Source: a virus (lineage: Duplodnaviria; Caudoviricetes). From it: a stretch of DNA of 47,589 bases. The translations under genes and the position numbers were made by a program. The stretch is from IMG/VR virus record IMGVR_UViG_3300022670_000197, positions 1-47,589 of that record; one strand, given 5' to 3'. Below are positions 1-47,589 of this stretch, in pieces. The notes beneath the pieces were generated by a model. The model ran no database searches and was not told where the DNA came from. It was given only the letters and a program-made list of their open reading frames with translations. Every line of letters starts with the position of its first letter. Positions within the stretch are counted from its first letter, which is position 1.

Positions 1-144
1 GGTAGGCCAGAGAATACGGCAAATGGAGGCGGCTAGTAAGGTACATGAGGATAGAAAGGCTCTCATGCAATCGGGGTTTTTTTAATAGGGGGGTGAAATG
101 TTCGGAAGTATATTCGGAAGGTCAGCTACTGGAAAAATAATAAG
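1..144 (+). repeat. Terminal direct repeat, left copy (circular-assembly overlap)
   Basis: Identical to 47446-47589; begins inside a zinc-finger ORF, so probably an assembly overlap rather than a physical end. Confidence 0.95.
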
Positions 145-451
145 AGAGGCTGGTGAGGATAAGCGGCGGCAATCAGCTGAGGCGCGGCGGGCATATAATG
201 AATTAAATGAATTAAGTCAAGCGCGGATTGTTGGTAATTATCCAGATCCTTTTCAGCAGCAGATACTAGCAATGCAGCAGCGTTTAGAGGTAGTAGAGCA
301 TGCAAACCACATTCTAAAATTGCGCGTAAAAGAATTAGAAGAAGTTGACAGCTCGGATAAGGAAAAGGAGCGGCTCAAAGGCCATAATAAAAAGCTTGTT
401 GAGCGTATTAATGCATTGGAAAATAGGGGGAAGAGTGGTAGGGAGAGCTAA
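98..451 (+). CDS. Hypothetical coiled-coil protein
   Basis: ORF with GGGGTG RBS; heptad-like C-terminus. Confidence 0.7.
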   Translation: MFGSIFGRSATGKIIREAGEDKRRQSAEARRAYNELNELSQARIVGNYPDPFQQQILAMQQRLEVVEHANHILKLRVKELEEVDSSDKEKERLKGHNKKLVERINALENRGKSGRES

Positions 452-812
452 AATACTACCATGCCCGTTTTGCGGAGGTGAGGCAAGATCAGTCAGTACT
501 ACATATGGGAACGGCGATATGGTGGAGTGCCAATTGTGTGCAGCATCAGGCCCGCCGGTAATGTACGGGGGGGATGAGTCGGGAGAATATACGTCGCGAT
601 ATTATAACCAGGCTGTTAGCTCTTGGAACGCCCGAGTAAATAAAGTTAAGCGGTGCGAGGAGGCTTTGAAGGCTATAATTGCAACAGGGGATAAAGTTAG
701 TATGATAAAGACAGCCCGTAACGCATTAAAGGGGGGAGATGTTTACACAAAAGAGGAGATAGATGCGGCTGACAAGGAAGCTGAGAAATTTAAGGCTATT
801 AAATGGGATTAA
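435..812 (+). CDS. Lar-like (restriction alleviation family) zinc-finger protein
   Basis: ILPCPFCGG..VECQLCAASGP..AVSSWNAR; likely GTG start at 435. Confidence 0.75.
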   Translation: MVGRAKILPCPFCGGEARSVSTTYGNGDMVECQLCAASGPPVMYGGDESGEYTSRYYNQAVSSWNARVNKVKRCEEALKAIIATGDKVSMIKTARNALKGGDVYTKEEIDAADKEAEKFKAIKWD

Positions 813-830
813 ACTTCAAAAGGAGGAAGA

Positions 831-998
831 GTGACAGAGGAGGAGTATATTGCTGTAACGGATTTGGATAAAATACGTACTGCTTTAAAGATATTACAAA
901 ATGTGTCGGATCAAGATTTGGAGATGGGTTGTGCTGTCGGGATATTAAGTGAGAAGAGGAAGAAATTAAATAACAAGGTAAGAGCCTTGATGGATTAA
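831..998 (+). CDS. Hypothetical 55-aa protein (not in ORF track)
   Basis: AGGAGG RBS, GTG start, MTEEEYIAVTDLDKIRTALKILQ... Confidence 0.65.
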   Translation: MTEEEYIAVTDLDKIRTALKILQNVSDQDLEMGCAVGILSEKRKKLNNKVRALMD

Positions 999-1014
999 GT
1001 AACGCAAGCAAAAG

Positions 1015-1043
1015 TTGACAATCCCCCCATATAATAATACCTT
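1015..1043 (+). promoter_or_regulatory. Putative sigma70 promoter
   Basis: TTGACA-17nt-TACCTT in an intergenic gap. Confidence 0.45.
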
Positions 1044-1069
1044 ACCTATGTATCATATATAAGGCGGTT

Positions 1070-1543
1070 ATGGATAAAGCGGTTAAACATGGTGATCTAG
1101 GCACACCAGAGCGACACAACCGTAAGGAATTAGTTAAAGAAGTCGTAGATAAGCAGTTAATCGCCAGGGTAAAAACAGTTCCCCCGCTTGATAATTATTA
1201 CAATAGAAACCAAATTGATGCAGCTCAACGGGATGCTGGTAAAAAGCTATACAATAGTTGGGTTGTGGGCTCGAAAGGTTTTCACAGTTGCGAATATCGG
1301 CAGCCTGTGGATGGCGGTGGGAAAGAGTTGGGCATGACGGAGGCTGTAGTCCAAGCCAGGCGGAATTATGATATAGGTATTAATGCAATCAAGACCGAAT
1401 ATCAAAAAAAGATTGTAGATGATGTTTGTGTTGAGGAAGTATATATCTCCGATATGTCGAGGCGTTGGAGGGTTAAGCTGAAGTTAAAGGCGGAGTTAAA
1501 GGCGGCTTTGTCGGATATGGCTAGGGCTTATGGGTTTTTGTAA
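1070..1543 (+). CDS. DUF6456-like / Q-position late regulator
   Basis: PLDNYYNRNQIDAAQRDAG..VDGGG..C-terminal helices ending LSDMARAYG; lies just upstream of the late promoter and packaging genes. Confidence 0.55.
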   Translation: MDKAVKHGDLGTPERHNRKELVKEVVDKQLIARVKTVPPLDNYYNRNQIDAAQRDAGKKLYNSWVVGSKGFHSCEYRQPVDGGGKELGMTEAVVQARRNYDIGINAIKTEYQKKIVDDVCVEEVYISDMSRRWRVKLKLKAELKAALSDMARAYGFL

Positions 1544-1566
1544 ACTCAAAGCAACAGTTGAATAAC

Positions 1567-1595
1567 TTGACACCAGTGTGCGTAAATAGTAGTAT
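1567..1595 (+). promoter_or_regulatory. Putative late (pR'-like) promoter
   Basis: TTGACA-17nt-TAGTAT directly after the Q-position gene. Confidence 0.6.
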
Positions 1596-1613
1596 TATAT
1601 TAATAATGGAGGG

Positions 1614-1916
1614 GTGACGATAATGAATGAGATTGAATTAATAGTTGAGCATAGGCGCGGAGTTTATACGAAGGTAATACGCATAGAAGATGATTACGAC
1701 GCGCAGGGGGTATATAAAGCTATTACTGAGAGGGGTGAGCCTGGTATCGGGGAGGATGTCAAATTTACTGCTGAGGGTGTGAGTTATTTCTACAAATTTG
1801 ATTCCATCGTGTCGGCTATTTTAACGCCCAGTGGGGTTGTGGAGTTGCGTGAGGTGGAAGGTCAGCGCCGAGCTTTCCTGGGTAGTGGTATTGCTGTTAA
1901 GACGGGATTGGATTAA
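1614..1916 (+). CDS. Hypothetical protein
   Basis: ORF with GGAGG RBS. Confidence 0.65.
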   Translation: MTIMNEIELIVEHRRGVYTKVIRIEDDYDAQGVYKAITERGEPGIGEDVKFTAEGVSYFYKFDSIVSAILTPSGVVELREVEGQRRAFLGSGIAVKTGLD

Positions 1917-2066
1917 ATGGCCGTACGTGATTGCCTCATACATATAGAGTTAACGATTGCGGTGGTTATAGTCGCTATAATGTGTTGGTTTGTAGGTTTC
2001 GCTATTTGGGACTCACTAGTTGAGGGGGTGGTACGCGACCTTGTTAAGGCGGAATGTATTAAATGA
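1917..2066 (+). CDS. Small single-TM membrane protein (not in ORF track)
   Basis: MAVRDCLIHIELTIAVVIVAIMCWFVGFAIWD...; abuts upstream stop and overlaps downstream start. Confidence 0.55.
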   Translation: MAVRDCLIHIELTIAVVIVAIMCWFVGFAIWDSLVEGVVRDLVKAECIK

Positions 2067-2401
2067 CTAACCAATCATTAAACAGCCTAATCGCAATAGC
2101 AAATGAGCTGGATTTATATTATCCGTCAATCCGGGAAAGCTATAACCAGATAATAAAAAGAATCAAAGCTGAGATTAGCGCCATTCTGGAAAAAGATAAC
2201 AGGCCGGAAATAGAGATTACGCATTTGTCGTACATTAGCCCTAATGTCAGTAATAAGAATAATCATCTTGAGCAGTTTAATCTGTTGAGGATGTTTGTTG
2301 GTAGGCTGGTTGGGAGTTATGGCGGTAAGTGGGGTTATGAGAATTATCAGGCTGTGGCTATGGTTCCTACTGATGAGGGATGGGAAATAGTGGATGAGTG
2401 A
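2063..2401 (+). CDS. Hypothetical protein
   Basis: Coupled ORF. Confidence 0.65.
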   Translation: MTNQSLNSLIAIANELDLYYPSIRESYNQIIKRIKAEISAILEKDNRPEIEITHLSYISPNVSNKNNHLEQFNLLRMFVGRLVGSYGGKWGYENYQAVAMVPTDEGWEIVDE

Positions 2402-2669
2402 GGAGATAGAAGGGATTTTGGACCGATACCGCTTGAGTGAGAAAGCTCTGGCTATGGCAGACGAGGAGGTGGAAGAGCTTCGGGTATATAGTCTCTATAG
2501 GTATAACCTTTCTAAGGATTTCCCCGCTCCATATAAGCCTTGCATGGAGGACGCCGCAGGAACGATGGAGAACTTGTTGGTCTATATTAGGGCACTTGAG
2601 GGGCGGTTGCGGGATTTGCAGAAGCGCCTAAGGCAAAAAGATGATGGCGGCCAAACTAACACCGGATAA
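2394..2669 (+). CDS. Hypothetical protein
   Basis: Coupled ORF. Confidence 0.65.
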   Translation: MSEEIEGILDRYRLSEKALAMADEEVEELRVYSLYRYNLSKDFPAPYKPCMEDAAGTMENLLVYIRALEGRLRDLQKRLRQKDDGGQTNTG

Positions 2670-2683
2670 TAGATTGGACGATA

Positions 2684-3058
2684 ATGATGGGTCTATATGA
2701 TTACATAGAGTGTGAATATCCTTTACCTGGTAAGGAGATAGATCATAGTTCGGAGTTTCAGACTAAGAGCCTTTGTTTTGATGTAAATGGGGAAAGGGTG
2801 CCGTGGTTAAAGTATGCAACAACCTCCTGCGAGAAATATAAGATAAGCAAATGTGGTCGTTTTCAAAAGAGATCAAGAGGTATCAAGAATCGCCAACTGC
2901 ATGTGCCGTATGATCCGCAAGGCCTGTGTTTTGAAAATATGCCAATTACCGGACGAATATTATTTTATAATGAGGGGTACACATACGAGGCTTTTTTTGT
3001 AGATGGTAAAATAAAAAATCTCGTGAGCGTGGACGGGGATGATGCGGATTGTGCGTAG
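2684..3058 (+). CDS. Conserved phage hypothetical protein
   Basis: MGLYDYIECEYPLP..FQTKSL..YEAFFVDGK pattern typical of a widespread phage family. Confidence 0.7.
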   Translation: MMGLYDYIECEYPLPGKEIDHSSEFQTKSLCFDVNGERVPWLKYATTSCEKYKISKCGRFQKRSRGIKNRQLHVPYDPQGLCFENMPITGRILFYNEGYTYEAFFVDGKIKNLVSVDGDDADCA

Positions 3059-3072
3059 GTTGATAGGTAGTT

Positions 3073-3324
3073 ATGAATAAGTGTATAGTCATTGGGCTTA
3101 TTGTTATGATTAATGTAGCTATAGGTGCTCACATGTATATCGGTCATGGGGATGTGAAGGATAGGCTGGAACGGCTGGAGAAAAAAGAGATGAAAGTTGA
3201 GAAAAATGCACAAGGTGGATATACTTTTATCTTTGATAACCCTGATGAAGATAAAATCGAGCATGTGAATATGTTTGAGTTTTTAAAAAGATATATGCCG
3301 CTAGAGGAAAGTAATGAAACCTAA
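3073..3324 (+). CDS. Hypothetical protein with N-terminal TM segment
   Basis: Hydrophobic N-terminus; overlaps terS. Confidence 0.6.
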   Translation: MNKCIVIGLIVMINVAIGAHMYIGHGDVKDRLERLEKKEMKVEKNAQGGYTFIFDNPDEDKIEHVNMFEFLKRYMPLEESNET

Positions 3325-3718
3325 GCTAACACCAAAGCAAGCAAAGTTCGCACAGGTCTATGTAGAGACTAGTAATGCTTCCGAGGCGTATAGGCAGGCT
3401 TATAATGCTGAGAATATGAAGATGGAATCTATAAACGTTAATGCCTGTAAGTTGTTGGGTAGCACTAATGTAGCGCAAAGGGTGCAACAGTTATATGACG
3501 AGAGTAAGAAAAGACACGGCTTTACGATAGATCAAGCAGTAGAAGAATATGATGAAGCGCGGGCAATTGCGAAGGAAGAAAAGCAAACAGCGTCCATGAT
3601 TAGCGCGACAAAGAATAAATGTGACTTATTCGGATTGGATGCGCCTAAGAAGGTGAATATCGAAGGGTCGTTTGGTGATTGGTTAGCGGGGCTGGGTGAT
3701 GAGAAAGCGGAGGTCTAA
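3314..3718 (+). CDS. terS: Terminase small subunit
   Basis: KLTPKQAKFAQVYVETSNASEAYRQAY HTH signature. Confidence 0.9.
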   Translation: MKPKLTPKQAKFAQVYVETSNASEAYRQAYNAENMKMESINVNACKLLGSTNVAQRVQQLYDESKKRHGFTIDQAVEEYDEARAIAKEEKQTASMISATKNKCDLFGLDAPKKVNIEGSFGDWLAGLGDEKAEV

Positions 3719-3733
3719 CATGGGGAGCCAGAA

Positions 3734-3970
3734 ATGAGAAAATCCTTAAGCCAATTGTTGGGATGTTGCGGTAATACCAGGCGAGTTTTTGTACATAGTA
3801 GTGTGCCGTGGTATGATAGGCCTACTATACATGGTTCAAAGTTATATGATGCGTTATTGAGTGAGGTTGCGCCTTTAGCTAAAAGATTGGGGTTAATTGT
3901 AGAGCCGTACACTAATAAGTGCGGTACTGATTACTGGAGGTTTAGAGCGGATACAAGTGATTATGGATAA
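3734..3970 (+). CDS. Hypothetical protein (moron between terminase genes)
   Basis: ORF with GGGGAG RBS. Confidence 0.55.
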   Translation: MRKSLSQLLGCCGNTRRVFVHSSVPWYDRPTIHGSKLYDALLSEVAPLAKRLGLIVEPYTNKCGTDYWRFRADTSDYG

Positions 3971-4172
3971 GGCGCTTGTTATAGAGCAGGTTGCAGTAAT
4001 TAAGAATTATGAGGATTATCATAGACAAGGCCTCCCTCTCAATCCTAATTATACGCTGATTGGGGAGTTGTTGAAGGAGCAGCAGGAGTATATTGCTGAA
4101 CTTGAGTTGGAGCTGCAGAAAGCCTTGTTACAGAATGGGAATAAGACCGATACAAAGCCGTCCGATAATTAA
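3957..4172 (+). CDS. Hypothetical protein
   Basis: Coupled ORF. Confidence 0.55.
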   Translation: MIMDKALVIEQVAVIKNYEDYHRQGLPLNPNYTLIGELLKEQQEYIAELELELQKALLQNGNKTDTKPSDN

Positions 4173-4268
4173 TAATAAGTACCACCTTCCCACGGGGTGG
4201 AGACCGAGAACTAGAAGAAATCACTGGAAAAGTGTAACATATGGACGAGATTAGCACTAAAGCAGGAA

Positions 4269-4649
4269 TTGATGAGTATGAGTGATGATTGTAAAATAGA
4301 ATATCGGGCGTTTAGTTATGCTTGTATGGTTATGGCTAAAAGGGAATTCAAAGAGACTTTTGATCAGGAATGCACCGGAGATTGTTTAGACGATGTGTGT
4401 AAAATAGTCTGTGATTGCTCTAATGATGGTTACACCGCCTGGTTAGAAGATCATACAGGTAAGTTTGATGAGGTTACCCGGGATATAATAACCGAGTATA
4501 TAAAGCGCCTTAATTTCCCGCCTTCGACCAAAGAAAGCTACGAGCGTATTACGGAACTAGACAAGCTTGTAAGTAATATTTGTTGCCGGATAGGTTGTGA
4601 ACAAGATGAAATTATAGAGCGACTTAAGGAGTTATTGAAGGATGAATGA
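4269..4649 (+). CDS. Hypothetical Cys-rich protein
   Basis: ORF. Confidence 0.6.
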   Translation: MMSMSDDCKIEYRAFSYACMVMAKREFKETFDQECTGDCLDDVCKIVCDCSNDGYTAWLEDHTGKFDEVTRDIITEYIKRLNFPPSTKESYERITELDKLVSNICCRIGCEQDEIIERLKELLKDE

Positions 4650-4767
4650 GAAGTGTGAAATTACGGCAATACAGGCTATAGATTTTTTGGCGAGGCATCC
4701 GCTTTGTCAGCGTGCCTTAGAATATTGGTATTTACAATATAAGGCACAGCAAGAGGAAGATTGCTAA
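4642..4767 (+). CDS. Hypothetical 41-aa protein (not in ORF track)
   Basis: MNEKCEITAIQAIDFLARHPLCQ...; overlaps upstream stop and the terL start. Confidence 0.45.
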   Translation: MNEKCEITAIQAIDFLARHPLCQRALEYWYLQYKAQQEEDC

Positions 4768-6293
4768 ACCAGAACTGGCTTAAAAAGCCCAAGAATGAGC
4801 GAGAGTTTAAAATATTAGCTTCCGATAAGATGTGGAGGCTGCATAATTTATACTACATCGTAAATGAGCAGGGTCAGAAATTACTATTTAGGCCACGAAC
4901 AGCGCAATTGCAGTTTTTGATAGAACGGCATGGCTTTGATATTATCCTGAAAGCTCGGCAATTGGGGTTCTCGACTATAATCCAGCTTGATATGTTGGAT
5001 GACTGTTTGTTCAATGGAAATAAGAATGCTGGTATTATTGCGCAGTCCATGAAGGATGCTGAGGAAATATTTGCTACAAAGCTGAAGTTTCCGTATGATA
5101 ATTTCCCCGGCTTTCTGAAAGAATTCATTTATCCGATTAGGGACAGTAGAACAGAAATAGAATTTAACAACGGCTCGAAGATTCGGGTAGGTGTGTCAAT
5201 GAGATCGAGTACGTTGACAAATCTACATGTATCTGAGCACGGCAAGATTTGCGCTAAAGACCCAGCGAGGGCGAAGGAGATAAAGACTGGCTCGTTGAAT
5301 ACGGTGCATATTGGACAGAAGATAACCATTGAGTCCACAGCTGAGGGGCGTGAGGGTGATTTCTTCGAGCTTTGTAAAAAGGCTCAAGGATTAAATAAAC
5401 ATTCAGCATTGGATTTTAAGTTCCATTTCTACCCATGGTATCAGAACCCGGGTTATGTAATGGATGAGGATGTTGTAATCCCTGCTGAATTAGATGAATA
5501 TTTCGATAAGCTGGAAGTAGAGCTAGATGTTCAGATAAGCAGGCAGCAACGAAACTGGTACACTAAGAAAGAGGCATTGTTGACTGATTCGATGAAGCAA
5601 GAATTTCCATCTACGCCGAAGGAAGCGTTTGAGCAGGCAATAGATGGTGCATATTTCTCAAGGCAAATGTCTGACGCTCGGAAAGAGCGGAGAATTGGCT
5701 TTGTTCCGCATAATCCGTCGATTCCGGTAAATACGTTCTGGGATATAGGAATAAATGACGCGTGTGCTATTTGGCTCCACCAACGGGATGAGAGGCAAGA
5801 TAATTTTATTGGTTATTACGAAAACAGCGGGGAGAATTTTCCGCATTATGTTAAGTGGTTACAGGAAACGGGTTATAATTTTAGGGGTCACTATCTACCC
5901 CATGACGCAAATAACAAGAGCTTCAGAGTTGCAGGGTCAACAATGGACGATGCGTATAAGCTGCTTACTGGTGAGGTTTATTTAGTTCCTCGGGTGAAAT
6001 CCAAGCTTGACGCTATCAATGCTGTACGGGCTAGATTCCATACGGTATTTATCTCGGAGCAGAATTGCGCTCAGGGTATAGCTCACCTGGATAATTACAA
6101 GAAAGAATGGAATGACCATCTTGGAGTATGGCGCAATACACCACGCCATGACGCAGCATCGCATGGAGCGGATGCATTTCAGACTTGGGCGACTGGTTAT
6201 GATGCCAGAGTTGAGAGTGAATATTATGCTGAGGATGACCAGTATTACGATGAGTCTGAAGAAGTTGATCATGATAGTGTGACGGGGTATTGA
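4761..6293 (+). CDS. terL: Terminase large subunit
   Basis: ILKARQLGFST Walker A, LHVSEHG Walker B, ESTAEG coupling motif, WDIG and SHGADAF nuclease motifs; TTG start. Confidence 0.95.
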   Translation: MLNQNWLKKPKNEREFKILASDKMWRLHNLYYIVNEQGQKLLFRPRTAQLQFLIERHGFDIILKARQLGFSTIIQLDMLDDCLFNGNKNAGIIAQSMKDAEEIFATKLKFPYDNFPGFLKEFIYPIRDSRTEIEFNNGSKIRVGVSMRSSTLTNLHVSEHGKICAKDPARAKEIKTGSLNTVHIGQKITIESTAEGREGDFFELCKKAQGLNKHSALDFKFHFYPWYQNPGYVMDEDVVIPAELDEYFDKLEVELDVQISRQQRNWYTKKEALLTDSMKQEFPSTPKEAFEQAIDGAYFSRQMSDARKERRIGFVPHNPSIPVNTFWDIGINDACAIWLHQRDERQDNFIGYYENSGENFPHYVKWLQETGYNFRGHYLPHDANNKSFRVAGSTMDDAYKLLTGEVYLVPRVKSKLDAINAVRARFHTVFISEQNCAQGIAHLDNYKKEWNDHLGVWRNTPRHDAASHGADAFQTWATGYDARVESEYYAEDDQYYDESEEVDHDSVTGY

Positions 6294-6541
6294 TGGAAAG
6301 AAAAACATACGGACATCCTATTGTTATGATAGATGGTATCGAAGTGCATTATATCGATGGTGAATGTGTAAGTGATGAACCATTGACGGAGATGCAAAAG
6401 GATGAGGCGGTCAAGTGGTTTACTGATATGCGCAAGGGAATGGATCATTGGTGCGATATAATAGAGGCTGGTATAATTGAACGTAGAAAAGAACAACATG
6501 CTAACTTAAAAGTTTATAGCAACGAATACGCAACAAAATAA
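6290..6541 (+). CDS. Hypothetical protein
   Basis: Coupled to terL. Confidence 0.6.
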   Translation: MMERKTYGHPIVMIDGIEVHYIDGECVSDEPLTEMQKDEAVKWFTDMRKGMDHWCDIIEAGIIERRKEQHANLKVYSNEYATK

Positions 6542-6553
6542 CAAAAGGAATAA

Positions 6554-9142
6554 ATGCAACAAAAACAAGACGGAGATTTCCGTCAACCAGATACCTATGA
6601 GTACGAGGAAGTAAAAAAGGACGACAATATAGATGCGTCTTTAGATATCCTGAAACTGATAGATATGCCAAATGTTGCAGAGGAACTGGAAGAAGAGCAG
6701 CTTTTATCTATAGCCAATCAGGTAATAGAGGGCTACGAGATTGACAAAGATTCTCGCTCTCATCGTGAGACGCAGATGAAAGAGGCTATGGATATGGCCT
6801 TGAATATAGCGCAAGAGAAGAATTTCCCATGGCCTAAGGCTGCTAATGTTATATTCCCCCTGATTTCCAACGCTTCAATTACGTTTGCAGCTCGGGCATA
6901 TCCGGCGATTGTAAAAGATGGTGAGGTTGTGGCTGCTAAAGTTATCGGTAGTGATGAGGGCGTTCCTGTACTTGATGTGGAAACTGGCGACCCTATTACT
7001 GACCCTGAAACGGTACAACCAATGCAGGATCCTGAAACTGGGGAGACTGTACCAGATTTGAGTAATGCACAGCCAATGTGGCAAGTAGAGCCTGGGGCGA
7101 AGGAGAAGCGGGGCAAGCGCGTTGCTGAATATATGAACTACCAATATTCCGAAATTATGGAAGAGTGGGAGGAGGATACAGATAAGTTACTGAATGCCCT
7201 GCCTGTTGTTGGCAACATGTTCAGGAAGGTATATTGGGATACTGAGGAAGAGCGTATTAAATCTCATTTGGTTTATCCTGCTAATCTGATTATTAATTAC
7301 ACAGCTCGTAGTATGAATGACGCTCCACGCTTATCTGAGGAGAATGAATATTATCCTTACAGAATTGAGGAGAAAATTCGTGCAGGTTTGTGGTTGGACG
7401 GTGATTATATGATTCACACGAGCCAGGAATCAGAAGAGCAATCCCACCGTGAGGAGGAGGCTGATAAGGGGCATCAAGATGAAAACGCACCCCAAGTATT
7501 TGTAGAGCAGTTATGTAGGCTTGATCTAGATGGTGATGGATATGGTGAGCCCTATGTTGTTACGGTACATAAAGGCTCGAAGAAAGTTGTTCGGATAGTT
7601 GCAAATTACCAAGAAGATGGAATTAAATACAGTAGCGGCAAGAAAAAGAAGAAGAAAATAAAACGTATCGTCCCTGAGACTTATTTTATCAAGTATGGAT
7701 TCATACCATCCCCCGATGGTTCTATATATGACATGGGTTTTGGGGAGATGTTGCTAAATCATAACAAGATGATCAACACTACTATCAATCAGATGTTTGA
7801 TGCTGGTACTTTGTCAAATACATCCACCGGTTTAATCGGTCGTGGCCTTCGTATGAAGGGCGGTAATGTCCGTATGAAAATGGGGCAGTTCACACAAGTG
7901 GACTCTCGTGGTGGCCCAATAAAAGATAATTTGGTGCAGATTCAGCATCCTGAGCCGTCAGTTGTTTTATTCCAATTGTTGGGATTGATGATTGATAATG
8001 GCAAGGAAATGGCTTCACTCACAGATGTGTTACAAGGTGAGATGCTGGCTAATCAGTCAGGTATAGCTACATTGGCGATGGTCGAGCAGGGATTAACTGC
8101 GTTTAAGGCTATATACAAGCGGATATCTCGATCTATTAAGAAAGAAATACGTGTTGTTTACAGGTTAAACCAGCTTTATCTTAATGATGATGTGTACGCA
8201 AATGTGCTAGATAGGCCGATGGAGATATCCAGGCTGGACTTTGAGAGTAAGGATTTTGACATACTGCCTATATCTGGCCCACATATGGTCAGTGATATGC
8301 AGCGTTTGGCGCGTGGTCAATATATGGATACATTACGTGGTGATCCGTATATAAATCAGGCTGAATTGTTCGAGCGTATATTTAAGATGGCTAGCATCGA
8401 TGATTACGAGAAGCTTATAACTGAGCCAGATCCTACGCCACAAGATCCAATGATTGAGCTGCAACAGGCAATGACTCAGGTCGAGGGGCTTAAAGCTGAG
8501 ATAAAAGAGAAAGAGCGTCAGGATAAAGCAAATAAAGATATGGCAGATCTCCAGCTTGAGAGGCAGAAAGTAGAGCATAGCTCTATTATTGATACAATGC
8601 AGGCTAAGGCAAAATCTCAGGAATCGCAGCATAAAATAGCCCAAGCATCGCAAGACCTTGATATTAAAATGGTTGAAAGTGACGCCAAGAATGCCAAGAC
8701 TGGGGCAGAAGTGCAGAAAATAGGCGTGCAAGTGCTGGAAATATTATCCAAGATTAGACTGGAAGAGAAGAAGCTAGCAATGGAAATGCAGGCGCAGGCA
8801 AATGATTCCCAAGCTGAGGCAGAGGAAAATGGTAAACGTGATGGCGAAATTGCGGAGATAAAGAAACTATTGGCGGCTATTGGTAGCCAGGAGCAAGTCG
8901 ATATCGGAGCTGCAATTGCGCCATTGGCTGAGGCTATCAAAGGCATGAAGGATGGTGAATCTAACTTCTCGGTGGAGATTCAGGGCATTAAAGATACCAT
9001 CGCTGGACTGGGACAAGGCTCAATGAAAGATATGATTGCACCGATTGCCGAGGCGATAAGCTCGCTGAAAACAACCGATGAAAAGAAAACAATTAGCATA
9101 ACGCGCGACAACAAGGGAAACCTCAAAGGCACAATGGAATAA
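6554..9142 (+). CDS. Portal protein with long C-terminal coiled-coil barrel
   Basis: 862 aa after terL; FPWPKAANV, LDLDGDGYGEPYVVTV, EPSVVLFQLLG motifs; coiled-coil C-terminus. Confidence 0.9.
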   Translation: MQQKQDGDFRQPDTYEYEEVKKDDNIDASLDILKLIDMPNVAEELEEEQLLSIANQVIEGYEIDKDSRSHRETQMKEAMDMALNIAQEKNFPWPKAANVIFPLISNASITFAARAYPAIVKDGEVVAAKVIGSDEGVPVLDVETGDPITDPETVQPMQDPETGETVPDLSNAQPMWQVEPGAKEKRGKRVAEYMNYQYSEIMEEWEEDTDKLLNALPVVGNMFRKVYWDTEEERIKSHLVYPANLIINYTARSMNDAPRLSEENEYYPYRIEEKIRAGLWLDGDYMIHTSQESEEQSHREEEADKGHQDENAPQVFVEQLCRLDLDGDGYGEPYVVTVHKGSKKVVRIVANYQEDGIKYSSGKKKKKKIKRIVPETYFIKYGFIPSPDGSIYDMGFGEMLLNHNKMINTTINQMFDAGTLSNTSTGLIGRGLRMKGGNVRMKMGQFTQVDSRGGPIKDNLVQIQHPEPSVVLFQLLGLMIDNGKEMASLTDVLQGEMLANQSGIATLAMVEQGLTAFKAIYKRISRSIKKEIRVVYRLNQLYLNDDVYANVLDRPMEISRLDFESKDFDILPISGPHMVSDMQRLARGQYMDTLRGDPYINQAELFERIFKMASIDDYEKLITEPDPTPQDPMIELQQAMTQVEGLKAEIKEKERQDKANKDMADLQLERQKVEHSSIIDTMQAKAKSQESQHKIAQASQDLDIKMVESDAKNAKTGAEVQKIGVQVLEILSKIRLEEKKLAMEMQAQANDSQAEAEENGKRDGEIAEIKKLLAAIGSQEQVDIGAAIAPLAEAIKGMKDGESNFSVEIQGIKDTIAGLGQGSMKDMIAPIAEAISSLKTTDEKKTISITRDNKGNLKGTME

Positions 9143-9152
9143 GAGGTAACGT

Positions 9153-9437
9153 ATGGCGTTCCAAACGAATACGTTTCAAAATAACGCCTTTCAGATATGC
9201 GCGGCGACTAACCTACATAAATATAGACTGCCCGATGAGGAATGTCCTGAGGATGAGGAAAAGCAAATCCTTCTCAGGCTCAAGCGGGAAGATGAGGAAG
9301 AAGAACGTGAAATCCTGCTTGAATATAAGCGGCGGGATGAGTTAGACGAGCAGGTCGCGAAGATAGCTCGGAATAAAGAAGAAGAAGATGAGATTATGGA
9401 AGTGCTGGCGGCGTTGCTGCTGGTTAATGAAAGTTGA
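9153..9437 (+). CDS. Small acidic protein with N-terminal FQxNxFQ repeat
   Basis: MAFQTNTFQNNAFQI; GAGG RBS. Confidence 0.7.
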   Translation: MAFQTNTFQNNAFQICAATNLHKYRLPDEECPEDEEKQILLRLKREDEEEEREILLEYKRRDELDEQVAKIARNKEEEDEIMEVLAALLLVNES

Positions 9438-9444
9438 GGAAGAA

Positions 9445-9726
9445 ATGAACAGAGAAGATTTTAGCGCATGGCGTAACCATCCTATTACAGAGCAGGTATT
9501 TAAATACCTCAAGGAGGACGCCGCCGAGTTAGCAAAGAATTTGGCAACTACTAATTTTGGCAACCAGCCATCTGATTTAGTAGCCAGGGAACAGGCACAG
9601 ACATATGGTGTGTGTAAAACTGTAGAGGAGGTGACTGACATTAATTTATATGAAAGCATCAGTAATTTTTATAAGCCAGAGGAAGAAGATGAAGAAATAC
9701 AACAAACAGGGAATACGCCTGATTGA
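9445..9726 (+). CDS. Conserved head-module small protein
   Basis: MNREDFSAWRNHPITEQVF; GAGGA RBS before ATG 9445. Confidence 0.7.
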   Translation: MNREDFSAWRNHPITEQVFKYLKEDAAELAKNLATTNFGNQPSDLVAREQAQTYGVCKTVEEVTDINLYESISNFYKPEEEDEEIQQTGNTPD

Positions 9727-10141
9727 CGACCAAATACTAGTTTTATTCGATGAGGTAGATGACGAAATTGCGGAGAAGGATTTAGGCAATGGCAAGAAAT
9801 TATACATGGCTAAATCATTGGATAGCGATGAACGCGCGAAACAACATCGGATGGATCAGGCATCGCAGACTAAGGCAACTATTGTTGATATGTCAGATGA
9901 GGCTTTTCTGGATTTGAGGATGCGGGCTGATGAGGCTTATGATAAGGTTGATTTGGACTCTGCAAGTAAAAGCGAATTTGATGGCACTACTGACAAGTGG
10001 TATGAACTCAAAAACCAAATACCAGAAATCGGCGAAAGAATATTCATGTCAAAATACGCTGGCGAGTTCGTTAAAGGCAGTGATGACGTGGATTATAAAG
10101 TAATCCGTGAGGGTGAAATCAACTGTTTTATTAATTTCTAA
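9689..10141 (+). CDS. groES: GroES/Cpn10-like co-chaperonin with insertion
   Basis: IRLIDDQILV..ATIVDMS..PEIGERIFMSKYAGEFVKGSDDVDYKVIREGEI matches the Cpn10 pattern. Confidence 0.8.
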   Translation: MKKYNKQGIRLIDDQILVLFDEVDDEIAEKDLGNGKKLYMAKSLDSDERAKQHRMDQASQTKATIVDMSDEAFLDLRMRADEAYDKVDLDSASKSEFDGTTDKWYELKNQIPEIGERIFMSKYAGEFVKGSDDVDYKVIREGEINCFINF

Positions 10142-10152
10142 GAGGTAGAAAA

Positions 10153-11004
10153 ATGAGTGAGGAAGATAACGCGGCTTTGGCTGCGAATAATGACGCACGT
10201 CCAGATGAAGGTTCGGGCGAAGGTCAAGCACCCCCAACTGGGGAAGATTCTCAATCTGAAAATATTCAGGCTGACAATATTGATTACGAAGCTTTTGCAA
10301 AGGTGCAAGGTTGGGCTCCTAAGGAAAAATGGCGTGGTGATGAAGGCAGATGGAAAGATGCCGAGACGTTCGTAAAGGACGGCCAGAACATGCAATCAAC
10401 TCTGAAGGCTACAGTTCAAAGGCAGGACCGCGAGTTGCAAGACCAGCGTGAAGCCAACGAACGCACTTTAAAGATGTTTGAGCCTATATCTAAAAAAGCC
10501 AAAGCTGACGCATTGCGTGAAATACGTAACGAGCAGAAACTGGCTTTAGAGGATGAGGATGATAAACGTTACGATGAATTAGAAGGTAGGAAAACCAAGG
10601 TTTACGAGGAGTTCCAACCACAGCCGAAAGCACGGCCGCAACAACCACAAGAAGATCCTGCCGTTGCGCAGTTCAAAGCTGATAATGACTGGTACGAAAA
10701 AGACCTTCTAATGACGCAAAAAGCTCAAGAATATTGTCAACGAATAAATACTCTGCCACCGGCAGAGCAATTAAAGGAAGTTAAAAAATACATGGTACAT
10801 GAATTCCCCGATAAATTCGAGAACCCACGGAGGCAAGCGGCCCCCACGGTTTCAAACGCACCACCCCCGTCTAAGGTAAAGAAAACTAAAGGTTGGAATG
10901 ATATTCCACCTGCCGATCAGAAAATGGGCAGGGGCGTAATGAAAAGCACGGGAATGGACCAAGAAGAATATGTTAAATCCTATTTTGAGATGGAGAATCT
11001 ATAA
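10153..11004 (+). CDS. Capsid scaffolding protein
   Basis: AKVQGWAPKEKWRGD..WKDAETFV; acidic helical protein upstream of the capsid genes. Confidence 0.75.
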   Translation: MSEEDNAALAANNDARPDEGSGEGQAPPTGEDSQSENIQADNIDYEAFAKVQGWAPKEKWRGDEGRWKDAETFVKDGQNMQSTLKATVQRQDRELQDQREANERTLKMFEPISKKAKADALREIRNEQKLALEDEDDKRYDELEGRKTKVYEEFQPQPKARPQQPQEDPAVAQFKADNDWYEKDLLMTQKAQEYCQRINTLPPAEQLKEVKKYMVHEFPDKFENPRRQAAPTVSNAPPPSKVKKTKGWNDIPPADQKMGRGVMKSTGMDQEEYVKSYFEMENL

Positions 11005-11597
11005 TGAAACTAGAAGAATTTAGAGCAGTACAAGCCCAGGCAAAAGCTTTGGGTATAAGCTCACACCAGAAATCTGGAGAAACGCTGCAAGAAGAGATTG
11101 CAGCTAAACAAGCATCACAGGCTCCGCATACTGCGGTGTTGGGTGCTGTTATTGATACGCGCAAGCAAGAGGCTAAAGACGCGCGTATGGAGGGTCGCGC
11201 TAGGCGTGGCGGGGCAATACTTGGAAAGGGAGAGATGAAGCTCAACCGCCCCGAGTATGAAAGAGCCGGCTATCATCGCCGCTGGTTTAGAGATGAGGGC
11301 GGGCGTTTAGATGGCGCATATGCGAATGATTACGATTATGTAGAGAAAAATGATGGTAGTAAAACAACTATTCGTAGCGGAACAAATGCAGATGGGTCTA
11401 TTCGCACTCTGTATTTAATGGAGAAGCGTCTTGACTGGCATAAAGAGGATCAGTGGAAAAAGCGCGAAGGCGATAGAAAGAGCGACAAACTGCTGAGAGC
11501 AGGTAAATACGCTGGTGGAAAACACGGAGGCGCGGCGGCTGCGGCGGCTGCAGGTGTTGCTATGTACGACCCCACCGGTGGAATAAAAATCACATAA
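11004..11597 (+). CDS. Conserved head-module protein
   Basis: GYHRRWFRDEGGRL..LYLMEK motif; position in head operon. Confidence 0.6.
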   Translation: MKLEEFRAVQAQAKALGISSHQKSGETLQEEIAAKQASQAPHTAVLGAVIDTRKQEAKDARMEGRARRGGAILGKGEMKLNRPEYERAGYHRRWFRDEGGRLDGAYANDYDYVEKNDGSKTTIRSGTNADGSIRTLYLMEKRLDWHKEDQWKKREGDRKSDKLLRAGKYAGGKHGGAAAAAAAGVAMYDPTGGIKIT

Positions 11598-11626
11598 TTT
11601 AAAATTTAAATCAAAGGAGTCATATT

Positions 11627-12238
11627 ATGGCTAATAAAGATGCTCCATTTGGCCTTGCGCCAATTAAGCATAAGAACGGTGCGCCCTACAACGGTTCGGC
11701 TCGCCCTTACTACATAGCCTCTGGATACGGAACGGCTTTATTTGTTGGTGACCCTGTTATTAAAACAGGAACTTCAAATACTGCTGCATTCGAGGGGAAA
11801 GCTGCCGGTACAATGCCGGAAATAAATAAGTCGGCGGCTGGTGACGGCTCTGCAATAACTGGTGTAATTATCGGTTTTGGCGTGGACAGCAATAACTTGG
11901 ACAAACAGTTTAATCCAGCAAGTACTGAAAGAATTGCTTGGGTTGCTGATGATCCTGATCTTGTTTTCTTAATGCAAGATGATGGTGGTGGTGCATTAGA
12001 TGCTACTACTATTGGCTTAAACGCAGTGCTTATCTTTACCACAGCTGGCAATACTTCTACCGGTCAATCTGGTGTTGAGATTGACGGCGGCACGACTGAT
12101 GCACCTGCAGCTGATGCTAGTAATCAATTAACTATCTTGCGCTTGCATGACGTTGTCGACAACGAGCTTGCCGATTTTGCAGTGTGGGAAGTTAAAATCA
12201 ATCAACATACCGAAACTGATAACGTTATAGGTATTTAG
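11627..12238 (+). CDS. Capsid cement/decoration protein
   Basis: MANKDAPFGLAP..LFVGDPV..VADDPDLVF; immediately before the MCP. Confidence 0.65.
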   Translation: MANKDAPFGLAPIKHKNGAPYNGSARPYYIASGYGTALFVGDPVIKTGTSNTAAFEGKAAGTMPEINKSAAGDGSAITGVIIGFGVDSNNLDKQFNPASTERIAWVADDPDLVFLMQDDGGGALDATTIGLNAVLIFTTAGNTSTGQSGVEIDGGTTDAPAADASNQLTILRLHDVVDNELADFAVWEVKINQHTETDNVIGI

Positions 12239-12253
12239 GAAAGGAGAATAATT

Positions 12254-13165
12254 ATGGCTGGTGTTATAATCAGAGGTACTATACCTCAAGCTACCCGTCC
12301 CGGTGTTAAGAAATACTGGGGTAATTATGAGAAACTACCGAAATATTGTGAAGAGATTTATAATACGGTTAGTTCTGATAAAAACTATGAAGACTACGTC
12401 CAAGTTAATAATATGGACAAAGCCCCTGCCAAAGATGAGGGTGATGGTGTTGTGTATGATGATGTTACGCAAGGTTACACGACCAAGCTAACTAACGTAT
12501 CATATGCTAAAGGATTTATTATCTCACGTGAAGCAAGGGATGACTTCCGTTATTTTGACACAATGAAGCGTGGTATTTACGCGCTTGGTTTGGCAGCTTA
12601 TCAAACTACTGAGGTGCTGGCAGCTAACGTGTTTAACAATGGATTTACCTCTGCGGTAGGTGGTGACGGCAAGGCGCTTCTTGCTACTGACCACCCGACT
12701 GGTTCAGGGGATCAATCCAATGAGCTGGCTGTATCTGCTGACTTCTCTGAGGCTGCTGTGGAGGATTTAAGTATCCAAATCCGTAAGGCTCAAGATGATG
12801 CGGGTAACCAAATCTCACTACAGGCAGACCTTTTGTTCGGTGCTCCTGATAACGTATTTGAATTTGAGCGTTTACTTAAATCTCAATTGCGTGTCGATAC
12901 TGCGAATAACGATGTTAACGCAGTACGGAATATGAGCATTTTCCCGAAAGGTTATGTAACCAATCCATTCTTAACTGATGCGGACGCTTTCTTTATGAGA
13001 GCTACTGGATCGGCTGCAAATGGGCTTATCTATCAGAAACGTCAGGCTTTGGAGTTTTCTAAGGATAACGATTTTGATACGGATAATGAGAAGTATAAAA
13101 TCTTCTTTAGAGAGGTGTTTCTTTGGGATGACTGGCGTGCGGTTTACGGCTCACCTGGTGCTTAA
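12254..13165 (+). CDS. Major capsid protein (HK97 fold, Mu gpT-like)
   Basis: AANVFNNGF..GGDGKALLATDHP..NPFLTDADAFF..DFDTDN..DWRAVYGSPGA. Confidence 0.9.
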   Translation: MAGVIIRGTIPQATRPGVKKYWGNYEKLPKYCEEIYNTVSSDKNYEDYVQVNNMDKAPAKDEGDGVVYDDVTQGYTTKLTNVSYAKGFIISREARDDFRYFDTMKRGIYALGLAAYQTTEVLAANVFNNGFTSAVGGDGKALLATDHPTGSGDQSNELAVSADFSEAAVEDLSIQIRKAQDDAGNQISLQADLLFGAPDNVFEFERLLKSQLRVDTANNDVNAVRNMSIFPKGYVTNPFLTDADAFFMRATGSAANGLIYQKRQALEFSKDNDFDTDNEKYKIFFREVFLWDDWRAVYGSPGA

Positions 13166-13271
13166 TTAATATTTATGGGGTGGGGATATTTATCCCTGCC
13201 CTTAACTGCCGAACTATGAGGGGGCAACCTTTCCATAACGGCTCTAAACGAGTTCATAGGAGGACTAATAA

Positions 13272-14222
13272 ATGACAAACTCAAGCTACTCACAAAGGTT
13301 CAACAGCGTAGAAATTTCTGGTGTCCCTATTTTACAAACACATCCAGGTGAGGTTTTTTGGTTAAATAATTCAACCGTCCTTCCTAAAAAAGGAAGAGGT
13401 GGATCTGATGGAAACAAAGGAACATACCTGAGTCCATTTGAAAATCTTGATTTTGCAGTAGGCCGATGCACTGCATCCCGTGGTGATGTCATTATGGTGA
13501 TGCCAGGACATGCCGAAACATTAAGTGCGGCGGATGCTGTTGATCTTGATGTGGTTGGGATTTCGGTTATCGGGCTTGGTAATGGAACAAATCGTGCTAC
13601 GTTTACAATGGATAACGCTGCTGGTGAAATCACCATAGGTGCTAATAATGTAACGATTGAGAATATCATCATCAACGCGTCTGTTACCGCTGTCCTGAAA
13701 GGGGTTAATGTGGAAGCGGCTGTAAATAACGTGACAATAAGAAATTGTACGTTTGGTGTTGATCTTGCTGGTACAGACGAATTCCTACATACTATCAGCT
13801 TTGAGAATGGCTCAACGGATTCTTTAATCGAGAATTGTACGATTGATCAGGGCATAGGTGGAGCTACAGCGGCTATTATTGCTGATGCGGATACTGATAA
13901 GCTTACTATCCGGAATAACGTTATCCGTGGAGATTATGGAACTGCAAATATCGTGGGTGATACTACGCTATCAACTCAGATCCTAATTCGTGGCAATATC
14001 TTGGTTAATGGCGTAGGTGGTAACCTTAACGCACAGCCAGGAATCGAGCTACTTACTGGTACGACTGGAATTATTGCTGATAACTATATTGTATGTAACT
14101 TGGCAACTAAGGCCGCTTCAGTTGTGGCGGATACCTGCTTGCTGTTCGAGAACTATTACAATGAAGATATTTCTGGTGCTGCTACAGGTGGTATTATCGG
14201 CGCTGCTTCGGCAGATGACTAA
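13272..14222 (+). CDS. Right-handed beta-helix virion protein (head fibre/spike-like)
   Basis: RGDVIMVMPGHAETL and repeated VTIENIII/IRNCTF/IENCTI/IRNNVI/IRGNIL coils. Confidence 0.7.
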   Translation: MTNSSYSQRFNSVEISGVPILQTHPGEVFWLNNSTVLPKKGRGGSDGNKGTYLSPFENLDFAVGRCTASRGDVIMVMPGHAETLSAADAVDLDVVGISVIGLGNGTNRATFTMDNAAGEITIGANNVTIENIIINASVTAVLKGVNVEAAVNNVTIRNCTFGVDLAGTDEFLHTISFENGSTDSLIENCTIDQGIGGATAAIIADADTDKLTIRNNVIRGDYGTANIVGDTTLSTQILIRGNILVNGVGGNLNAQPGIELLTGTTGIIADNYIVCNLATKAASVVADTCLLFENYYNEDISGAATGGIIGAASADD

Positions 14223-14227
14223 TAACT

Positions 14228-14252
14228 AGGGGGGTTTCGGCCTCCCTTTTTT
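14228..14252 (+). terminator. Rho-independent terminator
   Basis: AGGGGGGT-TTCG-GCCTCCCT followed by a T run. Confidence 0.8.
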
Positions 14253-14268
14253 AATATGGAGAATTAAA

Positions 14269-14655
14269 ATGGCCGATGCAGTTACAGTTACAAAATTGTT
14301 TGAAGGCGCAAAACACGTTTATTACCAGTTTACAAATAACTCTGACGGAACAGGAGAGGCTGCGGTCTCGAAGATAGATATCAGCACTCTGACTTCCGAT
14401 GGTAGAACGCCCACCAGATTATCTTTGATTTCGATTGATGGCAACTCAATAGGAATGATTACCACCCTATTATGGGACCATACTTCTGATGTAGTAATCG
14501 GTGAATTTTCCGGCGATGTTATCATAGACTATGACAAAGTTGGCGGGAAGCACGATACCGGCACAGGTGGTACTGGTGATATATTGGCTACAACAACAGG
14601 CCATACAGCAGGTGATAGTTATAATTTTGTCACCAAATGGCGGAAGAAGTTTTAA
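14269..14655 (+). CDS. Virion structural protein
   Basis: MADAVT..SDGTGEAAVSKIDISTL..GTGDIL; beta-rich. Confidence 0.65.
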   Translation: MADAVTVTKLFEGAKHVYYQFTNNSDGTGEAAVSKIDISTLTSDGRTPTRLSLISIDGNSIGMITTLLWDHTSDVVIGEFSGDVIIDYDKVGGKHDTGTGGTGDILATTTGHTAGDSYNFVTKWRKKF

Positions 14656-14874
14656 ATGGGTGCAAATTATTTAAGGCGGGGGTCACACAATGTTATTTGT
14701 GACAGAAGTGGGATAAAATGCAAAGTCGAAGAAACTCGTAAAGAATGGAACGGCCTACGCGTTCATCGCAAATACTGGGAGGCTCGCCACCCTCAAGATA
14801 AACTGCGGTTATATGAAGATAACCAGCGTGTCCCGGATCCACGCCCTGAATTGCCGGATAAATTTGAAACATAA
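14656..14874 (+). CDS. Conserved small protein (ICDRSG family)
   Basis: ICDRSG..EWNGLRV..WEARHPQ..DPRPE. Confidence 0.7.
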   Translation: MGANYLRRGSHNVICDRSGIKCKVEETRKEWNGLRVHRKYWEARHPQDKLRLYEDNQRVPDPRPELPDKFET

Positions 14875-14885
14875 GGAGAATTACT

Positions 14886-15017
14886 ATGCCTAAAGGAATA
14901 TATGGAAAAGGTAGCACCCCAACTGGTGGTACACGTTTGCAGAAGAAAATTGCAATGGGGAAGAAGGTGAAGAAGAATCCTGCTAAGAAAAAAGCTGTTA
15001 AGAGGGGTGGTTATTAA
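14886..15017 (+). CDS. 43-aa Lys-rich basic peptide (not in ORF track)
   Basis: AAGGAG RBS; MPKGIYGKG..MGKKVKKNPAKKKAVKRGGY; TAATG overlap with next gene. Confidence 0.65.
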   Translation: MPKGIYGKGSTPTGGTRLQKKIAMGKKVKKNPAKKKAVKRGGY

Positions 15018-15979
15018 TGGCTACGTCCGGCTCATTCAACTACACCCGTACAGCGGGTGATGTAATAAAGGCTGGCCTGCGTAAGCTGGGTATTCTGGCA
15101 GAGGGGGAGGAGCCGTCTGCTGAACAAATGAAAGATGGTTTGGAAGATCTTAACCTATTGGTTAAAGCGTGGCCTGCTCGGGGTATTGACCTTTGGCGTT
15201 ATGAAGAACTGACGGTATTCCTTGAGGTCGGCAAGCAATCTTACAATATCGGGCCAACTGGAGATGAAGCTACATTTAATGCTTTTAAAACTGAAGTAGC
15301 AACAGCTGCATTGCTTGGAGCGTCTACTGTCGCGGTGGATTCTGATGCCAATATAACTAATGGCGATGTGATAGGAATAGAGCTTGATGATGGAACTTTG
15401 CAATGGACCACGGTTAACGGGGTTCCTGTTGCTAATGTTGTCACGTTGACGGCTGTTTTAACGGCTGCGGCAGCTATAGATAATCATGTATATAATTATA
15501 CCTCGATAGCCCAGAGGCCACTACGGATATATGACGGTCGCCTAAAAATTAACGATGGCAACGAGATACCTACTGTTGCATTGTCACGTAGTAGCTATAA
15601 GGCATTGCCAACAAAGACATCGCAAGGAAAGGCTACTCAATATTATTATGATCCACAGTTAGACAATGGTGTAATATTTACATGGCCTACGGCAGATACA
15701 GTAAAAGATAGGCTGCTTTTTTCTGCGCAACGGCAGCTTGAGGATTTGGATAACGCCACTGATAATCTGGATTTTCCGCAAGAATGGCTGAGAGCTATTA
15801 TATGGAATCTATCTATTGATATGGCTTTCGATTATCAGATAATGACTACGGCTTCTCTGCTTTATGAGAAGTTAGAAGCTAAGGCTAGGGAATATCTGGA
15901 GGAGGTGGAAAACTTCGACGTTGAAAACACGACCATTAACTTTATGCCTTCAGACGAAGACGTTGAGGGCTGGGAATGA
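15017..15979 (+). CDS. Head-tail adaptor (P22 gp4-like) with inserted beta domain
   Basis: VIKAGLRKLGILAEGE..LEDLNLLVKAW..LDFPQEWLRAIIWNL. Confidence 0.8.
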   Translation: MATSGSFNYTRTAGDVIKAGLRKLGILAEGEEPSAEQMKDGLEDLNLLVKAWPARGIDLWRYEELTVFLEVGKQSYNIGPTGDEATFNAFKTEVATAALLGASTVAVDSDANITNGDVIGIELDDGTLQWTTVNGVPVANVVTLTAVLTAAAAIDNHVYNYTSIAQRPLRIYDGRLKINDGNEIPTVALSRSSYKALPTKTSQGKATQYYYDPQLDNGVIFTWPTADTVKDRLLFSAQRQLEDLDNATDNLDFPQEWLRAIIWNLSIDMAFDYQIMTTASLLYEKLEAKAREYLEEVENFDVENTTINFMPSDEDVEGWE

Positions 15980-17358
15980 GGATACCACTACCTACGCACA
16001 CCTATGAGCTGCGCAGTAAACCGCAATCATCTCAGGGCTTGGTGAATTTATACTGGGAACCTGCTCCACCTGAGACCAAAACGGAGGAAGGATTATACTC
16101 AACACCTGGATTGCCGCCATTTGCCAATGTGGGGGATGGTCCTATTTGGGGGTTACATACCCTTGCAGGATTGCTATATGTAGTATCTGGTGATAATGTT
16201 TTCACGGTAGATTCTGCCGGTGGTGCAAATGATTTAGGTGCAATCGGCACGGTTAGCGATGTGGTTATCATGGCAGATAATGGTACGCATGTTAATATTG
16301 TTAAGGAGGATGGGGCATCTTATAACGCAACTGCCTCAACATTGGCGCAGATTATAGACCCTGACTTCCCGAGTGTTACATCTGTTACTGTGCTGAATTT
16401 TTTCGGAATCTTTACCAAGACAGGCACAACGCAGTTTGTTATTTCGGCATTGAATGATTTGACTGCATATGATGCGTTAGATATTGCAAGTGCTGAGGGA
16501 AAGCCTGATTTATTAGTGAGAGGTTTTGCCTTTGCTGAGGAATTATGGCTATTCGGCGAGAAAACAATTGAGATATGGGACGGCGTGGCAACTGGCTTTC
16601 CATTCAAGGCAAGGCGTAGCTCCTCAATACAAAGAGGCTGCGGGGCGAAGCGTTCGGTAGCTCAAGAAGACAATACAATCTTCTGGCTTGGTGAGGATAG
16701 GACGGTATACCGGGCAAAAGGATACACACCTGAAAGAATATCCACGCATGCTATTGAAGCGTCATTACAGGCTTATACTACGATTGATGACGCAGAAGCA
16801 TTTGTATACACTCAAGATGGTCATAAGTTCTATGTTTTAACATTCCCTACGGAACTAGAAACATGGGTGTATGATATAGCAACGCAAAAATGGCATCAAA
16901 GGCAATCGTTTGAAGAAGGACGCTGGAGGGCAAGTTCTCACGCATTTATTTATGATAAAAACTTAGTCGGTGATTTTGAAACCGGCACAATCTACGAGCT
17001 AGATCTAGAAACCTTTACGGATAATGGTGTAACCATCCAACGGATTATGAGATTTCCCCCAGTTTATAACAATAATAACCGTATGCATCATAGTAGTTTT
17101 GCTATTGATTTCGATTCGGGGCAAGGAACCGCCACAGGGCAGGGGGTTGATCCTGTCGCGGTTATGCAATATTCAGATGACGGGGCGAGAACCTTCAAAG
17201 GCGGGAAGAATCGCAAAATGGGAAAGATTGGGGACTATCTAAAAAGAACAGTATGGAGACGTTTGGGCTACGCGAGGCAGCGCGTTTACGAGGTGATTGT
17301 AACCGATCCGGTGAAAGTGATTGTAACTGCGGCATATATAAACGAGCCTGATTCATGA
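15976..17358 (+). CDS. Tail hub / DNA stabilisation protein (P22 gp10-like)
   Basis: LYSTPGL, IASAEGKPD, WLFGEKTIEIW, YTQDGHKFYVLTFP, WRRLG motifs. Confidence 0.9.
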   Translation: MRIPLPTHTYELRSKPQSSQGLVNLYWEPAPPETKTEEGLYSTPGLPPFANVGDGPIWGLHTLAGLLYVVSGDNVFTVDSAGGANDLGAIGTVSDVVIMADNGTHVNIVKEDGASYNATASTLAQIIDPDFPSVTSVTVLNFFGIFTKTGTTQFVISALNDLTAYDALDIASAEGKPDLLVRGFAFAEELWLFGEKTIEIWDGVATGFPFKARRSSSIQRGCGAKRSVAQEDNTIFWLGEDRTVYRAKGYTPERISTHAIEASLQAYTTIDDAEAFVYTQDGHKFYVLTFPTELETWVYDIATQKWHQRQSFEEGRWRASSHAFIYDKNLVGDFETGTIYELDLETFTDNGVTIQRIMRFPPVYNNNNRMHHSSFAIDFDSGQGTATGQGVDPVAVMQYSDDGARTFKGGKNRKMGKIGDYLKRTVWRRLGYARQRVYEVIVTDPVKVIVTAAYINEPDS

Positions 17359-17927
17359 CAAAAGAAGGAATTCCCCACTCTAGGGAGAGCGTCCTATCTG
17401 ATGAAAATTTTAGCCGTCCATGGTTTAGATTCTTTAATTCTGTTGCTGATAAAATAGGCTTACAGTCTTCTTATTCTTTGGGTGGTCGGTTAGCAACTAA
17501 TACCACGTCGGTTGGCAATGTTGGGTCTGGTGCGGATGATTTAATTACGTTTGCGTTGGAGAAAAACACTTTACTAAATGCCGGCGATACGTTGGAGATT
17601 ATGGCCTTTGGAACGCAGGCAGCCAATGCAAATAACAAAACTATCAAGTTGCTTCTGGGTTCTACTGAATTATTCAGCACAGGTGCAGTAGCTTCAAATG
17701 GGTTAGATTGGGCGTTACATGCTCGAATTATCCGAACAGGCGCGGCAACACAAAAATGTATTACGTCATTCAGCGGCGATACGGTGCTGGTGACGCAAAC
17801 GGTTGATTATGTATCGGGAACTGAAGACTTTTCCACTGCACTTACGATTAAATGCACAGGTGAGGCAACGGCAAATGATGACATTATTCAGCAGGGTTTA
17901 TTTATAAAATTATTTCCAGTGAGGTAA
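17355..17927 (+). CDS. Tail needle-position protein (gp26-like)
   Basis: FSRPWFRFF N-terminal motif; follows the gp10-like gene. Confidence 0.55.
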   Translation: MTKEGIPHSRESVLSDENFSRPWFRFFNSVADKIGLQSSYSLGGRLATNTTSVGNVGSGADDLITFALEKNTLLNAGDTLEIMAFGTQAANANNKTIKLLLGSTELFSTGAVASNGLDWALHARIIRTGAATQKCITSFSGDTVLVTQTVDYVSGTEDFSTALTIKCTGEATANDDIIQQGLFIKLFPVR

Positions 17928-17928
17928 C

Positions 17929-18999
17929 ATGGGTATTTTTGGCGGAGGTTCTTCAAAGAGAGCGGCACACGTAGCGGCTGAGGCAGCAAGGCAAGCCGGT
18001 GAAAAACTGGGCGAAGAGCAAGAAAGATATGGTGCATATTACGATCCATATCGTCAAGCTGGCGAGGCCGCACTTGGCGGACAGCAAGCGGCTCTTGGCG
18101 GTGTAAGCGATAGGATAAGCGCGCTTGATCCAAGGATTGAGGAGTTACGCGGACAACAAGCAGCATTACAGCCGCAAGCTGATGAAATGTATGACCTTGC
18201 ACGGCAGCAAGATCCAATTCTAGAGCAAATAACATCTGGAGATTATGACGCATATAAACAAACACCTGGCTACGAATTCCGTAGAGCTGAGGGATTAAAA
18301 GCAGTAGAGCAAAGCGCGGCTGCAAGTGGCGGGTTATTCTCAGGACAAACGGGTAAAGCGTTAGAGCAGTATGGACAAGATTATGGCACAAATGAATATG
18401 ATAGATATCTGAGTAGATTATATAACCAATTAGGCGCAGTTAATACGCAAATGGGTGGAAGGCAGGCGGCACTTGGTGCCGGGCAAGGACAGGTTAACGC
18501 GGGTATTAACTTACTGGATCAGGATTATAGGCAGATTGCGGCGCAAATGGGCGTATCAGATCAGTATCAGAATTTAATAGGTCAAGGTTTAAATGCAGCA
18601 GATGCGGCGGCCAGGCTTGGTATGAATACCGCCAAAACGCAAGCAAATATAACCGAAGGCAGGGGGCAGACTTACGCGGGTGGTATGATAGGAAAAGCTA
18701 ACCAATTAAGCGCAATCGGGCAGGGGGTAGCTACAATGGCGGGCACAGCTTTGGGTAGTTTTGCTGGCCCGATGGGTGCGGCGGCTGGGGCGAAAATGGG
18801 CAGTGCTTTAGCTGGAGGCGGTGGCGGCGCGCAGACGTTCGGACGGTCGGCATTACCCACGGCGGTTAACAAGCTACCATATACAAATCAATCAAATATT
18901 CAAATGGGAGCTCCCGGGGCAGCTTTACCATGGCAGCAATCACCACAACAAGGGGCTGCACTCAGATCAGCATCATCATTTAATCGGGGTTTCGCATAA
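17929..18999 (+). CDS. DNA ejection/pilot protein (P22 gp7-like)
   Basis: PGYEFRRAEGLKAVEQSAAASGGLFSGQTGKALEQYGQ. Confidence 0.8.
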   Translation: MGIFGGGSSKRAAHVAAEAARQAGEKLGEEQERYGAYYDPYRQAGEAALGGQQAALGGVSDRISALDPRIEELRGQQAALQPQADEMYDLARQQDPILEQITSGDYDAYKQTPGYEFRRAEGLKAVEQSAAASGGLFSGQTGKALEQYGQDYGTNEYDRYLSRLYNQLGAVNTQMGGRQAALGAGQGQVNAGINLLDQDYRQIAAQMGVSDQYQNLIGQGLNAADAAARLGMNTAKTQANITEGRGQTYAGGMIGKANQLSAIGQGVATMAGTALGSFAGPMGAAAGAKMGSALAGGGGGAQTFGRSALPTAVNKLPYTNQSNIQMGAPGAALPWQQSPQQGAALRSASSFNRGFA

Positions 19000-20366
19000 T
19001 GTCAAAAGGATTTAACGTATCACAATATCTAGATTCTCCCAATTATGGCGCGGCCTTAGTGGGTGGAATGCAAGCGGGTCAAGGATTACGGCGTGGGGTT
19101 TTAGATGAACGTATAGCCAGGCAGAAAATGCAAGGCGCAGCTTTGGAGCAACAGCAGCAAGGCAAACAGCAAGCGGCACTGGGGGAATATCTCGGTGGTC
19201 GGGAAGGAAAAGCGGCTTTGGGCGGCGTATCCATGGGGGATATATCTTCGGCACAATCTGCGCTGGGAACTAATATTGAGCGGGGGCAGGATCAGGAGGC
19301 CAGGCAAAAAGAATATATGGCACGTGGTGCTTACGATATACTGCAAGCTCCGGCAGACAGGCAGCCTCAAATGCATGACGATTTTATCCGCCGTGGAATA
19401 CAAGAGGGATTTTTACCACCGGAGGCAGAAGAAGAAATAGGCCAGTTTGGCGAGGATGACCTTGTTGAAATGCAGGGGCTGGTTAGAGCTGGGCGAGATT
19501 TTGAGGATGTTGTGGGCGCAAAAAGCAAGGCAGAAGGAACCTCGGATATAATAAATGCGAAATATTTTGCTAGCTTATCGCCCCAAGGAAAGAAAGATTA
19601 TATAGCATCTAAGCGTGCAACTCAGGAAGAGCGATTGTACGGCCAAGGTATAACAGTTGAGGACGATGTGGCCGCGCCCATTACTGGCTTTGCTGGAGCC
19701 AAGGGAGCTATCGCAAAAGGCCAGCAAAAAGGCAAAACGACAGGGGAGCTTGAAGCTAGATTGAAACTCGAGCCTTCTGTAAAAGAATCCATTGAGATTG
19801 CTAAACAAGTCGGGAAGGAAAAGGGTATTGCGGTAGCTGAACTTGACGCTCGTATTGCTAGTTTCCCAAGATTATTAGAGGTGGCCGATAAACTCAGCGC
19901 ATTAGGTAAAAAGGCCACCTACACAAAAGCTGGCGTTATAGCGGACGCTACAAGGCGGCAATTAAAATTACCAGTGGGAGGTGGTGCGGTTGCTAGAGTT
20001 GATTACATTTCGACTATTGATAATGAAATATTACCCTTGCTTAAAGAAACGTTTGGGGCTCAATTCACAGAGAATGAGGGTAGATCTCTTAAGATTACCC
20101 TCGGTGATCCGGATAAATCCCCAGAAGAGAAGGACGCCGTTTTAAGGTCGTTTATTGCTGCAAAAATAGGCAAACTGGAATCTCTCGGCAGACAAACAGG
20201 GCAAGCTGTAGATATACCAACAAGAGCTGGCGGCGACCCTCGGCAGGTGTCAGTAGAAATGGGGCTTGTCGAGCAACCATCTAAGGGGCGGGTAGGGGAA
20301 ACAGCGCGTAAAGAAATAGGCGGAAAAACTTACATACAACGTGATGGAAAATGGTTTGAGCAATGA
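18999..20366 (+). CDS. DNA ejection protein (gp20 position)
   Basis: Helical Q/A/G-rich; second of three coupled ejection-type genes. Confidence 0.6.
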   Translation: MSKGFNVSQYLDSPNYGAALVGGMQAGQGLRRGVLDERIARQKMQGAALEQQQQGKQQAALGEYLGGREGKAALGGVSMGDISSAQSALGTNIERGQDQEARQKEYMARGAYDILQAPADRQPQMHDDFIRRGIQEGFLPPEAEEEIGQFGEDDLVEMQGLVRAGRDFEDVVGAKSKAEGTSDIINAKYFASLSPQGKKDYIASKRATQEERLYGQGITVEDDVAAPITGFAGAKGAIAKGQQKGKTTGELEARLKLEPSVKESIEIAKQVGKEKGIAVAELDARIASFPRLLEVADKLSALGKKATYTKAGVIADATRRQLKLPVGGGAVARVDYISTIDNEILPLLKETFGAQFTENEGRSLKITLGDPDKSPEEKDAVLRSFIAAKIGKLESLGRQTGQAVDIPTRAGGDPRQVSVEMGLVEQPSKGRVGETARKEIGGKTYIQRDGKWFEQ

Positions 20367-21895
20367 AAGAAGTAACTGATCCTAATTTATTGGCCCAGTT
20401 AAATGCTGGAGCACCAGCCCCAGTTGGTGGTGCTGAGGTGACTAACCCTAATTTATTGGCGCAATTGAACGCGCCTATAGGGCAGCCAGCACCCCAAGAG
20501 GTTGGGTTTTTTGGAAAAATTCAAGAGCAAATGAGGCAGCGCGGAGCAAATCTGGCGGACATAGCCGCTGCGGCGGGCCGTCAACTCCCTCAAGAGACCG
20601 CGGTGCAAACTCTTGGCACAGAGCTGGGGGCGCTCGGTGACGTAATAGGACAAACTATCTCGTCGGCTGTGGGCACAGGTTATGAAGCTTTACCAAAAGG
20701 GGCGCAAGAAACAATAGGAGAATTAGGCACGGATATATTAGAAAGTGATATAGGAAAAGCCGGGATACAGGCATTAAGATTAGGCGCGGAGGCTTGGGGG
20801 GGGTTTAAGACGGAAAACCCAAGAGCAGCAAGGAACCTTGAGGGAGTGGTCAATATTGGTGCTTTCTTTACTCCGGTTAAAGGGGTTAGTGCGGCGGGAG
20901 TGACGAAAAAGGTAGGTGAGGTGGGAGTAAAGGCAGCGGCAGAGGTTGGTAAAGATGTTGCTATGTATCCAGTTAAAGGCGTAAAAACCGTGGTTTCCGG
21001 GGTAAGAGCTGCTACAATAGCAGAGACGGAGGATGCTGTTTCTGCTTTGCGAAGGAGCGCAAACCAACATTACACTGCAATGAAAAAAGAAGGGGCAAAT
21101 ATAAATCCTGAGAAAACACAGAAGTTATTTAAGGGTATCGATAGCCAGATGGCTAAGAGAGGCATATTAAACAAAGCCTTGCATGGTAAAACTATGGCAG
21201 TTGTGGAGGATCTAAAAAATTCAGCGGCGGAGGGGACGTTAACACTAGAAACGTTAGACCAGCAAAGGCGGCTTCTTTCTCGTATTAAACCTGGTTTGGA
21301 AGGTGGAGAAGATGCAGGAATGGCGCGTGCTGCAGTTAGAGTTATGAACGCTTTTGAGAAAAGATTGACAGGTAAAGACTTGGTAGAAGGCACTGAGGAG
21401 GCCGTAACTCAATTACATCTGGGAAGAGCTGCGGCGCATAAAGGATTTAAGCTTGATAAAATTGCAGATATCTTAAAACAGGCTGACGGAGACCCTAACC
21501 GCATAAAAGCAGGGCTAAAAAGATTCGTCAATAAAGATAAAAATCTACGGGGCTTTTCAGCGGAGGAAAAGAGCTTTCTCAGGATGGCAGCAAGTGCAAC
21601 AACGGCGGAAAAGTTACTGAAAATGGGTGGTAAGTTCGGCATTGACTTAGGAACCTCCTTAACCCCTGGCAATACGGTTGCCCCGCTTTTGGGTGGATAC
21701 TTTGGGGGAACTCCGATAATTGCGGCAGGAACCGCCGTAAGGCAGCTACAAAAATACATGGCCAGAGGTAAGGCAGAGCAAGTTTTAAAGGTATTGCAGA
21801 AGGGTGGCAATCCAAAAGAATTAAAGAGACTACCTAAGAGGCAAGCTCAAAAGATTAAGGATGCTGTAATAAAACAGAGCGAACCGGAGGCTTAA
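20363..21895 (+). CDS. DNA ejection protein (gp16 position)
   Basis: EVT(D/N)PNLLAQLNA repeated twice at N-terminus; helical A/G/K-rich. Confidence 0.6.
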   Translation: MKEVTDPNLLAQLNAGAPAPVGGAEVTNPNLLAQLNAPIGQPAPQEVGFFGKIQEQMRQRGANLADIAAAAGRQLPQETAVQTLGTELGALGDVIGQTISSAVGTGYEALPKGAQETIGELGTDILESDIGKAGIQALRLGAEAWGGFKTENPRAARNLEGVVNIGAFFTPVKGVSAAGVTKKVGEVGVKAAAEVGKDVAMYPVKGVKTVVSGVRAATIAETEDAVSALRRSANQHYTAMKKEGANINPEKTQKLFKGIDSQMAKRGILNKALHGKTMAVVEDLKNSAAEGTLTLETLDQQRRLLSRIKPGLEGGEDAGMARAAVRVMNAFEKRLTGKDLVEGTEEAVTQLHLGRAAAHKGFKLDKIADILKQADGDPNRIKAGLKRFVNKDKNLRGFSAEEKSFLRMAASATTAEKLLKMGGKFGIDLGTSLTPGNTVAPLLGGYFGGTPIIAAGTAVRQLQKYMARGKAEQVLKVLQKGGNPKELKRLPKRQAQKIKDAVIKQSEPEA

Positions 21896-21999
21896 AATAA
21901 ATGACGCATTAACGTTATTGTAATAAGCAATAATAGAATAGCGATTACATTTAATACTTTTAGTATCTTATCTAAGGGCTCTTTTTTATCTTTAGACAT
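21892..21999 (-). CDS. 35-aa single-TM peptide (not in ORF track)
   Basis: GAGG RBS; MSKDKKEPLDKILKVLNVIAILLLLITITLMRHLF. Confidence 0.6.
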   Translation of the reverse strand: MSKDKKEPLDKILKVLNVIAILLLLITITLMRHLF

Positions 22000-22007
22000 A
22001 ATAAACC

Positions 22008-22160
22008 TCAAGTTTTTAAAATAAAAATGGGTGTTTTTTTGAAATGGTTCATAAGAATTCGGTCGGCAATATAAGACAATGAGCGGGTCTCTTTATCCGC
22101 GAGTAGTTGCAGTTCTTCTTTTATTTCTTTGCTGGTTCGGACTGTTATAGTTACGGTCAT
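22008..22160 (-). CDS. Ribbon-helix-helix (Arc/Mnt/CopG-like) regulator, 50 aa (not in ORF track)
   Basis: MTVTITVRTSKEIKEELQLLADKETRSLSYIADRIL: beta-strand then helix-RSLS-helix. Confidence 0.75.
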   Translation of the reverse strand: MTVTITVRTSKEIKEELQLLADKETRSLSYIADRILMNHFKKTPIFILKT

Positions 22161-22399
22161 GATTTATTACCCTTAGAGGTGTCGAGCTTTTCTTCTCCTA
22201 AAAACATCACGGCTACTTCGTCGAGGATTTTGGATAAGGCTTTACGTCCACCATCTACTTGAAAGTTGCCGAATATAGCTCCTTCAAAGCTTTGCAATAA
22301 AAGCGAGTGCAAAGCCAGAAGGTGTTTTATTTCTTCTTTATTCAAGATGCAGCGCACTAATACCTCTTCTGTTGTTAATATTCTTTCTTCACTAGTCAT
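22157..22399 (-). CDS. Hypothetical protein, first gene of the immI-like operon
   Basis: AGGT RBS; ATGA overlap with the RHH gene. Confidence 0.65.
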   Translation of the reverse strand: MTSEERILTTEEVLVRCILNKEEIKHLLALHSLLLQSFEGAIFGNFQVDGGRKALSKILDEVAVMFLGEEKLDTSKGNKS

Positions 22400-22418
22400 G
22401 ATAAATACCTATTAATAA

Positions 22419-22464
22419 TTGTGTACAATAACTTCATTGTGCATCACTTGTACACAAATGTCAA
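22419..22464 (-). promoter_or_regulatory. Leftward promoter with inverted-repeat operator
   Basis: TTGACA-17nt-CACAAT on minus strand; TTGTGTACAA (22419-22428) and TTGTACACAA (22448-22457) form a perfect inverted pair. Confidence 0.7.
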
Positions 22465-22477
22465 CAATAAAACCAAC

Positions 22478-22500
22478 AAGCTCCTTCGGGGGCTTTTTTT
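22478..22500 (+). terminator. Rho-independent terminator
   Basis: AAGCTCC-TTCG-GGGGCTT followed by a T run. Confidence 0.8.
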
Positions 22501-22512
22501 ATGGAGTAAACA

Positions 22513-23646
22513 ATGGTAGCCAGACTGATAGATCCCTCATTCAGGGCAGTAGACTCAAACGGCGTTCCCATAGCAGGAGCAAAGCTAAATGTATTCGAGG
22601 CTGGTACGACCACTCCGATAAACACATTTTCCGACTCTGCTTTATCCTCTGCCAATGCTAACCCTGTGATAGCTAGCCTAACGGGCAATGATACCGGGAT
22701 ATTTCCTGACATGTTTGTTGCGGCTGATGACTACAAAGTGAATTATACGGACGCAAGTGATGTACAGATTGACCTATGGGATAATATAGAGATACCCACG
22801 GCGGCCTCCTTTTCCGGCGGCGTTAACTCCAATGGTGAGACTGAGCACTTGGTAAAGGCTGAAACTGGCACGACGTATACCGTACTTGATGGCGATAGGG
22901 GGAAAATTGTAACCCATACCAATGCTTCAGCTATTGCGGTGACATTGGATCAAGCTAATTCCAGCACGTTTGAAAATGGCTGGTATTATGAAACAACGAA
23001 CCTGGGGGTAGGCCTTGTTACCATAACACCCACTATTTCGACAATAGGCGGGGCTTCTACTTATACCGTGGGGACAAATGAAAGTGTCAAGATTGTCAGT
23101 GACGGAACTAATTACAAGACGCTGTACAGATCGGGTACTGGTCCGGGCGTTCTTTTGGATACGAAGACGGCAAGTACCTCTAGTACAATTGTTTTTGATA
23201 ACTTCATTGATAACACGTACAGCCGATATCTGGTTTTAATTGACGGATTGCGGCTTTCAGAGGCGGCGATTGTTTACCTTACAACCAGTATTGATGGCGG
23301 CTCCACATATTTAACAAGTTATGATTTTCACCTACAAACATTAGGTAATGCCTCGGCTTCTTATAGCGCAACTGTGGCAACTGCAGCGGCTCAAATAAGT
23401 GCAACTGCTACAGCGGCTGTACCTGGAAGTCCTCAATGTCACGGACAGGTTATATTAAACGACCCCGGAGGAGCTACACAAAACAGATTGGTATCGGGGC
23501 ATTTTAGTTATCTAAAAACCTCCAACGATGCCGCGGGCGGTAGATGGTGGGCGCAGCCTACAACCAGTTCAGCAATTGATGCGATTAAATTTGCTCCAAG
23601 TGCTGGCACGTTTACGGTGGGAACTTTTAGACTATTCGGGATATAG
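22513..23646 (+). CDS. Tail fibre/spike protein, paralogue 1
   Basis: DSNGVPIAGAKLNVFEAGTTTP..NANPV virion-binding N-terminus; C-terminal IDAIKFAPSAGTFTVGTFRLFGI. Confidence 0.75.
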   Translation: MVARLIDPSFRAVDSNGVPIAGAKLNVFEAGTTTPINTFSDSALSSANANPVIASLTGNDTGIFPDMFVAADDYKVNYTDASDVQIDLWDNIEIPTAASFSGGVNSNGETEHLVKAETGTTYTVLDGDRGKIVTHTNASAIAVTLDQANSSTFENGWYYETTNLGVGLVTITPTISTIGGASTYTVGTNESVKIVSDGTNYKTLYRSGTGPGVLLDTKTASTSSTIVFDNFIDNTYSRYLVLIDGLRLSEAAIVYLTTSIDGGSTYLTSYDFHLQTLGNASASYSATVATAAAQISATATAAVPGSPQCHGQVILNDPGGATQNRLVSGHFSYLKTSNDAAGGRWWAQPTTSSAIDAIKFAPSAGTFTVGTFRLFGI

Positions 23647-23647
23647 T

Positions 23648-24772
23648 ATGACATTAAGATTATTAACCCAATCATTTGCAGCTATAGATCAAAACGGCTC
23701 GCCCATTAGTGGTGCGAAACTGAATATTTATGAAGCTGGGGCGACAACTACGCGTCTGAAAACATTTTCTGATAAGGCTTTGACGGTTCCAAATACTAAC
23801 CCAGTTATTGCGGCTTCAAATGGAATATTTCCTGATCTATTTACGGCGGCGGGTGATTACAGGGTTATTTATACAGATGCTGATGACGTTACTATAAAAG
23901 ATTGGGATGAGTTAACGGTGGTTGCCACCACCTCTTTTTCCGGCGGTTTGAATAATACTGTAGAAACTGAGCACCTTATTAACGCTCAAACTGGAACTTC
24001 TTATACTACACTGGATAACGATAGAGCAAAGGTTGTAACTCATAATAATGCGGCAGATGTTGCTGGAACCCTTCCAAAAGCTGCGGCGGCCACGTTTGAA
24101 AATGGCTGGTATTATGAAGCTGTAAGTTTAGGTGCAGAATTATCCACGATAACGCCGACTACTTCCACGATAGGCGGCAGGTCACTATACAGATTACCGA
24201 CAAACAAGAGCGTTAAAATAGTCAGCGATGGGACAAATTACCTTGCTTTAAATAGAGCGAGCGGCACACCGGGGATATTGTTATCCAAAAAGACGGCCAG
24301 CGCAAGTTCAACAATCGTATTTGATGAGGCTATTAATAGCGCATATAAACGCTATTTGGTTGTTATTGATGGTTTGCAAGTTTCGGTTGCAACTGATCTG
24401 CAATTGACGGTTAGCACCGATACAGGATCAACGTATTTAACCGATTACGATGTCCATGCGCAAAAGCTTGACGATGCGGCGAATACTTATGATGCGCAAA
24501 TAGCAACTGGGGCTAGTCTAATCAGCGTTACGGCTGGCACTAATATAAATACCGGCAATCCTAAGTTTCATGCTGAGATTGAGATACACGACCCATCGGG
24601 CACTCAGAGGCATTTAGTAACTGGAAATTGTACTTACATATCGGATAATGACGATACGACAGGCGGGGATTTTTACGCTGTCTCAGACGGCACAACTGCG
24701 GTTGACGCTATTAAGTTTGCGTTAAATACGGGCACTATGACCGTGGGAACTTTTAGATTATATGGAATATAA
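23648..24772 (+). CDS. Tail fibre/spike protein, paralogue 2
   Basis: Full-length paralogue of 22513-23646; likely ATG at 23648. Confidence 0.75.
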   Translation: MTLRLLTQSFAAIDQNGSPISGAKLNIYEAGATTTRLKTFSDKALTVPNTNPVIAASNGIFPDLFTAAGDYRVIYTDADDVTIKDWDELTVVATTSFSGGLNNTVETEHLINAQTGTSYTTLDNDRAKVVTHNNAADVAGTLPKAAAATFENGWYYEAVSLGAELSTITPTTSTIGGRSLYRLPTNKSVKIVSDGTNYLALNRASGTPGILLSKKTASASSTIVFDEAINSAYKRYLVVIDGLQVSVATDLQLTVSTDTGSTYLTDYDVHAQKLDDAANTYDAQIATGASLISVTAGTNINTGNPKFHAEIEIHDPSGTQRHLVTGNCTYISDNDDTTGGDFYAVSDGTTAVDAIKFALNTGTMTVGTFRLYGI

Positions 24773-24784
24773 AGGAGAATAAAT

Positions 24785-25168
24785 ATGTCATTTCTTATCG
24801 TAGCTGGTTGGGATAAAGACTATCGAATAACTCGGGCGGCTTATCGGGATAACGAAGCTGATGCAATAAAGTTGGTGAGTGAGCTGCTTGATATGGTCGG
24901 AGGAAGGGCCGCGCCTGATGCTTTTTACGTGGTTGATCCTGGTGTGCATATAAGCCATTTGGTTGCTGATCCTGCTGCAATGTCGGTAACAGTGGATGCA
25001 GAGGGCCGGGATTCTAAAAATGCTTTGGAGGAAATTGAAAGGGTTGAAAAGACTATAACTGTACGCCGGTTACGTGAGGCAATCCTAGGTATTGATGATG
25101 GTTGGCTGGCTGGAAAAGAGGCTTTGATAGCAACAGAGCGGGTAAAAGTTAAGAAGAAGAATAAATAA
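24785..25168 (+). CDS. Putative tail-fibre-associated/assembly protein
   Basis: IERVEKTITVRRLREAILG..WL pattern; follows fibre genes. Confidence 0.5.
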   Translation: MSFLIVAGWDKDYRITRAAYRDNEADAIKLVSELLDMVGGRAAPDAFYVVDPGVHISHLVADPAAMSVTVDAEGRDSKNALEEIERVEKTITVRRLREAILGIDDGWLAGKEALIATERVKVKKKNK

Positions 25169-25171
25169 CAC

Positions 25172-25705
25172 ATGGCTGACCTAACGATTAATCATGTATT
25201 TGTATCCGAGAAATTAGACGGGTCGGACAAGAGCCTTGTAAAGCCCTCTAACTGGAACGCTAACCTAGTCTACATGGGCGTGCTCCCACCGGGTTTTGGT
25301 GGCACTGGCGAAAGTACATTTTTAGAGGACGAAGCTGGTGCTTTTTTAACAGATGAGGCTGGGGTTCCGCTTGAGGGTATAAATCCCATTGATGCTAACC
25401 GGCTCACTAATACCGAGCCGGATATCATAAGGATAACCTTTGCGCTGTCCCCTTTCAGAGTGCCATACACGACAAAAGAAACAATTATCGAAGCTGATGC
25501 AACTGGTGGAAATATTATAATCAACCTTTACCCGAGGGTTCAGGGTCGTACAGTTTTGATAACTAAAAGGGATAGTTCAGCAAATACGGTTACTTATGTT
25601 GGAAATGGGTCTGATACCATTGGTGGTCAGGCATCCAGAGCTATATCCGCCCAATATAATTCTGTAATACTCAAAGCTGGCACAACTGAATGGATGAGGT
25701 TTTAA
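25172..25705 (+). CDS. Virion appendage protein
   Basis: INHVFVSEKLDG..VKPSNWN anchor-like N-terminus; LxDEAG repeats; ADATGGNIIINL..KRDSSANTVT fibre-type domain. Confidence 0.6.
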   Translation: MADLTINHVFVSEKLDGSDKSLVKPSNWNANLVYMGVLPPGFGGTGESTFLEDEAGAFLTDEAGVPLEGINPIDANRLTNTEPDIIRITFALSPFRVPYTTKETIIEADATGGNIIINLYPRVQGRTVLITKRDSSANTVTYVGNGSDTIGGQASRAISAQYNSVILKAGTTEWMRF

Positions 25706-26914
25706 ATGGGAAACATTGATCATTTTTCGACAGTTGAGAGAAATCTTGATGATTTTGACATTGTATACGTTAATTCTCTAAACATCTTTAGGGATAGAAC
25801 TGGCAACGTCATTAATTTGGAAAATGGCAAGCACTACATATATACCAAAACGGTGAACCATGGAGAGTTCCAATTAAAGGTGCCAGATAACGGCTCTGTG
25901 CAGTTTTCAAGTCTGAATATTCTTGCTAATACAATTGAAACTGAGTTAACAGGAACTACCCCATTATTTATTGGTAATATAGCACGTGTAGATATTAGGG
26001 ATGTGAATATAGTGTCACTTACTGGCGGGGGGCGTTGTTTTGATCTTTCTGCTGGTACTGGTGTTGTTCCTATCTTGTTCTTCCTTCAAAACCGCGTCCA
26101 GAATTTCGGCGCACTGGGCACGTTGGATGGTATTAACTTTGCATCGGAAAATGTTGGGTGGATTCTTAACAAAGATGGATTTATTCTTAATAATATGGCA
26201 ATCATCCAAATGGCAGAGCAGAATTTCGCCTTCCAAGGTGGCGATCATTTAAGAATCAACGGCTCAATCAATGATGCATTTTTCGATACATTGGCTGCAA
26301 ATCCGGCAAGTGGCGATTCGGTATTTAATATTGATTCGGGTATATCAATTACTACAGGTATACAAATCAGGAATTCTAACTTCAACACTTCCGGCGGCGG
26401 TGATTGGTTTGACCCTGCTGGCTTGGACCAGACAGATATTCATGTAAAGTCGTTTAACAATGTAAATGTTGCTGACAGTAATACATTGGCATCTGCTGGA
26501 TTTACAGCGGGCACAACGCCGACTGTATTATCCGATACCTCTACATTTATAAAACCTGCCGGAAGCTATGTTGCTGGTAACGCGGAAAGGTTTACTGAAA
26601 GCAATGGAGTTTTAACTTACATAGGGCTTGAGCCTACAACAAAAAAAGTAGCTGTCCAAGTTGCGTTAAAACTGGAGCCGGGAATCGAAACGGATGTTAT
26701 AGATGTTTCAATTCTTAAAGATGATAATGAGGTTGCAGCCTCAACAGTCAGAATGATATTATCAGATGTTTTTCAAACTCCAACAGCACCGCCAATTTTT
26801 CCGCAAGAGAATATATTTTTCGAGACGGGCACTACTGTAACTCTGGGTATGAGAAACACAAGCAAGGCAACAAATATAACTGCGACAGATGCTAAAATTC
26901 TAGTGGAGGTATAA
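25706..26914 (+). CDS. Beta-helix-containing appendage protein
   Basis: Beta-helix-like middle region and beta-sandwich-like C-terminus. Confidence 0.55.
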   Translation: MGNIDHFSTVERNLDDFDIVYVNSLNIFRDRTGNVINLENGKHYIYTKTVNHGEFQLKVPDNGSVQFSSLNILANTIETELTGTTPLFIGNIARVDIRDVNIVSLTGGGRCFDLSAGTGVVPILFFLQNRVQNFGALGTLDGINFASENVGWILNKDGFILNNMAIIQMAEQNFAFQGGDHLRINGSINDAFFDTLAANPASGDSVFNIDSGISITTGIQIRNSNFNTSGGGDWFDPAGLDQTDIHVKSFNNVNVADSNTLASAGFTAGTTPTVLSDTSTFIKPAGSYVAGNAERFTESNGVLTYIGLEPTTKKVAVQVALKLEPGIETDVIDVSILKDDNEVAASTVRMILSDVFQTPTAPPIFPQENIFFETGTTVTLGMRNTSKATNITATDAKILVEV

Positions 26915-27700
26915 ATGGCAAAAGTACAAAGTGATTTTTACTTTCGATGGGCGCAAGATCGCATACAGGAAACTTATACAGAAGATCGGGAGATTGATCT
27001 TTTAATAGAATATGTGGGAGTTGACACCACCTCTAATACTGTTGAAATCGAATTACCCTCCAGCTTGGCAGGTAATGTATTAAACGGCAAGAAAGTATGG
27101 ATTATTGATCAGGGAAATGCCGGCACGAATAACGTTACAACTATTCCGAATATTGGAGATTCCACGACTATACAAGGAAAAACTTCCTTTGTATTAGATA
27201 AGGATGGTCAGACGGTTGCATTTGAGCTGGTTGATGATCAATGGCTTATTTTTGCCAATACGGACAGATACGTAGCTTTCGGCGCAATGGGTTTTAGCGA
27301 CAATGCAACTGACACGGTGATTGTTGAAGTTGATACTTATGTCGATATTGATGGGACAATAGCTGTTGGAGATCTTGAGCGATTTTCATTCAACACAAAC
27401 GAGCTTGAATACACAGGAGATAAAACAGAGGAATTTAGGATAAGTGTAAGTTTTTCCGTAAAAAAATCTTTGGGTGCCTCTGCCAGGGAGATAAGGGCAG
27501 CTTTATTTATCGATAGCGGCTCTGGCTTTGTCGAGGATGGCAGCGCACCAATGGACATGGATAATAATATAAAATCTTTCGGTTTTTCTTCCATCAAAGA
27601 ATTAAGCAAGGGAGATAAGGTGAAAATGATGATCAAGAACGTCACAAATGATGATGATATATTAATTGTAACTTATGATTTTGTGGTAACGGTAGTATGA
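26915..27700 (+). CDS. Appendage protein
   Basis: VDTTSNTVEIELP..IIDQGNAGTNNVT fibre domain plus C1q/BclA-like C-terminus. Confidence 0.55.
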   Translation: MAKVQSDFYFRWAQDRIQETYTEDREIDLLIEYVGVDTTSNTVEIELPSSLAGNVLNGKKVWIIDQGNAGTNNVTTIPNIGDSTTIQGKTSFVLDKDGQTVAFELVDDQWLIFANTDRYVAFGAMGFSDNATDTVIVEVDTYVDIDGTIAVGDLERFSFNTNELEYTGDKTEEFRISVSFSVKKSLGASAREIRAALFIDSGSGFVEDGSAPMDMDNNIKSFGFSSIKELSKGDKVKMMIKNVTNDDDILIVTYDFVVTVV

Positions 27701-27981
27701 CGCACGTAACGCTGGTAACGGGAAATAAAACATTAGATGTAGCAGACGGTGAATCACTCCAACGAGTTACCGCCGCTGCGATTATAACAATCCCAAAAGA
27801 TATCTTTGAGCAGCATGATGGGTTTGAAGTATTCAGGGACACAACCAGCGCCGTGTCTGTCGTTGGAGCCACAGGCGTAACCGTAAATTCGCTCGGCTCT
27901 GATATCTCGGTACAATGTGGGTTCGCCAAATATGTCAATATTGGTAGTAATACCTGGATTGGCTGGGGAGATCTATCCTAA
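27697..27981 (+). CDS. Small fibre-type domain protein
   Basis: VSVVGATGVTVNS..NTWIGWGDL. Confidence 0.55.
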   Translation: MTHVTLVTGNKTLDVADGESLQRVTAAAIITIPKDIFEQHDGFEVFRDTTSAVSVVGATGVTVNSLGSDISVQCGFAKYVNIGSNTWIGWGDLS

Positions 27982-28002
27982 AGGAAAAATGAGGAAATAA
28001 TT

Positions 28003-29913
28003 ATGGCAGATGAAAATACCGCAACTAACAAAGATGATATTGTCGCACTAGCAGCAGATGATAAAATATTTGCTGACGATGCCAGCGCCGCGGGTGTAAC
28101 AAAGTCAACTACCCCTGCGCAGATAGCCACATTTTCTGAGCAGAATCCCACTAACATGGTGCTGGATAATAAAATAAATACTTATGGTGAGTTTAAACAA
28201 ACATTCAACCCGAACGCCACGAATGCCGGGATTAATTTAGGAAGTCATACAGCTGACCCATCAAGCGGGGTAAATGGTGATACTTTTTATCTGTCCACAA
28301 CAGAAAAATTTCGCGGTTATGAAAATGGATCATGGCAAAATTTAATCGGCACGGGTTCCGTTGCGGAGCTAAATGATATTGGTGATGTGACAATTACCAC
28401 AGTTGCAACCGGCGAAGTAATCAAATGGAGCGGGTCAGCATGGATAAATAATACCTTGGCTGAGGCTGGAATACAGGAGATTTTAAGCGGCGCAACGATA
28501 ACTGCCGTTACGGTTGCTGGTACAGATAAGGTTTTGCTACAGGACGTTAGTGACTCGGATAATCTAAAAACAGTCACAGCCCAGGCGATAGCTGACTTGG
28601 GGGCGGGTGGTGTTCCGACTACAATAACTGTTGCGAATGAGGCGACAGACACAAGTTGTTTTATTTGCTTTTTCACAGCAGCTACGGGAGATTTGGGACC
28701 AAAAACAACTACCAACCTAACATACAATAGTAGCACCGGGGCACTTGGTATAACTGGTGCTTTGACTGTAGATAACCTAACCATAAACGGCAACACAATT
28801 TCTGCTGGTACAGGAGCGGTAAATATTACCCCTGCGGCTGGTTCGGCAATTGTCCTGGACGGCACTATTAGCGTAGATGCTGGGGTTATTACGGGCGCAA
28901 CATCTATTACCTCGACTGCATTTGTCGGAGCCTTGACTGGAAACGCTGACACAGCAACAGCACTGGAAACCGTCCGTACAATTGGCGGAGTAAGTTTCGA
29001 CGGTACTAGTAATATAGTACCCGATACCATTACAGCTGCTAACGAGGCGACGGATACAACTTGTTTCTTAGCATTTGTAACAGCGGCTACGGGCGATCTA
29101 CAGCCTAAAACCAACACCAATCTTGCATATAATAGCAACACTGGGGCTCTCGCTATAACCGGAGCATTGGCAGTTGATAATATTAGCACGAATGGCAACA
29201 CGATTACCGCAACAACTGGCGCATTAAATTTAACACCAGCCGGAGGATCGGCTATAGTTTTAGATGGAACTATTAATGTTGATGCCGGTGTGGTAACTGG
29301 AGCCACTTCTATAACTTCAACGGCGTTTGTAGGGGCGTTAACAGGGAACGCGGATACAGCCACAGCATTGGAGACAGCCCGAACTATCGGCGGCGTAAGT
29401 TTTGATGGTACGGCTAATATAATTCCAAATATAGTAACAGACACGACGCCGCAATTGGGCGGGGTCTTAGATTGCAACGGCAAAAACCAGACAGACGTTC
29501 AAGAGCTAAGAATCGACGCCACACCAGACGCAGACCATACTGCTACAGGATTGACAACCAATACTATTGCCGCCGGAGCTACAATAGCAATTGGTGAATT
29601 ATGTTACCTTGGAAGTGGTGGTAAATGGCTGCTTACAGACGCAGACGCAGAAGCTACGGCAACAGGCATGCTGGGGATATCTGTAGAGGCTCAGACTGAC
29701 ACCAACCCCATGATTACAGCGCTGGCCGGTAGTTTTGTACGTGATGATACTTATGCCTGGACGGTAGGAGCGGAGCTGTATGTAGGGACAACGCCAGGTG
29801 CAATTGTCGAAACGGCGCCATCGGGCAGTGCTGATATTGTAAGGGTTATTGGTTATGCTGTTTCTGCTGATGTTATTTACTTCCTGCCAAGTGGTTCATG
29901 GGCGGAGGTATAA
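28003..29913 (+). CDS. Long tail fibre with internal 135-aa duplication
   Basis: LNDIGDVTI, GNADTATALETARTIGGVSFDGT, DTTPQLGGVLD fibre motifs. Confidence 0.8.
   Translation: MADENTATNKDDIVALAADDKIFADDASAAGVTKSTTPAQIATFSEQNPTNMVLDNKINTYGEFKQTFNPNATNAGINLGSHTADPSSGVNGDTFYLSTTEKFRGYENGSWQNLIGTGSVAELNDIGDVTITTVATGEVIKWSGSAWINNTLAEAGIQEILSGATITAVTVAGTDKVLLQDVSDSDNLKTVTAQAIADLGAGGVPTTITVANEATDTSCFICFFTAATGDLGPKTTTNLTYNSSTGALGITGALTVDNLTINGNTISAGTGAVNITPAAGSAIVLDGTISVDAGVITGATSITSTAFVGALTGNADTATALETVRTIGGVSFDGTSNIVPDTITAANEATDTTCFLAFVTAATGDLQPKTNTNLAYNSNTGALAITGALAVDNISTNGNTITATTGALNLTPAGGSAIVLDGTINVDAGVVTGATSITSTAFVGALTGNADTATALETARTIGGVSFDGTANIIPNIVTDTTPQLGGVLDCNGKNQTDVQELRIDATPDADHTATGLTTNTIAAGATIAIGELCYLGSGGKWLLTDADAEATATGMLGISVEAQTDTNPMITALAGSFVRDDTYAWTVGAELYVGTTPGAIVETAPSGSADIVRVIGYAVSADVIYFLPSGSWAEV
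28621..29430 (+). repeat. Two tandem ~405-bp diverged repeats within the fibre gene
   Basis: TIT(V/A)ANEATDT..GGVSFDGT(S/A)NI(V/I)P unit begins at 28621 and 29026. Confidence 0.9.
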
Positions 29914-30177
29914 ATGGTTGATCTAGCAAAAGTCAACGGTGTTGCAATCGGGAGCCTATCAAAGATTGTAGGTGTTGCAAAAGGAAGTTTGTCAAAGTTT
30001 TTAAACTTAACATTGCCGAGCGGCGCAACGCCTGGACTTACAGCAAACTCCGTTCAAGGTGTGTTCGGAGAATTTGAGGCGGTGCTTGATAATACAGTAA
30101 CTAACACACAAAATCAGATACAAGGCGTGTTTGGTGAATTTACGTATGTAATTGATAACTCGAATGTAGGATTATAA
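29914..30177 (+). CDS. Small virion protein with KVNGV-type and QGVFGEF repeats
   Basis: LAKVNGVAIGSLSKIVGVAKGSLSK; QGVFGEF twice. Confidence 0.65.
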   Translation: MVDLAKVNGVAIGSLSKIVGVAKGSLSKFLNLTLPSGATPGLTANSVQGVFGEFEAVLDNTVTNTQNQIQGVFGEFTYVIDNSNVGL

Positions 30178-32111
30178 TGACTTGGAAAGATATTGCAGAT
30201 AACACGCCGGCTACAATGGCCGACTGGAACACAGCCATTGAATCATCTGGGCTGCATGTCAAGTGGGATGAGCAGTTACGTGAAATTAAGGATATGGCTG
30301 TCGTGGGGCTCGATACCCTCAATAGGGATTTAGCCAAAGCGCAAGCGTCTTCGACAAGTGAGTATAAAGAGTATCAGGATGGAACTTTCGGGGTGGTTAG
30401 CCGCGCCGATGACCGCACAGAAGAAATTGAAATATTAGAAAACAGAATTGTACGCAAAAGGTCTGTTATAGAACTTTGCTGGCAAGAAGCTCGCGTACGG
30501 AAGGCGTTACGCAAACAAGGCAAGGTATTCCCTGAAACCCCAGATAAATACAAGCGCACCGATGAGGTGCTTGATGTTGAAGATGATGACGATTTGCCTA
30601 TACCACCCCCTGTTGACCGTAACCCGGTTGGTACAACTTATTATATTGATACTGATAATGGCAGCGATGCAGCAGATGGTCTTTCTACTGGTAATGCGTG
30701 GCAGTTTCTTAAAAAATATCTTGAGGACACGGTAAGAAGTGTGGGCGATATAGCTATTCTTCGTAGAGGCATGACAGGTATTTATTCGGCTAGCGATGCA
30801 GTTGTAAGTCAAGATGAATCTGGAACGTTACTTAATATGATAACAGCTGAGGCTGATTTTGATAACGCCTTTAGTGATGACGTTGATCTATCTGTGACAG
30901 CTACGGCAACTATTGCATTCGGTAGTAAGACTATTACATATAGTTCGGATATTTCTGGCGTGTTGGCTGCTGGTGACTGGATTTATGAGGTTAATGACGA
31001 CCAAAGAGAATTTTCTTACGAGGTAAAAACTGTATCGACAGTAACGGTAACGCTTTACTTGCCTTACAAGGGTGGTAATGCAGGTAGTGGCAAAGCCACA
31101 ACGAATATGCAGGCCAATCCTGTATGGGGAACTACTAGTTATACTACGGGTTTTTTGCAACAGGCTAGTTTTAGTAAATATCAGGGCATAACCGTTAGGA
31201 GTAATGACGGTTCGTTCGTGCTTACTGGTAGTTCTGGATGCATTATAAAGGATTGCGTAACAACTGGCGGCTCTTCTTCAACAAATGACGGGTTGAGGAT
31301 GACGGGTAATTCAGGGTTGTTACTGAAATGTAGAAGTGAAAGTGTAGACGAGGCTCTTTCGACAGCTATACAGGTGGTTGCCAAGGACTGTCTGTTAGAC
31401 GCTAATTCGAGCGGTGGTGTAGTATTGGCCAGCGTTGGTGCAGGTGATATAATAGACTGCACAAACGCTGTCGGAGCTTATATCAGTGATGACAGTAGTG
31501 GGGCATCGAGGCTTAGGAACTGCAGCTTTACAGGAGGAACCGCAGATTATAATATTAGTAGTGCAACGGGAAACACGCTATTTAAGCATGAGGATTTTGG
31601 TCAAACAAGCTTAAGTACAAAAGTAATAGATATAAGTTTTGAAGATGGGGTGATGACTTCTGCTGTATATATATTAGAGTCGGACACTGGCACTGTGCGT
31701 TCCGGTGGAAATAATACATCAATTAAAGTGACACCCACGGCGGCTATGACAGCGGCGCACGAATTAGGGTTTGTTCAGGTTGTTGAACTCAGTATCTACG
31801 CAAGCACGTCATCTAAGACGTATACTATGTATGTCAAGTCAAATGCAACAGCCAATTGGACAGCAGACCCGACGGCAGCGGAGCTTGTTCTTGAGTTTGA
31901 GGCTTGGGGTGATGCGGGAGCTACCGCACGACTGATAACAAAATCCAGCTCCGTTGCAGACTTTAACGGCACGACTGACTGGATTGCGTTGGCGGTAACT
32001 GTGGCACCGGCGGCGGCGGGTGTGGGTTATTTACGTTTACGATATGGCAAGACTAAAGAGAGCGGAAAGAGCAACGTGTTCTTTGTTGACCCGTTAGTAG
32101 TGGTTTCTTAA
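30177..32111 (+). CDS. Beta-helix (tailspike/depolymerase-like) protein with helical N-terminal domain
   Basis: TTYYIDTDNGSDAADGLS..VGDIAILRRG cap followed by beta-helix coils. Confidence 0.65.
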   Translation: MTWKDIADNTPATMADWNTAIESSGLHVKWDEQLREIKDMAVVGLDTLNRDLAKAQASSTSEYKEYQDGTFGVVSRADDRTEEIEILENRIVRKRSVIELCWQEARVRKALRKQGKVFPETPDKYKRTDEVLDVEDDDDLPIPPPVDRNPVGTTYYIDTDNGSDAADGLSTGNAWQFLKKYLEDTVRSVGDIAILRRGMTGIYSASDAVVSQDESGTLLNMITAEADFDNAFSDDVDLSVTATATIAFGSKTITYSSDISGVLAAGDWIYEVNDDQREFSYEVKTVSTVTVTLYLPYKGGNAGSGKATTNMQANPVWGTTSYTTGFLQQASFSKYQGITVRSNDGSFVLTGSSGCIIKDCVTTGGSSSTNDGLRMTGNSGLLLKCRSESVDEALSTAIQVVAKDCLLDANSSGGVVLASVGAGDIIDCTNAVGAYISDDSSGASRLRNCSFTGGTADYNISSATGNTLFKHEDFGQTSLSTKVIDISFEDGVMTSAVYILESDTGTVRSGGNNTSIKVTPTAAMTAAHELGFVQVVELSIYASTSSKTYTMYVKSNATANWTADPTAAELVLEFEAWGDAGATARLITKSSSVADFNGTTDWIALAVTVAPAAAGVGYLRLRYGKTKESGKSNVFFVDPLVVVS

Positions 32112-32149
32112 GAAAAATGTTACTGAAATATTAACAGGAGTATGATACA

Positions 32150-32269
32150 ATGGCAAGACGTACCAAAAAAGGGGTAGATACCCTGCGCAAAGCGTTAGGC
32201 GCGAAGGTGCCCCCCCCTCCCAAGAGAGACAAAGGCAGATTTAAGAGAAGAAAGGTTTTGAAAACTTAA
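32150..32269 (+). CDS. 39-aa cationic peptide (not in ORF track)
   Basis: AGGAG RBS; MARRTKKGVDTLRKALGAKVPPPPKRDKGRFKRRKVLKT; TAATG-coupled to next gene. Confidence 0.55.
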   Translation: MARRTKKGVDTLRKALGAKVPPPPKRDKGRFKRRKVLKT

Positions 32270-32544
32270 TGGTCACATACATCCTAGCATTCATAATTTG
32301 CTTCTCGTTTATAGCCCCATTGGTTGGCGCTCATTTTCTAACGGATCTAGGCATCGATCATTTATTTACACTTTGCGGCTATTTTATCCACATCTCAATG
32401 GCAACATTATTGTGGCGGGCTACAAAAGAAATGTTTATAAAAATGTTGTGCCTTATTGTGATAGTTGGATGTTTTTTATTTATGTTCAATTATATTATAG
32501 GTATACTTGCCGCTAAATCCGTATTTGAGTATGTAATGCCATGA
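32269..32544 (+). CDS. 3-TM membrane protein, holin candidate
   Basis: Three hydrophobic segments; upstream of endolysin. Confidence 0.5.
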   Translation: MVTYILAFIICFSFIAPLVGAHFLTDLGIDHLFTLCGYFIHISMATLLWRATKEMFIKMLCLIVIVGCFLFMFNYIIGILAAKSVFEYVMP

Positions 32545-32795
32545 GCCAAAAACTCCTTATTCAAGTTTTGTTGTCAGCCGTTGCTTTCTTTGCCGGTTTA
32601 GTTTTATTGGATATACATGCAAGCGTTAAGAATACTGAGAGGTTAGTAATTGCAGTTGCCGTGCTGCAAACGGAACACGAAGGGTTTAAGGCGGAACATA
32701 AGGTGTTTCAGGCGTTCGGGGACGATATCGAAGGTTTAAAAGCTACCCAAGCTAAATTGATAGACTGGAAGCAAAGAGTTGAGGAAAATAACTAG
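32541..32795 (+). CDS. TM + coiled-coil lysis-region protein (holin/antiholin candidate)
   Basis: One N-terminal TM then coiled coil; overlaps endolysin start. Confidence 0.5.
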   Translation: MSQKLLIQVLLSAVAFFAGLVLLDIHASVKNTERLVIAVAVLQTEHEGFKAEHKVFQAFGDDIEGLKATQAKLIDWKQRVEENN

Positions 32796-33219
32796 ATTAA
32801 TCGTGCATTGCAGCGCCACACCTAACAACCGGGATGTAACGGTTGAGCAAATACGCAAATGGCATAAGCAACGTGGATGGTCAGATATTGGCTACCATTA
32901 TGTTATCTATCGCAATGGTCAGATGTACTCAGGCCGTCCGGTGCCTATAATAGGGGCCCACTGTAGGGGTTACAACGAGGACAGCATAGGTGTTTGCCTG
33001 ATAGGTGCTGATGAATTTAAACCTGAGCAGTTTCGTATGCTGAGAAATCTTTATGCAATGTTGCAAAATATCGTCCTGGATATAAGTATACATGGACATA
33101 GAGAATTCAACGACAATAAAACCTGTCCAAATTTTGATGTAAAGGAGGTTATCAGTGAATCCAGAAAAGAAAATAAAATACAAAAAATTGAAGCCGGGTA
33201 TGAAATACTCAGTACTTGA
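32779..33219 (+). CDS. Endolysin, N-acetylmuramoyl-L-alanine amidase (Amidase_2, T7 lysozyme-like)
   Basis: IVHCSAT..WHKQRGWSDIGYHYVI..GAHCRGYN..GHREF..KTCPNFDV. Confidence 0.95.
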   Translation: MRKITRLIVHCSATPNNRDVTVEQIRKWHKQRGWSDIGYHYVIYRNGQMYSGRPVPIIGAHCRGYNEDSIGVCLIGADEFKPEQFRMLRNLYAMLQNIVLDISIHGHREFNDNKTCPNFDVKEVISESRKENKIQKIEAGYEILST

Positions 33220-33580
33220 GATATTTTGCGTAAAAACCGGAATTAAGCCGCTTTGTATAAAAACACGCACTAGCAAGGCTCTCAAGATGGATTTTAGTTA
33301 TTTGGACACAGACGGTATATTGACCATTTACCAAGGCTTTCCATGGGACGGAGCGACGGGCGCAATCGACACAGAGGATTTTATGCGCGGCTCATGCGTA
33401 CACGACTTCTTCTGTAACGCTATTGACGAGCGGCTTCTATCTGTAGATTTTCGTGAGCCGGCCGATCATCTTTTATTTAAGCTTCTAGTGGAGGATGGTA
33501 TGCCATTGGCTCGTGCTGAATTGGTGCTCACAACCGTTTTAGCTGTTGGGAAGATCAAGCATAAGTACTTTGTCTTCTAG
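33155..33580 (+). CDS. DUF1353-like protein
   Basis: GFPWDGAT..GSCVHDFF..READHL-like C-terminal motif (REPADHL). Confidence 0.65.
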   Translation: MNPEKKIKYKKLKPGMKYSVLEIFCVKTGIKPLCIKTRTSKALKMDFSYLDTDGILTIYQGFPWDGATGAIDTEDFMRGSCVHDFFCNAIDERLLSVDFREPADHLLFKLLVEDGMPLARAELVLTTVLAVGKIKHKYFVF

Positions 33581-33778
33581 CTCTCTCTCTTTGCGCTTAA
33601 CCTCACGCATGAGAAACTCAATTGCTCCTTGCATGATTAGCACTTCGCCATAATAACCACTTATCCAGACTTTCCCCTCTTTAAAAGTGGCTGAATAGCC
33701 TCTACTTGCGAGGTATTCAACAATACCAGCAGCCCCTCCTTGGGTTAGTTTTTTTGGTCGTGTGTTTCTCATATCCAT
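33539..33778 (-). CDS. Hypothetical protein
   Basis: Last gene of the leftward early operon. Confidence 0.55.
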   Translation of the reverse strand: MDMRNTRPKKLTQGGAAGIVEYLASRGYSATFKEGKVWISGYYGEVLIMQGAIEFLMREVKRKERELEDKVLMLDLPNS

Positions 33779-33779
33779 T

Positions 33780-34154
33780 TTAGCCCTCTCTATTTAAGTT
33801 ATCTTCGTAAACCTCCAAGTCGGCTTCGTTTGGTAGGGGGATTTCTAAGCCCAAATTCATGGCAGCATATGCCCTAGCTTCCTCCATTTTTTCCTCAAAC
33901 TCTTTTGTTGATGAAAAACGTAGGGGTTCTACTCTTGTAACTTGGAGACCCCCAGCAACTAAGAACCTATCAACCATCCTCCATGCTTTATCTTTGATAA
34001 AGAAATCAATGTCCTTTACTGAAAGCATGGGAAGTTGAATCCTTGTTTTCTCGTTTGCCTTGGTTATCTCCCCGTTAATCTTATCCCGATAAGCTTTGAC
34101 AATTACGCCAAAACGGTAACGGTTCTGTGCGTTTGATCGCTTTTTATCCGTCAT
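33780..34154 (-). CDS. NinB/Orf-like recombination-associated protein
   Basis: KRSNAQNRY..STKEFEEKME..GLEIPLP. Confidence 0.55.
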   Translation of the reverse strand: MTDKKRSNAQNRYRFGVIVKAYRDKINGEITKANEKTRIQLPMLSVKDIDFFIKDKAWRMVDRFLVAGGLQVTRVEPLRFSSTKEFEEKMEEARAYAAMNLGLEIPLPNEADLEVYEDNLNREG

Positions 34155-34268
34155 CTCCCCTCCTCCGACTCTGCCACTGCTTCTTTTTCTTTGCCGCTCT
34201 CCTGACGTTCGGAAAGATCAGCCATGTTATCCCATACTCTATTTTCTGGAATATTCTCAACCATCTAT

Positions 34269-34520
34269 TCATTCCCAGCCCCTCCTCTCCAATATCTCCA
34301 ACGTCTTGAAACTCATCACATCAAGTTTGTTACGTGCCAGCTTTAAGTCACGATCTGGAGAATTTATCAATACGGAGGTTGTTAATGTGTGTATAATTGC
34401 CAGCACCTCCTCGCCCTCCATGCCTATAAGATGCATACCGATTTCTCTTGCTTTGATATCAAGAGCAAGCTGTTTAGCATCCGAATTAGTCTTTTCGTTT
34501 TTCATGGTCTCCCCTTTCAA
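34269..34520 (-). CDS. Hypothetical protein
   Basis: ORF in leftward operon. Confidence 0.6.
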   Translation of the reverse strand: MKGETMKNEKTNSDAKQLALDIKAREIGMHLIGMEGEEVLAIIHTLTTSVLINSPDRDLKLARNKLDVMSFKTLEILERRGWE

Positions 34521-34529
34521 TTTGAGTTA

Positions 34530-35543
34530 TTAAAAATTAATGCTTACAGATTTAACTCTATGCATACGGATAGCTTCAATTGCTTTTGCAGCTTGCTGAA
34601 AATCAACACCAGCATCAACCAGGTCTTGAACAGCCGCCCCTATTACCTTTCCTTTATGCTCCTCATCAGCTTCACGTTTAGCAACCTCTTCACGTTTAGT
34701 TTTTTCGATCGCTTCTACACGTTTACGCTCTAGCTCCACGGCCTCCTGCGTTTTACGTTCGGCCTCAATCTTATCCGCCTCTGCTTTACGTTCGGCCTCA
34801 ATTTCCGCATCTTTGACTCGTTGCTCGGCCTCCTGCGTTTTGCGTTCGGCCTCCTCTTTCTCCCTAATAAGGCATAGCTTTTCTACCTCAACCTTTTGGA
34901 TCGCGGCTCTTTTTATTTCTTCTTCACGCTCTTTCTGTTTACGTTCCTCAACCTCCTTTCTTAATCTCTCTAATTCTTTTTGCTCCTCATCATAAGCATT
35001 GCGTTTTTCCATGGCTTCATTGATCCTTTTCTCAGCCTCGAGGATGGTTTTAATGGCCTTACTTTGGAACTCCTCCCAATCACGCGTCTTAAAGTCGCCA
35101 ACGTATACTAATCCTTCCTTAAGTGTTTCAATACTGAGGGTGTGCCAATGTGCAAGACAATCATTCCCGTGCTCAAAAATATAGTTTATTTTATCCCCGT
35201 GGTTGGCTTTACGTGCGTCATCTTTGTCCTCCCAATCGGTGAGAGGTTTTCTAACCTCATCCCTCAAGGCATCAAGTTCGTCACGTAGGCGTTTACGTTC
35301 AGCATCTACCAGTTTTGACTTTGCCTTCCATTCAGAAACAAGATCTTTCCCTAAGTCATCAAGCGCGGTTTTTGAGCGTTTTATCTTATAAACGAAAGAT
35401 TTTAATTCTTTCCTGCCTTCCTCGGTTGAGATGTCAGATTTAAAATCTGCGGCCTTTTTCTTAATATCCGCAAGAATCGGATCTATGCCTTTATCTGCAA
35501 ATATTGCTGGTGTTAGTTCTTGTATTACGATTAAGTCCTTCAT
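34530..35543 (-). CDS. Conserved phage coiled-coil protein
   Basis: DISTEEGRKEL..SKTALDDLGKDLV..LRDEVRKPLTDWE; EAERKTQEA repeats. Confidence 0.75.
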   Translation of the reverse strand: MKDLIVIQELTPAIFADKGIDPILADIKKKAADFKSDISTEEGRKELKSFVYKIKRSKTALDDLGKDLVSEWKAKSKLVDAERKRLRDELDALRDEVRKPLTDWEDKDDARKANHGDKINYIFEHGNDCLAHWHTLSIETLKEGLVYVGDFKTRDWEEFQSKAIKTILEAEKRINEAMEKRNAYDEEQKELERLRKEVEERKQKEREEEIKRAAIQKVEVEKLCLIREKEEAERKTQEAEQRVKDAEIEAERKAEADKIEAERKTQEAVELERKRVEAIEKTKREEVAKREADEEHKGKVIGAAVQDLVDAGVDFQQAAKAIEAIRMHRVKSVSINF

Positions 35544-35567
35544 GTTATTCTTCCTTTTTGAGTTAAG

Positions 35568-36167
35568 TTATAAGTGCTTTAATATATCAATTTGGTAGGC
35601 GTTTAGTTTTTCCAACCCTTTGGCCAGACATTCAATAAATTCATCATCCCGGTACACACGAATAAGAAACAGCTTCTTATCAGCAATAAAGTTAGGATGG
35701 AAGCTAACAAAATCACACCATTTACGCCCCGATACATAAAGCCCCCCTTGCACTTGCGCTACATATTCTGTTGGTAGTTTGTTGTTATATAAATACTTCG
35801 TGTGCGTCTTTTGATTAGGACACTTAAACTCAACCAAACCATCATCACCAACAAGCCCGTCTGGAGAATAGCCGTAAAAATCATTCTTCATAAAGCCCAC
35901 CTCCTTAACAAGTGACAAGGTGTGTTGTTGGTAGGCGTTCCGAGCATCTGGCTCCAAATCATTACCACGCTGCATATCAGCACTTTTATATGATTCGTCT
36001 TGAAGGTCGGTTATAGTTTCGCTTACCAACTGAAAGGCGTAGTCACGTAGCTGCTCGCTTATCTTCCCTTTAGTAGTAACTATCTTAGAGAAATTACTAG
36101 CCGTTGCAACACCACGCCTCAACTGAAGCCACTTCTCAGAGCCTTGTTCGCAATCAAGTATCTGCAT
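35568..36167 (-). CDS. YqaJ / lambda-exonuclease family 5'-3' exonuclease
   Basis: QGSEKWLQLRRGVATASNF..RGNDLEP..YSPDGLV..EFKCP..QVQGGL. Confidence 0.92.
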   Translation of the reverse strand: MQILDCEQGSEKWLQLRRGVATASNFSKIVTTKGKISEQLRDYAFQLVSETITDLQDESYKSADMQRGNDLEPDARNAYQQHTLSLVKEVGFMKNDFYGYSPDGLVGDDGLVEFKCPNQKTHTKYLYNNKLPTEYVAQVQGGLYVSGRKWCDFVSFHPNFIADKKLFLIRVYRDDEFIECLAKGLEKLNAYQIDILKHL

Positions 36168-36702
36168 TTTCTTTCTCCGCCTTTAGTTCTTCCAGCCGCT
36201 TCATAAGCGCGGTAAACTTCGCAATAGGTAGTACAGCTAGAGAGGCAATCTGCATAAGTTCGCATATTTCATCAGGAGAACGCCCCGAACTATAAACCAG
36301 CTCGATTAACTCGGCTGCTTGTTCTTCGGATATAGTTTTAGTAACTAACTCACTTTGAGGAAGCTCTTTCACACGCAAGCAATCTACGCTTTGCCCTTTA
36401 ACCTTAACCTGAGAAAGAAACAGTTTTATCTTCATACCGTGGCAATCTTCCATGTAACTAGTACCAGTAGAGCGTAGGATTGACTGAGAGTTCGTCTCAT
36501 TGCATATAAACGGTTTTACAGGCTCTTCAAACCGAATAACTCTTTTGGCCTCAGAGGTGTTTATAATAGGGTTCTTAACCTCTTCCCATTGAGCGGATTT
36601 AATAGTTAATATTATGTCGCGCCCTTCTGGTAAATCCCAATGCCCTAGATAGTTCTTGTTAGGGTTTTGTAGCCAATGTGTCTTTGTTGGTTTATCACTC
36701 AT
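36154..36702 (-). CDS. Putative single-strand annealing/recombination partner of the exonuclease
   Basis: KTHW..NYLGHWDL family coupled to the exonuclease; function inferred from position. Confidence 0.5.
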   Translation of the reverse strand: MSDKPTKTHWLQNPNKNYLGHWDLPEGRDIILTIKSAQWEEVKNPIINTSEAKRVIRFEEPVKPFICNETNSQSILRSTGTSYMEDCHGMKIKLFLSQVKVKGQSVDCLRVKELPQSELVTKTISEEQAAELIELVYSSGRSPDEICELMQIASLAVLPIAKFTALMKRLEELKAEKENADT

Positions 36703-36838
36703 AATTTACCCCGCCAATATTACAAGTACAGCCCATAAGACCCCAGCAAAGCCAAGCCCGGCAAGTATCCCGCAAGGAACTTCTATCCGTTGTTTGGGGC
36801 TTAATTCCATCCATACATCACTTAGTTCAATCATTGCA

Positions 36839-37255
36839 TTAATCATCTTCGTTCTCCTTCATTGGTGCGATAAACTCTTTATTGCCTCGTTGCATTATCC
36901 TAGTAATGCTCCTCATTGTGCAGCCCATCCCGCCCTTGAGACCATCAAAGGTTTTAAAGAGACATGTAATGCTGTCTATTCCGATCTCAGCAATAAGATG
37001 AGGTGACTCCCCCATTAATACATAATCCCCCGCCTTAGGCTGAAAAATATCATAGCTGTCTGGGTGGATTACATATTCGTTATACGTAGGGCTTAAAGTT
37101 AAAGGGTCAATCTTGCCAAGCTCATCATTAACATGATAATGAATATCAATCTTATCTGTATGGCAATGTATACCTGGTGGCTCAAAATACTTAACCCCAA
37201 ATGCCCTAGCCATATAAGCCGCAGCCAACGGATCGTCATAATATAATTTACCCAT
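36839..37255 (-). CDS. Hypothetical protein
   Basis: YYDDPLAAAYMARAFGV. Confidence 0.65.
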   Translation of the reverse strand: MGKLYYDDPLAAAYMARAFGVKYFEPPGIHCHTDKIDIHYHVNDELGKIDPLTLSPTYNEYVIHPDSYDIFQPKAGDYVLMGESPHLIAEIGIDSITCLFKTFDGLKGGMGCTMRSITRIMQRGNKEFIAPMKENEDD

Positions 37256-37345
37256 CGTCTTTTTCCCTTTTTAGCGCTTCGACATATGCATCGACAGCTT
37301 TTGTTGTCTTAATAAGCTTCGCGTAATAATCGTCTACTATATTTT

Positions 37346-37549
37346 CTACTGTATTTTCGGTTGACATTTTTTCCTCCTGAATTGTTCGTCCTGAATTTCT
37401 AAAAGCGTCTCTGCGTCTTTTGTTACTTGCTCCTCCGCCTTAATATACCTTACTAACAAGTCTTTATCGACAGTAACTAGCTCGCTGTCTGACTGATTAA
37501 CGAGTCTCAGTATCTCATTTCTACAATGTGTTGCTTGTTTACTGTACAC
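37346..37549 (-). CDS. Hypothetical protein
   Basis: ORF in leftward operon. Confidence 0.55.
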   Translation of the reverse strand: MYSKQATHCRNEILRLVNQSDSELVTVDKDLLVRYIKAEEQVTKDAETLLEIQDEQFRRKKCQPKIQ

Positions 37550-37551
37550 GA

Positions 37552-37794
37552 TTAAACCCCTTTGCTATTTTCGATTTCCCAACGCAAGGCACTTAGAGTC
37601 TGACCGCCCTGCACTTCCCAACGTAACTCGCCTACGTCTTCGTTGATCTTAATTCTAAATTCCTCATAATGGCGAAGAGATCCCACGGCATCAAGCACCT
37701 CCATACTCTTTATTAGAAACTGGGTTGCCAGCTCGTCAAGTTGCTTTGAAGCGGCCTCTAAAAGATCGTCTAATGCTTGTGGTTGGTTATCCAT
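37552..37794 (-). CDS. Hypothetical protein, first gene of the leftward operon
   Basis: AAGGAGG RBS. Confidence 0.7.
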   Translation of the reverse strand: MDNQPQALDDLLEAASKQLDELATQFLIKSMEVLDAVGSLRHYEEFRIKINEDVGELRWEVQGGQTLSALRWEIENSKGV

Positions 37795-37839
37795 GTTATC
37801 CTCCTTTAATTGGATTTTAGTTAAGTTGTCAGTAACCCC

Positions 37840-37927
37840 ATTATCTCAATTAAATTAAAATATGTCAACAGCTATTTTAAATTAAATTGAAATAAATGCT
37901 TGAGTTAAGTTAACGCTAATGTATAAT
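37840..37927. promoter_or_regulatory. Divergent promoters with AT-rich operator-like inverted repeat
   Basis: Minus: TTGACA-17nt-GATAAT (37868-37840); plus: TTGAGT-16nt-TATAAT (37900-37927); near-inverted TCAATTAAATTAAAATA / TATTTTAAATTAAATTGA. Confidence 0.7.
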
Positions 37928-37949
37928 TAAATAATTATTAATTAACTGT

Positions 37950-38435
37950 GTGGAATTTATTATGATAAAAGGGAAATCCGGGGTTAAGTCAACTCTCGAT
38001 CTGGAAATGGGCCAGAGAATTAAAGCTATTAGAGAGCGAAAGGGTATTAGTATTAAAGACCTTGCAAAGGCCGTGGGCCTCAATCCTAACATGATATACT
38101 ACTATGAAGGAGGAAAGTCCCAAGCCACCGTATTTATGATAGATAAGATATGTAAATATCTGGGAGTGCCTTTTAGTGAGGTCTTTGAGGGGCGTTTTCT
38201 ATCTGACTTTTCGGATGATTCGCTGGAGTTACTAGCTTTGGTAAAAGACTTCCCGGAGTCTAAACGAGAAAAGCTAATCAATATAATTAGATCCGATTCT
38301 GTATTGAATTTTTCGGATGACTTGTTAGGATTGGTGGCTTTGATAAAAGATTTCCCGCCAAAGCAACGGCGCAGGGTAATAAGTGGGATTAAATTTATAT
38401 TACAGGAGATACAGACATGTCAGAACCAGCTATAA
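37950..38435 (+). CDS. XRE/Cro-C1 HTH repressor with duplicated C-terminal domain
   Basis: MGQRIKAIRERKGISIKDLAKAVGLNPNMIYYYEGGKS; FSDD.L.L.AL.KDFP unit twice. Confidence 0.85.
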   Translation: MEFIMIKGKSGVKSTLDLEMGQRIKAIRERKGISIKDLAKAVGLNPNMIYYYEGGKSQATVFMIDKICKYLGVPFSEVFEGRFLSDFSDDSLELLALVKDFPESKREKLINIIRSDSVLNFSDDLLGLVALIKDFPPKQRRRVISGIKFILQEIQTCQNQL

Positions 38436-38611
38436 ATAACAGGAACAAAGAACGAGAAACTATAACTGTCGATAAAGATGACCTTCTCGAGTTGCTAATA
38501 GCGGCGCATGTAGTAAGTTGTGTTGAAAATGCAGATTATTCCAGGCGTTTGCGGACAGTTTTAAACACGCGAGTTGAGAAGTTTGACTATTTACTGGATG
38601 TCGAGGGATAA
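38417..38611 (+). CDS. Hypothetical protein
   Basis: AGGAG RBS. Confidence 0.6.
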   Translation: MSEPAINNRNKERETITVDKDDLLELLIAAHVVSCVENADYSRRLRTVLNTRVEKFDYLLDVEG

Positions 38612-38623
38612 CTGGGGGTAATC

Positions 38624-38785
38624 ATGATATATTATTTAATAGCAGCTTTAAGTATCGTCGTCGGTGTGCTATTGACGCTGTCATGGCAGAGGTTATTCAG
38701 TTATTATGATGATAAGTGGACGCAAATAAACATGACGCATGAAGCCTTGAGTAAAACGATGAGGCGGAAATGCGCAAAAGATTAA
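38624..38785 (+). CDS. 53-aa single-TM protein (not in ORF track)
   Basis: MIYYLIAALSIVVGVLLTLSWQRL.. Confidence 0.55.
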   Translation: MIYYLIAALSIVVGVLLTLSWQRLFSYYDDKWTQINMTHEALSKTMRRKCAKD

Positions 38786-38795
38786 ATTATGAAAG

Positions 38796-38951
38796 ATGAA
38801 TAAGACCCACATTTACCCAAAAAACGATTTACGAGAGCATGAGACCGGCGGTAATGAATGCTGGTGCGATCCGATTGTTGATGGTGAGTTAATAATACAT
38901 AACAGCATGGACGAGCGAGAATCTTATGAGGAAGGCAGGAAGTTTCATTGA
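38796..38951 (+). CDS. 51-aa conserved His/Cys phage protein (not in ORF track)
   Basis: HIYPKNDLREH..CWCDP..IIHNSMDERE. Confidence 0.7.
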   Translation: MNKTHIYPKNDLREHETGGNECWCDPIVDGELIIHNSMDERESYEEGRKFH

Positions 38952-39062
38952 GAAAAGGATTAAAATTAATTAACATTCATTCCTTCCATTTAACAGCAAT
39001 AGGGGGTATAATTACAGTATAGATTGCCATTTGGCACATTCCTCCCTTTCGGGGGAGGAGAA

Positions 39063-39087
39063 AAAAAGCCTCCTCGTGGGGCTTTTT
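39063..39087 (+). terminator. Terminator, possibly bidirectional
   Basis: AAAAAGCCTC-CTCGT-GGGGCTTTTT. Confidence 0.75.
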
Positions 39088-39139
39088 ATTTGAGTAAAGC
39101 GATGAGGCGAAAATGCGCAAAGGATTAAAAAGGTGGCTA

Positions 39140-39541
39140 ATGAAAGTGAAAAAGATCTATCCTACTGAAAGCAAACTCCATGAGTCAGTGGCCCAGTTGC
39201 TACATTTAAGACTGCATGAGAGTGTTATCTGGACTACCGTTGAAAATAGCAATCAACAAGGCGGGGTAGCTGGGGTTATCAAGCAGGCTAAATTAAAAAA
39301 GAAGGGGGTTAAAGCTGGTTGGCCTGATATTCAGATATTTTGGCACTCCGATTATTACGCTAACTTTAGCTGTATCATGATAGAGTTAAAGTCTCAGACT
39401 GGACCGGTGCAGAAGCACCAGACAGCCCTACATAAGGAGCTTAAGGCGAAGCTTGGTGTGCCTACCTTCATCTGCCGGTCAATTGATGACGTGGAGAAGG
39501 TTTTGATTGATGAAAGCGTGCCTTTGAAGAATGTTGGGTAG
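39140..39541 (+). CDS. VRR-NUC family nuclease (putative Holliday junction resolvase)
   Basis: TESKLH..KKGVKAGWPDIQI..IELKSQTG..Q..ICRSIDDV. Confidence 0.85.
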   Translation: MKVKKIYPTESKLHESVAQLLHLRLHESVIWTTVENSNQQGGVAGVIKQAKLKKKGVKAGWPDIQIFWHSDYYANFSCIMIELKSQTGPVQKHQTALHKELKAKLGVPTFICRSIDDVEKVLIDESVPLKNVG

Positions 39542-39747
39542 TGATTATGGAGTTAAGAGAATCGGATTTAAGAATTGACAGCATCGATGTAAACCCTGAT
39601 GAGTTTATAGTAATACTTAGGGTGTATGGAGTACGCATAGTGCATTTACCAACAGGTATAGAGGCTATGTGCTCGCATTTTAAATCACAACATAAGAACC
39701 GAAAGATTTGCACGGAAATGATAGAGTACGCGCTGGTTAATTTGTAA
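39541..39747 (+). CDS. Stand-alone class I release factor domain 3 (RF-1 domain) lacking GGQ
   Basis: DLRID..VRIVHLPTGIEAMC..KSQHKNR aligns with RF1 DLRID..IRITHLPTGIVVEC..RSQHKNK. Confidence 0.85.
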   Translation: MIMELRESDLRIDSIDVNPDEFIVILRVYGVRIVHLPTGIEAMCSHFKSQHKNRKICTEMIEYALVNL

Positions 39748-39775
39748 GTGCCAGTGAAATTTATCATTTGAGGAG

Positions 39776-39918
39776 TGGTGGGTAGTGACAGGGCGTTAAT
39801 CCTGCAATTGATGTTATCCTCAGAATCACGTCTGCGCAGACAATCGCATTCATTACGTTCACATCCCTCGTCTTTCGACTCCGTGTCGGTGTGCTTCAAC
39901 TTCAGCACCGCACCACCC
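39776..39918 (-). ncRNA. 143-nt tRNA-like RNA (RNA-B)
   Basis: GGGTGGTG/CACTACCC closing stem plus ACCA; D-like GTGC/GCAC arm; T-like GCAGG/CCTGT arm; GAAA tetraloop hairpin. Confidence 0.6.
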
Positions 39919-39964
39919 ATCTACTTGTAAACTTACAAGTACTCAGGCTAACTTACAAGTAAAA

Positions 39965-40052
39965 TGGTGGAAGGCCCGGGAATCGAACCCAGTGAGACGA
40001 TACCGCCAGCAGATTTACAGTCTGCCTCCGCTCCATACGGGGTTATCCTACC
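39965..40052 (-). tRNA. tRNA-Tyr(GTA), degenerate acceptor stem
   Basis: GCAGA-CTGTAAA-TCTGC anticodon arm, long variable arm, CTGGG-TTCGATT-CCCGG T arm, encoded ACCA. Confidence 0.8.
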
Positions 40053-40053
40053 A

Positions 40054-40222
40054 TGGTGGGTGGTGGCAGCGGTGTGATCCGCAGCATCGCAAAGAAGAGA
40101 GCGCAGGGTTTCACTGCGTGTACATTCTCTGCGTTGATAAGCTAAACCCTCTCGCTGACTTTTGTTCATTACCAGGTTATCAGCCCAATAACTCCTACTC
40201 GCCTTGATTGGTTTCGCCACCC
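40054..40222 (-). ncRNA. 169-nt tRNA-like RNA (RNA-A)
   Basis: GGGTGG/CCACCC closing stem plus ACCA ending 1 nt before tRNA-Tyr; GCGG/CCGC hairpin at T-arm position; nested CGCAGAGA/TCTTTGCG and CGCAG/CTGCG helices. Confidence 0.5.
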
Positions 40223-40258
40223 ATAAAACATAGTAGTCTATTACAACATACCATAAAT

Positions 40259-40495
40259 TCACTCCGTAGACTCTTTCAGCAAAAACCTTTTAGCCAGATC
40301 AAGCAACCAGCCATTATGTCTAAGGTCTGAATCACTGGAGGCTATGTAAAGCTTGCCGTCTTTCTCCTGACCAACTACTACAACACTTTGCAGGTCTGAT
40401 TCAATAGCCCCCTTAAGCACCCTCTCAGGCGGGATGTCCAGGTCTGTCATCTTATGTAGGTAGGTTACGTTATCCGTCAATCTACTATCTGCCAA
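40259..40495 (-). CDS. Conserved phage hypothetical protein
   Basis: TDLDIPPERVL..VVVVG..GKLYIASS; probable TTG start at 40480 overlapping the upstream stop. Confidence 0.7.
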   Translation of the reverse strand: MADSRLTDNVTYLHKMTDLDIPPERVLKGAIESDLQSVVVVGQEKDGKLYIASSDSDLRHNGWLLDLAKRFLLKESTE

Positions 40496-40776
40496 TCTTC
40501 ACCAAGCATATCCGTCTGAGATGCTTGCCAGCCTGGTTCAAATTTATTAGTTAAGGTGCACGCATCGAAGGTATACATATCGATATGGGCGCTTATAGCA
40601 CCTGATGGTAGTGGTTCAGTTCCATTATCAAGTGCTTTGTAGTATGGCGTGCCGTCTGGATACTCAACATGAGGCGAACCGGGTACATAAATAAGAAACC
40701 TAACCTTCCCATTCCAGTCCTTACGAGCTACTTTCTTACCAGCCTTTAAGGCCTCAATTGCTTCACCGAAATTCAT
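40477..40776 (-). CDS. tad2: Tad2-like / DUF2829 anti-defence nucleotide-sponge protein
   Basis: MNFGEAIEALKAGKKVARKDWNGK..GWQASQTDMLGEDW, the family signature shared with SPO1 Tad2. Confidence 0.8.
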   Translation of the reverse strand: MNFGEAIEALKAGKKVARKDWNGKVRFLIYVPGSPHVEYPDGTPYYKALDNGTEPLPSGAISAHIDMYTFDACTLTNKFEPGWQASQTDMLGEDWQIVD

Positions 40777-40792
40777 TATATTTCCTTTCAAG

Positions 40793-40826
40793 AAAAAACC
40801 ACCTGAGAAAGGGTTTTTCAGGTGGC
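40793..40826 (-). terminator. Terminator hairpin in the tad2 leader
   Basis: CCACCTGA../TCAGGTGG stem followed by T6 on minus strand. Confidence 0.7.
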
Positions 40827-40857
40827 TTGGTAGCGTAAGCTATACGAAGAGGATTGT

Positions 40858-40886
40858 ATTGTAGCAGGGTGGTGTTGCTGTGTCAA
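40858..40886 (-). promoter_or_regulatory. Near-consensus sigma70 promoter
   Basis: TTGACA-17nt-TACAAT on minus strand. Confidence 0.75.
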
Positions 40887-40957
40887 GGAGGGAGGTAGCC
40901 AGGTTAAACTGTCTCAACCTGACTATGCGTAATACTCCCGTCAACTAAGCGCCCATA

Positions 40958-41012
40958 TTCTGACATAAGGTTATCACTATGTCAGATGGTCACAATCTGT
41001 GACCATCTGACA
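40958..41012. repeat. Overlapping inverted repeats
   Basis: TCTGACATA/TATGTCAGA pair, and perfect 15-bp TGTCAGATGGTCACA-ATC-TGTGACCATCTGACA. Confidence 0.85.
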
Positions 41013-41126
41013 GCAGCTAAACCACCCCCCCCATTTCTAAAGAAAATCTTTATACTTGTTAGTATGATATAATAGAATATTCCCTTGATTTATGCAACCC
41101 ACAGGTTAAACTCATTTCAAATTATA

Positions 41127-41185
41127 GGCTAGACTGGATTAATTACCCAGTTGAAAAGGGTGGTTCCCATGCAGTACCACCCGCC
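41127..41185 (+). ncRNA. Putative three-way-junction leader RNA upstream of the initiator
   Basis: GGC/GCC closing, ACTGG/CCAGT and GGGTGGT/ACCACCC hairpins linked by TGAAAA. Confidence 0.45.
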
Positions 41186-41224
41186 GGGCTTTAAAAACTG
41201 TGACCATGTATGGGGGTGCGAGTT

Positions 41225-41986
41225 ATGAAGCATAAAATAGTAAACAAAAATTCTAACTTCACCATAGTTCCAAACGACTTAATACGTAACCCAAATATCA
41301 CAGCCATTGCCAAAGCTGTCTTTTGTTACCTGTCCTCAAGGCCGGATAACTGGGAGTTTTACGCTGTGGAGATAACAAAAAACTTCAAAGAGGGTCGTGA
41401 CGCAGTCAAAAATGCGATTGATTGCTTAGTTGCGCATGCGTATTTAAGCAGAACGCAAGTGCGCAAAAGTGGGAAATTCTCCCATAATGTATACGAAATC
41501 CACTATTCACCGTTTACTGAAATACCGTTAACGGCTAAACCGTCGACGGCTAAACCGTTAACGGCAAATCCGTTGCTTACTAATACTGACTTAAAAAAGA
41601 CAGAATTAACTAAAACTAAAAAGACTATAAAAACTAACAAAAAAGAATTGATGCTAAATAGTTTTCAAGAGTTCTGGGAATTTTACGGAATCAAAAAGGA
41701 TAGAGTCAACGCTGAGAAAGCTTATGCAGCGGCTCTCAAATCTGGAGTAACCCACGAAACAATCATGGGAGGCGTACAGCGTTACCAAGCTGAATGTATT
41801 GAACGCGAAACCGAACGGAAATTTATCAAACGCCCCGCAAGTTTCCTCAATGGGAAAAACTGGAATGACGAACATGAGAAAGTTTTAACCCGTGAAGAGC
41901 GGGAAGCTGACATACAGAGAATTATTAACCAACCAAAAGGAGATAGATTATGCCTAGAACAATTGACTTTGAAGAGAGCCGATTAA
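41225..41986 (+). CDS. Replication initiator (lambda O-like, N-terminal wHTH)
   Basis: NFTIVPNDLIRNPNITAIAKAVFCYLSSRPDNW; C-terminal FQEFWEFY..FIKRPASFLNGKNWND; internal iterons. Confidence 0.85.
   Translation: MKHKIVNKNSNFTIVPNDLIRNPNITAIAKAVFCYLSSRPDNWEFYAVEITKNFKEGRDAVKNAIDCLVAHAYLSRTQVRKSGKFSHNVYEIHYSPFTEIPLTAKPSTAKPLTANPLLTNTDLKKTELTKTKKTIKTNKKELMLNSFQEFWEFYGIKKDRVNAEKAYAAALKSGVTHETIMGGVQRYQAECIERETERKFIKRPASFLNGKNWNDEHEKVLTREEREADIQRIINQPKGDRLCLEQLTLKRAD
41510..41650 (+). promoter_or_regulatory. Replication origin: 15-bp iterons plus A-rich tract
   Basis: Palindromic CCGT(TA/CG)ACGG units at 41525, 41540, 41555 (partial 41510, 41570) followed by an A-rich stretch. Confidence 0.75.
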
Positions 41987-42171
41987 AATGTCGTTATGAT
42001 ACCTGTAAGACTATAACTGGAATGCACGACAGCCGTATAGATATTCCGTTTACTGCAAGTGAGCTTAGGTCTGGTATGTCGCAAAGAGTAGATATGGCTC
42101 GGGACTATAAAATTCTATACGAAAAATACAGAGAATTATTAACCAACCAAAAGGAGATAGATTATGCCTAG
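41950..42171 (+). CDS. Cassette gene 1, hypothetical
   Basis: Starts MPRTI within junction repeat. Confidence 0.7.
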   Translation: MPRTIDFEESRLKCRYDTCKTITGMHDSRIDIPFTASELRSGMSQRVDMARDYKILYEKYRELLTNQKEIDYA

Positions 42172-42418
42172 AACAATAACCAAAAGGAGATGGATTAAGC
42201 CTAGAATAACAGAACTACTGCCATGCCCGTTTTGTGGGCTTGATGATGAATTAGAGCAGCGCATGATTTGTTGCACCAAAACGCCCCATGCAATAAATTG
42301 TGTTTCTTGTGGAGTTATGACTTGGGGACATAAAACAAAAGAAGAAGCAATAAAAGCATGGAACACCAGAGCCACCCCAACCAACCCAAAAGGAGATAGA
42401 TTATGCCTAGAACAATAG
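42164..42418 (+). CDS. Cassette gene 2, Lar-like zinc finger
   Basis: LLPCPFCG..INCVSCG..TKEEAIKAWNTR. Confidence 0.8.
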   Translation: MPRTITKRRWIKPRITELLPCPFCGLDDELEQRMICCTKTPHAINCVSCGVMTWGHKTKEEAIKAWNTRATPTNPKGDRLCLEQ

Positions 42419-42879
42419 CCGAACTACTAAAGGTTGCTGATGCAGTGCCACAGGATTTTAGTGATTGCCTTGGTGAGAATTCAGTGTTTGATGAATTTGC
42501 AGCTCTAATAGCAGCGCTATCCGCCAAGCTGAGAGAGTCACACATTCTCATTGCTGAGTATGAGGAAAGAGAAGAAGCGCTGATGAATAAGTTAGGTGAT
42601 AATTGTTGCGCCTGTTCTGTAGATAAAAAAACAGACGTATGCAGTGTTCACGCTCCGTTAGTAACAGAGCTATCCGCCAAGCTGAGAGAGAGTGAGTGGC
42701 AACCGATTGAGACGGCTCTGAAGGGCGTAAAAGAGATACTTGTGTATGATGAGGATAGTGGGCGTTATGCATTATCGCAAGAGGAATGCATGGACGACAG
42801 AAGGAGTTTTAACTACAGGAACGGGGCTAAAGCTACCCACTGGATGCCACTACCCACCCCACCCAAGAAGGAGCAGTAA
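42403..42879 (+). CDS. Cassette gene 3, mosaic with C-terminal DUF551-like domain
   Basis: WQPIETA..ATHWMPLPTPP. Confidence 0.75.
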   Translation: MPRTIAELLKVADAVPQDFSDCLGENSVFDEFAALIAALSAKLRESHILIAEYEEREEALMNKLGDNCCACSVDKKTDVCSVHAPLVTELSAKLRESEWQPIETALKGVKEILVYDEDSGRYALSQEECMDDRRSFNYRNGAKATHWMPLPTPPKKEQ

Positions 42880-42881
42880 TT

Positions 42882-43175
42882 ATGAATATAGATAAAAGAC
42901 TGATAATGTTAGTAGGGGATAGATTAAAGGCGGAGGGTCGAGAAAAAAATATAACTGTGGAGGCGTTGTCAGAATTAGTCGTAATTGCATTGCCTATTTG
43001 CGATTGTACGGATAACGCTAGCAACTTAGAGAAGATGACTAAGGCTATATTAGCTGTACTTGATTACAGAGAAGGATGGCCACCCGCAGGCACGAAAACA
43101 CCGCCCCCAAGATACATATCTTTTTCGGCAGGCAATTTACCCACCCCACCCAATAAGGAGACGAACGATGACTAG
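42882..43175 (+). CDS. Cassette gene 4, hypothetical
   Basis: AAGGAG RBS; ends LPTPPNKE. Confidence 0.7.
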   Translation: MNIDKRLIMLVGDRLKAEGREKNITVEALSELVVIALPICDCTDNASNLEKMTKAILAVLDYREGWPPAGTKTPPPRYISFSAGNLPTPPNKETNDD

Positions 43176-43554
43176 AGCAATAGACGAACTACTAAAGGAT
43201 GCTGATGAGTATCTACAAAAAGAAGCCACGCAAGCACTTAAACCATTTGCAGAATGGCAACCCCACAACCAGCTAATAGCAGAGCTAACCGCCAAGCTGA
43301 GAGAGGGGGGGGAGGCACTTGAAAATATTATGGTTAGTGGTAATGATTTATCTACAGGATTGGGATTATCCCTCTTGCCGTATGATTTAGCTACAAAATA
43401 CCCATACTCAACTGATAACGAGGTTGTTATGGAGGAGCTCGGTTACGGTGTGTATTACTGTATGTGGATATGTTGGGCAACAATAATGCGAGAAAGAGAC
43501 AAACTTGAAGGCCGTAAACCCACCCAACCCAATAAGGAGACAGACGATGACTAG
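43168..43554 (+). CDS. Cassette gene 5, mosaic hypothetical
   Basis: MTRAIDELLKDADE..LIAELTAKLRE..PTQPNKE. Confidence 0.7.
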   Translation: MTRAIDELLKDADEYLQKEATQALKPFAEWQPHNQLIAELTAKLREGGEALENIMVSGNDLSTGLGLSLLPYDLATKYPYSTDNEVVMEELGYGVYYCMWICWATIMRERDKLEGRKPTQPNKETDDD

Positions 43555-44002
43555 AACAACAGACGAACTACTAAAGGATGCTGATGAGTTCAAAGAAAGA
43601 GCGAGGGAAGTTGCGGGGTGCAATGGGCGTAGAGTCTTAGGTAAGTGGGAACGTGTAGAAGAGCGTTTTGGGACAAGGTGTTACATTAAACATTCGGATG
43701 AGACTTGTGATTCGGACAGGGTTGGCGATTCGGACAGGGTTTGCGAAATACGAATATCAAAAGTACCCCGCTGGATGGAAAATGCGAACTTCATAGCCCA
43801 AGCTCCAGAAATGGCAGACCTTGTAAAAGACCAATCCGCACTAATAGCAGAATTATCCGCCAAGCTGAGAGAGAGGGGTGGATTCTTGGTTGCTGCTGGT
43901 GCTTTTCGTGCTGCTAAGGCCGCTCAGGTTGTTGCTGATGATGCTCTCTTTGAGGCGAATCACCCCACCCCACCCAAGAAGGAAGCGAACGATGCAACTT
44001 AA
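43547..44002 (+). CDS. Cassette gene 6, Ead/Ea22-like mosaic protein
   Basis: MTRTTDELLKDADE..GKW..NANFIAQAPEM..LIAELSAKLRE..PTPPKKE. Confidence 0.65.
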   Translation: MTRTTDELLKDADEFKERAREVAGCNGRRVLGKWERVEERFGTRCYIKHSDETCDSDRVGDSDRVCEIRISKVPRWMENANFIAQAPEMADLVKDQSALIAELSAKLRERGGFLVAAGAFRAAKAAQVVADDALFEANHPTPPKKEANDAT

Positions 44003-44531
44003 TCAATTTTTAGCCAACATGACCGAATTATACAAACCAGCATTGAACGCAGCGCAGATAAACTTCTATGCAGGCTTCTTGCATAAGTTCACCGATAACC
44101 AGCTTGATGAGCTTTGGAGTATCACCATGGAAACCCATTTGCGCACCTCACCTCCAACTATCGGGGAGCTGAAGAAATACGCAGCCGGGGTAACGCCTGT
44201 CAAGGTTGTTAATCCTAAGCTGCTTGAGCAATCTGCATGGAAGAATCTAACTGATGAAGAAATATTTGGGACGGAGTTAGGGGGCTTGGCATTAAAGCAG
44301 GGCTGGGCTTGTAGTTACCGTGAAGAATGTTACCGAGGAGGCATACCGTCGCAAGGTGATGACGTTTTGCTGGAGTTCCAAAAAGCCCAGCAGCGTATGA
44401 GGACTGAGCTAAGTGATATTGCTCAATTTCCTACTGCAATGACCAAGAGCTTGATTAACGCGCACCAGTCAAGACTTGATAAAAACGCAGGATTGAAGCA
44501 GCGGTATTCGCATTTAGTGGCAGTAATTTAA
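43992..44531 (+). CDS. Putative helicase loader/inhibitor (lambda P / G39P-like)
   Basis: Helical N-terminus ending SPPTIGELK, typical of initiator partners; ATG 43992 in junction repeat. Confidence 0.5.
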   Translation: MQLNQFLANMTELYKPALNAAQINFYAGFLHKFTDNQLDELWSITMETHLRTSPPTIGELKKYAAGVTPVKVVNPKLLEQSAWKNLTDEEIFGTELGGLALKQGWACSYREECYRGGIPSQGDDVLLEFQKAQQRMRTELSDIAQFPTAMTKSLINAHQSRLDKNAGLKQRYSHLVAVI

Positions 44532-44546
44532 CCAAGGAGAAAGACG

Positions 44547-45044
44547 ATGAAGAAAGTGGAATATGAGGAGCGAGCTTTAGAGTGTTTAGCTTACGAGCAG
44601 GCAGCCGATGATATAAGTATATATCCTGCCAGCCGGCGGACGGGTGATAAAGTAGTTAAAAGGACTGAGTGGGAGGATGGTTGGAACGCTTGCGCCATGG
44701 CAATGACAAAGAAAGTACGTAAGATTGGTGGTTATCTGAGGAGTTTGCCGGAGGACGTGACGGACTATATCTTGCGTGATGTTATAAATATTTCTGCTGA
44801 CGAGGACACTCCTTCGATGTGGGTAAATTGCAATGACTTATTCCATTGGGCTTGCGCTGATGGTGAGGGTTTTGAGCTAAAGGACTTACCAGAGTTAAAC
44901 CAAGCTTATCAGGACAGCCCAGAGTTTGGTGATATGTTATGGGTATGTAGACGAAGAAAGATGCGCCCACAGCAACCCTGTTATAAATATTTGAAGGAGG
45001 ATAAAAAGCTTTTTGATGCCTGCGGAGATCAAAGGGAAGATTAA
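44547..45044 (+). CDS. Conserved phage hypothetical protein
   Basis: VNCNDLFHWACADGE..WVCRRRKMRPQ. Confidence 0.75.
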   Translation: MKKVEYEERALECLAYEQAADDISIYPASRRTGDKVVKRTEWEDGWNACAMAMTKKVRKIGGYLRSLPEDVTDYILRDVINISADEDTPSMWVNCNDLFHWACADGEGFELKDLPELNQAYQDSPEFGDMLWVCRRRKMRPQQPCYKYLKEDKKLFDACGDQRED

Positions 45045-45131
45045 AGATGCCGATTAAGCGCCCATACTAGCTCGTCCAGTGGGTGGTATGGTTAAAAACG
45101 ATAGTTGGTAGGTAGAAGTTAAAAGAAGCTC

Positions 45132-45377
45132 GTGAGGGGCTTTAAAATGAAAAGGATGAAAATTATGAATATCAAAGAAATAATAACAGATAAAATTGAC
45201 AATTGTGTGGATGACTTCTTGTATGACGACCGCAAAGACGACGAGAGTCTGCTTGTTGGTGATATCGAGGATGCTATTGTGGCGGGGAAGATAACTAAAC
45301 AGGAGGTTATTGATACATTTGTAAAGGATCTTAATAGATATTTGGATGCGGAGTTGCGGAGGAGAAATGAGAAGTAG
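45132..45377 (+). CDS. Hypothetical protein
   Basis: FLYDDRKDDESL..IEDAIVAGKIT. Confidence 0.65.
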   Translation: MRGFKMKRMKIMNIKEIITDKIDNCVDDFLYDDRKDDESLLVGDIEDAIVAGKITKQEVIDTFVKDLNRYLDAELRRRNEK

Positions 45378-45531
45378 CATACAAATAGGCAAGTACGTCT
45401 TAGATGATTATCATGACGGGAGGTATAAAAACTCGCTGTCTATTACTATAAAAGACGATGGCGAGGGTGGGGCGTTTTCTTTGGATGATCTGGAAAAAAT
45501 GTTGGATGAGTTTTTTGAGAAAAAGTTTTAA
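45346..45531 (+). CDS. Hypothetical protein
   Basis: GEGGAF..LEKMLDEFF; true start probably the internal ATG after GGAG. Confidence 0.6.
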   Translation: MRSCGGEMRSSIQIGKYVLDDYHDGRYKNSLSITIKDDGEGGAFSLDDLEKMLDEFFEKKF

Positions 45532-45548
45532 TTAATTGAATTTAGGGG

Positions 45549-45576
45549 TTGATATCAATATTGATGTGTGTATAAT
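45549..45576 (+). promoter_or_regulatory. Promoter with palindromic spacer
   Basis: TTGATA-16nt-TATAAT; perfect ATCAATATTGAT palindrome between the boxes. Confidence 0.6.
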
Positions 45577-45582
45577 GGGGTT

Positions 45583-45726
45583 GTGACTAAAAAACCAGAA
45601 GTAAACAAGCGTGCCGTAAGTAAGCACATGAAACGTCATGGGCTTATCGGTTACTATCAGCGCATAAAGCCTGAGTGGAAGGCGGTTTTGGATAAGGTTT
45701 TGAATGAATTGAGGGGGAAAGGATGA
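45583..45726 (+). CDS. 47-aa basic protein, probably leaderless (not in ORF track)
   Basis: GTG 7 nt after the -10 box; MTKKPEVNKRAVSKHMKRHG..VLNELRGKG. Confidence 0.5.
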   Translation: MTKKPEVNKRAVSKHMKRHGLIGYYQRIKPEWKAVLDKVLNELRGKG

Positions 45727-46247
45727 CTGAGGAAAAATTACTACCATGCCCGTTTTGCGGTAGAGATGACGACATTGACTGGTGTGAGTCTCCCCCTAAC
45801 GCTATGCGGTGTTGGTCATGTTTCGCGGTGGGGCCTAGTCTTAAGAATGACGACGACGGAATAAAGTATTGGAACGCGAGGGCTTATAAAAAAGATGAAA
45901 GAGTGGAAAGGCTTGAGGGGTTATTGAGGCGGATGGTTGAGACTGCGTGGGTGGAGGAAAGAACCGGAGGAGGGGTTGTAGATGGTTTTGTTACCCCATC
46001 TCAAGCGTTGCTGTTAGAGGTTTTTGATGAATTGAGGGGGGGGGAAGGATGGTGAGTAAGAAATACATAGGTGTGGTTAGCACGGATCGCTCTGGCAGTG
46101 TATGCGAATTTGAACTAGCAGAAGATTTTGCAGAACTAAATGAAGACGAAAAGCATAAGGTATTACTTGAGTGTTTATGGGACTCTGGAATGATGGAGGT
46201 ATATTATAAAGAGGTTTTGGATGAATTGAGGGGGCAGAAGGATGACT
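45695..46247 (+). repeat. Second junction-repeat family, three copies
   Basis: AGGTTTT(GA/TG/GG)ATGAATTGAGGGGG..AAGGATG at 45695, 46018, 46212. Confidence 0.85.
45723..46055 (+). CDS. Lar-like zinc-finger protein
   Basis: LLPCPFCG..CWSCFAVGP..YWNAR. Confidence 0.8.
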   Translation: MTEEKLLPCPFCGRDDDIDWCESPPNAMRCWSCFAVGPSLKNDDDGIKYWNARAYKKDERVERLEGLLRRMVETAWVEERTGGGVVDGFVTPSQALLLEVFDELRGGEGW

Positions 46248-46249
46248 AA
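46049..46249 (+). CDS. Hypothetical protein
   Basis: Bounded by junction repeats. Confidence 0.65.
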   Translation: MVSKKYIGVVSTDRSGSVCEFELAEDFAELNEDEKHKVLLECLWDSGMMEVYYKEVLDELRGQKDD

Positions 46250-46550
46250 TGAAATTTTTGATTTAAGCAATGTAGATGATCTGCCCAATACATTAAGGGG
46301 TGAGATACTTCTTTTGAAGGAGGGCCGTTCTGGATATAATTCTAAAATAATTGGGATTTTTAAGAAAGCTATGGCTGATTTAACGATAGATGAGGTGTTG
46401 GTTGCTTACTATCGTTTGTATGGCCGTGAAAAGTTAAGAGCCCAGATAAGTGTGAAGCTTTATACTATGTCCCATGCGAGGGTCCCCAGAATCGAGAGGG
46501 TGCGTAGGGGCGTTTACAGGTTAAGCGGGGCGAAAAAGGATGTCGAGTAA
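46242..46550 (+). CDS. Winged-helix DNA-binding-like protein
   Basis: LTIDEVLVAYYR..ISVKLYTM..VRRGVYRL. Confidence 0.6.
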   Translation: MTNEIFDLSNVDDLPNTLRGEILLLKEGRSGYNSKIIGIFKKAMADLTIDEVLVAYYRLYGREKLRAQISVKLYTMSHARVPRIERVRRGVYRLSGAKKDVE

Positions 46551-46797
46551 AGAGAAATTAGATGCCGTAATAAATGCAATATTCCAAACAATCAGAGCTG
46601 AGGTTGATTCTGGAGAGGCTTTTTTTAATGGCAAGAATATAGAGGATACCGCTAAGGCTGTGCTTGAGGCAGTGGGCGGAGCTGTGGAGCTTCGGGAGTT
46701 GGCAAGGGATATCTGCCGGACTTTTGTCCCTGTTGATACGCGAGAGCAAGCGTATGATTATATTGAGCGGTGGATAAAGGAAAGGGGGTTAGCGTGA
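46540..46797 (+). CDS. Hypothetical protein
   Basis: Coupled ORF. Confidence 0.6.
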   Translation: MSSKEKLDAVINAIFQTIRAEVDSGEAFFNGKNIEDTAKAVLEAVGGAVELRELARDICRTFVPVDTREQAYDYIERWIKERGLA

Positions 46798-46964
46798 ACC
46801 AGGCGATTTTAAGAGCGGGCTTTGATAAGGCGGAGAGCGGGAGCAGGAGCAGGAGCAGGAGCTGGAGCAGGAGCAGGAGCAGGAGCTGGAGCGGGAGCAG
46901 GAGCTGGAGCGGGAGCGGGAGCAGGAGCAGGAGCGGGAGCGGGAGCTGGAGCTGGGGCAGGTAA
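46794..46964 (+). CDS. Ser-Arg/Trp/Gly dipeptide-repeat peptide
   Basis: GTG overlapping upstream TGA; MNQAILRAGFDKAE then (S-X)20 GR. Confidence 0.75.
   Translation: MNQAILRAGFDKAESGSRSRSRSWSRSRSRSWSGSRSWSGSGSRSRSGSGSWSWGR
46836..46955 (+). repeat. Hexanucleotide tandem repeat AGC(A/T/G)GG x20
   Basis: Direct reading of sequence. Confidence 0.95.
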
Positions 46965-47000
46965 TAGAATTTTTTTAACTTTAATTTAAGGGTACTAACT

Positions 47001-47357
47001 ATGACTATTAAAATTGACGATTTAACATTAGGTCAAATAAAAGAAATACAGCAATTAACAACTGGAGCTACAGCCGGACAATCCGGGAATAGTCATCCAT
47101 ACAAAATTGGTGAGAATTATATTATCAGGACTGTAACTATGATTCAGATCGGAAAGCTTGAGGCTGTTTATAATCAGGAATTAGTGCTATCTGATGCTTG
47201 TTGGGTTGCCTGTACTGGACAATTTAATGAAGCATTGAGGACTGGAAAGTTGGAATCGGTACAGCCTTTTATTGATAATATTAATGTTGGCCGTGGTTCG
47301 ATAGTAGAATCTACTGCTTGGCGGCACAAATTGCCACGTGAAGTTATAACCGACTAA
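47001..47357 (+). CDS. Probable Sm/LSm-like beta-barrel protein (DUF6948-like)
   Basis: YIIRTVTMIQIGKLEAV..ELVLSDACWV..INVGRGSIVE resembles Sm1/Sm2 strand pattern. Confidence 0.5.
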   Translation: MTIKIDDLTLGQIKEIQQLTTGATAGQSGNSHPYKIGENYIIRTVTMIQIGKLEAVYNQELVLSDACWVACTGQFNEALRTGKLESVQPFIDNINVGRGSIVESTAWRHKLPREVITD

Positions 47358-47374
47358 GGAGAGGGGCCATTAGC

Positions 47375-47530
47375 ATGAAGAAGAAATGTCTGGATTGCGA
47401 TAAGGAGGTATCCCCGAATGCACAGCGTTGTCGAAAATGCGCGCGGGTAGGCCAGAGAATACGGCAAATGGAGGCGGCTAGTAAGGTACATGAGGATAGA
47501 AAGGCTCTCATGCAATCGGGGTTTTTTTAA
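47375..47530 (+). CDS. 51-aa CxxC/CxxC zinc-ribbon protein spanning the circular junction (not in ORF track)
   Basis: MKKKCLDCDKEVSPNAQRCRKCAR.. Confidence 0.65.
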   Translation: MKKKCLDCDKEVSPNAQRCRKCARVGQRIRQMEAASKVHEDRKALMQSGFF

Positions 47531-47589
47531 TAGGGGGGTGAAATGTTCGGAAGTATATTCGGAAGGTCAGCTACTGGAAAAATAATAAG
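47446..47589 (+). repeat. Terminal direct repeat, right copy
   Basis: Identical to 1-144. Confidence 0.95.

Follow-up and report, generated by a model that had tools for sequence, protein, structure and literature searches.

A stand-alone release-factor domain of a tailed phage with a rewritten GGQ loop: a candidate pseudo-release factor

Proteins built on the catalytic domain of release factors have been surveyed by Burroughs and Aravind, who list RF1/RF2, ArfB, PrfH, ICT1, C12orf65 and the inactive MRPS35 (PMC6514570); a stand-alone phage form is not described in section 2.4 of that survey and the word "bacteriophage" is absent from its main text. ArfB/YaeJ, ICT1 and C12orf65 retain GGQ, and their binding to ribosomes depends on a basic C-terminal tail (PMC3950681); YaeJ shortened by residues 101-140 was found entirely in the soluble fraction (100%), with 0% associated with ribosomes (Table 1). 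Two eukaryotic organellar proteins, MRPS35 and chloroplast PrfB3, have lost the catalytic Gln or GGQ and are re-used for binding, according to the relevant passages of PMC6514570 and PMC5897788. In the available text of Mizuno et al. (PMC6375957) the terms "RF-1" and "peptide chain" do not occur, and our literature search, which covered few subscription papers, found no paper on GGQ-less phage release-factor domains.

Here we analyzed a 47.6-kb tailed-phage contig (the window, i.e., the whole stretch of 47,589 nt) that carries terminase, major head, head-closure, DNA-ejection, amidase and replication genes, and in it an ORF on the plus strand whose product has the fold of RF1/RF2 domain 3. The first-pass annotation had reported a 68-aa ORF with the motifs DLRID, RIxHLPTGI, C and SQHKN, and our reading of 39541 (GTG) to 39747 (+) agrees with the frame and the motifs, the second of which reads RIVHLPTGI; the length is likelier 66 aa (39547..39747), because the close homologues start at the MEL that follows ATG 39547, and the GTG at 39541, which gives the 68-aa product, is kept as an alternative start. 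Residue numbers below follow the 66-aa version. The catalytic loop corresponds to residues 12-28 (39580..39630, +), where E19-F20-I21 align with G-G-Q within the clade motif NPxExISI; it is followed by the HLPTG hairpin (residues 33-37; 39643..39657, +), as in RF1/RF2, and by SQHKNR (residues 47-52; 39685..39702, +) at the start of a long helix, retained across GGQ-less relatives. The stretch from DLRID to VRIVH holds 17 residues, compared to 18 in RF2, and GGQ is absent from all six frames of 39401-39900, in agreement with the earlier statement that the GGQ loop is replaced and that no frame encodes one. That annotation had also seen neither a decoding domain nor an ArfB-type basic tail, and this holds: the product, bounded at 66-68 aa by the upstream gene and its own stop codon, has no PCRF domain match in Pfam, is missing class-I release-factor domains 1, 2 and 4, and ends with the long helix at a net charge of -2. 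Codon usage of the ORF frame is phage-gene-like (+0.10, vs. -0.10 to -0.76 in the five other frames). Directly upstream lies a VRR-NUC nuclease gene (39113..39541, +; PF08774, E=5e-6, above cut-off), the stop codon of which ends 5 nt before ATG 39547 and overlaps the GTG at 39541, and translation of the two genes is presumably coupled.

Several comparisons connect the product to release factors. The Pfam RF-1 model (PF00472) matched at E=7e-7, over residues 31-65 only and with 29.6 bits against a cut-off of 35 bits; the phrog_20323 profile matched residues 6-62 on model positions 3-59 of 73 (E=1.8e-9); solved RF2 chains were found at E of about 1e-4 in a single-sequence search; and the family profile matched RF2 at E=1e-22. 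An AlphaFold model (pLDDT 93; 56-row alignment) has three strands (residues 8-14, 27-33 and 39-42) and two helices, one of three residues at 22-24 and a long one spanning 48-65. When this model was used in Foldseek, all listed rows, to rank 50, were RF1/RF2/PrfH-type chains, the best with TMq 0.82, prob 1.00 and E=1.8e-3, and no listed row reached E<=1e-3. A homodimer prediction, run without folded controls, gave a median score of 0.02 against a mark of 0.42, which speaks neither for nor against a dimer. The release-factor fold proposed earlier is thus recovered by Pfam, although below its cut-off, and by Foldseek, and the relationship to RF1/RF2 domain 3, judged from the profiles and the predicted model, is above chance and appears secure.

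By sequence the ORF product is not a lone wreck and is placed in an annotated phage family, phrog_20323. A tblastn search of cultured phages returned 108 records at a threshold of E<=1, and 164 when the threshold was relaxed to E<=10. From these 18 records were taken and one was discarded, an Erwinia match that runs antisense inside an unrelated long gene; the annotated proteins from all 17 retained records lack GGQ, a sample that is biased because the query itself is without GGQ. The 17 copies belong to Agrobacterium/Rhizobium, Acinetobacter, Vibrio, Pseudomonas and Clostridioides phages. When 50%-identity representatives were searched exhaustively, 82 matched, and GGQ is present in 36 of 84 proteins (the 82 representatives and the two closest proteins). 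Most members are stand-alone domains of about 70 aa, others are fused N- or C-terminally to varied, unrelated phage modules, and the copies sit among small accessory genes; three Atlas viral clusters of 70-72 aa have 76, 99, and 345 members. For further comparison we assembled 157 domains, consisting of 107 mini or fused phage domains (71 without GGQ and 36 with it), 9 longer viral release factors and 41 canonical RF1/RF2 domains thinned to 80% identity; six chimeric or fragmentary matches, six rows without a recognizable His-Pro-Thr-Gly, and duplicates were omitted. In this set GGQ is absent from 71 of the 107 mini or fused phage domains.

The GGQ-bearing mini-domains of 70 aa (P0006, P0007, P0018, P0023, P0088, and others; also L123 and L124) have features of their own. 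They carry the signature GGQ-H/Q/T-V-G, which differs from the canonical GGQHVN, with Met at position 58 in 97% and a C-terminal IEYGL, and the His of SQHKN is retained in just 18 of the 36 GGQ-bearing mini-domains. Two genes upstream of one of them lies a phrog_1460 gene labeled tRNA amidotransferase (L123:4510-4944, minus strand).

We then compared the loops. Gln precedes the conserved His by 13 residues in all canonical domains (41 of 41). Among the 71 GGQ-less domains, W, M, F, I, or Y occupies position -13 or -12 in 59 (46 of 56 once the set is thinned to 60% identity), whereas loop shuffles lead one to expect 23 (18 after thinning), and none of 5000 shuffles reached the observed counts. 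The loops fall into the classes W (25), GM (20), ExI (8), GF (6), GQ (2), and other (10). Due to the one-residue deletion the register of the loop is uncertain by one, and we therefore describe the hydrophobic residue as lying at or beside the Gln position. The glycine-free NPxExISI loop of the window protein is common to eight relatives (P0001-P0005, P0085-P0087) of equal length and roughly 35-74% identity; over residues 16-24 the nine proteins are 60% identical pairwise, compared to 49% elsewhere, and in P0028 a window-type loop is found inside a longer protein. Outside the loop, the positions of S-Q-H-K/R-N-K/R are retained in 63, 57, 60, 57, 69, and 66 of 70 GGQ-less rows, respectively, a conservation that is partly built in by the searches, which favor SQHKNR-type matches. 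The net charge decreases from +4.9 in canonical domains to +1.3 to +1.4 in mini-domains and stands at -2 in the window protein, the pI of which is 5.8 (median for canonical domains: 9.4). These comparisons indicate that the catalytic loop has apparently been rewritten, not lost, and that its replacement is non-random and predicted to be hydrophobic-tipped. The suggestion that the protein is catalytically dead fits this pattern: having lost Gln along with both glycines, and having no means of delivery to the ribosome, it is almost certainly unable to hydrolyze peptidyl-tRNA.

Since the scaffold is conserved, the hydrophobic tip is selected, the basic surface is missing and the module travels among accessory genes, we favor, tentatively and at somewhat less than even chances, the reading that the ORF product is a pseudo-release factor, a mimic that binds a protein without catalysis, and not a hydrolase or a ribosome ligand. 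Modular fusions and accessory-gene settings are what one would expect of a self-contained binding module. Under this proposal, the domain would derive from a GGQ-bearing phage mini-release factor, the retained HxPTG/C/SQHKNR scaffold would present the new loop, and the hydrophobic tip of the loop would enter a pocket of a host protein, which the phage would thereby titrate or block. The likeliest targets would be proteins that recognize release factors or their fold, such as the methyltransferase PrmC, or a sensor or toxin of host defense that is directed at termination. Lys-to-Met histone mutants inhibit methyltransferases and offer an analogy for a Gln-less pseudo-substrate. A bolder version, which we consider possible but rather doubtful, is that phages repeatedly converted a captured catalytic domain into pseudo-release factors, with Trp, Met, Phe, or Ile in place of Gln, so that it jams a host protein that recognizes release factors (a hitherto undescribed sensor or toxin against phages that acts on termination, or PrmC via a non-methylatable look-alike).

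Several observations count against a protein-binding mimic. No conserved neighbor gene was seen among the 77 of 120 flanking ORFs scanned (11 of 12 loci), and the candidate partner class is one that we infer. The loops differ between clades, so that a single target may not suit all of them, and the loss of both glycines in the window clade makes for a poor fit to mimicry of the GGQ loop; the hydrophobic tip could instead be structural, packed back onto the sheet. Retention of SQHKNR and a fusion to an L7/L12-like domain (see below) both point to the ribosome. PrmC as the partner faces a difficulty of its own, as it grips Gln via its NPPY motif and is specific for closed, multi-domain RF1, according to PMC3152332; this specificity counts against a bare domain as its partner, and the ORF product has neither Gln at the position nor the other release-factor domains.

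That the ORF product instead binds the large ribosomal subunit at the site of release-factor domain 3, and blocks or tunes termination or shields the site, is in our estimate unlikely, yet it has evidence on its side. Besides SQHKNR, basic residues flanking the hairpin are retained in GGQ-less copies. The Pseudomonas syringae phages PHB09, Pyxpy01, and phiPsa381 (Otagovirus) encode a fusion of a GAGGM-type release-factor domain with an L7/L12 C-terminal-like domain (L006:1498-1974, L135:610-1098, and L136:586-978; Pfam E 1e-5 to 3e-7, two of the three above cut-off), and the copies of the Acinetobacter T4-like phages ZZ1, Apostate, and MD-2021a are situated among tRNA genes. The Gln-less MRPS35 in the mitoribosome offers a precedent (PMC6514570). 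Against this, the tail-less YaeJ domain did not associate with ribosomes (PMC3950681, Table 1), the window protein is acidic, and bulky and acidic residues stand in place of the two glycines. Ribosome binding is doubtful given the acidity of the protein and the behavior of tail-less YaeJ, and the same two points weaken the ribosome or RNA binder that the first-pass annotation had offered. Both glycines of GGQ are required to fit the peptidyl-transferase center.

Quite unlikely, in our view, is that the protein forms oligomers and acts as a sponge that soaks up a nucleotide immune signal, a re-use of the fold like that in Acb4, the anti-CBASS sponge of phage SPO1. Acb4 is small and three-stranded, with a dsRBD-like fold akin to that of release factors, which are among its structural neighbors, and its pocket is formed by the beta3-helix loop and helices (PMC11722364), a region that, by presumed analogy, corresponds to one conserved here; in addition, a Tad2-like gene lies 730 nt from the ORF. 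However, Acb4 and other sponges are absent from PDB sequence matches to E=10 with two profiles and from the listed top Foldseek rows, and the conserved residues are simply those of release factors. A sponge would also leave unexplained why GGQ is kept in a third of the family.

The Tad2-like gene belongs to a unit on the opposite strand that converges on the ORF. This unit (39776-40886, minus strand) comprises, in order, a predicted sigma-70-like promoter (40858..40886; 11/12 consensus, extended -10) as its driver, the gene for the Tad2-like protein (40477..40791; PF11195, E=7e-22), a small protein of phrog_11040 with no assigned function (40259..40495), a CCA-ended RNA "A" (40054..40222; 169 nt, 6-bp acceptor-like stem, z -2.1), tRNA-Tyr(GUA) (39965..40052), and a CCA-ended RNA "B" (39776..39918; 143 nt, 7-bp acceptor-like stem). 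It looks like an anti-defense cassette; a phage tRNA-Tyr can counter a tRNA-cleaving retron effector. The gap of 28 nt noted earlier between the stop codon of the ORF and the converging 3' end is confirmed (39748-39775; the CCA that it adjoins is encoded, on the minus strand), and of the "tRNA-like cluster" described there, one member is a real tRNA, tRNA-Tyr, while the two CCA-ended RNAs flanking it are non-tRNA. RNA B is probably a neighbor of the release-factor-like ORF and not part of its unit.

The proposal that the ORF and the tRNA cluster form a translation-focused module is not supported, as the cluster lies on the opposite strand and tRNAs are missing near the GGQ-less IMG/VR copies, although the three Acinetobacter phage copies named above do have tRNA genes around them. 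A GGQ-blind motif pattern identified 36 IMG/VR loci (15 GGQ-less and 21 GGQ-bearing), and a tRNA was present within up to 4 kb of 7 of the 21 GGQ-bearing loci, all of them coding for longer proteins, in comparison to none of the 15 GGQ-less loci, some of which are near-identical copies. Similarly, no annotated tRNAs lie within 1.5-3 kb of the copies in OLIVR5, four Vibrio phages, PHB09, PSV3, and CDMH1. The tRNA-linked class consists of the longer GGQ-bearing phage release factors, not of the mini-domains; six such proteins of roughly 180-220 aa (L094, L095, L100, L110, L115, L116) are encoded 0.3-2.2 kb from tRNA genes. We read the ORF and the tRNA unit as two neighboring accessory units. On the other side of the ORF, the VRR-NUC gene finds a loose echo in a RusA-like resolvase gene that adjoins the release-factor-like gene in L111 and is two genes off in CDMH1, in too few cases for counting.

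This arrangement bears on the notion, which we consider improbable, of a dsRBD-like RNA binder with a role in protecting or handling phage RNA such as the CCA-ended RNAs, in the way PrfB3 serves petB mRNA. RNA B lies just 28 nt away, and the GGQ-less chloroplast PrfB3, which binds and stabilizes RNA (PMC5897788), is a precedent; PrfB3, however, is a whole RF2-related protein and not a bare domain. The window protein is acidic, the RNAs are on the opposite strand under a separate predicted promoter, and tRNAs are absent near all 15 GGQ-less IMG/VR loci.

RNAs A and B deserve a description of their own. Both begin with GGGUGG and have an acceptor-like stem with G3:C70, and their last 27 nt are 74% alike; they are reminiscent of the species 1 and 2 RNAs of T4. 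Neither has an Rfam or ARAGORN match, and we rejected a tmRNA identity on the basis of G3:C70 instead of G3:U70 and the negative ARAGORN result. Pattern scans of IMG/VR for the two RNAs gave no match, and when the RNA region was compared with cultured phages, tRNA-Tyr alone was matched among the best 20 of 42 matches. Among the sequencing runs listed, no RNA run carries the sequence, and the single run that does, which may be where this DNA comes from, showed no variants. In a separate 10.5-kb contig of run X1, both ends of the 143-nt RNA are matched around a different 75-nt middle. Between RNA B and tRNA-Tyr, 39913-39970 contains a 12-nt direct repeat (at 39930 and 39950) and an 18-nt inverted repeat, and a perfect 15-bp inverted repeat, possibly an operator, lies upstream of the replication gene (40980-41012).

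Next, we considered selection. Among 15 pairs of GGQ-less phage copies, dN/dS was 0.08-0.45 in the 10 with finite dS>=0.1 (Nei-Gojobori, about 64 codons), the pairs being non-independent and all from outside the clade of the window; of the remaining pairs, one is synonymously saturated, one identical, and three have four changes or fewer (0.92, 0.14, and 0). Low dN/dS was seen in four separate groups of GGQ-less copies. The annotation would have yielded to a missing RF-1 fold match, or to homologues that all keep GGQ while this copy evolves neutrally as a decaying fragment; as a fold match exists, many homologues are GGQ-less and those, although of other clades, are under purifying selection, the comparison speaks for maintenance.

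A search for DNA of the window clade recovered none. IMG/VR was scanned with four queries, namely the protein itself, P0001, and two alignments, which returned 0, 0, 0, and 1 locus, respectively, and the single locus encodes a 222-aa GGQ-bearing release factor. In the JGI metagenomes (7 of 64 parts), the 80 loci taken from 477 matches were all GGQ-bearing ordinary release factors, and the pattern of the window clade gave 2 chance matches only in GTDB genomes.

Trees were built by quick searches from 66 and 51 columns and are poorly resolved, with most forks open. In the all-column tree (66 columns) the window protein belongs to a group of 56 rows, of which 36 are GGQ-bearing and 20 GGQ-less (SH-aLRT 98), and canonical and long viral release factors are set apart with a support of 98. 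In the loop-free tree (51 columns) it is among 31 GGQ-bearing and 17 GGQ-less rows (support 93), no branch that holds it reaches a support of 95, and at least 13 changes of GGQ state are needed, a count in which the GGQ-less ArfB-like row L096 was scored as GGQ-bearing. As a sign of repeated change these 13 are suggestive only, and the trees may also be compatible with a single origin of GGQ loss. Given the short alignment and the few resolved forks, we regard descent from GGQ-bearing phage mini-release factors with repeated loss of GGQ as likely, and no more than that.

From these data the ORF is a real gene, likely functional and maintained rather than decaying. Decay of a captured release-factor gene, which we hold to be very improbable, would account for a Pfam score below cut-off and for the absence of a partner gene; the low dN/dS is known from other clades, not from this copy, and one close pair elsewhere stands at 0.92, on four changes. 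On the other hand, eight relatives of equal length share the same new loop, the frame is intact with gene-like codon usage, dN/dS is low in four GGQ-less groups, and the loop tip is non-random. Least probable of all, and hardly credible to us, is that the product still releases peptides via the backbone of the residue replacing Gln: catalysis does use the Gln backbone amide (PMC6742477) and GGM-type relatives, which retain the glycines, might stay active, but the window-clade loop is glycine-free and nothing would deliver the domain to the ribosome.

The family itself is already known, catalogued as phrog_20323 and labeled release factor in RefSeq; what is new is that, judged by the alignments, the catalytic loop in this misnamed family is replaced by a selected, apparently hydrophobic-tipped loop. 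Although the database label is "peptide chain release factor", ordinary function as such is impossible for two thirds of the phage mini-domains sampled here. If the pseudo-release factor targets a defense protein, it would expose host immunity that acts on translation termination, and if it targets the ribosome or PrmC, it would represent a new phage route to tune stop-codon reading. Jamming of a protein that recognizes release factors, if true, would amount to a new anti-defense class and a hidden layer of conflict over termination.

Among described systems, RF1/RF2 domain 3 has in common with the ORF product its fold, DLRID, HxPTG, C, and SQHKN, whereas the ORF product is without GGQ and without domains 1, 2, and 4, and is acidic and not basic. 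ArfB/YaeJ, ICT1, and C12orf65 resemble it as a domain 3 without a decoding domain, but differ in their GGQ and in the tail that extends where the ORF product ends at its helix. In comparison to PrfH of the PrfH-RtcB rescue system, the ORF product lacks both GGQ and the decoding-like second domain; none of the 46 other window ORFs scanned has an RtcB label, the flanks of the ORF being VRR-NUC, Tad2-like, and unassigned genes. Acb4 differs in its additional helices and in its tetrameric state (PMC11722364). MRPS35 and PrfB3 share the loss of the catalytic residues, but have extra domains, bind the ribosome or RNA, and are presumably of independent origin. Closest are other members of phrog_20323, such as the copies of Agrobacterium phage OLIVR5 (YP_010107386) and Acinetobacter phage ZZ1 (YP_006488787), stand-alone GGQ-less proteins of 65-78 aa that are 40-44% identical to the ORF product in tblastn, and whose annotation is silent on the lost GGQ; in contrast to these, members of the window clade carry a distinct loop, NPxExISI, and cluster with the GGQ-bearing "MIEYGL" mini-domains.
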